Assembly (NCBI GenBank): GCA_004022145.1
Contig: RCNU01000002.1
DNA from: Paecilomyces variotii
Taxonomy: Eukaryota
Strand: one strand, 5' to 3'
DNA length: 64,000 bases
This document shows positions 1 through 64,000 of this stretch, in pieces. The notes below the pieces were generated by a model. It searched no databases, was not told the DNA's origin, and saw only the letters and a program-made list of their open reading frames with translations. The number at the start of each line of letters is the position of its first letter. Within the stretch, counting starts at the first letter, position 1. Made by a program: the position numbers and the translations under genes.

Positions 1-335
1 GTGTACGCTGAAGATTCCGAAATATTCTGTGCACCTTTGCTACAGTCGCTTTACGAGTCACTGCGGGACCGGTCGCGGGCCAACTCAAAACTGCAGACAG
101 CGTTTCACGCCTGCCAGCAGCTCGTCGGGCTCCAAGCGGCTCCAAAGACTTTGAGTTGTAGCAGCCGTCGTGTCCGTCGACTTCCAAACACACCCATCAC
201 GCGTGCTCGCCACCGTCTGGTGGATGGCCAGTCGACTGTTCGCGACAAGCTCCGCTCCAGCCCTCGTCTCGCCTTGACAACGGGCGATGGAGCGCCAATC
301 CTGGTTGGGTTGCTCAACCTCGACCTGAGCTCATC

Positions 336-3300
336 ATGGCTGATCAGTCGCGATTGCACACACGGTCGAGTTCCGCGGCCCCTCCTCCGCCTCCTCCCCC
401 GGCACCACCGCCGCAACAGGGCCAAAGGTATACCAACAGAGCCACGAGCGCGTTAGCTCGATTTGCTCAGCCATTTCTGTCTGGCTCGAGACCCCCGAGT
501 CCGTATAACACAAGTCGGGACGAACCTTCGCCCATTACACGCCCTGCGCGGGCCAGATCATTGTAAGGCTTCCCCGCCATGAGAAGAGCCGGCAGCTCCT
601 TGTTCATCAACGTCAATAGTGCAACACAGAGAAACTAATTGAAGACACAGGCCGGGTCTCTCGCAGACGATTATCCATAAGACGGGGCTTCCAGTCACTT
701 CGCTGGATATATCTCCCCAGAAGACACATGCCGTAATCGCTGGCCGGGAGATCCTGAAGACGATTCGCGTTTCCCCTGATGGGTGCTCGGAGGAGTTCGA
801 TCTCCGGAATGCAATTGTGAACTCGTCTGTTAATCAAAATTCTTCAGCGCTCTCCGCCAGGTACAAGGATCAGCTTTCCGTGAAGGACGTTAAGTGGTCT
901 CATGGCGAGTATGACAAGATTATTGCAACAGCAGTGGCCAATGGGCGCATTGTCGTCTACGACTTGCAGCGTCCGACTTTGGAACTTGCCCGCTTTCAAG
1001 GCCACAGTCGACAGGTTCATAAACTAGCTTTCAATCCTCATCTGCCCGCGTGGCTGCTTTCCGGCAGTCAGGATGCTACTATCCGTATGTGGGATCTGCG
1101 CATGGCGTCCGGAGAGCGCGGGGTAGCTACATGCAGCAGTAAGGAACGGTACAATGGGAACAGCGATGCTGTTCGCGACATCCGCTGGTCTCCCACCGAT
1201 GGGGTCATGTTCGCGACAGCCACAGACAGCGGAGCCATTCAACTCTGGGACGCACGCAAAGTAAATGCCCCTATGATGAAACTTGCTGCTCATGACAAAC
1301 CGTGTTTCTCGGTCGATTGGCATCCGGACGGGAAGCATTTGGTCAGTGGTGGAACTGATAAGCAGGTGAAAGTCTGGGACTTCTCGTCATCTGCAGAACG
1401 CAGACAGAAACCGACCTTTCAGTTCAGGACACCGCAGGCTGTGGTGAACGTAAGATGGCGCCCGCCGTATTGGACATCGGAATCTCAGGGTCCAGGTGAC
1501 TGGCAGTCCACTCAGCTGGTAACATCCTATGACAAGGAAGATCCACGTGTTCACCTTTGGGACCTTCGACGTCCGCATATTCCGTTCCGCGAATTTGATA
1601 GATATGGCACTTCAGCGGCCGATCTTCTGTGGCGCTCAAAGGACTTGCTATGGACCGTGGGAGAGGCCGGTGTTTTCACCCAAACTGATATTAGATATGC
1701 ACCACAGGTAGTCAGTCAGCGTCCAATGTGCTCCGTAGGCTGGAGTCCGAATGGGGAGGTGCTCACATTCGCTCAAAAGCGTCCGCGACGGCGCCCACTA
1801 GGTGTCGACACGGCGGAGTTCCTGGATATTCGAGAAGAGCACAGCAGTAGCGGTGAGAAGCTTACGAGCCAAAGTCTGACAGATGACAGCCTTGATGAAG
1901 CTGTAGTCACAGCTCCTATACGTAAGAGACACGGTGGAGCTGCTGGTAAAAGAGGATCGAAGTCGGTAAGCCATACTCCACCAACAGCAGATGATACCCC
2001 CGAGCTTCTGTCTCTGGAGAAGTCTTTATCAAGGAGCAAGGCCGTGGGGCCTTGTCAAATTGGGGTAGTTGGTCGTGTGCCTGGTGTCACGGTCAACCCG
2101 GAACTCTTTCGGTGCCTGGCCGAACACTACTCACCCCTGATAGAAGATCCTGATGATAGCCGGATGCATGAAAATGCCCTGGAGGCTTTGTTGAAGGCAT
2201 TTGATCACAATGCAGAACAAGCAGAAAATGTTTCTCTGCTAAAGCTCGCTCAGACATGGCGGATTGTGAAATATGCTGTCGTCCAGGAGCTCCAGCTGAG
2301 AGCACAGAGACAACAAAGGATACGGGAGCAAGGGAACAAAAATGCCCGCAAACGACAGTCAGCAGATGTGACAATCACTGACAAGACCCGTAAGCCTGAG
2401 GAAGGGCGATCTGATAAGTTGAAGAGTCGGTTATTCAAAGGCGTATTGGAGACGGGAGGCCACATGGGAGTTATCCCAGACGCCGAGAGCACGTCCAACA
2501 TGACCACCCCTCTTGCGCAACCACTGCCAGACTCACCACCTGGTAACCAAACCGGTTCAAGTCCACATCTTGTTCCATTGGAGGATGGGCTTGTGGATTT
2601 CCAGCCACTTCCACCATCCGTTATAAGTTCAAATTACGCTACTATGACTTCTAACGAACTTGCAATCTCCGATCTTGATGCCCAGTCAGGGACGCAGTTT
2701 GAGCCCCAACCATCAAAGTCCAGTGAAGATGTACAGATGTCTGCCAGCAGTGCACCAGCCAGTCAATTGCGTGACGCGTCTCTTCATGATATGGGCAGCG
2801 ATCAAAGATCAGCTCCTCGTGCCATCGCAGGTCGGGCTGATTGGCATCTACAAGGTTCCGGAGAGTATGGCAAAGGGGCATCTGAGGAAGACTATGACCA
2901 GAAGATTGAAGACAAAAGAGCAGCAATCCGCGATTACAAAATCGCACCCAAGAAGCTTCTCACGTATGAACCCCCTGCAGGTGACTTCAGCAAAGCAACT
3001 CAACCAGGTCAAGGCTCTGCGGATAGCTTCCCCATGTTCTCAGCTTCGACTGATAGTTCGCATCGTGCAAAGTCAATGGGAGGAGCGTCGTTCTCTCCAC
3101 AGCTGAGACCACGGCAGACGGAAAGTGGAGGGTGGGATACCGAAGACACCGAGGATCAAAGTGCTCGGGAACCAATAAATGAAGCACAGAGTGGCTCGGA
3201 AGTGGACTATCGTTCCGAACAAGACAAAGATGAACTTGCCCCGAACATGTCGTTCGATGAGTCAGTTTCTGATACCGATCGTGTCCACCTCGAGCGACCA

Positions 3301-4539
3301 TCAAGCCCACCCCCGCTGCGAGTAGAGTCGAATGGCGTGAGCGGCTTCGAGCTAGAAACATCAATCCACAGCACGGATACCACAACCGCAGCGAGAACAA
3401 CTGCATTGCCCTCAGCTTTACGAAGAACACATGACCTCGATCTGACGTCCATCCCCATGTCCCCAGAATTGACAGGGACCAAACCTTGGAGTGCTCAATC
3501 AATACTCAGAGAAACGATCCGATACTACCACAGCAGCACTCCAGTTGACGTCCAATCCGCAGCCCATCTACTCCATAAAATGCATGTCCTCTTCTATGCC
3601 TGCGAGGAGATTCTTCCCTACGAGGAACGTGAGCTGATCTTAAAGACCTACAACGAGCATCTTCTGCGGCAGTCCATGTATGTGGAAGCCGCTGAGCTTC
3701 GACTCATGTGCGTGCCAACGTATCCGGCTGTCTATGACTACTCTCAGTCCGATACTTTTATCAACGTGTACTGTTACACCTGCAAGAGGCCATACGAGAA
3801 TCCAAAGCGGGATAACCGTCGCTGCTATCGCTGTCAGACTCCCCAGGAGCCTTGTTCGATTTGCATGAGTCTTGATCCACCGCCAGAGTGGACGGTACCG
3901 CCTCCCGAGCCGCAGAATCCAGCTACAGGTGTTGACGATGATGATGGACGAACCGCTAGTTCCTTTGCTTCCGTCACGGAAGCCATACCTGCCTCTGAGT
4001 TCGAACAACTTGACCAAGCCGTTTCCGATTCATACACTCCTCCGCGGCCCTTTGGCTCTTCCTTATGGACCTGGTGTCAAGGGTGTGGCCATGGCGGACA
4101 TTTGGCCTGCATGACGACCTGGTTAAAGGATGTCTCTATCAGCGAAGGTGGCTGCGCCACTCCTGGCTGCCTACATGACTGTGGACCTGGTCCACGCCGT
4201 GAGGAAAACCGCGCCCAGCTCGAGGAGTCTAAGCGTCACTCTTCCGGGAGAAAGGGCAATGTCAGTTTCGCCAGACATGACTCTTGGACCACGAGTGAAA
4301 GTAAAGCGGTGCAAAATGTCCGCAGCATGCTAGGTGCCACCACTTCAACCAGCGGAGCAAGCGCCCTAACTGGCTCAACTTCAACGGGCGTGATGTCTCC
4401 GAAGAAAGTCAGGCTGGTCACACCACGTGAGCAGGGCAAACGTCGAAGTGGCACAGTAGGCAGCGGAAGCAGCGCCTTTGGCAGTAAAGATAGAGAGGGA
4501 TCTTCTGATCTACTGGCTCCGGTGTCGGAGTCACAATAA
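336..4539 (+). CDS. RTC1: WD40-repeat protein with C-terminal Cys/His zinc finger; Rtc1/Sea2/WDR24-like subunit of SEACAT/GATOR2
   Basis: ATG at 336. Intron 563-650 (GTAAGG...ACTAAT...CAG) joins in frame to the 817..4539 ORF. N-terminal WD40 repeats ([13 protein letters not shown]...[39 protein letters not shown]), low-complexity middle, C-terminal [12 protein letters not shown]...[11 protein letters not shown]. Confidence 0.85.
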
Positions 4540-4951
4540 CGGGCTCAAGGAGAGCCAGCGTGTGACTATTCTATTTCTCTCCCTGTGTTATTATTATACC
4601 CCTTTTTTCTCGGCTTGTCTTTTGAAACATTCTTGCATCGCGACTGGATTGGCGGCTGTGGTTGGTGCCTTGGGGTTGAGTTTGAATTACCTGCTGTTCT
4701 CTTGAGTCGATTGATACGACCTGATTCCCCAACCTTCGGCGCCGTCTTCGGAGGTGCCGGCATGCATATCCTCTAATTCTTCTAGTAGATAGATGTATGA
4801 AAGATTTGTGGTATCGAAGAGTTTATGGCTGTTGATTCTGGATAGCCAAAAACAAACAAAAGAAAGAAAGGGAAATATACGAGTTGCAATGCATGCACGC
4901 AGAGAAGATCCGAGACATTCCAGAACAGTAATAAAAAACTCAAAGGAGCTA

Positions 4952-6741
4952 TCAAAATTTCCTTTTCTTCTTCACGGGAGCTTTGCTCTTCGCCTCTAAC
5001 TCCCTCTTCAACTGCTCGCGCTTCTTATCTGCCTTCTCCTGCGCCGTCAGCTCGCGCTGCGGCTCCTTTTCCTGCTTTACGGCAGGCGGGGCTGCTGGGG
5101 AAGAAGACCGAGACAGAGCCCCAGCCTTGGGAGCGGCAGATACTCTATTTAGGTCATCTTCTGCCTCAGATGCTGTCGACTCAGCAGAAGACGCAGGAAC
5201 ATCATGCGCAGGCCGAGAAGGGATTGTCTTGTTACGGGCACCGCCACCGATCATTCCGAGTTTGCCGCGAGGTTTTAGTTTCTGGGGTGACGGGCTTGCT
5301 GAGCCAACATCTGTTGTTGCTGATGGAGCTCTGTTTTGGGATCTCTCTGGTGGAGGAGAAGGTGGGGTGGATGCTTTTGCTGCTTTCTTTCCACCTATCA
5401 CGCCCAGTCCGCGAGGACGGGGTTTGGGAGCTTGTGCTTCCTCTGCTCTTTGCGGTTTGAGGCTTGGTTGTGGTTCAGCATCTTCTTCGTCCTCTGATGC
5501 GGTCTCCTGATCGAGATCGGGTTCTGGGACAGGGGAACGGTGAACGGGCTCTGAGACTTCAGATGCAGTAGAAGATGGAGGGCGTGGAGGAGGCTCTCTC
5601 TTTGCTGGCTTTGGGCCCCCAATGACCCCCAGTCCTTTATGCTTCGGCTTTAGTACGGTCTTCTCAGGACTTAGGGATGGAGACACAGTAGGTGACTTGC
5701 TTAGTGCATTACTACGGGATATGGGACGCTCTTGCGGGTCTTCCTTTGCACGTTTTAGATGTGGAGGAGTCGCTTGGCGCTAGATATCATTTCAGTTTGG
5801 TGAGCCTCGAGGTCTGATGTAACGGAGTAAAGGGACACATGTTATACCTGAAACTCGTCATCGCTATTCTCGTCATGTTTTGTCTCTTTTCCCTTCTTTA
5901 AAGGCGCGGTATCAGCCTTAGATGTTTTCTTTTTCTCTCCTCGCGATTCTGGAGCCCGGCTTCCAACATTGACGTCTTCCCACCACGTATCTAGGGCCAG
6001 GTCAAGACTTTTCAAGTCTAAGGAGCCTGTAGTGTCCGAAAGCTCTTTAACCAATTTCGGAGCGAGTTCCGCGTCGACATTTCCCTTGCTGACTTCATTT
6101 TTCCAACCGTGTTCATCAAACGGTGCAACTCCTCTGATGAGCTTTTCTGCTTGTGCTCGCGTAGTACCTCTCTTTCCAGCACGTAGACCCGCTGTCCCAG
6201 GAAACACCGTGCTCAAATCAAGCCCGGAAGATTCGATCTTATCGAATATTTTCCCTATGACCCAGTCTTTTTCTTTCAGGTGGTCGAGCAAGGATCTCTG
6301 CTGTCTTTCGCGGTTGGCCTCCTCCCTCAGCAGTGGTAAGAGAAGCTCTCTTGTCAGACTCCTCTGCGGGCCGCGGGTCATGTATAAGGTCCATTGTAGC
6401 GCGTGTAAAGGGGCTGGCAGTTTCGTTTCCGTGATCAACTCTAATGAATTGCTCTTTGCCCCCGTTTTCAGGGTGAGGCTGCTCCCTTCAGCGCCACATA
6501 AGGCATCTTCTACTTTTTGCAAGAGAACCTTGAATTGTTCAGCATCTTCGCTGGGGTCGACACTAGTCTCCCCCTCTTCAGCTCTTTGTATAACCTGTTT
6601 GCGGTTGAGACGTTCCGTCCAGATATAGGTTAGGTCCGTTAGAAATATCTCATAGCCTTGAGAGCTAGAAATATATTTGAAGAGAAGTGGAGGCAAGTTG
6701 TCTTTTGCGGGCAGTGGTAGCTTCTGCCAGTTCTGAGGCAT
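4952..6741 (-). CDS. XLF/Cernunnos (Nej1/XRCC4-like) NHEJ factor with low-complexity tail
   Basis: Two ORFs joined in frame by intron 5780-5847 (GTATAA...TAG; EFQ|RQATPP). N-terminal Y-x-I-x-LTDL-x-x-IW-x-E-x-L head-domain pattern and LPAPL-x-x-L-x-W motif. Basic C-terminus KKKRKF. Confidence 0.75.
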
Positions 6742-7062
6742 TGCTACGATGGAAGTGAATAGAAGTAAATGTCTATCATGACGAGGAGAAAGCCCCTCCT
6801 TAATACCAGATGGTGTTTGTAACTGCCTAATAGCAGATTCGAAGTAGTGATAATACGACGTCCACTTAATTTAGTCTTGCCTCTGTTTGGATGATCACTG
6901 CACGGACCAACACAGGAAACTTTGCCGCCCGCTCCTAACATTACTTATGCTGTCATGGTTCTAGGCTCACCCGTCGTTTTCTTATTCGTCTATGCGAGAT
7001 ACTTCGACCGTTTCTACCTGAATAACTCCTTTACGGCGCGGTAGGAAGGACGAAAACACGCG

Positions 7063-8941
7063 ATGTCGACGCACATCCCAGATAGAACCGGTTCAAAGCG
7101 CAGCCGGTCTCGGTCGCCGCCGCCGTGGCGCCATCCGCAGAAGCTTCCCCGCAGAAACGATGAAAGAGATCACCAGTCGCGCAGCTATGGGAACCGAGGA
7201 GGAGGCCGGGGTACCAACATGAGAGAACAGTCTCGATTGAATCAACTCCAGGAAGATGAGCGGATGCGAGAATGGGTTGCGCAGGAGGATACTTTCGTCC
7301 TCAAGCAGGCGAAGAAGAAGGCAGAGATTCGAGTGAAAGAGGGACGCGCAAAACCCATCGACTGGCTCACTGTCACGTTGCGCGTTATAGATCCGACGAG
7401 AGATCCTTTGGATGACGAGATTGCGGATTCAGAGCTTGATTTGGTTCACCCCGATGGTGTGTTTGAGGGTCTGTCACAGACTCAACTTGGAGACCTGGAG
7501 AAAGATATCGATACCTTTTTGAACCTGGAGACAAACCCGAAGAATAGGGATTTCTGGAAGGTAAACCAAGCCCATCTCGGGTTAAAGCACCATGGATTGA
7601 TAAACTGACGTATTTGCAGACAATGAAGATCGTTTGTCGAGATCGCCAGAAAACCTCCGCTCCTGAAGGCCGCGCTCTTAACTCTGTCGCTGCCGATATC
7701 AACAAGCTTCTTAGTCCAAAGTCATACGAGCAATTGGAAGTGCTGGAAACCCAGGTGCGGCGGAAGCTCGACTCAAATGAACCAATCGATACCGATTATT
7801 GGGAGGAACTCCTGCGTAGCTTGACGGTGTGGAAGGCGAGAGCAAAAATAAAGAAGGTCTACCAGGCAGTCATATCAGGTCGTGTTCGTGCACTGCGTCA
7901 GCAGCAAAGAGAGGAAGCTGAGTCTGTCCGCACAAAGTTGGCCCCACTGGCTCCTGTCATTAGGACCGATGCTGCTGCAATGACCAATGTGGATGAGGAG
8001 AACATGGATCTTGACCCTGAGCCATTGTTGCAACTGCTACCAGAGGATAAGGCTCTCGGAATTTTGGACGAGGATGCTTTCCTTGATCAAGTGGTGAGTT
8101 CCAGTCCTTGCTGGTTTCCGATATAGATGGTTATTTACTGATTTTGACAGGCCCGTGATCGCGAGCGGATATTGAAGATGGGATTCGTCCCGCTCCGTCA
8201 AAGACTGTCAGAGAAGAGTTCTAACCAGGTAGTGACTCAAGCAAAGCAAACACCAGTTGCTGCTGTATCTACTCGTTTCTCTGCGATCCCGAACGACGAC
8301 TTCTCCCAGGCAACCAAAGCTCTTTATGAAAGGGAAGTGGCTCGAGGGGTCAGCGAGAATGAAGAAATCTTCACAGGGGAGGAGGCCGTCAGCACACTCT
8401 CGCTTCCAAAGTGGGCGAATAAATACCGTCCTCGGAAACCCAGGTACTTCAACCGCGTGCAGATGGGCTACGAATGGAACAAGTACAACCAGACTCACTA
8501 CGATCATGACAATCCTCCTCCGAAGGTCGTTCAGGGTTATAAGTTCAACATATTCTACCCCGACCTTATCGATAAGACCAAGGCCCCAACTTATCGCATA
8601 GAGCGTGAACACGGCAGGAAGCGCGGGCAGTCCTTTGTCCCTGCCGGGGAAGAGGATACTTGTTTGATTCGTTTCATTGCCGGGCCGCCGTACGAAGATA
8701 TCGCCTTCCGAATCGTGGACAAAGAATGGGATTATAGCGCCAAGAGAGAACGTGGCTTTAAGAGCAGTTTCGATAAGGTATGTACCACCAGAAGAATGTT
8801 GTTTGAGAGCATTAACTAATGTTGCCTTCGTCCAGGGAATCCTGCAACTGCATTTCCAGTTCAAGAAGGCAAGTTTCCTAGTCTATTTGATGCCATTCAC
8901 CAAGCTAATATTTGTCTCAACAGATCTACTACCGTAAATGA
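7063..8941 (+). CDS. Cactin (spliceosome-associated protein)
   Basis: Motifs FVLKQAKKKAEIRVKEGRAKPID and KYRPRKPRYFNRVQMGYEWNKYNQTHYDHDNPPPKVVQGYKFNIFYPDL...F-x-AGPPYEDIAF. Introns 7561-7619, 8094-8150, 8778-8835, 8869-8923 (last is GC-AG). Ends LHFQFKK|IYYRK*. Confidence 0.92.
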
Positions 8942-10087
8942 GCACTCGGCCTTTATATGGGAGCGCCTCGTTATTATGTCTCATAGATTGTTTCTTTTTA
9001 CGGGCACACTATTGGCGTTTCACTGGAAAATCTTTGGCCTGGATATTTTTGTTGATTCTCCAGATACCTTATTGTGCGGCTGGGATATGTCACCCGGTGC
9101 AGACCATCCTCCAGCGCATCACATAGTCTATGGGCTGCTCGGCTATGATATCGGTACCAGCAATGGAACCATTCGTATGAACCAATGGACCCTTTCCCGT
9201 TTTCTAGGCTGCGATTCATAGTACAGTGTATCTATCGATGGAAGAGATCTGCATTACTCTCACAATCGCGCGTCCGTTTAAAGGCAGTCTAGCCCGGGAA
9301 GGCCGTTGAGATCCGCGACAGGTCACTCCAGCTTGAGCTTCAGATTTTATGTGGCTCACAGGGACTATACTGCACGTCACTCCTGGGAAGGTATCAGATC
9401 GTCCCGGTGGCGAGGGGCCCCTAGCTCTTGCTAGCTCTTGATATTTGGATTAGTGCCAGGCCATAGCCTCACACCAAGTTAGGCAAGCTGATGGCTGTAA
9501 AGGGCGAATATGAGCCTTCCAGAAGGCTTCAGATGGTCTCCTGTCATCCCTTGGGGTTGACGCCCGGGGAGAGCGGAGAGAGACCATTGTTCGGTCACCT
9601 CCTGCAGCTGTCCGCACACCCCTCTGTCAGGTGTCAGCAACCTCCTTACCAGATCGTTTCTCTCGTAACTCACTGACCGCTCAGATACAATGATGCCAGC
9701 CTCTTGTAGCACCGGATCTAGCACCCTGGGCCGCATCAGTCGCCATTGGCTTCACCCAGGTCCAGCGGATTGCTGTTTCACAGGGCTTTCCGCCCTAAGC
9801 TGATGAAGAACCACAACATCGAAAGACACTCACCTATTTATCACCCACTTTCCCTTTTGTTTGCTTTAGACTAACCTGCACATATCTGGTTATTTGCAGT
9901 AACCATGTGCCTTATGAGCTGGCATGTCGCGTTGCAAGCCCTATTGATGGATTAGGCTCCATGAGCCCTTGTGACAACTATCTTCTTATTCTTTGCATTA
10001 TCTATGACCCGCAAATTCCTCCTTTTAGAAAGTCTCCTCAACGTACTTTTTCCTCCATAATCACGTCCCCTATCAACTCTTGACAAT

Positions 10088-11632
10088 ATGGCTATGCAGA
10101 GACATCCAGGACTCATTATCAGAGAGCCAGATCTTTCACTACGCAAAGGAGAAGTTATAGAGAGGGATGACGAAATGGACTATCCAGCCTCTTACAGTTT
10201 GCAGTACCAAGATGTACTAGAAACTGGAGGATATCCATTCCTGCAGACAACGTCCGCATCCTTAGTGCACTTGGGACAACCTCTGACCACAAGCGCATTA
10301 CGCGATTTTGATTTATATTCAACATCGCATACTTGGACAACACCTGATTTGGCCTCACAGCTACCAGAGCAGATATCGCTGCCCCTATTAGATGATGTCG
10401 ACTTCTGGCAATCAGGAGCAGTGCAGAGATCAGTGCTTGAATCACCAGGAGAGACCAATTTTCTAGCGACTGATGCATGCGGCGACTTCTCAAACAATGG
10501 AGACGGTTATATGAATTCCCCGTCTTCAACTCAGTCCTTTACGAACTCCCTAACTCGCCCTGAGCCATGTCTTCAAAGTTTCGACCGCCTCGATACCTTC
10601 CTCGATCAAGGATATTATCCAACATCAACCGACTTCATTCGGGATGAAAATAGCCACCTTGTCTTTCCGTCTGGGGCGAACAAGCGGCAGCGGGAACATG
10701 TTGTCGCTCCGACCTCGCCTGCTCTTTCGACCTCCTCTCATCTATCTGTTGAGTTACAGAGTGTTGCCGGACCCCTTACAGTGGCCTCACAGGGCGCCCG
10801 GGATGGTGACGATGTGGACGTTAGCTCTATTGATATGGATGACGATAGCGTCAATGAACCATATTCGGCTCTTATTTACAGAGCATTGATTTCGGCTCCG
10901 GGAAAGAAGTTACCGCTTCAAGGTATCTACAGTTGGTTTGAAAAGAATACATCCAAAGGGAAAGATCAGAAATGCAAGGGATGGCAGAATAGCATCCGTC
11001 ATAATCTATCGATGAATGCGGTAGGTGTCCCAGAACGATAGTGCATGTGATAGTACATTCGCTGATGCTCCCCACTATCACATCTACAGGGATTTGAAGC
11101 TATCAAAGAGGAGACGGCAGCTGGAAATAAGTCCGTTAACTACTGGAGACTGACAGAGGAGGCGATCAGATCCGGCCGCGTGGAATCGACTACCCGATAT
11201 AGAAAACAGGGAAATCACAAGAAGTCAATGAAGTCGGATCATCCTGCACCGCAACGCCAGCGCTCCGGGGCCAGAGGCGGGAGAGCTGCGAAGATATCTG
11301 CCAGGAGAAAACGTGCCAAGCAGGAAGAGCAAAAGATTGAACTATACCGCCATCCACAGAGTGGAGCAACCAACAGTCTCCAAGACCAAGGTGGCCACGC
11401 TGCTACTGGTCAATATTTCGCACATGCGGTAACCCCCATAACCCCGTTGGCAGCTTCATTCCCAGAAGTTTATGGCATGGAAAGTGTCATGGGTTGCACG
11501 GATGTCCCTCTGGACTCTCCTCTCTTCTACCAAGATTCTGAGCCTGGAGCAGACCACATTGCATTCAATACTGGATTCCCCGACTTGACCGAAATCTATG
11601 GAGTTTCTAATAACTTGATACAGAGTTTGTAA
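10088..11632 (+). CDS. Forkhead-box transcription factor (fungal FhpA-like class)
   Basis: PYSALIYRAL...LQGIYSWF...GWQNSIRHNLSMNA|GFEA...NYWRLTEEA. Intron 11021-11089 joins the two ORFs in frame. The start codon is less certain. Confidence 0.88.
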
Positions 11633-14600
11633 TCATGCGTCGGTTGGCTTGCTATTGTTTTCTACTGCGAGGTTCTTTGAATAGTTGTCTACATTTTATT
11701 CCTAGTTTCAAGCTTATCTCCTTTCACATCATTATTTGCCCCCTTAGACCTTCATCCCTGTCCTTCTGTTTTTACCTGTCATGACCCCAAGAGAAAGGAT
11801 TGTTGCATAATTAGGCGTGATGTCCATGCTCATGCTGTTTACATTTACTTGGGATGTTTAAGCGTGGCGACGATCATGTCTTCGGTTGGATTTTGGTTCA
11901 GACGTCTTATGAGCTTATGATGTGACGACTGCACCCGATGTCTCGTATTTACTTGTACAATAGTCATATCTAACCCATCATGAATCTGGTCTAGTCCTCA
12001 GATGCTTGGGTATTGTAACAATACAGCTGTATACACCTGGAACGGGCTTCTGGATGCCGCGTAGCCATTAATGGCCTCCAGTCATTGCGGCATTCTTACA
12101 AGAACAATGCCTTAGTGTTTCTCTGCACTACTGCGCTAAGCCAAGGAGGCTCTTTGTATACAAGTAGCAGATTCATCTTCCCATCCAACCATGCAGTTAA
12201 TAGTTAGCTTAATATAAGATCTATTATAATGAATCACCTTCCCGGGGTCAGTGCCCCTCATCTTCCGAGATTAAGGGTACACCCTTCCGAGGATCTACCC
12301 GACGAAGAAAAGATCCAACATCTTCTTTCGCAGATCCCGCCTGTGTACTGCATGTAGCGCCCGGTGCACGGTACAGTTAGCGGTCAATCTGCCGGCTAAA
12401 TTGCGGCGCAGAACTCACCACTTTTGTACTCTACAAACAGGAGAAAGTACATACCAGTTACAATGCAAGGAGCACGGGTAGTTGTAGTATAATTCAATTC
12501 CGCATCTGTCAGCCCTTTCGGCCAAATGGCGGCAGAAGCACGGATACGATGAAGAAATAGACTGACAGCTGACATATGCATGAATAACCGTGGACAACCC
12601 AATATTGGATCTTAAGGTGCTCAGGATCAGCCACTAACACTCGCCTTCGATCACTACTGGCTTCGTTTATGAATAAACCCAGTTGTTGCATGTGCAGATT
12701 CTACTAGCTATATCTTCCCTTCTGAAAAGGAGGCTCGCAGAGTCACAGCTGCGTGCAATTTACCGTGCTTGCCTGCTGCTCGCCTTCTTTTTAGTGCGAA
12801 CCACAAGATGCTGGCCATTTAGCCAACTACTGCAGGGCGATTAATGGGGCCGTCCCGAATCGTCAGTTTCGGCGTTAGCTCTGAAAAATATCCAGCAGCA
12901 TGTCGCGCATTCTTCCCAGCATCGGATTCTCCAATATAGAGACTTCACGGCCCGGACCGTGGCGGTGGCTATTCACGGGTCACCGTTGAAAACTCCACTG
13001 CCCAACCCTGCAGCCACCATGAGGCTGACCTGTGTCTGGCGCCAGCTTGCCTGCTGTGCAGTCTTCAAGAGCAGTGGCAGTACAATATATTCACTGTATA
13101 GAGTGAAGCAAGCTAAGCCTTAGGCGCTGCGAGATCTTGTCATTATTTCTCGAGCTGGAGGAGAGCAGATCCAATATCATAACTCCTGGCCATCTTCGAA
13201 GCCGTCTTCAGCAGATAGATGCCGTGTTGAGCACTCTTGACATGTCAACATGGCTTGATGATCCGTCAAAAAACTGCCCCTCTCACGGGAAAAACCCCAG
13301 CTCCTATCTCGCGAATTCTATGAATGTTGACCATGACACATCATGATCTAACAGCCCGGGATGATAGCAGCCACTGGTCCTTCTCTCTATCACTATTAGG
13401 ATGACAACCTGGCCTTTAATCAGTAGACAATCATGATACGGACTTCTCTGAGCCGCTACTGGGGTTAGATCACAACCCGACCTTCTTTCCGCGCAGATCT
13501 TTGGCAGGCGCCTGCAATGTGACACTCCAAGTGATAGCTCCACTAGATACCGACTCGCTCGTGCGGATAACGGCCTCCAGGAACCTTGATCGAACCTATC
13601 GGAACCGCATTAGAGTACCTGAACTCCTTTTATCCAGAACCAGACTCTGCAGCAGTGTACAGCCGGACTCTATCGCTACTTTCGCCCCTCTTCTTTCCGG
13701 CAGTTGGCTTCTCTTCAAGGGGAAGAGTGTATTTCCTCGAAGAAATACGAGCACTCGGAGACATGATAGTGGCGACTGCCGTGGCAGAAAACGAATTCTC
13801 ACTCGATCATTTTCTGCATTATGTGACAGTGCAAATTTCCATTGGCCGGTCCTCGTCGACACGAGCCGTCGGCCATATCATTACTTCCTAATAATTGCCG
13901 CGGTAGGCGCTTTTCAGGGACCCCTGACTCTCATCCTAGCACCCTCACACAATACTTAATGGGCTAGCCACGCCTGTGGCATACGTAGCCCTTAGCGATT
14001 AAGCAGTATAGGTGACAGCCGCTTTGGTACGGGAGAGAGACATGAACATGCCGAGTCCCCGGGCCTAGCGCGCAACGCCTGCAGGCCTAGAAGATGGGGA
14101 TCGTTAGAAGAGCATTACTAAATTCCTGGGCCTCCCAAGGACCTAGACCTGGGTTCACGATCATGCAAGGATCACCAGCTGCTCTTGAACAAGACTTTCA
14201 GGCTAACTCGGAATTTCTCCTTTTTCTCCGGTAGATGCGGAGTATATCTCGTCAGGGTCGTTCGAATCCAAGCTGATCATGACCTTCAACGTTCAACCTT
14301 CAACACTTCGAAGTATGAACAGATCATCACTTACCTGGAAGACGATCATGGAGGGGCTTTGCTAAGGGCCTATAGGACCTATCATAGGGATGATCCACAA
14401 GGATTAACAACCAGCCGGTAACTACATGGGGTTGGAAACCAACCCCGTCTGTCATCCCGTATCTGCAGGTCCCTCAAATCATCCCATGAACCTTAGTCCT
14501 TGCCGTTGTATGGGACCGTGCGTATCTGAGGGGGGTCAATATTCATACCGAGGACTATGGTGCGCTCGCTGGATCTACTCATGCAGGTTTCGCTGATACT

Positions 14601-16287
14601 CGAGGGGAATGGTTTGGAAACCGAGGCCTTTCTAGCTCCAGCTGGTCTCATGGACAGACACCAGTTCTCACGTCCTCTTCTCCGTTTTGTTTCCGCTCCC
14701 AGAAAGAGCAGCCATGGTCCAGAACTGGGCCGTTATACCATATACTAATTGAGAAACCTGCGTCATCCCATTTCCGTCTTGGTATACGTGACTATATCGA
14801 TGCATGAACTCCCTGCGTGATTCCTGGGATTCACCTGATCCTTGGTCGATCAGCTATTGAGATGAACTGCTGTTCCTCGACCGTTTCCCCCACGTCTGCG
14901 TAAAGATCAACCTAGATCTTCCACTGCTCCAGTCTCCCCACTGTGCGGGGACGCAGTCACCAATGCGGGAGACAACTAGGGGGGTTGGATAGATGCACAC
15001 TTGATTCCTTGCACCGTAAGCTGTGAGTCGAGACCCAGAGATAATATCCAAAATATCCAGGATTGTCTCTACCATATACTAAAGCGCCATGCCTTCGTCC
15101 GCACGCTGGTCGATGGATAGACGAGCCGGGCCTGCGGCGACTCTATGGTATGGTAGCGGGTCTGGTATACCGGTGATAATATTTCTTGTTCGCCTTCCTT
15201 TTTTTTTTATGTTCACCAATTCATCTTCTTACTCATTATTACGAGATCCAGTGATAACCTCGACTAACTCATCTTCAACGACATACCTATTTAGGTATTG
15301 TAATATACATAGTCGCATGCGCCACTCGACCCGCTAGTATGGATGAAAGACTTGAGATTAGCCACTTAAGGTAGCTACTCCCTATCCCAGCTATCCCACA
15401 CGCGATGGTATGATCCTAGAATTAATGTATTGCACCCCGGTAATTAGTCGCTATCGTTTTCTTTTCCTTTTTACGCTGTTCGCTGCCAGCCTCGCGGAAT
15501 GATGGATCGGCACTCCAGACCTTAGGGCCCATGCAAGAAAAAAACTATATATGCACGTGCGCATTGCCTTTACGGATGCCTGGATTTAGCGGCGTGCATG
15601 TAATGGGAGCACGCTATTACTTCACTAATTGAAAATTATGGACTACGTCGTCTCCCTTCTTTCTTCTGCCGTGTACGTGTCCATTTCGATACTTACTGTT
15701 GAGAGGGGAAGGGGTGGTGGATTTCAGGAATGTTATGCCGGAGTTTTTCATAGCGAGGCGTGTATCGGTTGTGAATGTGGTAAGTCCGTATTGCGTGGCG
15801 CAGGCTGATCCAAGGTCCCAGTTAAGTCGTGAGGTCTGTCGGCTCGGCGTGTAGGAAAGGACGGGGAAACGAGGACAGGGCAATACGTAGGGAAAGAAGG
15901 ATGGCCATGTTAAGCTGCGAACTAACACCATGTAAGAGAGAATGGTAGTAAAGAAATTCGTCGACACGATTCATTTTTTTCTATATCGGCGAATGATGGT
16001 TTTTGTAGACAACCGATCCCGCTGAAAGTGAAGAGCTGGAAAGCCCGTCCAGATTCGCCAGAGATTTTATTCGTATGTAGCAGACTCTTGATCAGCGAAT
16101 CTGCCGAAAAATGGAAACATTCATTCGGATAGCCACACGACCAAAAATTCCATATTTCTGTGTCCGTATGCTAGCCGTTCCTTTCCGTCTTCAACTGTCA
16201 GAGAACTCCGTCATTTCCGAGCCCTGTTCACCTTCCGCTTTCCCAGGAGAATCAATTACCGAGACCATACAAAAAGTGCATTTTTGT

Positions 16288-17010
16288 TTAGCGCTTCTTG
16301 GCAGCGCTGGCGGCCTTCTCCTGAGACTCCTTGAGGACCTTCTTGACGATCTTCTGCTCCTCGATCAGGAAGGCACGGACGATGCGGTCCTTGACGCAGT
16401 TGGCGCAGCGGGAACCACCGTAGGCACGCGAGACGTTCTTCTTGGGACGAGAGACCTGAGCGTACTCACGGGGGCGGAGGGCAGGGACCTAAACAACAAT
16501 CCGATTAGTGAGCTGCCTTAGATGTGCCATATATTTCGTATTCCACACGACGTCGTGGTTGACAAGGATTGTTTCGACACATTGACCGATGCCACACAGA
16601 ACAAGCGATTGCAGCAAAAGCGCCCAGAAACCAGATCTCTCCTTGATTTAACGAAAGGTCGCACTCACACCAGGGAGCTTGATGCCACAGTCACCGCACT
16701 TCGGGGCAGTACCCTTCTTCTTGATGTGAAGGTATCGCAGCTCGCCGCCGGGAGTCTTGACGACGCGGACCTTGTTGGACCGCGTGTTGTACCTATCCGC
16801 AGAATCTCATCAGTTTCTCGTCCATAAAAGATTCCACCTCGACGAGGTTTTCAAAGGTGTCGATGCGGGCCTGTAGAATGGGTTCAACGTACGGGTTCCG
16901 TCGGCGCTGTGCGAGAATCTCATCGTTAGCATTGATCTGGATGATAACCCATCTGTAGACAAATTTCCGGATGCTTATTGACTCACGTATTGCAATCTGT
17001 TGGTCGCCAT
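16288..17010 (-). CDS. RPL34: 60S ribosomal protein eL34
   Basis: Exons 17010-16987, 16906-16893, 16792-16669, 16488-16288 give [63 protein letters not shown]...[33 protein letters not shown]. Confidence 0.97.
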
Positions 17011-17489
17011 TTTGACTGTCCTCGAACCTCTGATACAGGTGACAAGGAATTCGGGGAGTTGGCGGCGTCGTCGGTTGTCGTCGTTAACCTCGTAGAATTC
17101 TCGAGTGCGGTGCGGATTTGTGTGGGTTTGGCGCAAAGCCCTGGACAGCCGCGCTAGTGCGTTTGGCGAGTCGCGCTAAGACGAAACGGACTAGCGCGAT
17201 TTGTAACTTTGAGCCGCCACCTGGGAGAGCAAAGGTCGCCATCACGCAGCATCCAGGAAGAGACAATCTTCATCACCTCTCGCCAGAAGGGGGATCTTCC
17301 AGGAGTCGAGTTGTCATTTTTTTAGATTTCAACTTCATCTCTATCCCGCGATCCTTTCATACCTTGTGTCGCTTCGATACTCGTCGTGCGATAGCTTTGA
17401 GGTTCCATGCAGAGATCGACGTGAAGTGACGCGACTCGACTTGACATATAGGCGTACAAAGAGAGGCTGTTCCATCAACCATCGCCAAC
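17011..17489. promoter_or_regulatory. Short divergent promoter shared by rpl34 and prp8, containing a 15-bp inverted repeat
   Basis: 479 bp between head-to-head ATGs. CGCGCTAGTGCGTTT (17150-17164) and AAACGGACTAGCGCG (17184-17198) are 14/15 reverse complements. Confidence 0.55.
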
Positions 17490-20400
17490 ATGGCGTCTCT
17501 GCCCCCTCCTCCGCCTCCTGGATGGGGAGCAGCTCCTCCTTCAATGCCTCTGGCGCCTCCGCCGCCCGGATATCAGCCGCCAGCCGATCCGAAGGTTGCG
17601 AAGTTTGCACAGAAGAAGAATGAGTGGCTACGATCGCAACGTAACCGGTTCGGAGAGAAGAGGAAAGGTGGCTTCGTCGAGACACAGAAGGCTGATATGC
17701 CACCGGAGCATCTGCGGAAGATTGTGAAAGATATCGGCGATGTGTCGCAGAAGAAATTCAGCAGCGACAAGCGCAGCTATCTAGGTGCGCTGAAGTTCAT
17801 GCCTCATGCGGTTCTGAAGCTGCTGGAGAATATGCCTATGCCTTGGGAGTCTGCTAGGGAGGTCAAGGTCCTCTATCATGTCAACGGATGTTTGACTTTG
17901 GTCAACGAGACTCCCAGGGTTATCGAACCTGTCTTCCACGCCCAATGGGCTACGATGTGGGTGTGCATGAGAAGAGAAAAGAGTGACAGGAGACATTTCA
18001 AAAGAATGCGCTTTCCGCCCTTTGATGACGAGGAACCGCCACTCTCTTGGTCGGAAAACATTGAGGATGTTGAACCCTTGGAGCCAATCCAGATGGAACT
18101 CGATGAGGAGGAGGATGCCCCAGTCATCGAATGGTTCTACGATCAGCGGCCGCTTCTCGACACGCCCCATGTTAATGGGCCCAGTTATAAGAAGTGGAAC
18201 TTGACACTACCCCAAATGGCGACCCTTTATCGTCTAAGTCACCAGCTATTGAGTGATGTGGTTGATAAGAATTATTTCCACATGTTCGACCTCAACAGTT
18301 TCCTTACTGCCAAAGCCCTCAATGTCGCCATTCCCGGAGGCCCGCGATTCGAGCCCTTGTACAAGGATATTGATCCTAATGATGAGGATTTCGGCGAGTT
18401 CAATGCTATTGACCGCATCATCTTCCGTGCCCCGATTAGAACGGAATACAGGGTCGCCTTCCCATATCTCTATAACTCCCTACCAAGAAGCGTAAAGCTC
18501 TCTTGGTACTCTTACCCTCAGGTCGCCTATGTACGTTCTGAGGATCCTAATCTCCCAGCCTTCTATTTTGATCCTGTCATCAACCCTATTTCCTCCCGGT
18601 CTGTTGCACCCAAGAATATAACTGTCAGTCATGAGGATACGATATTCGGCCCGGGTAACAATGAAGATGATAGCTTCGAGCTTCCAGGAGAAGTCGAGCC
18701 TTTCCTCGCCGATGAAGAGCTTTATACAAGCGACACGGCATCGGCTATCGCTCTTTGGTGGGCTCCATACCCCTTCGACCGCCGCTCAGGCCGGATGGTT
18801 CGGGCGCAGGATGTGCCATTGGTGAAGCAGTGGTATCTGGAACATTGTCCTCAAGGGCAGCCGGTCAAAGTCCGAGTGTCTTACCAGAAATTGCTGAAGA
18901 CCTACGTCCTTAATGAGCTTCACAAGAAGAAACCCAAGGCGCAGAACAAGCAGAATCTGCTCAGGACTTTAAAGTCCACGAAGTTCTTCCAGCAGACGAC
19001 GATCGACTGGGTTGAGGCAGGTCTTCAGGTCTGTCGACAGGGTTTCAATATGCTTAATTTGTTGATCCACCGCAAGAACTTGACTTATCTACATCTCGAT
19101 TACAACTTCAACCTGAAACCCGTGAAGACCCTTACGACCAAAGAACGCAAGAAGTCTCGTTTCGGAAATGCCTTCCATTTGATGAGGGAAATTCTTCGTC
19201 TTACGAAATTGATTGTCGATGCCCAGGTTCAATACCGCCTAGGAAACATCGATGCTTTCCAACTTGCCGATGGAATTCTCTATGCTTTCAACCATGTTGG
19301 ACAGCTGACTGGTATGTACCGCTACAAATATAAGTTGATGCATCAGATTCGATCGTGCAAGGATCTGAAGCACTTGATTTATTACCGGTTCAACTCCGGC
19401 CCCGTCGGAAAGGGCCCCGGTTGTGGTTTCTGGGCCCCGGCTTGGCGGGTATGGCTGTTCTTCATGCGAGGTATCATACCACTTCTGGAGCGATGGCTTG
19501 GAAACTTGCTCTCTCGTCAGTTTGAGGGTCGTCACAGTAAAGGTGTTGCGAAGACGGTGACTAAGCAGCGTGTCGAGTCACACTTCGACTTGGAGTTGAG
19601 GGCCTCGGTCATGGCCGATCTTATGGACATGATGCCCGAGGGTATCAAACAGAACAAAGTGAACACTGTTCTGCAGCATCTCTCGGAAGCATGGAGGTGC
19701 TGGAAGAGTAATATTCCTTGGAAGGTTCCTGGATTGCCGGCACCCATTGAGAATATTATCCTTCGTTATGTCAAGGCGAAGGCGGATTGGTGGATCTCAG
19801 TTGCCCACTATAACCGTGAGAGAATTCGCCGAGGAGCTACTGTTGACAAGACTGTTGCGAAGAAGAACCTAGGTCGCCTCACTCGTTTGTACCTAAAGGC
19901 GGAACAAGAGCGACAGCACAACTATCTGAAGGACGGCCCTTATGTTTCGTCTGAGGAAGCTGTCGCTATTTACACTACGACTGTTCACTGGCTCGAGTCC
20001 AGGAAGTTCTCGCCGATCCCTTTCCCTAGTGTTTCTTACAAACACGACACGAAGATTTTGATCCTTGCCCTCGAGCGTCTGCGTGAGGCGTACTCGGTGA
20101 AGGGTAGGTTGAATCAGAGTCAGCGTGAAGAGCTTGCTCTCATTGAGCAAGCTTACGACTCTCCGGGAACTACCTTGGCAAGAATTAAGAGATTCCTTCT
20201 TACCCAGAGAGCTTTCAAGGAAGTTGGTATCGACATGAACGACAACTACAGCAGTATCAACCCAGTGTATGATGTCGAGCCTATCGAAAAGATCACTGAT
20301 GCTTACTTGGACCAGTATCTCTGGTACCAGGCAGAGCAGCGTCATCTTTTCCCAGCCTGGATCAAACCTTCTGATTCCGAGGTCCCTCCCCTTTTGGTGT

Positions 20401-23400
20401 ACAAGTGGGCTCAAGGAATCAACAATTTGTCAAACGTCTGGGAGACGGCTGATGGCGAGACCAATGTCATGATCGAAACCGAATTATCAAAGGTCTATGA
20501 GAAGATCGATCTTACCCTGTTGAACCGCCTTCTCCGTCTTATCATGGATCACAATCTGGCAGACTATATCACGTCCAAGAACAATGTTCAGCTCAATTAC
20601 AAGGACATGAATCATACCAACAGCTATGGTCTCATCCGTGGTCTGCAGTTCTCGGGCTTCGTCTTCCAGTACTATGGCTTGGTCATCGATCTGCTGCTGC
20701 TCGGATTACAACGAGCTAGTGAGATTGCTGGTCCACCCCAGAGTCCTAACGATTTCTTGCAGTTCAGGGACCGCGCAACTGAGACGAAGCATCCCATCCG
20801 TTTGTACACTCGTTATATCGACAAGATCTGGGTGTTCTTCAGATTCAGCGCAGATGAATCCAGGGATCTTATCCAGCGCTTCTTGACCGAGCAGCCTGAT
20901 CCCAATTTCGAAAATGTTATTGGCTACAAAAATAAGAAGTGCTGGCCTCGTGATTCGAGAATGCGCCTCATGCGACACGACGTCAACCTTGGTCGCGCAG
21001 TCTTCTGGGATCTAAAGAACCGCCTACCTAGATCCATCACTACCATCGAGTGGGATGACACTTTCGCCAGTGTCTATAGCAAGGATAACCCGAATCTTCT
21101 GTTCTCGATGTGTGGTTTTGAAGTCCGCATCCTCCCGAAGATCCGTAATCAGAATGATGAGTTCCCGGTCAAGGACAGTGTGTGGTCTCTAGTCGATAAC
21201 ACGACCAAAGAACGTACTGCCCACGCATTCCTTCAGGTCACTGAAGAAGACATCCAGAAATTCAACAACCGTATTCGACAGATTCTTATGTCTTCTGGAT
21301 CTACGACCTTCACCAAGATAGCTAACAAGTGGAACACCGCTCTGATCGCACTTTTCACCTACTACCGAGAGGCTGCCGTGTCCACTGTCAACCTCCTCGA
21401 TACTATTGTCAAGTGCGAGACGAAGATCCAGACTCGTGTGAAAATTGGACTCAACTCCAAGATGCCTTCGCGATTCCCTCCTGCCGTGTTCTACACTCCT
21501 AAGGAACTTGGAGGTCTTGGTATGATTTCTGGTTCTCATATCCTTATTCCGGCCAGCGACAAGCGCTGGTCGAAGCAGACAGATACCGGCGTTACCCACT
21601 ACCGAGCCGGTATGTCGCATGATGAGGAGACGCTTATTCCTAACATCTTCCGTTATATCATTCCGTGGGAGGCAGAGTTTATCGACTCTCAGCGTGTCTG
21701 GATGGAATATTCTCAGAAGCGCCAGGAAGCGAACCAGCAGAACAGGCGTTTGACGCTTGAAGATTTGGAAGATAGCTGGGACCGTGGTCTTCCACGTATC
21801 AACACTCTGTTCCAGAAAGACCGCAGCACACTCAGTTTCGACAAGGGTTTCAGAGCTAGAACCGAGTTCAAGCAATATCAGCTGATGAAGAGCAATCCGT
21901 TCTGGTGGACAAGCCAGAGACATGATGGCAAGCTCTGGAACTTGAACGCTTACCGCACGGATGTCATCCAAGCCCTCGGTGGTGTAGAGACTATCTTGGA
22001 ACACACCCTATTCAAGGCTACTGCATTCCCGTCTTGGGAAGGATTGTTCTGGGAGAGGGCGTCCGGTTTCGAAGAATCAATGAAGTTCAAGAAACTGACC
22101 AACGCTCAGAGATCAGGTCTTAACCAGATCCCCAATCGTCGCTTCACCCTCTGGTGGTCGCCGACGATCAATCGTGCCAATGTGTACGTTGGTTTCCAAG
22201 TGCAGCTCGACCTCACTGGTATCTTCTTGCATGGCAAGATCCCCACACTGAAGATTTCTCTGATCCAAATCTTCCGAGCTCATTTGTGGCAGAAGATCCA
22301 CGAATCGGTTGTCATGGATCTGTGTCAGGTGTTCGATCAGGAATTGGAACAACTCGGTATAGAAGCTGTCCAAAAGGAGACCATCCATCCTCGTAAGTCG
22401 TACAAGATGAATAGTTCTTGTGCGGATATTCTGCTTTTCGCGACAAACAAGTGGAATGTTACGAGACCGTCCCTGTTGTTCGACACGAAGGATGTTATCG
22501 AGCCCACAACCACCAACAAGTTCTGGGTTGATGTGCAGCTAAGATACGGTGATTATGACTCTCACGACATCGAGCGCTATGTTCGCGCGAAATATCTCGA
22601 CTACACCACGGACAGTATGAGCATTTATCCTTCGCCTACTGGTCTGATGATCGGCATCGATCTTGCCTACAACCTTTATTCCGCTTATGGACAATACTTC
22701 CCTGGTCTCAAGGCTCTGATTCAGCAGGCGATGGCCAAGATCATGAAAGCGAATCCAGCTCTATATGTCTTGAGGGAACGTATCCGAAAGGGTCTTCAGC
22801 TCTATGCCTCCGAGAGCAACCAGGAGTTCCTCAACTCTCAAAATTACTCGGAGCTCTTTAGTCCCCAGATTCAGCTGTTCATCGATGATACCAATGTCTA
22901 CCGTGTAACAATTCACAAGACATTCGAAGGAAATTTGACAACGAAGCCCATTAACGGCGCTATCTTCATCTTCAATCCTCGAACTGGTCAACTCTTCCTA
23001 AAGATCATCCACACTAGTGTCTGGGCTGGACAGAAGCGTCTTGGTCAGCTTGCTAAGTGGAAGACAGCTGAAGAAGTTGCGGCTCTTATCCGTTCTTTGC
23101 CTGTCGAGGAACAACCTAAGCAGCTGATTGTCACCCGGAAGGGTCTCCTTGATCCTCTCGAGGTCCATCTTCTGGATTTCCCTAACATCTCCATTCGTGC
23201 CTCGGAATTGCAGCTTCCTTTCCAGGCAGCGATGAAGGTCGAAAAGCTCGCTGACATGATTCTTCGCGCGACTGAGCCTCAGATGGTTCTTTTCAATCTG
23301 TACGACGAATGGCTCAAGTCTATCTCACCATACACGGCCTTCTCGAGATTGATCCTCATCCTTCGTGCTTTGCATGTGAACCCTGACAAGACCAAGATTA

Positions 23401-24554
23401 TCCTCCGGCCCGACAAAACTGTCATTACGCAGGAACACCACATCTGGCCGACATTGTCCGATGAGGACTGGATCAAGGTCGAAGTTCAGCTGCGTGATCT
23501 GATCCTCAACGATTATGGCAAGAAGAACAACGTCAATGTCCAGAGTTTGACAAGCAGTGAAGTCAGGGATATTATCCTTGGTATGGAAATTAGCGCGCCG
23601 TCTCTACAGCGCCAGCAGGCTGCGGAGATCGAAAAGCAAGAACAGGAACAGAAGCAACTCACTGCTGTCACCACAAAGACACAGAATGTCCGTGGCGAGG
23701 AAATCATCGTTACGACGACCTCTCAGTATGAGCAGCAGTCGTTTGCTTCCAAGACGGAATGGCGCACTCGTGCCATTGCTACTTCTAATCTTCGGACTCG
23801 TTCCAACAACATCTATATCTCTTCTGATGACGTTCGAGAAGATGGATTGTATACATACGTCATGCCTAAGAACATACTCAAGCGGTTCATCACGATCGCT
23901 GATCTTCGGGTTCAAGTAGCAGGCTATCTCTATGGTACCTCGCCACCAGACAACGACCAAGTCAAGGAAGTGCGCACCATTGTCATGATTCCACAAGTTG
24001 GTAATACGCGCGATGTTCAGCTACCGCAGCAGCTGCCCCAGCACGATTACCTCAAGAATATGGAGCCTCTTGGAATCATCCACACAGTGTCTGGAAATGA
24101 GCCCCCCTACATGACCGCTATGGATGTTACCCAGCATGCTCATCTCATGAACGCGCATCCTTCTTGGGACAAGAAGACCGTAACGATGGCCGTTTCGTTC
24201 ACCCCCGGATCCGTGTCTCTCTCCGCCTGGGCTCTCACGCCTGAAGGTTACAAGTGGGGCGCTGAGAATAAGGATACTACTTCGGATCAGCCACAAGGGT
24301 TCTCTACGAGCATGGGCCAGAAGTGTCAGCTCCTTCTCAGTGACAAGATCCGTGGTTACTTCCTTGTCCCAGAAGACAATGTTTGGAACTACAGCTTCAT
24401 GGGTAGCGCATTCGGAAGTGTGGAGAAGAGACCGATCTACGTCAAGATAGATACCCCGCTGCGTTTCTATGATGACCAGCATCGTCCTTTGCATTTCCAG
24501 AACTTTGCTGAGTTGGAGGATATTTGGGTCGACCGGACTGACAACTTTGCATGA
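17490..24554 (+). CDS. PRP8: U5 snRNP spliceosomal protein Prp8 (intronless, no intein)
   Basis: Uninterrupted 2354-aa ORF with hallmark Prp8 sequences ([55 protein letters not shown]). Confidence 0.99.
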
Positions 24555-27281
24555 TATATTATAATTCTGGTCTGTTTGTGTTTTCTATTACGGATTACTC
24601 AGTGGCGTTTCCTTCATAATTTGGTGATATCGAATACTCGTCTGATGGGCAAATGACTGTTTGGTTTGGAGGGAGTCAAGAACAAGTCTTTTGTACTTTT
24701 CTCTTTTTTCACGAAAGCCGGTTCTTGTAAAGTAGCCATATATCATGTAGCACGAAAAAAATCAGCATCTGTTTCTATAGTTTTTATTCCTCACCTGATA
24801 TATACGTGTAGTGACCATTAACTTGCTGTCTATTGCTGGAGATTGTGAAATTGAGGGGATCTTAGAGAAAGTTAAGCAAATAGGCACATTGATCGACTAA
24901 ACCGGCAAGTGGTTATGCTCCAGATTTTCCAGAGACTGATGAAACAGCATAAGTCCCTGAGAGGCGATCGTTGTTTGGAGTCGCACTGGGTTGTTTCAGC
25001 GCCGGGTAAACAAAAAGGCAAAAGAAACAAGCTCTTTCCTGCGACATTCCAACAGTATGTCCAGGTTCTGGAATACGCAAGCCTGGGAGATCCGGACCAT
25101 CCAACTACTATCCACCTTGATTCGACATCTTTACTTGTATATTATTACAGAGTCTATCAGTTCATGCTGTGGGTCTAAATTAAACGCGGACGATGGGCGG
25201 TTGATAATGGAAGAGCCCCACAGATGCGTCGACAGAGATAGAAAAAGTACGGAGTAGACTACAAAGAGTCTACACTAAAACCGAACCCTTGGACTTGGAG
25301 TCATTTTTACGTCCGGCGTCTCCACAGTGTTATTCAGACTTTTTTTTTTGGCATAGTTACCTAAAAATAGGGTGCATCTACTAGTTACTGCAGTGCTGCA
25401 CTAACTGTAAACCTCTGAGGGTCTAGCGCTCTACGTATTGGACCTGAATGATTCGCGAAATGTAACGTTATGGATTAGTCACGAAGGAAGTCTAGAGGAT
25501 GGAGAAATGAAGTAGACGTTACCATGAGATTTGCCAACTTGGAGTATGTTTACAGTGATCGAGGATCTCAAATTTCCATGTTTATCCAGGGGAAGAATGC
25601 GGTGTATGATCATCCAACGGGCTGAGTCGTATGGGACGAAGCTTGGGCCATTGTTCTCAGAAGCATAAACGATGAAATGTGATCGTCGAAATAGTTACAC
25701 AAAGTCTGCATAGATAGGGGATGTTCCCGGCTGTTAGACGACCCGTGGGGGTGGTCCAGTGAAGCCACCTGATTTTAGACACCTTCTAGAAGAAATCAGT
25801 TCAGCAAGGATCGTGACTACAGAGCAGGGATAAAGTGATGCTCCTGTTTCCGATGAACTGCGAACTACGCCGTGATCCACTGCTCGATCATCCATAAATA
25901 GCTACTCGACGGCAGACTAGTGAAGCTGATCCACAATATATCGCAGGACATAATTAGTAGTTGACCCTGCTTGTCGGTATTGTCCACGTCGTCCCTACAT
26001 AGGAGAGCGGGAAGTTCTTCGATCGTGGCTGAACTGAGGGGCCGATAGAAGATCCATCATAGGGCTAGTGTTGGACTTATGGCAGATTAGATGAACCCAA
26101 TTAGTGGTTCAACTGGCTAGTACGAATAAATTCTCCCAAAGAGGTTGGTCGCATCTTCCTCCTGATGGTGAAAGCCCACATGCGGTGTAGTCTAAATGCC
26201 ATGATGCATTGATAGCCTTTTAAAAGCATGACATTCCAATCCTAGAGTGTGGAGTATCCTTATTCTAGAGGGCGATTTACTTTTTAACGAAGGCACCGTA
26301 AAAAAGAGTAGCTGGAATAGAACCCCTGAACAAAAAGGATAGCGTGGAACTAGATATGCATGTTTCGAGGTAGGGCCAGGCAAGCGATAAGACAGTGTCC
26401 TTTTCTCATGAAGAAACATTTTGCGTAAGTTAGCCATGCATTGTATTTGTAATTAATACGCAGTGTATTGACTGAAGTTGTTCAACACGGCACATCGCGA
26501 TAGAATTTGCCGACACACGGTGGCGTAGTAGCTCGAGCTATCTTAGGAATATGGCAGCGCCATGACCTCACAGGGTCCTACACTATGATATTCCCTGTGA
26601 GGAGTATGGGGTAGATAGCGTACATCGATACAGAGGAAAAAAATTATATACAGAAAGCCCCCCTGAACGTGCCGTGGCGGATCAGCACAACGGACGAAAC
26701 GGACTCCTGCTTGTATCAACGCTTGTATTTGCCAGATTATCAATAATATAGATAGCTTCAAAGTGAAAACCTGCCGCCCTGTAGAATTCGAGCAAATGCT
26801 TTTGCCGCATAAGAACGACGGAAATTAAGAGATACGCGTTACCAGCCCCCAGGTATCTACGCATGAATCTACCAGGGTTAACGGAGATTGGGAACGTAAC
26901 ACAGACAACATTTGAGTCAATGCGTAGTCTCGCCGTGTCTTTTAGGCTGCTGCCTGTCCCTCCGCTTCCATCTACATAGGTATCCAGAAAATTCTGTGAA
27001 TCGATCGCTATTTGATACAGCGACTATCTATTCTAGTTCCCGTGTTTGGGCGGGTCGATCTTTCTACAGAGACATCCAGTCCTCGGTACCATCTAACCAA
27101 GATATACCTACAATGATGATCAAAACGCACAAAGAGAAGAAAAGATTTGTCATATTGCCTTGATGCAATAGCGAGCCATGTCCCAAACAGACTGTCGTAC
27201 TCGTATCGAAGATACAGGATTTACGTATTATTACCGCCCCTTATACCGATGTTTGAGGCGCCAAGTACGGTACGGTGGGTT

Positions 27282-27637
27282 GGTCGCGAGGTCGCGAGGC
27301 GGCGTCTCGCGAGGTGGCGAGATTTTTGTTACCAGTAGATTACTAGTAAATTACTATTTTATATTAGAATTATACTAATATATACTAATAAAGATTAAAA
27401 TCTAAAATTTTTAAATCTCGCGGGGTAGTAAATATAGGTAAATCTTATCTCGCGGGGTGGTAAGATTGTAATTGCTGTATTTTATACTAAATATTATTAG
27501 TTTTATTAGTAAAGTTTAATTACTATTAAAACAGCTTAGTTATAAATTACTATTATACCGCCCTATAAGACTATATAAATAACTATTAGATCTGTATTAA
27601 AATTAAGCAAATATAGGCTATTAATTTTAGCTAATCT
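27282..27637 (+). repeat. Left terminal inverted repeat of the large transposon
   Basis: GGTCGCGAGGTCGCGAGG...GCAAATATAGGCTATTAATTTT is the reverse complement of ~36034-36388, differing mostly by C>T/G>A transitions. Confidence 0.9.
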
Positions 27638-27806
27638 ACTAGTATATACTGGTAGATTTTAAAATCTATAGATACAAGAGATTAAATATTATTAAAGGCA
27701 AAAGATAAAAGAGAGTTAGTAAGTAATATCTCCTAGAATATACTAGGTATTACTAGTTACTAACTATAATAACTAATTAGAAATATTTAAGATAAATTAT
27801 AAACTT

Positions 27807-27815
27807 TTAAAATTA

Positions 27816-27857
<42 letters not shown>

Positions 27858-27866
27858 TAATTTTAA
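27807..27866. repeat. (TA)n microsatellite inside a perfect 60-bp AT palindrome
   Basis: TTAAAATTATAATT-(AT)16-AATTATAATTTTAA. Confidence 0.85.
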
Positions 27867-28669
27867 TTTAAATATTCTATTTTAATTTATTTTAATATAA
27901 ACTAAATATTACTAATATAACTATTAACTAATATATTTATATAGCTCAATCATTTTTTAGAGATATTATAATTTACTGAAATATAGTAGTTATTATTATA
28001 ATCTAGCAGTTAGGACCAGTAATTATTATAGTAAGCTCACGGGAAATAATTAGCCTGATAGAAGAGTTCCTATACTAAGCTTAGTAAGCTAAGGGTTTAT
28101 ATAAATAATACAAATATTTTAATAAGTAAAAAATTTAAATATACTAAAAAAACTTCTAAAACCTTTTTATCTTTAGATATTATTTTTCTTTAGCTATTAA
28201 TAGTCTTATTAAGACTATTATAGCTTTAGATCTATCTTAAAGACTCCTAAAAGTTATAAAATCTAATAATATTTTTAACTAGAATTAAAAAGATGATTAT
28301 TTAGTTTATTCTACTAAAACTCCTAATATCTTAGAGATATTAAATAAATTCAAGCAGAAGCCTTAGGATAAAGACTCTAATAATAAAGATTTTTTAAATA
28401 TAGTATATTAATTACTATTATATACTAATCTTTACTATAATAATGTTTATATTACTAATATTATATTATAATATTAGATTAATAACTAACCTACTACTAA
28501 TATATTTAGTAGAGAATTTAATAACTAATTATTAAATCTAGAGGAGTTATATCCAATCTCTACTAATAATTTATTGGAGATATTATTTTTTTCTAGATTA
28601 ACCAATATTAAACTAGGCATAAAACCGCTTTTTAATATTTTTAGTTAAGCTAAATACCTCTAATATTCT

Positions 28670-31600
28670 TAGATAATACTAGAATATTTTAGTACTCATC
28701 TTAAAGGTGTTGCTTATTATATAAATATTAATAACCTAATATAATCTATAATTAATAACTATTATAGTTAGGTAAATATTAATCTATATTAATAGCGGTT
28801 ATAAGAGTATTAATATATATTAGGTTTAATATAGTAAAGGTTTAAGAATAACTAGCAGCAGTAAGACGAAAGTAATTATATATATATTATTTCTTAATAA
28901 TACTGAATATATTATTAAGAAATAGCAATGTTCTAGTATTTATTGTTGTCTATATATATTAGAATATATTCAGACTCTTAATTATACTAAAGCTTCTAAA
29001 AGTATTTAGTTACAACTAGTATTTAATTAATATAACTAAGAAAATATTATTAATAACTAAACAGATCAGTAATAATTAAAAGAAACTAGCAATTAATTCT
29101 ATAATTCTGGGATTTACTAATAAGACTATAGATATCTTAATTCCTGCTATAATAAAGGCTTAAAACTTAGATATAATTATATAAAGGTAAGTACTAATTT
29201 TAATTAGTATAATCTAATATATTAGTAATATAATTACTACTAGGACTTAATACTAATAATAAATCTTATTAGGATCTATACTGGCTTAGGTATAACTAAT
29301 AATTCCTATCTAATAATGCACAGCATTATTTCCAGTATCTTCTAAGAACACTAAACTTTAACTATATTTACTTGTATAAGTTATATAATTTATAAACTAG
29401 TAATTCTAATCCTACCAATACTATTAGTTATACTAGTATCTCTACTAATACTACTTTAATAATAAACCTATAAATCTACAGTTTAGTTAAATTAGTATAA
29501 GTTTATAGTAAATATTATAGTAAAGAAAATTTTTAATCCCTATTAAAATTAACTGGATATAATTGCTAATATTAAGTACTATTATATTACTAGCTTATTA
29601 TAGCGTATTTAGTCCGATTCAAACAGTTCCATATAATGTTCAATTTTTATATATCACACCTAAAGACTATTAGCAAGTACTATTTATACTGTTTATTAGT
29701 TTTAGAACTTATTAATATCTACCACCTCCTATAGTAAAGGTACCCCATAATATCTAGAATAATATTACTAAAATTATTTAAAAAACTAATACTCAGGGGC
29801 TTACTATTAGTATATTTTAAGATATATTAATAACCCCTAATAATTACTAATAAAATATACTATATACTAACAACTATTAATACTAGGTTAATTTATATAA
29901 AATAATAATCTCTAACAATACCTAAAAAAGAATAATATAACTAGGCTTTCTTAGATCTACCCAGCTTTAAACAATTAGGATATTATATATTAGATAATAT
30001 ACAAAGAAAAGCTATTAAGGAATTTATTTAGCGAGAGCTATAATAGTAAGTATAAGCTATAATTATTAATATATACTAGTAGATATTAATATATCTTATA
30101 ATATAGCAGTTCTCTTTTAGTTCCTAATAAAAACCTAAAATTTACAAAGTTATAAATATATTTGTGATATATATAATAATAGGGTAAATATTTATATTAT
30201 TTGCTTTTCTTAAGAATAATCAGTTGCTTTTAATAAATAATATTCTTTTTAAGTTAATATAACTTATAAACGCACTAATAATAGCTTTAATAAAGTTATT
30301 TTTATAATTATACCAGAAATAGTTAGTAATAATATATACTATTATATACTAATTATTACTAAGTATACTTAATACTAACTAAGCCTATTTATTACTTTAG
30401 CAGTTATCCTTATTTAAGTTTTTATAAATAAAGACTTAATAATAATATATATAAAGCTATTTAAAAAGATTTTCTCTTTTTTAGCTGCTATTAGTAATAG
30501 TAGTAGCTACTAGTTCAACTAATAGCATATTAATAGCTCCAGGATATAAACAATAATCACTAATATATATTATAAATAAGCTGCTAATAAGTATTATAAT
30601 AATTGGTTTTAGCAATATATATACTAGTATAGTACTAATATTTACTAGGCCTTAGTTAATACTTATATAGTATTAATAATACCTGATCTTAGCAAGAGTA
30701 TATAATATATACTACTATATTCTATTTAATTCACTATTTCTGAGATATACATTAAAAATATCGGAGCTTTAATATATACTAGCTTATATATTAGTTAGTT
30801 TCAGAAATAACTAAAAGCAACTATAATTAAATTTTATAGACTTTATATAATTATAATAACTGGGATATCTAAATATAGGTTAAATATAAGGAGATTCTTT
30901 AGATCCTATCTGGTCTAAACGCTAATTACTCTTAAATGCCTTTAATTATATTTAATACCTACTAAAAGAATTTAAATGCAGTTGAAGCAATATATTATCG
31001 GGACTAAGTCTTGACTAATATTAGAATTTTATTACTTAATGCTATTATTTAATAGGTAATATAACCTATTAGATAAAACTATTACTAATTAGGTCTATAG
31101 AACATAAGATATTAATAACTAAGCTATTTATAGAATTAACTAGTATCTTAAAACTAGTGTAAGACCTGCTTTAAATTTATCTATATCTCTAAGGCATGCT
31201 GCATATTCAGAATTAACTAGTATAAGCTACACTACTAATATCAACTGGTAAGTAATAAAACCTATTATATGGTTAATTATATAGAGACTATTATTATATA
31301 TAAAATACTAATAAAATATAATTATATCTGGTATTGCTAGCCTAATTAATCTTATAGATAGCCTAGACCCTCCAGTGGCAACTCAGGCTATTTAATCTAT
31401 ATTAAATAGATTCAACTCTAGTAGTATTACTAATAAAAAAAAGCAAATTTAGCAGGTTATAACTATAGACCCTATTATATCGCCTATACCTAACTAGAAA
31501 AGATCTAGAAAATTAGTAAATAAGAACTTAATACTAATAGTAACTAGAACTACTAGACCTACTGATACTTAGCTTTAAGAGATTACCCTCTTTAGAGACT

Positions 31601-31800
31601 AGTAGTCAGTTAAAAAATATTAGGGTACCTAGTAATATTATAGCTTATACTAATAAACCAGCTACTACTAATAATACTAATATAATTAATAATAATAATC
31701 TAGTATTTAATAGAGAGCTTACCGCTCTTTAAAATAATATTAATTGCCAGATATTAGAACTTTAAAAGAAGTATAATAAGATATAAGCAAGGATAATAGA
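28670..31800 (+). pseudogene. RIP-inactivated, intron-containing MULE-type DDE transposase (boundaries approximate)
   Basis: Reversing C>T/G>A changes: 30241 YSF*VNITYKRT...NKVI becomes SFQVDMTYKRT...NEVI; ~30511-30585 becomes QFNWQHIDGSGIQTMITDMCHKQAA; 30711 TTIFYLIHYF* becomes IFCLIHYFR (CxxH); ~30903-31000 ILSGLNANYS*MP...NAVEA. The order D...D...CxxH...E matches Mutator-type transposases. Confidence 0.7.
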
Positions 31801-32005
31801 ATTTAGTTTCAAGTTTTGTCATTTAGTATTACTAAAAGATATTAGTAAGTTAAATATTATTAGTTAATACTAATATATTAGTCTATTAAAAAGAGATATA
31901 TTATAAAATCAGTTTATTAAACTAGAACTACTAATATAAACTATACTAGATTACTAGTTACTAGAAAACTAGATAGTATTAAATTCTAAGTCTGAATTGC
32001 AACTA

Positions 32006-34128
32006 CTGGACCTAATTATCTAATATATAGTCCTACCTAATATATAATTTTTCTTAAGGAATTTAGAATTTTAAAATATAAATATCTTTATAATTAGTAG
32101 ATTAAATATTTAAATATTTAAATAAGATATTCTAAACCCTTAAAAATATAATATATATAATTTTTTATAAAAAATATGATATTAAAATAATTAAAATCTA
32201 TTATTATATTAATAATATTTAAAAATTATTTATTTATTTAATCTTTAATAAATTAATTATTTTTATTTTATTTTATTAATTAATATATTTAAATAATTTT
32301 AAACTTAGTTATTTAATATATAATTTTATTTACACTTTTACTAAAATTTTAAAAAATATTTAAATATAAATATTTATTAATAAATAAATTAAATTATTCA
32401 AATATTTACAGAAATAAAATTATTAGTTTTATCTTTAAAGACTTTATAATATAAAATAGAATTTTTTAGAGATATAAATATTTTAAGATTAAATTATATA
32501 TCTTTTTATAATTAACATAAAAAAATTAATTTTAATAGATAATATATTAATTAAAAGAAATTATTAATAATTGTTTGAAAGTAGAGAGCTTTATATATTT
32601 TAACAGATATTTTAATATTATAATAATTTCGATACAAATAAAGCTTAGAAAGATATTTTAAATTATTTATAACTATATTATATATATTATTAAAATTAAT
32701 AAAATATAGGATTTTAAATAATAAAAAAAATTCTAAACTCTATCTTTGATATTAAAAAAAATAAATAAATAATTTAAAAGTAAGCTTAAAATTAAATTAA
32801 AATTAATTTTTTTAACAATAATATAAACTTAAAAAAGAAAAATAATATAAATTTTAACTTTATTAAATCTATTATATAATTAATATATATTCTTTATAAA
32901 TTAAAACTTAAAGAAATTAATTATAATTATTAAATAATAATAATATTAAATAATATTTTAAATTAATTAAAAAGGAATATATTAAAGAATTATTTTAATA
33001 TTAAATCTATTAAATCGATTTATAATAGTTTTAATAATTAAATTTAAATATTATATTATTTTACAGTTTATTCTAATTATTTTATTTATTTTATTTAAAT
33101 ATATTATATATTAGAAAAAATTTATTTTTTTTTAAAAAATTTTAAAATATTAAATTAAACCTTTATTATAATAAAGTTTATTTAAGAATTTAATTAAAAT
33201 AAATTAATTATTTTAATAATAATTAATATAAGATTAAAATCTTTAATTTATTTATTAATTTAAAATATATAACTTTTAATTTAATTATTAATAAAAATTA
33301 GAATTTATTTTTAAAATTTAAAAAATAGTTTTTAATTATTCTTTAATAATAGACTTTATAAAAAATATTATTAATTTAAGAATTAATAATATATTTAATA
33401 TTATTTTAAAACTATTTATTAATAATTTTTTAATATTATTAATTTAAAAGTTATTTTTATATATTAATTTATAATATTAATACTTTTAATATAATATAAT
33501 ATATATTTTTATTATTTAATTATAATAATATTTAACTTCTTTTAAAAACTATAATAAATTATAATATAATATTTAAATTTAAAATATTAATAATATTATA
33601 AAATATAATATTATTATATTTTAAAGTTTAAAGATAAAAAAAGAAGTTTTTCTTATAATTATTTTATATTTTTTCTTATATATAAATTATTTTATAAGTT
33701 AAAAATATTAAAAATTACTTTAAATTTAAGCTAAAAAATAAATTAAAATTTTATTAAAAAACTTAATTAAATAATAAAAGAATTAAGAATTAAATAATTT
33801 TAAAATAATATTAAATAAGTTTATTAAAATTATAAAAAGATTTATAAATATTTTATTTATTTAAAAATTATAAAAATATTAATTTATTAAAAATTAAAAT
33901 AAAAAAAATTTAAATATTATTAAATATAATAATAGATTTAATTATTTTAATATTATTATTATTCTATAAAAATTATATATATTCTTATTTTTAGGGATTT
34001 AGAATACTCTACTTAAATATCTAATTATTTACTCTACTAATTATTAAGATATTTATATTTTAAAGTTTTTAATTCCTTAGGGAAAATTATATATTAGGTA
34101 GGACTATATACTAGATAATTAGGTCTAG
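32006..34128. mobile_element. Nested ~2.1 kb TIR element flanked by TA (Tc1/mariner-pogo-like), extremely RIP-depleted
   Basis: TA|CTGGACCTAATTATCTAATATATAGTCCTACC at 32004 and GGTAGGACTATATACTAGATAATTAGGTCTAG|TA ending 34130. ~170-bp inverted repeats. The interior is almost free of C/G. Confidence 0.75.
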
Positions 34129-34249
34129 TAATAATAGAGATATTTTAAGCAGTATATTAGTAAATTTATTAGCTACTAAAAGAGACCAGTATTAATCTAT
34201 TATAGTCTACCTAATTACCTTTATAAAAAACTAGTATTAACTAGTACTA

Positions 34250-35460
34250 ACTAATATTAAGCAGCACTAACCTATTGCCCAGTTATAATTAATTGCTTAT
34301 ACCTTCACCTTTCCTTTGTTTTTATCCTTAGTATTATTAGCCCCACTAATAGTATTAGTAATATTACTCTTATTAATAATAATAGGATTATTTTAAATCT
34401 TATAAGGTAAGTAATAGCTATTAGTAAGATTAGTAACAATTAATATATCTTAAAATATTAATACTCATTAGGAATAACTGTAATTGATCTTATTACAGGC
34501 CTTATATTTCTTATTTATATATAATTTATAAGGACTAGTTATATTAGTAAATACTAATACTAACTAAGGAAATAATATATACTAGTAGAACTATTATATA
34601 CCTAATAATTATCTTAGGGGATTTTAATCTAATAAAGTTATTAGAGGAATCCTCTCCTTTAGAATTAGTTTCTACTATTTTAAGTTTACTACTACTATTA
34701 AATACTAGTATTATAAAGTATATTTTAATAACTATACTTACTAATTACCTTTACCCTTTTTTTTATCTAAAACTCTCAGGCCCTTAAAAAGATTAATATA
34801 TTTAAATCCCTATTAGTACTACCAGTTAATATTAGTAGAAAATTAACTAAATAAGTATACTTATAATATAAGATATCTTAATATATTTATAAATAATAGA
34901 ACCTAAACCCTAAATTAACTAGTTTATTCTAGTAGGACCAGTTAGTATTAATACTAACTGGGCAATTATATAACCAATTAATATATATAGCTTATAGATA
35001 TAATATAAATAATATTTTATATACTTCAGTATCTCCTAGTAGCTATTAGTATTTTTAAATATAATCAATAAGGATTAGACATAAATACTTATAATCTTAC
35101 CTTTATATAGCTACTTTTTCTTCTTATAATAGGCATAATTATAAATTTTTTTCTTCCTATAATTAATCAGAATAGTACTATTAATAAATACTAATATATA
35201 ATAGATATATATGATTTTGCTGCTCTTAGACAGGGTAGCCTCCTAGGCATTAGAATTATTAGTTAAACTAATAGTATTAATAATATAACTGCCGCCAGTA
35301 GGGCTGGTAGGAGCAGTATAATTAATTATATTAATAAGATTAGTGGTAATAGTAATAATACTAGTAATATCATTACTAGCATTAGTAATAGTATTACCAG
35401 TTAGACTAGTAGGGGTCGCTATTATACTAGTTAGTAGACTGTATCTACCTAATCTACTAA
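34250..35460 (-). pseudogene. RIP-degraded second ORF of the large transposon, convergent with the transposase, apparently Cys-rich (boundaries approximate)
   Basis: Minus-strand frame 35239-35102 reads ATLSKSSKIIYIYYILVFINSTILINYRKKKIYNYAYYKKKK*LYK, followed by a GTAAG donor at 35100. TAT>TGT reversion yields CxxC...C...CAYC...C. Confidence 0.4.
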
Positions 35461-35878
35461 TCGCTATCTGTTAGTAATTAGTACTTACTAAACATAACTA
35501 ATATAACTAGAAATATATAAAAAATAGTAAGAAATAGGAGTAACCAATATTAGCTTTTAAGCCTAATTATTAATCGCAGTCGCAACTGCCAAATCTAACT
35601 ATTACTTTCCTATTCCCTATAAGCTCAAACTAAGGGATATAAGGTTTAAAAGAGATAGAATTAGAATAATAATAAACTCAGTATATCTAGACACTTTTAT
35701 TAGAGATTAAAAACAAGATTAACTAGGACTTACCTATCTGAAGATAATTAATAAAGGGAAGAAATCAAAAGGGATTAATTAAATATGATTTTTTTTTATA
35801 GGCTGAGTAAATAATATACTAGCCTAATTTAGAAATATAAATATCTACCAGAGTAAATCTAATATTGCCTAGTCTACT

Positions 35879-35976
35879 AGTCAGATATAGCCTATAAATA
35901 TACCAGTTATATATAGCCTGCCACCAGTATACTAGTTAGATATAGCCCACTACTAAAATATAAGTCAGATATTGCC
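35879..35976 (+). repeat. Four 14-bp subterminal direct repeats (consensus AGTCAGATATAGCC)
   Basis: Copies at 35879, 35905, 35934 and 35963, just inside the right TIR. Confidence 0.7.
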
Positions 35977-36033
35977 TGGTATATTAACTGCGACTATCTT
36001 ATACTAGTATATTTTAGTAGACTAGTTTACTAA

Positions 36034-36388
36034 GATCAATTAAAATTAATAGCCTATATTTGCTTAATTTTAATACAGATCTAATAGTTATTTACACAGT
36101 CTCGCGGGGCAATATAATAATAATTTATAACTAAGCTGTTTTAATAGTAATTAAACTTTACTAGTAAAACTAATAATATTTAGTATAAAATACAGCAATT
36201 ACAATCTTACCATCCTATAAGATAAGATTTACCTGTACTTACCACCCCGCGAGATTTAAAAATTTTAGATTTTAATCTTTATTAGTATATATTAGTATAA
36301 TTTTAATATAAAATAGTAATTTACTAGTAATCTACTGGTAACAAAAACCTCGCCACCTCGCGAGACGCCACCTCGCGACCTCGCGACC
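36034..36388 (-). repeat. Right terminal inverted repeat of the large transposon
   Basis: Ends CCTCGCCACCTCGCGAGACGCCACCTCGCGACCTCGCGACC, the mirror of 27282-27637. Confidence 0.9.
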
Positions 36389-38365
36389 CATATAACCAAG
36401 TACGGTACAGTACATACCGCCTGGTAATTCGGAACTTCAACCCTCAAACATCGTTTGCTTCACTAGCCAACTAGACCTTCCATTCTACTTCCTACTGTCT
36501 CACCATTTCTACAACCACTGTTAGATGCCACCTATACTGGTGGATTAGAATGACTTCACAGCCAAGGGAGAATATACATCATTGCCGCCGTCTCTGATCG
36601 CTAGGGGTAACCAGTATGCAATGATACAAGCACCCTGACTGATGTCTTCAGAACGCCTGTTGAAACAAGGCAGTTCCCGCATAGTCGTTTACAGCAGAGA
36701 GACTATACCTACATGGGACTTACCGATGCACTCCCTGAGATCCTTGAGCACTGGCCATTATACTGACGCCGGTGTCTTGAATCCCGAATCTCCCTGCTGC
36801 GCCTCGACAACTCTACCTTTATCGGCTCCACGGTCTGCGGCGGAATTTCCTAGCCTAGCAAGAACGAAGTGTCTGTGGGTAAATAAAGGAGGAAAGCAAG
36901 TGTACTGCTCAATCAGCTGCAGAAGAACAGCGGATCGGTAGTGGCTCTGCGATACTTTCTCCGTATCTACTAATATAGACCAGGATCATTATATTATGCT
37001 AATTGCGGACAGCTACTGGACGGTCTCAGCCGGATTTCCCTCCCAATGGATGATCCAACGGTCAGAGCACACCGAATATCCGCGGTTGCATTTCAACGGA
37101 GATTTAGGGCTATCTAACAGCCGTTGGGCCCTGACTATAACGACTGTACCGAGTCCAGTAAGGTCATGTTGAACCATCTGGTCATAGCCTTGACCATGTT
37201 CCAGTCACCCGCTGGTTTGTCAGAATTGGAGCCCAATATGCCGAGGACAGTACTCCGAACTAGGCAGATTCCTACTCTCGCTGCTACGCGATCTGATGCT
37301 AGAGAGCCAGGGGAATAATCCACACTCAATGCAAGCCTTGTTTCCCATTCAACCCTTGACTTTATGCTCTTTCCTGTTCCTGCCGGACATCTACGCATAC
37401 TATGCTACGGCCCACATTATCCTTCAGGGTAACCAGTGGAGACTACCTTCACATCATCCTGTATTTGTGAACTGTGTCTGCATTCTGATTGCACCCTTGG
37501 AACAAGACCCTGACGAAAACCTAACATTTCCACCAATCTCTCGTCGTCATTGAATTCATAAGCTTTGCACTTTTGCAACCTGGGGCTGCCTCCCTGACTA
37601 GCTCCTTCTAACTTCCTTCTAGAATCCTTCCCTTTTTTACGGAGGCGATCTAGGACTGTGAAGCTAGTTGGGGGCTCCATGGCATCCGGAGTGAATTGCG
37701 CCCCGGCTATCTAGCTGTCCGCTCCCCACGCTGCACATAGGGGGGTGTATGATGGCGAATCCGATTGTTCATCCCTCAATCAGTCTTCCCTTTTTAGGCC
37801 GCATAAGGTTCTCACATAGGAGTTGGATGATCAATCTATCTTCTGTCCATTTTTAGCTAACGACGAATAGCAGTTCCCAGGCTTCTAGAACCCATCCAAG
37901 CCGTTGCGGGCCCTGCTTGACAAGCGATCCCAGGTCCCCGATCACTCCAGGATAGTTATTTGCCACGCTTCCCTTCATGCTGCTTTTCTCAATGACGACT
38001 TGCTCTTGTGCTAATATAATATCTACGACTCTCTGCTCTTTTGTTGCTTCTGAACCAACTCTCTACAGTTCCCCGAAGGTCTAATCTTAACGATATACGA
38101 TACGTGTCAGTGACAGCGATTGGCTAAGGCGGGGGTTAGTGTCGGCTTTGACGTGCGGTATTGCTACTGTATTATTTAGCCATTCCACCCTCATCGGTTC
38201 GAGCGCAGACTGAAAGTCAAAACACACGCGATACACTTCACCCACATCGACGGGAGAAGACCTCCTAGTCCCGCGCGACTTGAATTTTTTCTTCCTTTCT
38301 TCTTTTTTTTCGATATAACTGTTTGGCAGCCTGCCAGAGCTTTTTGGCTCTAGCGGCGCCGATGC

Positions 38366-39448
38366 ATGACTGCGACACTGGCGGATCCATACCGTGATTA
38401 CCAGATCGATTATTCCACTCATGAACACTGTAAAGCAGAAGAGCAGCAAGGCCTACTGGTTTATCAGACAACTCAACCGCAGGTGCTGCACCACGGTGCA
38501 CGGGCGGATGTCCCTTTCCCCTCTGGCAGTGCGCATCATTCTGTGTTTCAGCAACATCATCAGCATGGAACACCTACTGCGCTGCCACATGCGGGGAGCC
38601 ATCCCATTGCCCAAGATATTCACCAACCGGTGCTGCTCACTTCGCATCAAATGGTATCACCGCAGATGCAGTCGCACTATGGCTCTGCTCCCCTCCATGT
38701 TCCCTTCTCCGCACCGCGTGGGACAAAGAGGACTCGGCCGGAGGATGATGGAGAGGGTGACCATGACGACCGCCATCTCGGACTCCATCTTCCAATGCTC
38801 CCTCCCGAAGCTCATACAGAAGGGGCGCATCCGTCAGAATTACTTCTTTCCTCTCACGACGACTCGTCTTCCCATCGTCGAACGTCTCTCCACGCTTTTG
38901 TGCCTCCTCCGCCACCTCCAGCGCTCTTACATCATCAGCAACACCATCATCACCGGCTTCCTTCACAGGTCGTCTCCCATCAATCTCAGCATCAGGGGAC
39001 CGATATGACATCTCCCTCGCTACCATCCGGTCCGCCGAGTGTAGTAGGCCAAGCTGGAATGCCTGATCCTGCACCACGACCGCGCGGACCGAAACTCAAA
39101 TTTACTCCGGAGGAGGATGCGCTATTGGTAGAGTTGAAGGAGAATAAGAATCTGACATGGAAACAAATTGCGGACTTCTTCCCAGGGCGGACAAGTGGCA
39201 CGCTTCAGGTCCGATACTGCACCAAGTTAAAAGCTAAGGATACAGTCTGGACAGATGACATGGTCAGATTCCCCTCTTGGTATCTTGGGATGATTCGAAA
39301 ACCTGCGGGTTCTAACAGTCACTAATAGGTACACCGTTTACGAAATGCGATCCAAGAATATGAGAACGACCGGTGGCGGTTGATAGCGGCCAAAGTTGGT
39401 AACGGTTTTACTCCTGCTGCTTGCCGAGAAAAGGCAACTGAGCTGTGA
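38366..39448 (+). CDS. Myb/SANT-like DNA-binding protein with His/Gln/Pro-rich N-terminus (Myb gene A)
   Basis: KFTPEEDALLVELKENKNLTWKQIADFFPGRTSGTLQVRY, then intron 39263-39328 and a second repeat WTDDM|VHRLRNAIQEYENDRWRLIAAKVGNGFTPAACREKATEL*. Confidence 0.9.
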
Positions 39449-40778
39449 GCTTCAAAATCTGCCTATGTTTGGCCTATTATACGATGTTCTTGATTTTACT
39501 TAGGTCTTTATATGCTGCTGCTGCTTTCACTTGCCATATCAGATCGCAATCACAGGCGAAGGCGTATTCCCCGTAAGGGGGTTTTTTTTCCCCTAGACTA
39601 GACATTTCGTCTCCTTGCGTTATGATGTTTTGTACCTTTCTAATCAGCTTCTCTTCTATCTTCTTTTTGTTTTGCTATTGCACTGTTCAGGCACGGAAAA
39701 AGCGGTGAGGTAATGGGATGGCTAGCCGCGATGGCGCATGGTGAGAAGGACAGGTTTTGTGCTAGTTATTGGGACCGTTTCTACTGGAACATGGGGGGTA
39801 TATATTGCATGCGGTGCACTTTGGAGGAGACACATTGACGACCATTTTTCCTTAGTTTTTGCCATTCTGCTGGATACACATACTAATATCATCTTGTGGG
39901 CTGGGAGCGATTATGATCTGTGAAATAGTATTCTGTGACGCTTTCTGTTTCTCACGATACCCTTACACCGCCATTATGCGCTGGCTCTTGTTTTTATTGG
40001 TCTTTTTGTATTTTGGATCGAGATGTAATTGTCCTGTCCAGTACGCTGCAGCTAAGAAATCCTATCTTTCTAGTCTTATGCTCGCTCTACCGTCTCATCT
40101 CCGTTTCAGGCGATCTGGGCTTTTATGCGGTAGCTGGAAAGCTTATTTTTTCCCACTGACATTGAAACTGACCCGTCCAAAGTCTTCCATTGATCAAAAA
40201 AGGTCATTTATTAGCTGCAAGCTTCTGACGCAGACAAATGGATGACACGATTTGATCCTTGATTTATGCGAATGTGTTACACGGACATGGCGAGAGGAAA
40301 GCTTCATCGGTTTGATACTGCGAATGGTATAGTGGACAGATGCCTTTCAAGTTTGATAACGTCTGCAATACATGTATGTATACCAGAGCCTGGCAACAAG
40401 ACGTCCCGTAGTAGTACTTAAGTTGCTATCTACTTACTCGCAATCACAGAACACTACCAATCGGGAAGGTGAGGCTAATCCGAATGCGGAAATACTTCCA
40501 CGTGATAGGGCTAGCCCTTGAAAACGGCCTGATCGGGCATGACTGCGCAGTTGGTCACTGCCGACGGCCGCAGACGAAGCGAAAGCCAATCAGAGCGCGT
40601 GCAAACACACGGGCGGCTGACTAACCGTGACCGCACGACTCGGACGTTGACGCTCCAGCGCTCATCGCTCCATCGGCGGGCCGGGCGGCTTCAAACTCAC
40701 CTCACCTCGTCTGAACTTCCCAACCTTCCCTTTCTCCCTGTCCATCTCACCACCTCAATCTCCGCATCCACCAGGACA

Positions 40779-42005
40779 ATGTTTCTCCAGCGCACTGCCT
40801 TCGCCGTTGCAAGGCGCACGCCCATCAGGGCCATCGCCAAGCGCCCGTTCTCCTCGTCGATTATCCGCTGTACGTGACCCCATTTGACCGAGCTGTTTGC
40901 TATGAACAGCACCCCTTCACCTCACCCATCTCGACTCAATTGAGAGCAATCACGATGGATATACATTTCCTATCGCTGTCCGGACTAGTTTAGGGTGGGA
41001 TTTGTGCTGACGGGTGGTAATCTTTGGTTATAGGCGAGAAGTCGAAATACGAGGTCGACAAGCCCGGCAAGATCGTCTCCTTCGATGGTTCGTGTTGCAG
41101 CCCCTAAAATATGGCAAATAATACCCTTTATCGGCACTTCAATCGCGGTTCTTTCACTGGATCACCATGCCATGCCCCAATTGGTCTCGTCGGTCGGTCG
41201 GAAAACGAATCCGATTTCTCCCGCTCGTCTTTATATCGCCATATGATACATGTGAAAGGCCCATACGGGAAAGCTAACGTGCCTTTCTTTATATAGAGGT
41301 GAAGACGGAAGAGGACCTCCTCCCCCCTGGTGCTAAGCCCGGAACCATTCCTACCGATCTCGACCAGGCCACCGGTCTCGAGCGTCTGGAGTTGCTCGGA
41401 AAGATGCAGGGCATTGATATCTTTGACATGAGGCCTCTGGATGCCTCCCGAAAGGGTACGTCAACATACTTCTTTATGTTCCGGAAAACGCGCCCTGTTA
41501 TCGACCTATCGAACCTATCACGGTCGTTTACCATACACGACATGGATCGCGGTCTCGAGATTTTATGCGACGCTAAATACGAGATTCAATAGGAACCCTC
41601 GACAACCCCATCATTGTCAACGGCGCCGGTGATGAGCAGTATGCTGGATGCACTGGCTACCCCGCTGACTCTCACGTCGTCAACTGGCTGACGGTAAACC
41701 ACATCCTTGACGCGCCTTCATCTCGCGCAGCATTTCCCTATACATCGTTCATTTACTGATTAGACTGTGGTAGGTCTCTCGTGAGCGCCCTATCGAGCGC
41801 TGCATGGAGTGCGGCAATGTCATCAAGTACAACTACGTTGGCCCGGAGGAGGACCCCCACGCCCACGACCGTAAGTTGTCCCTGATTATGCTGTTCAGCA
41901 GACTGTTGCTGACAGATCCGCCCTCTAGACGGCCACCACCACCAGACCCACGAGGACCCCAAGACTTTCGCCGACTACGTTAAGCCTGAGTACTGGTACC
42001 GATAA
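40779..42005 (+). CDS. COX4: Cytochrome c oxidase subunit Cox4 (COX5B family), mitochondrial precursor
   Basis: Arg-rich presequence MFLQRTAFAVARR; PGAKPGTIPTDLDQATGLERLELL; zinc site GCTGYPADSH...RCMECG. Introns 40870-41033, 41088-41296, 41456-41592, 41694-41773, 41871-41928. Confidence 0.95.
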
Positions 42006-42901
42006 ATTACCAGCCAGCAGCATTATTTGCATGTCTTATACTCGCCTGTAAACCATAACTTGAAGCGTTGGCGCACTTGCAAAGGCCAAATGGGGAAGGA
42101 GGAATCCGAGGGGAAACGGTTTCATATCCCGCCTTCCCTTTTGTTCACTAGTCCTTGAGAGTCATCCTGTTAATGCCGTCGCCATCGCTCAAGAGCTGTG
42201 TCATTTCCCTTGTCAATTTGTAGAATACTCGCAGACCAATGAAGTTGTAGTAGAGGTTGTCCATTCATGGTTGCCATCTGACACATTAGACTCACCGCAT
42301 GTCGTTTGGCCCTCACTTGATTGAATATCGACTGAATATCGACTAGAAGGAAGGAAGGAAGAGCTACAGGGCGTAATGTGATGCACATGGTGCCAAATCG
42401 ATACATTAGTCGCCATCCGAGTGTATTATTTACCAGTTCCTTCCTCCAGACTGATTGTATATCGCCATGGATATCGGGCCTTGAAAGCAAGGAGAAAGCA
42501 TACTCAAGCGTGCTATATTTTCAATTACGACTCCGGATATATTTTCATGCATGGACGCAGCCATTGGCTGTCGATATAAATAAATAATATATATATAGTG
42601 GAGTATATATGCAAGTACCCATGAAACCGTATTTATATGCAACCTCATGCGCAAAATAAAGCTGCATATACATACAGGAAAACCAATATATAAGTATCAG
42701 AAGAAAAGGAGACGATCTATGTACTCTTGACAATGCGACGGACCTTTTAGCTCTAATTTTTTCCAAGATGATGTCTAATAATCGAAACCATTCTCAGCAG
42801 GAAAAGTTGGTTTATGCACATATCGACAAAACATCACACGTGGATATGTTTGATGGCGTCATCTATAGCAGGAATATATGCTCATGCTGAAGAGAAGAGC
42901 G

Positions 42902-44780
42902 CTAACGACCGAAGAAGCGAAGTTCGATGTATCGTAATGGTGGGTATACGATGGCGGCCCAGGAAAAACCGACGTAGTTGCCCATCTGAGATTCATTCAA
43001 AGTTAATATAATCTTTTCGAGATAAGGTAGTGAGGGGTTGAGGAGACTTACATCGGCACCGTATTCTCCTACAAGACCGGCAATAGGTCCTACGTACCAG
43101 ACCTGTGCCATGCAGAGGACAGCACCGACCCAGCCGACAACGAATGCGATAAAGGCGGCAATTCCAATGGGGAGCTTGGATGGATCGTTCCAAGCGGCCC
43201 AGTTATAGCCAGCACGGCGTCGGAAGATGTAACGTTCCTCGAGGAGGATGGCGAACCAGATGGCAACCCAGTATCCCATGAGGGCGAGGAAATTAGTGAA
43301 TATCTCGGATAGGTGACCACGACCAGCGAGGGCACAAACAGTATAAATGATAACGCCGAATGTGTTCCAGATGACTCGCGGAACCTTCTCTGCGTACCGG
43401 CCAAGGATCTGGAAGTCAATACTGGAGGAGTATGTTGGTGCGATGGTGTTCGCGACCAAGCCTAGTGCAACAACCACGGAGCAGAACTTGCCAAAGTTGT
43501 GAAGAGGGCCGAACCCTTCGACGATGAGAGCGCCGGCGCCTGTATTCCATGCCGCGGCATATTCAGGATGAGTAGCGATACCGCTTGCTAGTCCAATTCC
43601 GACAAGGAAAGCCAATGTGAAGGACGTCATCAGGCCCAACAGCGATAGAATAAAAAGGGTTGGCTTGGAAGTGCGCGTGGGATAGTAGACGAAGAAGTCT
43701 GCTGCTAAGGGACTGTATGTAATAGCAGCACTCAAGCAAATTGAGAAGAACGATAGTCTGCAAGGAAAGGCCTTATCAGAAGAGGAATCCCCGGTCTTCA
43801 AGGTCTCAGCTTACCTATTGCCAATAAGAGTACGGCGATCTCCTTGGGAAGGCGCTGACAGGTCGAATTTCTTCGCTGATGTGCCGTATAAAATGGGCAC
43901 CACTATCAGTTGAGGCAGAAACGCGAAACTTTGTATAGTTAGTAAGAAGATCCGATACAATAGTGACTGCGTCCTTACCGTTCATAGTAGTGGAAGATCT
44001 GGATACCAAATGTGGCTACTGCCCAACTGATGACGGCCACAATTACAATTCCTGTGGCACTGTTAGACAAGGATCGCAGCGCTGATCATGACTTCTGGTG
44101 ACTTACCAACAGCAACCGACATGCTGCCTCCAGGCGAAACTGCAGATAGGATCTGTCCTCCAACCACGCAATCGATCATACAGTATCCAATCATTTGAAT
44201 GAGATTCAGTAAGACCACAATCTTGCTTGGCCACCAACCCATGGAATATCTCCCAAACACCTGCATTAACATTAGACCATCTTCTTCTTGCCTGGTTTAG
44301 CAAACATTTAGGACTGCCAACCATTGTTCGATTTCCAGAGACTGGACCCCACGTGGCGCACCATGAAGCCACCAAAGATCCCACAAGCGCTCCAAGCACT
44401 GCACAAAGAGCTGAGTCAAGGAAGCTCAGATAATAGACCGCAGGACCAAGCATGCCCAGAGTGATATTATTGGCGGCCAGATTAATCGAAACCCACAGCA
44501 AGAACGACTGCAGGTAAGGCAGCCATGACAATTGGATACGTTCACTCTCCTCTACACGCTGTATCCCTCGAGCTTCGAGATTGTAACTAACGAGCTGCTT
44601 TTCAAAACTTCTCACGGCTGCCCCGATGCGCCCTGGGAGAGTCCAGCCATGCTGTCGCGAATCATAATCCGGAACACGATCGTCCACTAGGATTTCTCCA
44701 GGCTGATCTGAGCAGGCGATACCGAGCTCTGTCTTGTCATGGACAGCCGGTAGGGCGGGACGCCCATCTTTTCCTTCCAT
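42902..44780 (-). CDS. NCS1 / purine-cytosine permease (Fcy2/Tpn1-like) transporter; probable thiamine or thiamine-precursor transporter
   Basis: LEARGIQRV; GPVSGNRTM|VFGRYSMGWWPSK; AADFFVYYP; FTNFLALMGYW; LCMAQVWYVGPIA; YPPLRYIELRFFGR*. Introns 44261-44321, 44052-44106, 43929-43978, 43758-43814, 42986-43051. The substrate is inferred from the upstream TPP riboswitch. The true start may be an upstream ATG at 45216. Confidence 0.88.
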
Positions 44781-44940
44781 TTCTATAAACCTCCAGTCAG
44801 TATCGTCCCGCACGGGCGCAATGTGTGAGTCGACGAGACCGCCAGGACAGGACCCAGATTGAAAGAACAGGTCCAGTCTCAGTAGCTAGGGATCACAGGT
44901 GAATGCAAAGCAAAGGGTGGGGGCAGAAAAAGGAAAGCAC

Positions 44941-45161
44941 GCATGAGTCCTTTCGCTGGAATTATCCAGATCAAGTTCAACCGTATAATCTCAGAACGAC
45001 AATGAGCACCAGCTGCGCAACCTTCGGGACAAGCAATTGACTTCCTTTTGCTATAGACGACTTGCATATTTCACTGCGACACAGAATATGTCACACAGCA
45101 GAGGCACAAGCGAGTCCGAAGTTGCGCAGAGAGCCTACTTGTCGAACACCGGTCTTCATGC
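44941..45161 (-). ncRNA. TPP (THI-box) riboswitch aptamer in the 5' intron of the NCS1 permease
   Basis: Minus strand reads GCATGAAGACCGGTGTTCGACAA...TTGTCGTTCTGAGATTATACGGTTGAACTTGATCTGGATAATTCCAGCGAAAGGACTCATGC. P1 GCATGA/TCATGC, P2 ACCG/CGGT, J3/2 CTGAGA, P4/P5 core CTTGATCTGGATAATTCCAGCGAAAG. Confidence 0.93.
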
Positions 45162-46285
45162 AGGCACGTTACCTAGATACCTTGATCACGGACAAATCCA
45201 CACTACTCGTCTTCATAATGGCTCTCTTTTGTAGACTGATGAAATAGGAGAGGAGAGAGGTACAGAATAGAGAGAGATTTTGTTCACTCCCCGTCCGCAG
45301 AAATGGGAGGTTTCCAACGTTGCAGTGGCGGTCGTTTTGATCGCGGGGGAGCTCTTTGGCGCGAAGGAAATATCTTCCTGAATATCAGTCTCTGAACACA
45401 GATAGTTTTGCACGAACAAGCACAGACTCTTGAATTCTGCTGACTGACATTCGATGATATTTCCACTACTCGCTTCACCGTGGAGGCCCGTTGCTGCTGG
45501 AAATTTCTCCAAGGCCAAGGCCCAGACCATAGATACGAAAGTGGCGGGTGGGGAAGCGATTTTTTAACGGGGAACTTTTGATGAGAACCGTGCTCCCTCC
45601 CCACTCGTTGCGATTGTGAATCATCATGATCCTGTTGATATAGGCACAAATTCCTACTATAGTCGGTTCGCTCCAGTAAGTACGGCGGCAATACACGCGG
45701 ATTAATATATGGCTTTAAGTAGCCAGCGTGCGCGTCGCTACAGCTGCACGTGCACTTGATAAGGAGATCGCAGGGCATCATACATGGGCCAAGCTCGAGG
45801 TTTTTTTAAAGAGCCGGTCTAGATGTCATTGACAAAGATAGAAGAATGATCTGATTTGCATAGACATGAGTCTTCCTGAGATCCAGACAATTGCCACTAG
45901 AAATTTCGTAGAAAAAAAAAGTATCTGGGCAAGCTATGAAAGAGATGCATCCATTCATTACCCTGCTCGATGCCCCGATAAGAGTCCTTCCCCGCGAACC
46001 ATGGCAAGACGACGAAAAAGAACGAGACGGGATCCAGTGAATGGGTGACCCAGGGTATAGTCCATCGAATGCTCAAGGTCCAAGTACCGTTGCTGCTGAA
46101 ATCCAGATAAAAAAGTGCAGAAGCCACCAACTCCCAAAAGAGCCCATAAACCCGCGACTCCTGACCGTCACTGTTAGAAACCTGTGTCGCCAAAGAACAG
46201 TAAGAGCCGTAGCTGACTGCCAGTGGTGCAGAATATGTTGCTAATGAAAATGCATCCAATTCATCACGTCGTCAATTTCGTCAAT

Positions 46286-47286
46286 TTAGAGGTTTTTGAA
46301 ATGCTCTTTTGCGTACTGCTCGCAGGCCTTCTCGAACGGGTCAGCATGCGGGACTATATAAGTGCCCTCGCAGACACCATGAATGGGCCAGCTAAATACC
46401 TTCGCGGGTTTTCCAACTTTCTGTCCAATGACCTTCCACTTATTCGCCTCGTACTCTTTGATTGCCTCGCGTAGCGCTACCGACTGAAGAAAGGATTAGA
46501 AGGATGCGACAGTCAGTCGTGCGGGCGCAGTAAACATACCTCATCTTCGGCGAACTCGGCATAATGCATGTCCTGCCAGCAGGGATCAGTAAGAGCAATT
46601 GAGTCTTAAGTCTGCACGCAGGTGCTCACCTTGTACCAGTGCTTTTTCACACTTCCCTCGGTTCGAGTAGGGAATGTCTAGAGACGGCAACGTCAGTAAA
46701 GGCCAGCCCGGAGCGCATATCGAGACAGACTTTGGCAATTTCGCTCCAGCTCTTCCCAGCGTCGCGCATTGTCTTCAAACGTTGCTCTTCCTCGGCCGTC
46801 CACGGAGTGTTGGTCCGTCCCTTCTTCTTCCCTGCCGACTCTGGCGTAGCCGTAGCCGTGGCGGGATCCGTCACAGCGTCTGCTCTGCTAGCCGGGACAG
46901 GCGGCGCAGCCATGGTCGTTGTTGCGCCTGATGAGGGTGACGAGCGGCGTTTGCGTGGATTGGAAGGTGACACCTGGGTTGGCTGGGCTGGTAACGTCGG
47001 AACACCCTCAAAGGCAGCTGATCCGGGGAAAGCGGGCGCTTGCTGCTGGTTCAGAGATCGGGAAGGAGAGCTAGTTGTTGTCGACGTCTTGATCCGCTTG
47101 GAGGTAGGAGGAGACCTGGGACATGGACGACACGGTCAGCAAAGCGATGAAAGCTCACCCATCGCGGTGGAAGCGCGATAGCACATGACACAGGAACCTG
47201 GAAGCGACCGCGATATCTTCCCTGGATCGGACGGCAGTCCGACCAGAGCAACGGGACTTGGCAGTACAAGACAGCACTCACGACAT
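46286..47286 (-). CDS. Small two-repeat Myb/SANT-like protein (Myb gene B)
   Basis: Exons 47286-47282, 47115-46731, 46677-46630, 46572-46540, 46483-46400, 46327-46286 give MSSPPTSKRIK...PWTAEEEQRLKTMRDAGKSWSEIAK|TFPTRTEGSVKKHWYK|DMHYAEFAEDE|SVALREAIKEYEANKWKVIGQKVGKPAK|ACEQYAKEHFKNL*. Confidence 0.88.
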
Positions 47287-50200
47287 GGTTTCGCGACGCA
47301 GGCCTGTCGATTCATCTGCACATACACATATAGCAGCTCTAGTTGACGATCAGGAACACGACAGCGGTGGCCTGTTCGGGTCCGTTGACGGCTCCGGGGA
47401 ACAGTAATGGAGTTGGAAGCGTTTAGACCAGGGGAGCGGCCACCAACACAAGGCCACCGGCCTGAGAGTTCAACGGTTCGGGCAACAAAGAAACCTTGGA
47501 GAGACTTCGGGGATACAGAGACAAAGTCGCTCGCGTGGGGTGGCTGGGGAATGGCGGAGAACGGCGGCACCACGGGGAATTCCTTCTAGACGAGGAGAAC
47601 AGGTCTTGGAGGGGCTGTGGGCGGAGGGGCACGTCACTCTCCCATGGCCTGAAGGCGAGGAGATACAAAGAGTACGGCTGGAAGAGAACCCAGCTCTACA
47701 GAAAGAGAGAAGGTCGAGGGGAATGGAAGATGCTCAGCAGAGCGTTTCTGGAAGATCAGGCGGGGTGCCAGTCCAGCCGAGAGGCGGATGTTTTGCGGAT
47801 TTACGACCCGGGGGAGGGGGGTCATGTTCAGTTCAGTGACTTTCTCGTCTGTCCTCTCTTGTCTCTCCCCTCGACGCTGACCTTGTCCTACCTCAGCGTC
47901 CCGACCAGCGATCCCTGGTGTCGAACAGGTCATCCGCAAGCTCCAGCACATCGCCCGCGTCTGGGACCTCCGCGAGCGAAAGACAGAGCGAACGAGATGC
48001 GGGAACCATCGATGAACATCATGTCATGTGTCGCGATTCCAGGATATACTCGCTTGACCTAGTAAGTAAGAGGGGCTCAGCAGTCCAAGCGATCCAGGAT
48101 CATCTTTTGAATCGGAGATTTTCCTGCATCTCTCGCACCATCCAGCGGCAGCGATGCAGGCAGCAAGATCGAACCAGCACTGCTGAAGAACGACTGGAAG
48201 CTCAAGCCAGGGGGTCAACAACAACCAGAAGACCTTTGAAGGAATCCAGCGAGTCTTTTAAGGGCCTCCGTGCAACCACTATTTCTCTCCCTGACTGCCG
48301 GCGGCACGATAACAACATCATTGCTTGCCGTAACCCGGTCATATCATTTTAGATCGAGCTGACCGCTTCCATCAAGACTCGAATAATCCCAACATGTCAG
48401 CCGAGGCAGGGAAGCCATCTAAGTATGCCCCAGTCTATGGTACATACATCGCTCGGATAGTTAGCACTTCGATTTAGCTCTAGCGAAGTAACTAACTTCG
48501 CAGTGGACGCCTGGACGGTCATTATTGACTAAGCTAGATCCTGGTTGAGATGTGCGCTACCCGTAGCTAAAGCATGCCAACGAAGAGTATTAATTATTAC
48601 CCACACGTACGTTGGCGAGGGGCCGAGGGCAGAAGTAAATACTGTCGCGGATATTCTTCTTCTCTTGTTTACTTCGATCTTAGCCTTTCCGTTCCACTAC
48701 GATCTTCGTCCATTCCTTACTTTTTGACTACTCTATTTCGACTTTTTAAAGAATTACACCAAACTACCTAGTCACCAGCAGGTAGTTATGGGCTTAGTTG
48801 AGTAAGTATTGGAGCTACCGCTCTTTTGAGAGTAAACATGACGGTGCGAGGCCCGAGCACTTTGGCAACTTGGTATCCATAGCTAAGGCAAACAAGTCAA
48901 TTCGCGCCCAACACGCTGGAGATTCGATCTCCATACTAGTTAAATCACAACAACAATAATACTATACCGATGGCAACGACCCAGTGCTTTTGTGGGGAGC
49001 AGAGCTGTCGTGGCGAATGCATACAGAAGACGGAGACCCACAGACCACCTAGCAGCAACAAGCTTCCGCTTTCAATTTATTGTCAACAACAGTCGGTCAC
49101 AATATTAGAATGACCGATGAATGCACAGCCTGTATAGATACTAGACATAATGTTTGACTTCTGAGGACTACGCAGACTCAGTATTATGGTTGTTAGGCCA
49201 GTCTAAATAGATGCGGCTGATTTGGATCGTTGAGGGCCTGGTAACTGTTCTCATCTTGAAAAGTTCCCACCAGATGTCATGTTTGGGTGACTGTGAAGAG
49301 CCAATTAGTAGGTTCAGTAATTATTACACACCGTATGAGCATTTGGACCTGCTCACTACTACGTAGTTACTGAATGAAAAGAAGCCCGGCTGTCTAAGCT
49401 AGTCAAGCGTACGGAGCCAAGCGGAGATATCGATGCTTCCTTTCGTCGACCTATCTCTAGACCAACTGGCTTGGGTTCATAGTCCGTCTAGTTCGTCTCT
49501 CTACAGCCTGCTATAAGCCTCACCGACATATCTGGCAGAGTTGGAGAATTTTCCAGTTGCGACACTCAATGATCACGATGCGATGGATCAGTGCATAGTA
49601 TTACTGCATACAGCAAAAACATTGACGACTTACTTGCGGACTAACCGAGCAGCTTTTTCTAAAGCGTGCACGCTGGCTGGTCCTATAATTAGGGGATGAG
49701 AAAGATTTGTCCAAGCTAAGAATTATGTAGTTCAAAATCCCATGTCATCTTTATTATTCATCACAATAATAATCCTAGTAGGCTGGCATGTTGCCACATC
49801 GGGTCTTCAGGTTGATCGCGCTTAGCCTTGAAAAGACCTGGAAGACATCGACTGTCTGAATTGGGAATTGCTTTTTCGTAAATAGTACCTTGCCATTGTG
49901 AAAATGTCTTAATTCGTCTCCGTACCATGCACTGGCCTTCTGGACATGTTGCTTGATTGGGGGTTTTAGGTCCCTCGAAACGGTCTCGGTCACAACGTCG
50001 AGACAAGCGTTTTGAGCTTGCGCGAACCCCCCGGCTCATTCCTAGAAGTAGGCGCCTGCCCTACAACATTTGTCAATCTTGTTTATTAAGGGGACTTGTT
50101 TCTCTGCCGTGCTGTGCTATGCGGAAGTTGCTTGTTCCGTTCTGTCCTGCATGTTATGATTTGGTCGATTCGGACCGATCGACCGGTGGGATCGAGAACG

Positions 50201-51305
50201 CCTTGGTGCACTGCATGCCTCACGCCTAGCGAGTAGACGTCGCTTAGCACGGCTGTCTCTATTTCCCGATTAGAGCTCTCCTTGGGTTGAGAATTTTCTT
50301 TGATGATTTACCGTGGATCTACACCTTGCCCTTGGCCATAGTTGAGTGGGTTGTTTTGGTGCGGTCCGAACAATTGAAACAACGGGGTCTCTCTAAAATC
50401 ATCCGGCCGCTGGGGGGCCCAAGTCTCTACTCCGTAGGCTTCTTGACATTCTCCAAGATCTACAGAGATCTTCGTGAAACCTGTATGACGACTAACACTA
50501 TCTGCTATGCTGTTAGGCTTCGAAACAAGCTACGACGTTTTCTGGCTATAACAGAAAGGCTTAATTGTTTCGCGCAGTAGGTTTTGCGGAAATGCTGATA
50601 CTCACTCCGTTTTGGTCTCGCACGATCGACTCAGGGGTTTAAAACCAATTCCTCCACGCTTTTCTATAATCAGCCAGAACAATGTATCAAGCTCCCTCTC
50701 TGGGAAATGGGGGATTACTCTTTTGGCCGTGTTCTTCATGCAGTGCGCTCGATTGCCCAGCTGGCCATAGCCGTGTCCCACATTAGCTTGATAAGTCAAA
50801 CCTCCAGCGACCCAGAGATCATAGAAGGTATGGCACCAAGCCCCGAGCGCCTCCGCAAGGACGCTTTGATGTGGAAACAATTCGCACTCGAGGCAGCGCC
50901 ACTCTAATCGTCATGCATCAAAAGCCGGAGTCTAAGGGGCGGACGTCAGACCGCTAGCACACCTACTGAGAGGAAATCTAGTAAATAAAGAGACAGAGAT
51001 AGACTCGTTTTTTCGCTGTCTGTTACTTTCCAAGACCATCGAGGTGATTGGTTCTGAGAAGACTTCTAGTCTGTTTTTACAGCTCCATCTTTTCTTCTTT
51101 TCTCCCACCGGTTGGGCTAATTCACATTCTTTATAATCCTTTTGATTGCTGTCTTGACGACTCTGTTCTTCTTGTCTCTTTCAAACCCACCTCTGCAGGT
51201 TCAATTGAACTTTATCGTTGCAGTTGGATAGCGAAAAGAAACCATCAGGATTCGCATTCACTAGGTCGTGATCAGAGAGCAATTTGAATCTTATAGCATA
51301 TCAAT

Positions 51306-52377
51306 ATGTCACCTTCAATCAGCGCACCTGTCGCTGGTCCTATGCAGTATGGACCATTTGAGCCATCAGCATCGAGCAGCCACAGGGGTCAATCTGATTG
51401 TAGAATCCACAAACATCACCGGAAGACTTCCACCGGTGGTGGCCGGGCATGGACGGAGGAAGAGGTATGTTCTGTAGCTTTGGAGTTTCACCGAGCTTCT
51501 AGCTAACGATAAATAGGAAGCCTACCTACTGCGAACCCGTCTTCACAAGATGCCGTACAAGCATATAGCAACTCATCTGAAGAAGACAGAACTGGCTTGT
51601 CGACTCCACTACCACCAGATGTCTTATGGCAGCAACCGTCGCAAGCGAACAGACTCTGTGTCTTCTACCGGCTCTTATTCTTCTTATGTCGGCCCACGAG
51701 ACGAGATCTTGGAGAACGCAACTTATACGCGTCTATCTCCCGTCCCGTCTCCTCCCTCCAGTCCTGAGTATGGCCCAGGAAAGAGCCTCATCTGCGAATC
51801 GAATTGCCAACAATCTCGGGCACATGTGCCAATTCTTCCCAAACCTGACTCCTCCGCTGTACGATCTTTCCAATCGACGCCAGCGGATATGCTGAAGTCA
51901 CTGCGTCTCGATACCTCATTTACGACGACTCAGCCGTACAGACATCAGATGCAGTCAACACAGGTCAACCCTGTGCGTCTTCGGGCTATCTATGATGCCC
52001 ATCGTGATTCATTCTGGTCTTTGATCGCCTCAGAGTACTCCCAGGGCGTCTCTTTCTCCCCTCGTCAACTTGAGGAAGCGTTCTTCAATACGACACTGCC
52101 TCCTACAACAATCCGTGCTCCATCTCCCCCAACTCCGGGGTCGAGCCCTCGTGACACTGCATCAGCTATCTACCATCCTCTCAACCAATCTATCTTTCAC
52201 GCAGCGGGAAGCCGAGGATTCCAGGCAGTCAATGGCAGCTCCCAGGCGCCAACACGTACTGCGAGTCCCGCCGTGAGCACCCCTAGTTCCGTCGAGCGGT
52301 GTGCAGTCTCTGCGTTGTTGACTGTGGAAAAAGAAGTCAGACCGTCAAGGGACACTTGCCTGGAAACGAATGCTTGA
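51306..52377 (+). CDS. Myb/SANT-like protein (Myb gene C)
   Basis: GGRAWTEEE|EAYLLRTRLHKMPYKHIATHLKKTELACRLHYHQM across intron 51465-51516. Later helical segment RLRAIYDAHRDSFWSLIASEY. C-terminal CAVSALLT motif. Confidence 0.85.
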
Positions 52378-53688
52378 TTATTTCCAGACATCCTGTTCCT
52401 TATGAGATATTGAGTCTGAAATGTTCTAGGCAGGAGGTTTGCTGTGCAGACTTTTCCATTACGACCTTGGATTTTTATGAAGGTGCTTTCATGACATGCA
52501 AATGGTATCTACGAGTCTGTCAGGGTAACTGGGTTCACTCTGATCTCACCTGCATACGGGTGCGGGTATAGCTCTTTTCTGGGCTTTTCATTTACTGTAA
52601 CGGTTTAATTGCGGTTTAATTGTTTTGTTTACTTTATTTCCCCGGGGTACATGGCCTTGGTGCGCTTTGTACATGTGCGTTTCTTGTCAGTCATGATGAA
52701 AGGCAGTTCTTGTGCGTTTATTTCATTTTGGAAGACGCGATGGTATCGCTCGATGTCAGATACACCACTTTTTCCTTTCGTTGGGGTTAGATTTGCAGTG
52801 TAGCTAGTGGCAGGCATTCGGGGCTTGCTGCCACCAGAGCATATTTAATATGTTATTATTTTCGTACTCTATTTTTCTAGTCGATAACACTAGAGGCCGA
52901 CGATGAGGCCCAACTTCAAGCATCCATGGGCACCCTTTAGCGGGAACGGATAGATAGTCTAGAGTCTAGACTGTAGTTTTATCTGTTTCACCGCTCTTAT
53001 CCATGGGCTGGGCGACTGGGCACGTGATTGCCGCGTGGCGCCCGCAGCTTCATACGCCATCCGTGCTTTAGCTTCCCAAAGCAGAAGGTCAGCTTGCTGG
53101 CGAGTCCGATGGCGCTGCCTATACACGAATCTCTGACTCCGTTTCTGTTTCATATCTCGATTGTCAGACAGATGCACTTCGAAAAACGATAATAGTCACC
53201 TCCATCATTGCATTGCGTACCTTAATACCTTCCATTATACAGCCCAGGAGATAACACGCGTTTGCATCGTTATCGGCTGGTTAACCCGCCGGAGACAGTG
53301 ACACATTCCCCGTCCTTGCATCTCCCTCCCTAGATAGATACTCGCACGAAACAAGGCGATTGTCGTTCCGTTTCCGAAACGCAGATCGGTTCTCAAAGCT
53401 TCCACTTGTCATTGACGATCGCTTGCGAACGTCAAAAGCATTATCCAGAACTCGTTCCTGAAACGACATCTATCCTTGTTCGTGAGACGCATCGCCTACC
53501 CTCTCTATCCGATTATTATTAGCTGGCAACCCCGTTCACTTCGAAGCTACGCAGGTAACGGCTTAGAAGCATAGAGAGGGGGTTCCAGACGCGTCATCGC
53601 TTTTACATCTTTCGCTATATCGTCAAGAGGGGGGTTTTGTCGAAATCACACTTCACTGAGAAGCATAAGGAACGGCAGGACCGGCGTC

Positions 53689-54788
53689 ATGTTCAATGTC
53701 TTTCGATTGTTAGGCGATCTGTCGCATATCTCATCTAAGTGTATCTTGATATGGGCGATTCACTGGAACAAGAGTGCAGAGGGTACGTGAGATCTTATAC
53801 CTGTCCTGCGCTTAGCCTTTAGATCTTCATACGGGCATGCTGACCTCCTTCGACTTACAGGGGTCTCCCTTCTGACGCAGATACTATACGCCTGTGTATT
53901 TGTCACTCGCTATCTTGATATATTCACTACGAGAATCGACAGCTGGGTGAAGACGTACAATCTGTTCTTCAAGATCTTTTACATCCTATCATCATTCTAT
54001 ATCATTCTCTTGATGACCAAGGTCTTCCCACGGACGAGGGAACGGGAAAAGGCGTGGAAGCTGGCACTGTGGTCGGTGATTGGTTCCCTCGTGTTGTCGC
54101 CAATAGCGATACTGGTCCTGGAACGGAATGAGACTCACCGCTCATGGTTCCGTGAGGTAAGTTGATTGCTTTCCCGCATCCGAATAGTACTGATTGCGTT
54201 GTCTTTATTCAGTATTGGTGGTCTTTCTCCATCATCCTCGAATCGGTCTGCGTGCTGCCGCAGCTCCTGCTACTCCGCCAGACAACGGTCCCTACCGTCA
54301 TCGATTCGTTCTATCTCCTGACGCTAGGATTATACAGAGGTCTCTACCTCTTGAACTGGATCGTGCGCTATGAATCAGAAAACTTCCGCGATCCAATTGC
54401 TGTAGTGTTCGGTATCGTGCAGACAGCTTTCTATATCGACTTCGCCTGGGTGTACTGGACGCGCCAACGGGTCAAGTTGCGACACGGCGGTATTGTCGAC
54501 TCGGAGGACCTCCGGAAGAGTTGGCTTGTCAACAAGGTTTTCAATTCGCGCGTCGCGCGGGCACGTAACGAGGAAGAGGAGGAGCACCTGGATGAAGAAA
54601 ATGGAGCAGGTGAAGAGGGCGCAAGCCGTCGTGCCGGAACCAACCGCTGGGGTGCCCGCGGTATCTCTGTCTCCGCTGATGATACCTTAGAGGGACACTC
54701 CCACTCGAAGAATCGAGACTCCGCCGATGAGGATGAGTTGGAGGGAATATTGGAGGACGAGGAATCACCGCATGACCGGGAACACTGA
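53689..54788 (+). CDS. ER lumen protein-retaining receptor family protein (Erd2/KDELR-like) with acidic C-terminal extension
   Basis: MFNVFRLLGDLSH...KSAEG|VSLLTQILYACVFVTRYLD...WSFSIILESVCVLPQL...LGLYRGLYLLNWIVRY...GIVQTAFYIDF. Introns 53783-53860 and 54157-54212. Confidence 0.9.
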
Positions 54789-56945
54789 CAGGAAGGTGTC
54801 TAACCACGATTAACCCTGCTAAGCCCGGTCATTGCGTACTATATTCCACTATACTTGGCTGTCCCATTTTTTGGATTTGGCAGTTTCTACGCATTGTCTT
54901 GGAGTTTTACATGATCTGTAGAATGAGCGGCATGATTTTTGATGAACTATATTTGGAAACCGAATGACAATCTCTATCTGTTGCTAATCCGCAACCCGGC
55001 ACAAGTAGAAATCCCAGTATGGCAGTGCATTTGCCATGTCCTGACGAGAAGCTATTTACGTCCATGCGATAGATCGCGAACAGGTTTTCCCACCTATGAA
55101 GATCAGAGCCCCAGACATCCGGGGTTTCGAGAGACTCAGAAATCGGCAAGATGGGATCAAGGGAGGCGCAGCAGATGATCTCCACGGAAGAGACGATTCT
55201 CTATTTTGGATGAAAGAGAGAGGTGGGTTGTAGAGAAAGACCTTTGACAGAGGGCCGGATCGTCCAAGCAGAGCTCGGGACACGTGCCGGCCCGGGCTTG
55301 TTGTCCTTTTGATCTTCGTTAAGCGCCGACAGACACACGGACATCCTCTCGAGTCTCCATTGAGTCCATTATTCCCTCTCGCCCGCACCGCACTGTGGGC
55401 CGACAAGACTCGAGTGAGATGCCGTGATCCTATCTACAAGTACTGACATCCACGAGAGCTTGCGATACTACTCTCTTGGACGACACGTGGGCTGTTCCCA
55501 GCTGAGGTATCCTCCCAGCACATCGACAGCGGAACTTGCGGCGACGCACCGTTGCTCAGCTCTGTCCACCGTGCAGATACAGTAAACCGTCTGGACTGGT
55601 TAAAAGGGCTGTGTTGGGGCCATTCTGGCCAGTCCAAACACCCTTGGTTCACAGCCCCATCGGAACTGAGCGCTTAACGGACATCGCGCTGAGGTCGGAT
55701 TATTGAACCCTGCGCTTACCCATTGGCCCTGCGGTATTCCCCTTCCTCTCTGGCTGACCACACCGCAGGAGCTGAAGACCATCTCAAAAGGTTGTTGACT
55801 AGTATCAGGGCCGACGGGAGCTAGGCGATCATAGTGGCCGCGATCCATGGGTCTGTTCGACGGGTATGATTACTTACTTCCAGCTTTATCGACCCTGATG
55901 CCGCTAAAGCTGCCGTCATTTCTTTATGGTATAAACCAATTTTGACTTGGCATGTGTTTTTTGACAGATGTCGTCTGGGAATGAAAGATAAGTCAGTTTC
56001 ATATCTCCCTGATCGCTGATTTTTCTCTACAATCGTGGTTTCTTTTGTCTGTTGCTTAGTAGTTTGCTTCGCCTTCTGACAACAATGGGTACCATTTTTA
56101 CCTGTGCCCCTGCTCTTAGAGCGACTCTTCCCTGGCATAGGACGATGGTCCCATTTTTGGAGGGGTTGACCGTTGAAGTCGCTAAAAGTTCCCCTGCCCA
56201 CTCCAGCGGCAATTGTCCTTTGACGATTTGGTCTTGCCATTTTAGCACCAAATCTTAACATGCTTGTTCTCTACCCCAGAGACTAGAGACCAGAGACCCT
56301 GACCACCCGGACTCTTGGGCTCGGATTTCCAGAGCCGTTCCTCTTCAGGTGTTGTGGGCCTATCTAGAGCTGCAGCTCCGGGGCTGGAGATTTCGCACTT
56401 GTTCTATGGAACGTTGCTTAATGTTGTCTATAGGCGGGCGCTTAACCGCAGAACACCTCGAGCCAGCAATATCGTTTCTCGGTCTTGCCCGTTGCGGCAC
56501 AGTTATTGACAGCGGCAAGAGCCTGACAGCTTTCGCTCTCTGGGTTTCTTTTAAAAAAAATGCATCGAGGTCTGGAGCCTGCCTTGCAAGGCGGTTTTGC
56601 TAGCTTCTGCCTCTTTTACAGTAACTCCACCAGAGGCGTCCGTGTGTACGGCGTTTGGCCCGTGGTGGATTATGTCTCTGATCTGAAGATCAACTATGTC
56701 TTTTTAAAGATCACATCTGTTATAAAGAGAAGGTTCTTTGGCCCCCGTTAAGATAACTCAATCCTGATTCTGTCGAAGGGTTGGATATCAGCCTTCATTT
56801 ATCTCTATACATTGCCTCTTCCATTGAATCCTCTTTTTGTTACCCTATTCCAGTCTTTATCTGTCTCCGTATCGTTGCAGTGAGGGGGCCATTTCCTCAC
56901 TCAACAGGTCTCTTCATGCTTTTGTTGAATAGCTGGGATCAGGAG

Positions 56946-58197
56946 ATGTCTTTCCCTCGCGGAAACGCTGGCTCTGAGGGCAGAACGGGAAGGATGGATG
57001 AGTATATGACGGATCTAGACCCTCGGTGGTCGAGCGTAGATGCTGTACGTAGTGCGAACCGGGAGAGGAGTCTTGATACTGATGACTTGTTTTGATATCC
57101 AGTCTCAATTCATAGGTGTCTCTCTTCCATACAGCGCGGCTGGTCACCCTTCGGCGGCAGCCTTGACTCCAATCAGTCTACCCGATAGCTCTTTTATCGA
57201 TACTGGCCCGAGTCCAGTACTGAGCCGGCACTCGCAGGAATATCATTATCAGCCCATCGGGGATCCTACTCCACAATACCATGGGCTAGGGATTACTGCA
57301 CCTTTCCCGGAAAACTTCCCCGTGCAAGCACCTGCGGGTTATGCTTTCACTCATGGAGGGCAAATTATTGACTATGACCCTACTTCAGCTGCGCGGACGA
57401 TCACATCACCACGAGGCCAGCGACCAAGGCCCGAGACCAAAACTGTAGCAACGCGAAGGGGCACGCCTGTCTCGATTCTTCCGCACCCAGAAGGACTTCG
57501 TCGCATGGAGCAGGAACGTCTCCACGGCCACATACCAGAATCACAGCCAAGAGAGCTCCGACGACCGCGAACCGGCACACGAGGTCGACGAGACCCTAAC
57601 GCAGACGAAGAGGACGACTTTGTGGAGCAGCTCCGAGAGCAGAATGTTGCCTGGAGAGTGGTTGCAGAGCGGTTCCGGGAGCGATTCCATAAAGACACTT
57701 CAGAGGCACGTCTCCAGATGCGGTTGCAGAGACGGCGCAAAGGTCGAGCGGCAATGTGGGATGAGGATGATGTGAGTACGTGTGTCGCCGCGACTTGCCC
57801 CTTTCTCACAGGAAGGCTGACCTAGATTCCACGTTCAGATTCGACTGCTAAGGAGAGCGTACGATTATTGGCAGGATAAAAAGTACACGATTATCGCGGA
57901 GAAGGTAAATCATCCTCCTCTAGATAAGAAAACATAGTCCTGTTGAATGATATAACATGACGTCGATGATACGATATCGTTATCGATAGCCATTACTGAC
58001 TCACCGGGCAGTTACAGGAATTAGGCGCGAAACGGCCATACACTGAGCAAGAATGCGAAGCGCAGCTGCGAATTGAGCTGGGCGAGGTCGTTGGCCCTTC
58101 AGATATCCATGCGCCTCCACGACCAGATGCGCAACGGCGTCGGAAACGAGCTAGTTTAAAGTCATCACGTCGAAGAGGGGAAGGTGGAGATGACTAA
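56946..58197 (+). CDS. Divergent Myb/SANT-like protein (Myb gene D)
   Basis: Introns 57045-57102, 57772-57838, 57905-58011. EEDDFVEQLREQNVAWRVVAERFRERF...SEARLQMRLQR, then WDEDD|IRLLRRAYDYWQDKKYTIIAEK|LQELGAKRPYTEQECE. Confidence 0.75.
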
Positions 58198-59055
58198 ATA
58201 AGACTCGTCTCTCTTTTGTTGTTCAGGTCTCCTTGTCCCTTTTCCATTCATTTTATTGTTCATTTCTTTTTTACCCCCGAGCGAGCCAATCTCGGTTACA
58301 CCACAGCACGCATTGTTTTGTTTCTTCTTTCCTATTTGAATGATAGCCTCCGGTATGAATTTTTACACTTCTTTTTTCGGATCCATATGGTCTCTCTTAT
58401 ATCATGGAGTGAATAAGGGGGCGTATACTCGAGTCTTTTTTTTTCTTCTTCTACTTCCACTACTCAACAACATACATTAGCGCATAGATCTATTTGCATT
58501 CTACTTTTTTTCTGCGTTGTGACTCTCTTTCTGAATCATAAAGCTTGATAGTCTCACATGCATACATACATACATACGTCTTACATTACATGTTGGAATA
58601 TATTCTATTCTCCTTTTACTATTCTTGATCCCTTGATGCGGGGCACTTATGCGGGGAGCGTGATGAGATATATAAGATTGGTGCGTATATGTATGTGGGA
58701 AAATAGCACTGGAGGACGAAAGGTAGGGCATATCATGTATATAGTCCCATGGCAGATTGGTTTTACTTATTACTAGTTGTGTATGAGGGAGAAGGGAGTT
58801 GAAGAAGATTGAAAAGACTCCTTCTTATATAACAGTGGTATGTATATCCCCACTAAATATATTGAGATGATTATTTACGTTAATGCATACATAAAATATA
58901 ATAACCGCCCCCGGAGTCTCGTGTACACCTCGCTTTCTATTCACATGTATCATGGTTCTGAAATACTCTATTCATTGGAGCGCACCTTCTCATAGATGAC
59001 TGTGGAATATATAGATAAAGAAGAAAAGACTCGGCCTGATTATAGGCAAGAGCAT

Positions 59056-60047
59056 CTATTGGTCTTTCGACTTCGCGCCCCTCTCCGACCAAGGGAAGTA
59101 GATAGCAGGGACGATAAAGAAACTGTTGCTATCGTCTGCAATACCTGATAGGGCGCACCACCAGGCTAGGAATGCAGCGAGGAGCGAAAAGAGTCCTCCG
59201 GCTTTGATCACATTTTTGTTTGGGTTCTCGTGTTCGTCGCGGTACATGTAGCCGATTCCGAGAAGGAAGAAGGCGACGTCGACGGTGAGGAAGAGAAGGA
59301 AGAAGGCTACGGTCGATTTGACGGTGCAGGTGAGTAATAGGAAGGTGAAGATGAACCAGCCCTGAGGGATTGATTAGTTCGGATTCTTTTCATTTTTTTT
59401 TTTATATCGCGGAGAAGAGAGGGCGGAGGATGGGGGATGTTGGAGACGACTTACGAATAAGAATAATGAGAAGGAGTCGTAGAACATTCCAACAGAGCCT
59501 TTATCGGCTTGCTCTAGTGAGGACATGATGCCGAATCCTCCAGGAGTGAAGATAATGCCTACTGCGATCCAGAAGCCGCCGTAGGAGGACAATGCAGTAG
59601 CACCGAATGTGTTGCCTGCGGCCATTTCCCTGTTGAGAGAACCCCGGTCAGAAAATCTATGTTGACGTCTGGGATGCAGAATTGAGTAAGTACTTACCAC
59701 ATCCCGGCGCAAAGCTGTACCAATCCACCGTAGGAATACGCAAGACCAACAATTATGTTTGGCTCCGTGATGTCTCGAGCGCCCATATTGATGCAACCCA
59801 GGACGAAGGTAGTGAGCGCGAAACCGCTCAATCCCAAAGGTGCTGGATTGGCGATCTTGCGCTCCTTAACTGGCCTGTACAGTCCAGGCTGGAACTCACC
59901 TCCAAAGGGAGGGAGGCGAGTACTGGTCGTGGTGACATGCGCTAGCGGGCCATAGTTGGCATAGAAGTTCGAGTCCCCGTTACCACTAGAACTCGTAGCG
60001 TTTGTCTCGCTCTTGTCCAAATTGGTTTGAGCCTCAAGGGTAGCCAT
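59056..60047 (-). CDS. GPR1/FUN34/YaaH (Ato/AcpA-like) acetate/ammonium transporter
   Basis: Family signatures FGGEFQPG, ANPAPLGLSGFALTTF, YGGLVQLCAGMW|E, NTFGATALSSYGGFW. Introns 59630-59697 and 59362-59454. Confidence 0.93.
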
Positions 60048-62537
60048 GATGACAGACTCCTTGGTGGTGCGTCGGAATGGTGGATGCGATTCCAAGATAC
60101 AATACAATTGAGCAATTGATCTTGTTAGGGAAAAGAGAGGGGGGGGAGAAGAGAGGAAGAGAGAAGAGATATGCTATGGTATTTCCACAGACCCTGTTGC
60201 GAGAGAGCAGTCCCTGAACTTGGTCCCGGCCTGGAGGGGAGACCCGATTAATATACTCATCTTTGCGACTGCGTCGGGGAGGTCAGACAAACTCATAGTC
60301 GGGGGGAAAGGGGATCAGCATTCCAGCAACGTGTTGCAGAAGCACAACAGCTTTAGGAGTTGAGAGTGGAGCATGAAGATTGGCTGTCCAAACGATGACG
60401 ATATCGAAGTGCATGTCATCCAAGCTGCACAACCGTCGACAGGCGCGCTGGCAAATAACCTGAGTCTAGCACTCTTCTGGCGCCGGACGGGCTCATAGAT
60501 TGGCCCAAATCGCAAACTGGGGACGGCATAACGCCGTGTTCTTGACCAACCTGGGGTAAATGATGTCTTACGAACGAGAACATAAGGTTGGACCCTCCGT
60601 CCCCGCAAGTGCGGAGAATGCTGACTCGGAATGAGAATCATCAAGACTCATGGAGCGGACTGGCCATTTGATTGAACAGGATCAAAGGAAGTTTCCCCCG
60701 CGCTTTACCCCAGAAAAGCTGGTCGAGTGGCGGAGATTCTAGAGCCATGATCCGATGATCGCCCCTCAATAGCGCTCTTTGGTTGGGTATCATGTCAAGC
60801 TCTGTGGAGATCGGTTCGCTCTCGGCAGTTAATACTGTAAGCACCCTGAGCTTGGCAGTTAAGCAGTCCGAACAAGGTAGATCTACCTGTTCGAGAAGCA
60901 GTGAGCAATTGTTCACATCCAGCACCAATTACTACTTACATATCCTGGGTGAACTCGAATATGCAGAAAGAAGTATACTGCCGTTACTGTCACTTGGGGT
61001 AAGAAGAGAAGATGGAGAATATACCAGGGACGGAACCTCTCCGGGAGCTGTCATAGACTTCAGGAAAGATCCCGTCATGGCGCAATTAAGTTTCGTATAT
61101 CTCTCGTAAAGATCCAAATCCTGCAGCTTGGCTAATTAGTCCCGAAGCATAAATGCACGAAACTTTTGTCGGCCGAATAGGCTCAAATCAGAGCGAGATC
61201 TCTCGTAGCCAAGTCCTCCGGTCCCTGGGCATCGGTGCCTGAGCAGCGCAAAAATCCCTGCACTCCACGAGGCCAAATGTCGATTCTGAGGGGCAAGCGC
61301 GGGGTAGTGTTCTCAACAGACCTGAAGATCTATCCGTGATCTACTCCGTACATAGATACATACAGGAAGGGAGGAGACGGACGGTTCGATTCCCCGTCGA
61401 GCGTTCGGGACGTTTTTGGTCAGGTGAGCCATGGCACGTTCACGCCTCAGGCAACAAAGGCCTTTTTGTTTACTTCGACCTCTAATCGGCCCTTTTGTCA
61501 GGACCGCGTAATAACCCACAAGCAATCCTGCCCTTTGACCAGGGATTAGAGGGCGTTGCGAAGTGGTAGGAGATTTGGTTCATGTAGACCTTTCCTGATA
61601 CTCCCTGAGAAGCGTGAGGACCTTTCCATGGTTGATGCCTAACCCAGGAGGTAATAATAGCCTCTAATATCTCTTCATATGTCTGTCCTACCACTTCGCT
61701 TTTGGAATTCTGTGTTTATTGTATTAGAATCACGATCATGTTCTGCCTTTTTGGTCTGAATCGAAAGGACTACCGGTTAACATGTTGGGACCTGCAATCC
61801 AGATATGTTCTCACGATCTGGTTAGAGCACTCAACTCTGCTGAGAGCGAGGAAACTCCTTCATCTCCAAGACTCTTGCTCTGATAGGCAGTGGCGCAAGG
61901 CCGAGGCAATAAACCTAAACGACGTAATTCGTCCTTGGCACATCCTTTGCAGAGTCCGTTGCGGATATATTTTTTATATTTTTGTCTCCTATACATCCTG
62001 ACACGCTTGAAGAAGATCATATACACCCTGCAAACCTCGAGTTGGAGGGGCCCTCGGCTCCCCACACGTCAATCAATATTATTAGGCTCTAGTAGTGTAT
62101 TCCCACAAACTGGACGAGTCTAAGATGGGCCAGCTTCCTTGCGCAAGACAAATGTCTTCGTGTTTTTTTCGCCTAGGACACCAGTCGGATTTGACGAGAC
62201 TGTCAAGGGAGCGTCAACAGTGATATGGATCTCTTGGATATAGATAATCCACTTCTTCATAGTCTCCCAGTCCGGGACTGACTCTCCAAGCTAGATTTGA
62301 ACAGCATACCTGTTAAACGCCGCACTTAGGATGCGCTCCGTTAAAGGGTCAATTCATCAGTGTCGGTAAAATCTCTAAGTGCTATATTGCCCTGTAATAA
62401 CGATAGCAGCTGATTCGCACATTGCAGGGCAAACCCTATTTCTGCATTTCATGTTGCTCAACCTTAAGAGCATCAAAAGACTTGAAAAGACTTGGGACTT
62501 GACCGCATTCGGTACAAGTATTCTTATCATCCCCGGT

Positions 62538-62561
62538 CACGTGCTGTCTACGGAACCTCGG
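62538..62561 (+). promoter_or_regulatory. E-box (CACGTG) and FarA/FarB-type CCTCGG motif upstream of pex2
   Basis: CACGTG at 62538-62543 and CCTCGG at 62556-62561, about 100-125 bp upstream of the ATG. Further copies at 62052 (CCTCGG) and 61901 (CCGAGG). Confidence 0.4.
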
Positions 62562-62663
62562 TTGCGCGAGACGAGCCGATGGCAATCCGGAGTTCGAGCC
62601 GCCGGTGTTCAGTTACGTCTCCAACTGAGTCCTTCTCTCTGCTTGAACGATCATGGTCGCAAC

Positions 62664-64000
62664 ATGAGTTCTGCAAATTTCGCTGCTGCTCAAAAGCGAG
62701 TTTTGGAGCGCCGTCGCCAGCGTGAAGCTGAAACTCGCGCCCGCATCGCGGAGCAGCAGCGAGCGTCGCGCGTCAACAGAGCTGCTGTGGAGCGGCTCCC
62801 AGCTCCCTTGAACAGACTCTCAGGCGCCGGTCTCGCTCTATGGGATACAGTCAAGGGGCGGGAAGGAACAAGGCCTGCCTTTCGTGTTGGTCAGGTCGAC
62901 GCGGAACTTCTGGATGAGGAGTTGCTGGGACTCTTGAAAGGACAGGTCGGAGAGGCACTGAAATACTTCGGGGTAAGGACACCATTTGGCTCCATGCAGT
63001 CTTCTGTCAGATAGAGACAGAAGTTAATCATTTCTATATTAGCCTCATGTCCGGGATGACTGGTCCAGTGAGATCCAACTTGGGCTGCGCGCTATTCTCT
63101 TCAAGCTCTCTATATGGGACCATAATGCGTCATACGGTGCGGCGCTGCAGAACTTGAAATATACCGATAGTCGGAGTCAGGGCCCTGTCTTTTCGCCTCC
63201 CACGAAATGGCAGAAGATCCTCTATGGTCTGTTCACGGTTGGCGGTCGCTACGCTTGGGACAGATGGGAAAGCTGGTTGATTGACAAGCAAGGTGGTTAT
63301 GAAGAGGTAAGTGTCTGGCTTGTTCTTCTTATTTTGGTGGAACGGGTTTGCTCATAAGACCAGCCTTCATCGGAAGTGCGGCTATTATCGAAGATTACGG
63401 ACATAGTTTCGACGTCGCATTCCATCGCGGCATTTGCCTCCTTCCTTGTCTTCCTAGTGAACGGACGATATCGAACGCTCGTCGATCGGATACTTCGGAT
63501 TCGTCTCACGCCTCCGTCAACTCAGGTTAGTCGTGAGGTATCATTTGAATACCTTAACCGCCAGCTTGTATGGCACGCATTTACCGAATTTCTCTTGTTT
63601 CTGCTACCTCTGGTCGGAATCAGTCGCTGGCGTCGTTGGCTATCGAGAGCTTGGCACAGAACTGTCTCTATTCTGAGAGCAAGCGGTGATGATGCAGAGG
63701 TCCCTGAGAAGCGAGGAGAATTGGCTTTCCTTCCAGAACGAACATGCGCTATCTGTTATCAGGAACAGAATCCCACGTCTACATCGGAGAGTGACGTTAT
63801 TGGAATGTCCGCAGCGTCAGGAGGTATCATCGGTTCTGCTCAAACTGATATCACAAACCCTTACGAAACTATACCATGCGGGTGCATATACTGCTTCGTC
63901 TGTATTGCGCAGAAACTGGAAGCCGAAGGAGGTGAAGGTTGGGTCTGCTTGCGCTGCGGCGAGATCGTAAAGCAGTGCAAGCCTTGGAATGGCGACGTGT
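62664..64000 (+). CDS. PEX2: Peroxisomal RING-finger peroxin Pex2 (3' end beyond the window)
   Basis: FRVGQVDAELLDEEL, ASYGAALQNLKY, GRYRTLVDRILRIRL, VSFEYLNRQLVWHAFTEF, RING CAIC...NPYETIPCGCIYCFVC...CLRCG. Introns 62973-63042 and 63307-63363. Confidence 0.95.

Follow-up and report, generated by a model that had tools for sequence, protein, structure and literature searches.

A probable NMT1-like TPP riboswitch in the 5'-leader intron of an NCS1 permease gene of Paecilomyces variotii

A TPP-type aptamer lies just upstream of a permease gene in Paecilomyces variotii, and raises the questions of whether it works as a riboswitch, how it would act on the gene, and what the permease would carry. 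We analysed the 64,000-nucleotide stretch of contig RCNU01000002.1 (assembly GCA_004022145.1) that contains it, here called the window, in which an earlier note made from the sequence alone had proposed a TPP riboswitch acting through alternative splicing. The reading that we favour, with a probability of roughly 0.8, is that of a working TPP riboswitch from the fungal 'nucleoside transporter' class, similar in design to that of NMT1 and placed in the 5'-leader intron of a gene coding for an Fcy/Tpn1-like NCS1 permease; TPP as the ligand and the direction of switching we infer by analogy with characterised switches.

The aptamer elements named in the earlier note (P1, P2, CUGAGA and CUUGAUCUGGAUAAUUCCAGCGAAAG) are each present on the minus strand, and the parts of the structure are as follows, where A2 and R1 are the alignment and the class covariance model described below.

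44941–45161, minus strand: complete TPP aptamer, bounded by the two strands of P1 (RF00059, class model R1 and fold)
45156–45161, minus strand: P1 5' strand GCAUGA, paired with 44941–44946 in the minimum-energy fold
45150–45153, minus strand: P2 5' strand ACCG, pairing with 44980–44983
44995–45146, minus strand: P3 arm, unusually long at about 150 nt (fold; the basal pairs covary in relatives)
44989–44994, minus strand: J3/2 CUGAGA, the pyrimidine-sensor motif (columns C178 and G180–A183 invariant in alignment A2)
44980–44983, minus strand: P2 3' strand CGGU, partner of the P2 5' strand (pair counts in relatives)
44950–44975, minus strand: P4-P5-L5 pyrophosphate-sensor arm CUUGAUCUGGAUAAUUCCAGCGAAAG (RF00059 alignment, A2 and pair counts)
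44941–44946, minus strand: P1 3' strand UCAUGC (fold; P1 duplexes in relatives)

An unconstrained fold of 44935–45167 recovers P1, P2, the long P3, an unpaired CUGAGA and P4/P5 at −76.7 kcal/mol (z = −2.15, with 5 of 200 shuffled sequences folding as well), and the architecture in which P1 closes the two arms, P2-P3 and P4-P5, is present by the fold, by the pair counts and by the P1 duplexes. Two features are particular to this aptamer and its relatives: P2 in the class is CCG/CGG where the Rfam consensus has GGG/CCC, and in the window an extra C precedes the P1 3' strand. Such departures, together with the weaker TPP binding suggested by the simulations of PMC8786325, might point to an aptamer whose specificity has shifted to free thiamine, TMP or an HMP derivative, matching the substrate of the permease and not the end product. 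Both sensor arms are nevertheless canonical, the pyrophosphate arm having two G residues 18 positions apart and a UAAU loop, a spacing and a loop described in PMC5882874 as conserved in fungal TPP aptamers, and we regard a shift in ligand as very improbable.

The covariance-model search that had been proposed as a check gave a mixed outcome. At its gathering score, Rfam has zero matches across the 64-kb window, but with E-value reporting on the 701 nt of 44700–45400 RF00059 matches with 41.5 bits and an E-value of 1.1e-6, under the gathering score of 54.3; by our own linear extrapolation to the full 64 kb the E-value is about 1e-4. This is the only credible match in that segment, the three others having E-values of at least 2. 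The RF00059 alignment is clean in the 3' half and goes astray in the 5' half, where a false P1 and P2 are placed inside the true P3, because P3 is about 150 nt long; the same long insert and the class-specific P2 account for the score below the gathering threshold.

The gene downstream is transcribed leftwards, with its coding region interrupted by five short introns.

42902–44780, minus strand: permease coding region of 529 codons, stop included (RNA joints and translation)
44780–44322, 44260–44107, 44051–43979, 43928–43815, 43757–43052 and 42985–42902, minus strand: coding exons (X1 and X2 contigs)

Contigs from two runs, X1 and X2, have no differences from the window and lack all five GT..AG introns in one 1.87-kb piece, and therefore derive from RNA. 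The joined exons form a 529-codon frame from the ATG at 44780 to the stop at 42904–42902, and the product shares 527 of its 529 residues with a database entry, 'hypothetical protein [Paecilomyces variotii]' (P0002). That protein matches PF02133 (Transp_cyt_pur; permease for cytosine/purines, uracil, thiamine, allantoin) over residues 90–493 with 47.8 bits, where 23.5 is the gathering score, and the NCBIfam NCS1 subfamily model TIGR00800 with 157 bits, under the cut-off of 353. The second-best NCBIfam match of P0002 is the CytX model TIGR02358, and orthology to CytX is ruled out by its score (42.6 bits, far below the cut-off of 309.85), leaving similarity at the level of the superfamily. Relatives in Aspergillus, Penicillium, Talaromyces, Rasamsonia and Thermoascus are 72–83% identical over a 235-residue query and carry the source names 'nucleoside transporter', 'purine-cytosine permease' and, once, 'vitamin B6 transporter'. 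Searches of PDB by sequence, with the single protein and with a 12-sequence profile, gave no relative, the one match (E 0.41) being noise, and the neighbouring open reading frames that were scanned contain Myb-like domains and no thiamine gene. Taken with RF00059, R1 and the RNA contigs, the PF02133 match bears out the earlier placement of a TPP-type aptamer in the 5'-leader intron of an NCS1 permease gene.

The leader has a more elaborate organization than the coding region, with two 5' splice sites and a single acceptor flanking the aptamer; slashes within the motifs below mark the exon-intron boundaries.

45374–45427, minus strand: small far-leader intron of 54 nt (joint 45373/45428 in X1; retained in X2)
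45262–45263, minus strand: distal 5' splice site S1, TCT/GTACCT (joint 44782/45264 in X2)
45213–45215, minus strand: upstream ATG between S1 and S2 (sequence; the ATG column is conserved in alignment A4, described below)
45181–45200, minus strand: exon stretch ending at S2, a putative anti-aptamer sequence complementary to 44957–44975
45179–45180, minus strand: proximal 5' splice site S2, GAUCAAG/GUAUCU (joint 44782/45181 in X1 and X2)
45171–45172, minus strand: third candidate donor, UAG/GUAACG (sequence; a similar AG/GTAA in some relatives)
44796–44800, minus strand: branch-point-like CUGAC, its A 14 nt from the acceptor (sequence only)
44783–44784, minus strand: common 3' splice site, UAUAG/AA AUG (both joints end at 44782)

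The S2 joint, found in both X1 and X2, skips the 398 nt of 44783–45180, and the S1 joint, found in X2 only, skips the 481 nt of 44783–45263. In any one run a single contig supports each joint, and its shorter side measures 30 letters for S1 and 28 for S2; the contigs show that the isoforms are present and cannot rank them. Two 5' splice sites, 45263 and 45180, are thus used with one acceptor in the RNA contigs, and the alternative splicing that had been proposed is upheld. Unspliced contigs span aptamer sequence in both runs as well (44755–45210 in X1 and 44755–45076 in X2), and retention of the far-leader intron in X2 is seen in a contiguous contig of 45264–45457. Two metatranscriptome runs, X5 and X7, yielded unspliced contigs only, which differ from the window by about 1.5% (43 letters in 2914 bases) and are uninformative on splicing; their sole listed difference within 44941–45161 is at 45048, in P3, which is too little for covariation.

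The earlier note had placed GT donors at 45172–45206, a CTGAC branch point, an acceptor and the start codon on the minus strand, and the last three are confirmed in the sequence at 44800–44796, 44784–44783 (AG) and 44780 (ATG). Its donors fared unevenly: 45180 is used in both of the two spliced runs, but for 45172, as for a possible acceptor near 44886, there is no joint in the X1 and X2 contigs, an absence from which we draw no conclusion. Its list also left out the distal donor at 45263, which is used in one of the two spliced runs, and the upstream ATG at 45215, and it is these two together that make the mechanism readable. Splicing from S1 gives a leader with no upstream ATG downstream of 45373, splicing from S2 keeps the ATG at 45215, which opens a 43-codon uORF that crosses the main ATG in another frame, and the unspliced form has four upstream ATGs. 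The X2 contigs extend to 45457, and X1 splices 45374–45427 onto sequence further upstream; if transcription starts beyond 45450 an extra upstream ATG would be present in all forms, and the S1 form would then not be certain to be free of a uORF. Two 5' splice sites joined to one acceptor, with a uORF start between them, is the arrangement of the NMT1-type (Type I) switches.

A second property of the NMT1-type switches, complementarity between the proximal donor and a strand of the aptamer, is also found. The S2 region and P4-P5-L5 are predicted by RNAduplex to pair at −28.4 kcal/mol, where shuffled sequences give −17.2 ± 3.2 and 3 of 500 do as well, and when 45400–45165 is scanned with a 39-nt window the four best positions all overlap S2, with the S1 region reaching −8.9 kcal/mol. 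In an unconstrained fold of 45225–44930 the minimum, at −94.7 kcal/mol, has 45200–45181 paired with 44957–44975 and the first intron bases, 45179–45175, paired with the P1 5' strand. When the aptamer is imposed on the same segment the energy is −88.7 kcal/mol, less favourable by 6 kcal/mol, which is plausibly of the size that ligand binding could pay on these predicted energies. The distal donor, the upstream ATG and this switching helix are what the present analysis adds, with support, to the riboswitch and splicing reading of the earlier note.

These parts suggest the following sequence of events. When TPP is low, 45200–45181 would pair with the P4/P5 strand, and the start of the intron would be held by the 5' strand of P1, so that S2 would be hidden and the aptamer unfolded; splicing from S1 (45263) to 44783 would then remove the upstream ATG at 45215, and the permease would be translated. 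When TPP is high, the ligand would lock the aptamer and S2 would be freed and used, giving an mRNA with the 43-codon uORF across the main ATG, or one that keeps the whole intron with its four upstream ATGs, and little permease would be made.

How far these features recur was assessed in JGI metagenome contigs, which were scanned with a 12-protein alignment and yielded 80 loci encoding relatives of the permease (53–68% identity in the best segment). By a strict regular expression for the core motifs, 46 of the 80 have an aptamer core just upstream on the gene strand. Alignment A2 was made from the window and 31 of 41 distinct sequences, omitting near-duplicates and a spurious site in locus L005, and the covariance model R1 was built from it with P1, P2, the base of P3, P4 and P5 annotated from the window row. 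Searched against all 80 loci and the window, R1 matches 64 loci, all on the gene strand and upstream of the protein match, although 31 of these are in its training set and many others are near-duplicates of trained sequences. Sixty of the 64 matches score at least 61 bits; the weak ones are L057 and L058 (39.9 bits) and L065 and L066 (19.7 bits). In the window, whose sequence is itself part of the training alignment, R1 gives a single match, 44934–45169, with 99.8 bits. Sixteen loci have no R1 match, seven of which (L007, L032, L034, L037, L062, L078 and L080) are without upstream sequence, and the aptamer is thus absent by R1 from nine of 73 evaluable relatives, each with at least 969 nt upstream: L001–L004, L006, L069, L070, L076 and L079. 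The Rfam gathering score is reached by just one of the 31 class-model-positive relatives that were scanned (L044, 56.1 bits) and, as noted, was not reached by the aptamer of the window; the threshold therefore misses nearly the whole class, which is invisible to automated annotation.

The helices and the ligand-contact motifs are maintained across these sequences. In an alignment of 46 distinct rows (A3), standard pairs make up 79.8% of the annotated pairs, compared with 72.5% after shuffling and with 0 of 500 shuffles as high, values that lean towards the model since A3 was fitted to it and in which relatedness inflates the shuffle tests. Changes affecting both partners occur in 13 of the 23 pairs; among these are the six pairs at the base of P3, without exception, and two pairs of P5, one of which is U-A in 28 sequences and A-U in 16; when the partner columns are slid as a control, pairing drops to 25–48%. 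P2 is 92.9% paired over the 46 distinct sequences. P1 is misaligned in A3 (56% paired) because zero to three linker bases vary, and when P1 is instead evaluated with RNAduplex, with L061 and L065 omitted and L054 giving no 3' tail, 42 of the 44 distinct sequences evaluated form a helix of 5 bp or longer, with a near-invariant GCAUG/CAUGC core. The CUGAGA, the G-G spacing and the UAAU loop fall in columns of A2 that are invariant or at least 90% conserved. L061 has degraded core motifs (CGGAGA and CCAAAG).

The sequences between the donors and the aptamer are conserved as well. Alignment A4, in which the window is joined by 24 loci, takes in about 140 nt ahead of P1 and has a constant order of elements: a GTAC(G/A) donor, an ATG (T76 and G77 invariant, A75 at least 90%), a semi-conserved GAGTAGC, a near-invariant GATCAAG/GTA, and the P1 GCATG, with a further AG/GTAA donor between GATCAAG/GTA and P1 in some loci. 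In 35 sequences up to 160 nt of available upstream sequence is predicted to form duplexes of −24.5 to −45.8 kcal/mol with the 3' half of the aptamer, and most of these end at the GATCAAG/GTA donor; the shuffle control for this complementarity covers the window only.

The direction of this complementarity bears on a rather unlikely alternative, in which the switch is functional and acts mainly by blocking removal of the intron and not by a choice between S1 and S2, the routes being intron retention, occlusion of the branch site or the 3' splice site, or nonsense-mediated decay. Unspliced contigs across the aptamer in both spliced runs are consistent with it, as are the four upstream ATGs held in a retained intron and the branch-site occlusion described for algae in PMC5997356. 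The conserved complementarity aims at the S2 donor, however, and not at the branch site or the acceptor, and the conserved upstream ATG between the two donors has no role in pure retention, both of which favour a choice between splice sites.

The same conservation weighs against a decaying relic that neither binds TPP nor regulates, with the alternative splice sites as mere noise of a leader intron. Loss of function has been raised in PMC8786325 for the corresponding A. oryzae aptamer, TPPsw-NUC, from simulated binding energies and extra nucleotides, and the sub-threshold Rfam scores of the window and 30 of the 31 scanned relatives, the nine evaluable relatives without an aptamer and the degraded motifs of L061 would all sit comfortably with decay. 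A relic would not, however, be expected to keep ligand-contact motifs that vary little, if at all, among 32 aligned sequences, P3 and P5 pairing preserved through changes on both sides, and the upstream ATG and the GATCAAG/GTA donor besides; from the conservation of motifs, pairing, ATG and donor we consider decay improbable, and continue with an NMT1-like switch as the preferred reading.

Three better-known systems offer points of comparison. The TPP riboswitch of Neurospora NMT1/THI4 was reportedly described by Cheah et al. in 2007 and that of N. crassa NCU01977 by Li and Breaker in 2013 (PMC3597705), and control of the bacterial transporter gene cytX by THI-element regulation is said to go back to Rodionov et al. 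in 2002. CytX (TIGR02358, 'putative hydroxymethylpyrimidine transporter') is, like the product of the window gene, an NCS1-superfamily permease under a TPP riboswitch, but its expression platform is bacterial, whereas the platform in the window would act on splicing. In N. crassa NMT1, as in the window, the aptamer is in a 5'-UTR intron with two 5' splice sites flanking the uORF start or starts; in NMT1, and as predicted for the window, the ligand-free aptamer strand pairs with the proximal donor, and use of that donor gives a uORF-bearing, poorly translated mRNA, a design described in PMC5882874 and PMC5997356 also for the Type I 'nucleoside transporter' genes; NMT1 and THI4 control a biosynthetic enzyme, whereas the switch in the window sits on a transporter gene. 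The riboswitch of N. crassa NCU01977 and Candida DUR31 does repress a transporter through 5' splice-site choice (PMC5997356, PMC5882874), but its product belongs to the SSS/solute-carrier-5 family and not to NCS1, and its aptamer lies in a coding-sequence intron and works through pairing over about 500 nt and premature stops, unlike the leader intron and uORF of the window.

The earlier note had given no known cases beyond NMT1, THI4 and NCU01977, and the association is less new than this implied, as a class on Tpn1/Fcy21-like genes has been in print since 2018 and up to 2024. PMC5997356 (Donovan 2018) describes TPP riboswitches in such genes from Stagonospora nodorum, Xylona heveae and Aspergillus nidulans (AN4526.2), crediting further ones to Moldovan et al. 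2018, and PMC5882874 (Mukherjee 2018) describes a 'nucleoside transporter' class in Ascomycota that is regulated by uORFs or internal stops. PMC8786325 models TPPsw-NUC of A. oryzae, stating that this is without experimental validation, and its simulations suggest weaker TPP binding and a possible loss of function, for which it cites extra nucleotides; PMC11683625 counts TPPsw-NUC as one of five fungal groups. Our literature search found no experimental test of the class and no report for P. variotii, and the supplementary species lists of these papers, which lay outside the search, may include the species. The window shares with TPPsw-NUC the placement in a leader intron, alternative splicing built around a uORF (Type I in PMC5882874) and the additional C ahead of the P1 3' strand to which PMC8786325 draws attention. 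Its permease is a probable member of the TPPsw-NUC gene family, judged from the source names of its closest relatives in Aspergillus, Penicillium and Talaromyces and from their 72–83% identity over the 235-residue query. The P3 of about 150 nt distinguishes the window, as P3 spans 15–110 nt in the metagenome relatives.

What the permease carries can be approached only from its regulation, since TPP control speaks for a part in the supply of vitamin B1; from regulation alone the likelier cargo, in our view, is HMP, the pyrimidine precursor, or else thiamine, much as the earlier note had suggested. Cytosine and pyridoxine, the substrates of Fcy/Tpn1 relatives, are close shape analogues of HMP. 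By analogy with these family substrates and with the weak similarity to CytX, HMP-type pyrimidines seem at least as plausible as thiamine. It is possible, though we put this forward only tentatively and think it somewhat doubtful, that the permease is a fungal importer of HMP, or of a degradation product such as AmMP, and not of thiamine, a eukaryotic counterpart of CytX, and that the conserved uORF sequence serves as RNA; the stretch ATG...GAGTAGC...GATCAAG may be kept because it forms part of a longer anti-aptamer helix, and not for any peptide that it encodes.

TPPsw-NUC is the least studied group of fungal TPP riboswitches, and PMC8786325 suggests that it may be non-functional. At the P. 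variotii locus both splice forms in RNA, a predicted ground state that hides S2, and conserved, covarying parts together argue for a working switch. The permeases concerned range from Eurotiales to environmental metagenomes at 53–83% identity, and some of the closest named relatives are from lichen-forming fungi. If the switch works, this NCS1 permease is a strong candidate for salvage of vitamin B1 or a precursor, and the finding, if true, would bear on vitamin exchange in food fermentations and in symbioses, as well as on fungal TPP riboswitches as proposed targets.

The TPP-type aptamer in the leader intron of the NCS1 permease gene (44941-45161, minus strand) gave no match to RF00059 at the gathering score, and at that score the model detected only one of the 31 scanned aptamers of the same class from the metagenome loci encoding permease relatives (L001-L080). 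The class keeps CCG/CGG in P2, whereas the Rfam consensus has GGG/CCC; P3 is variable in length, and 0-3 additional bases precede the 3' strand of P1. At one of these loci (L061:2672-2820) two otherwise invariant core motifs are altered, with CGGAGA replacing CUGAGA (the J3/2 motif) and CCAAAG replacing CCAGCG, and we regard this copy as a candidate decayed aptamer.

Part of the 3' half of the window's aptamer also recurs at another locus. Contigs of that locus, up to 17 kb long, in the RNA run X2 and the metatranscriptome runs X5 and X7 match the 41 bases at 44947-44987 with two differences, and the similarity ends on either side of them. Besides the copy described here, the same organism or organisms thus carry at least one other aptamer of the TPP type, which presumably belongs to a gene of thiamine biosynthesis.

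In the far leader, a 54-nt GT..AG intron (45374-45427, minus strand) is removed in the RNA run X1, and this splice connects the leader of the permease with a 3-kb contig whose depth is much higher and which extends upstream beyond 45800. Either the permease transcript begins within the 3' region of the minus-strand gene that lies upstream, or there is read-through. The ATG at 45450 would open an additional uORF, the stop of which abuts the main ATG (44780) in the doubly spliced form.

Myb-like DNA-binding domains flank the permease gene on either side:

46647-47135, minus strand, upstream Myb-like frame; weak, 16.9 bits, below gathering
38354-39325, plus strand, downstream Myb-like frame; clear, PF13921, 46.7 bits

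Elsewhere in the window lies an AT-rich block of about 9 kb (27000-36000; G+C 5-25% per kb, no N) within sequence of about 50% G+C, which looks like a RIP-degraded repeat or another gene-poor AT isochore.

Within the aptamer itself, the GCAUG/CAUGC core of P1 (45156-45161 and 44941-44946) is near-invariant in sequence, and not in pairing alone, in the window and in the loci of the model-fitted alignment A3, and it places an AUG on each P1 strand. As this conservation exceeds what the helix requires, it suggests a second role for the core: it may, for example, guarantee uAUGs in unspliced RNA, or alternatively form base pairs with GUAUC at the proximal donor (45180), as is predicted in the minimum-energy fold.
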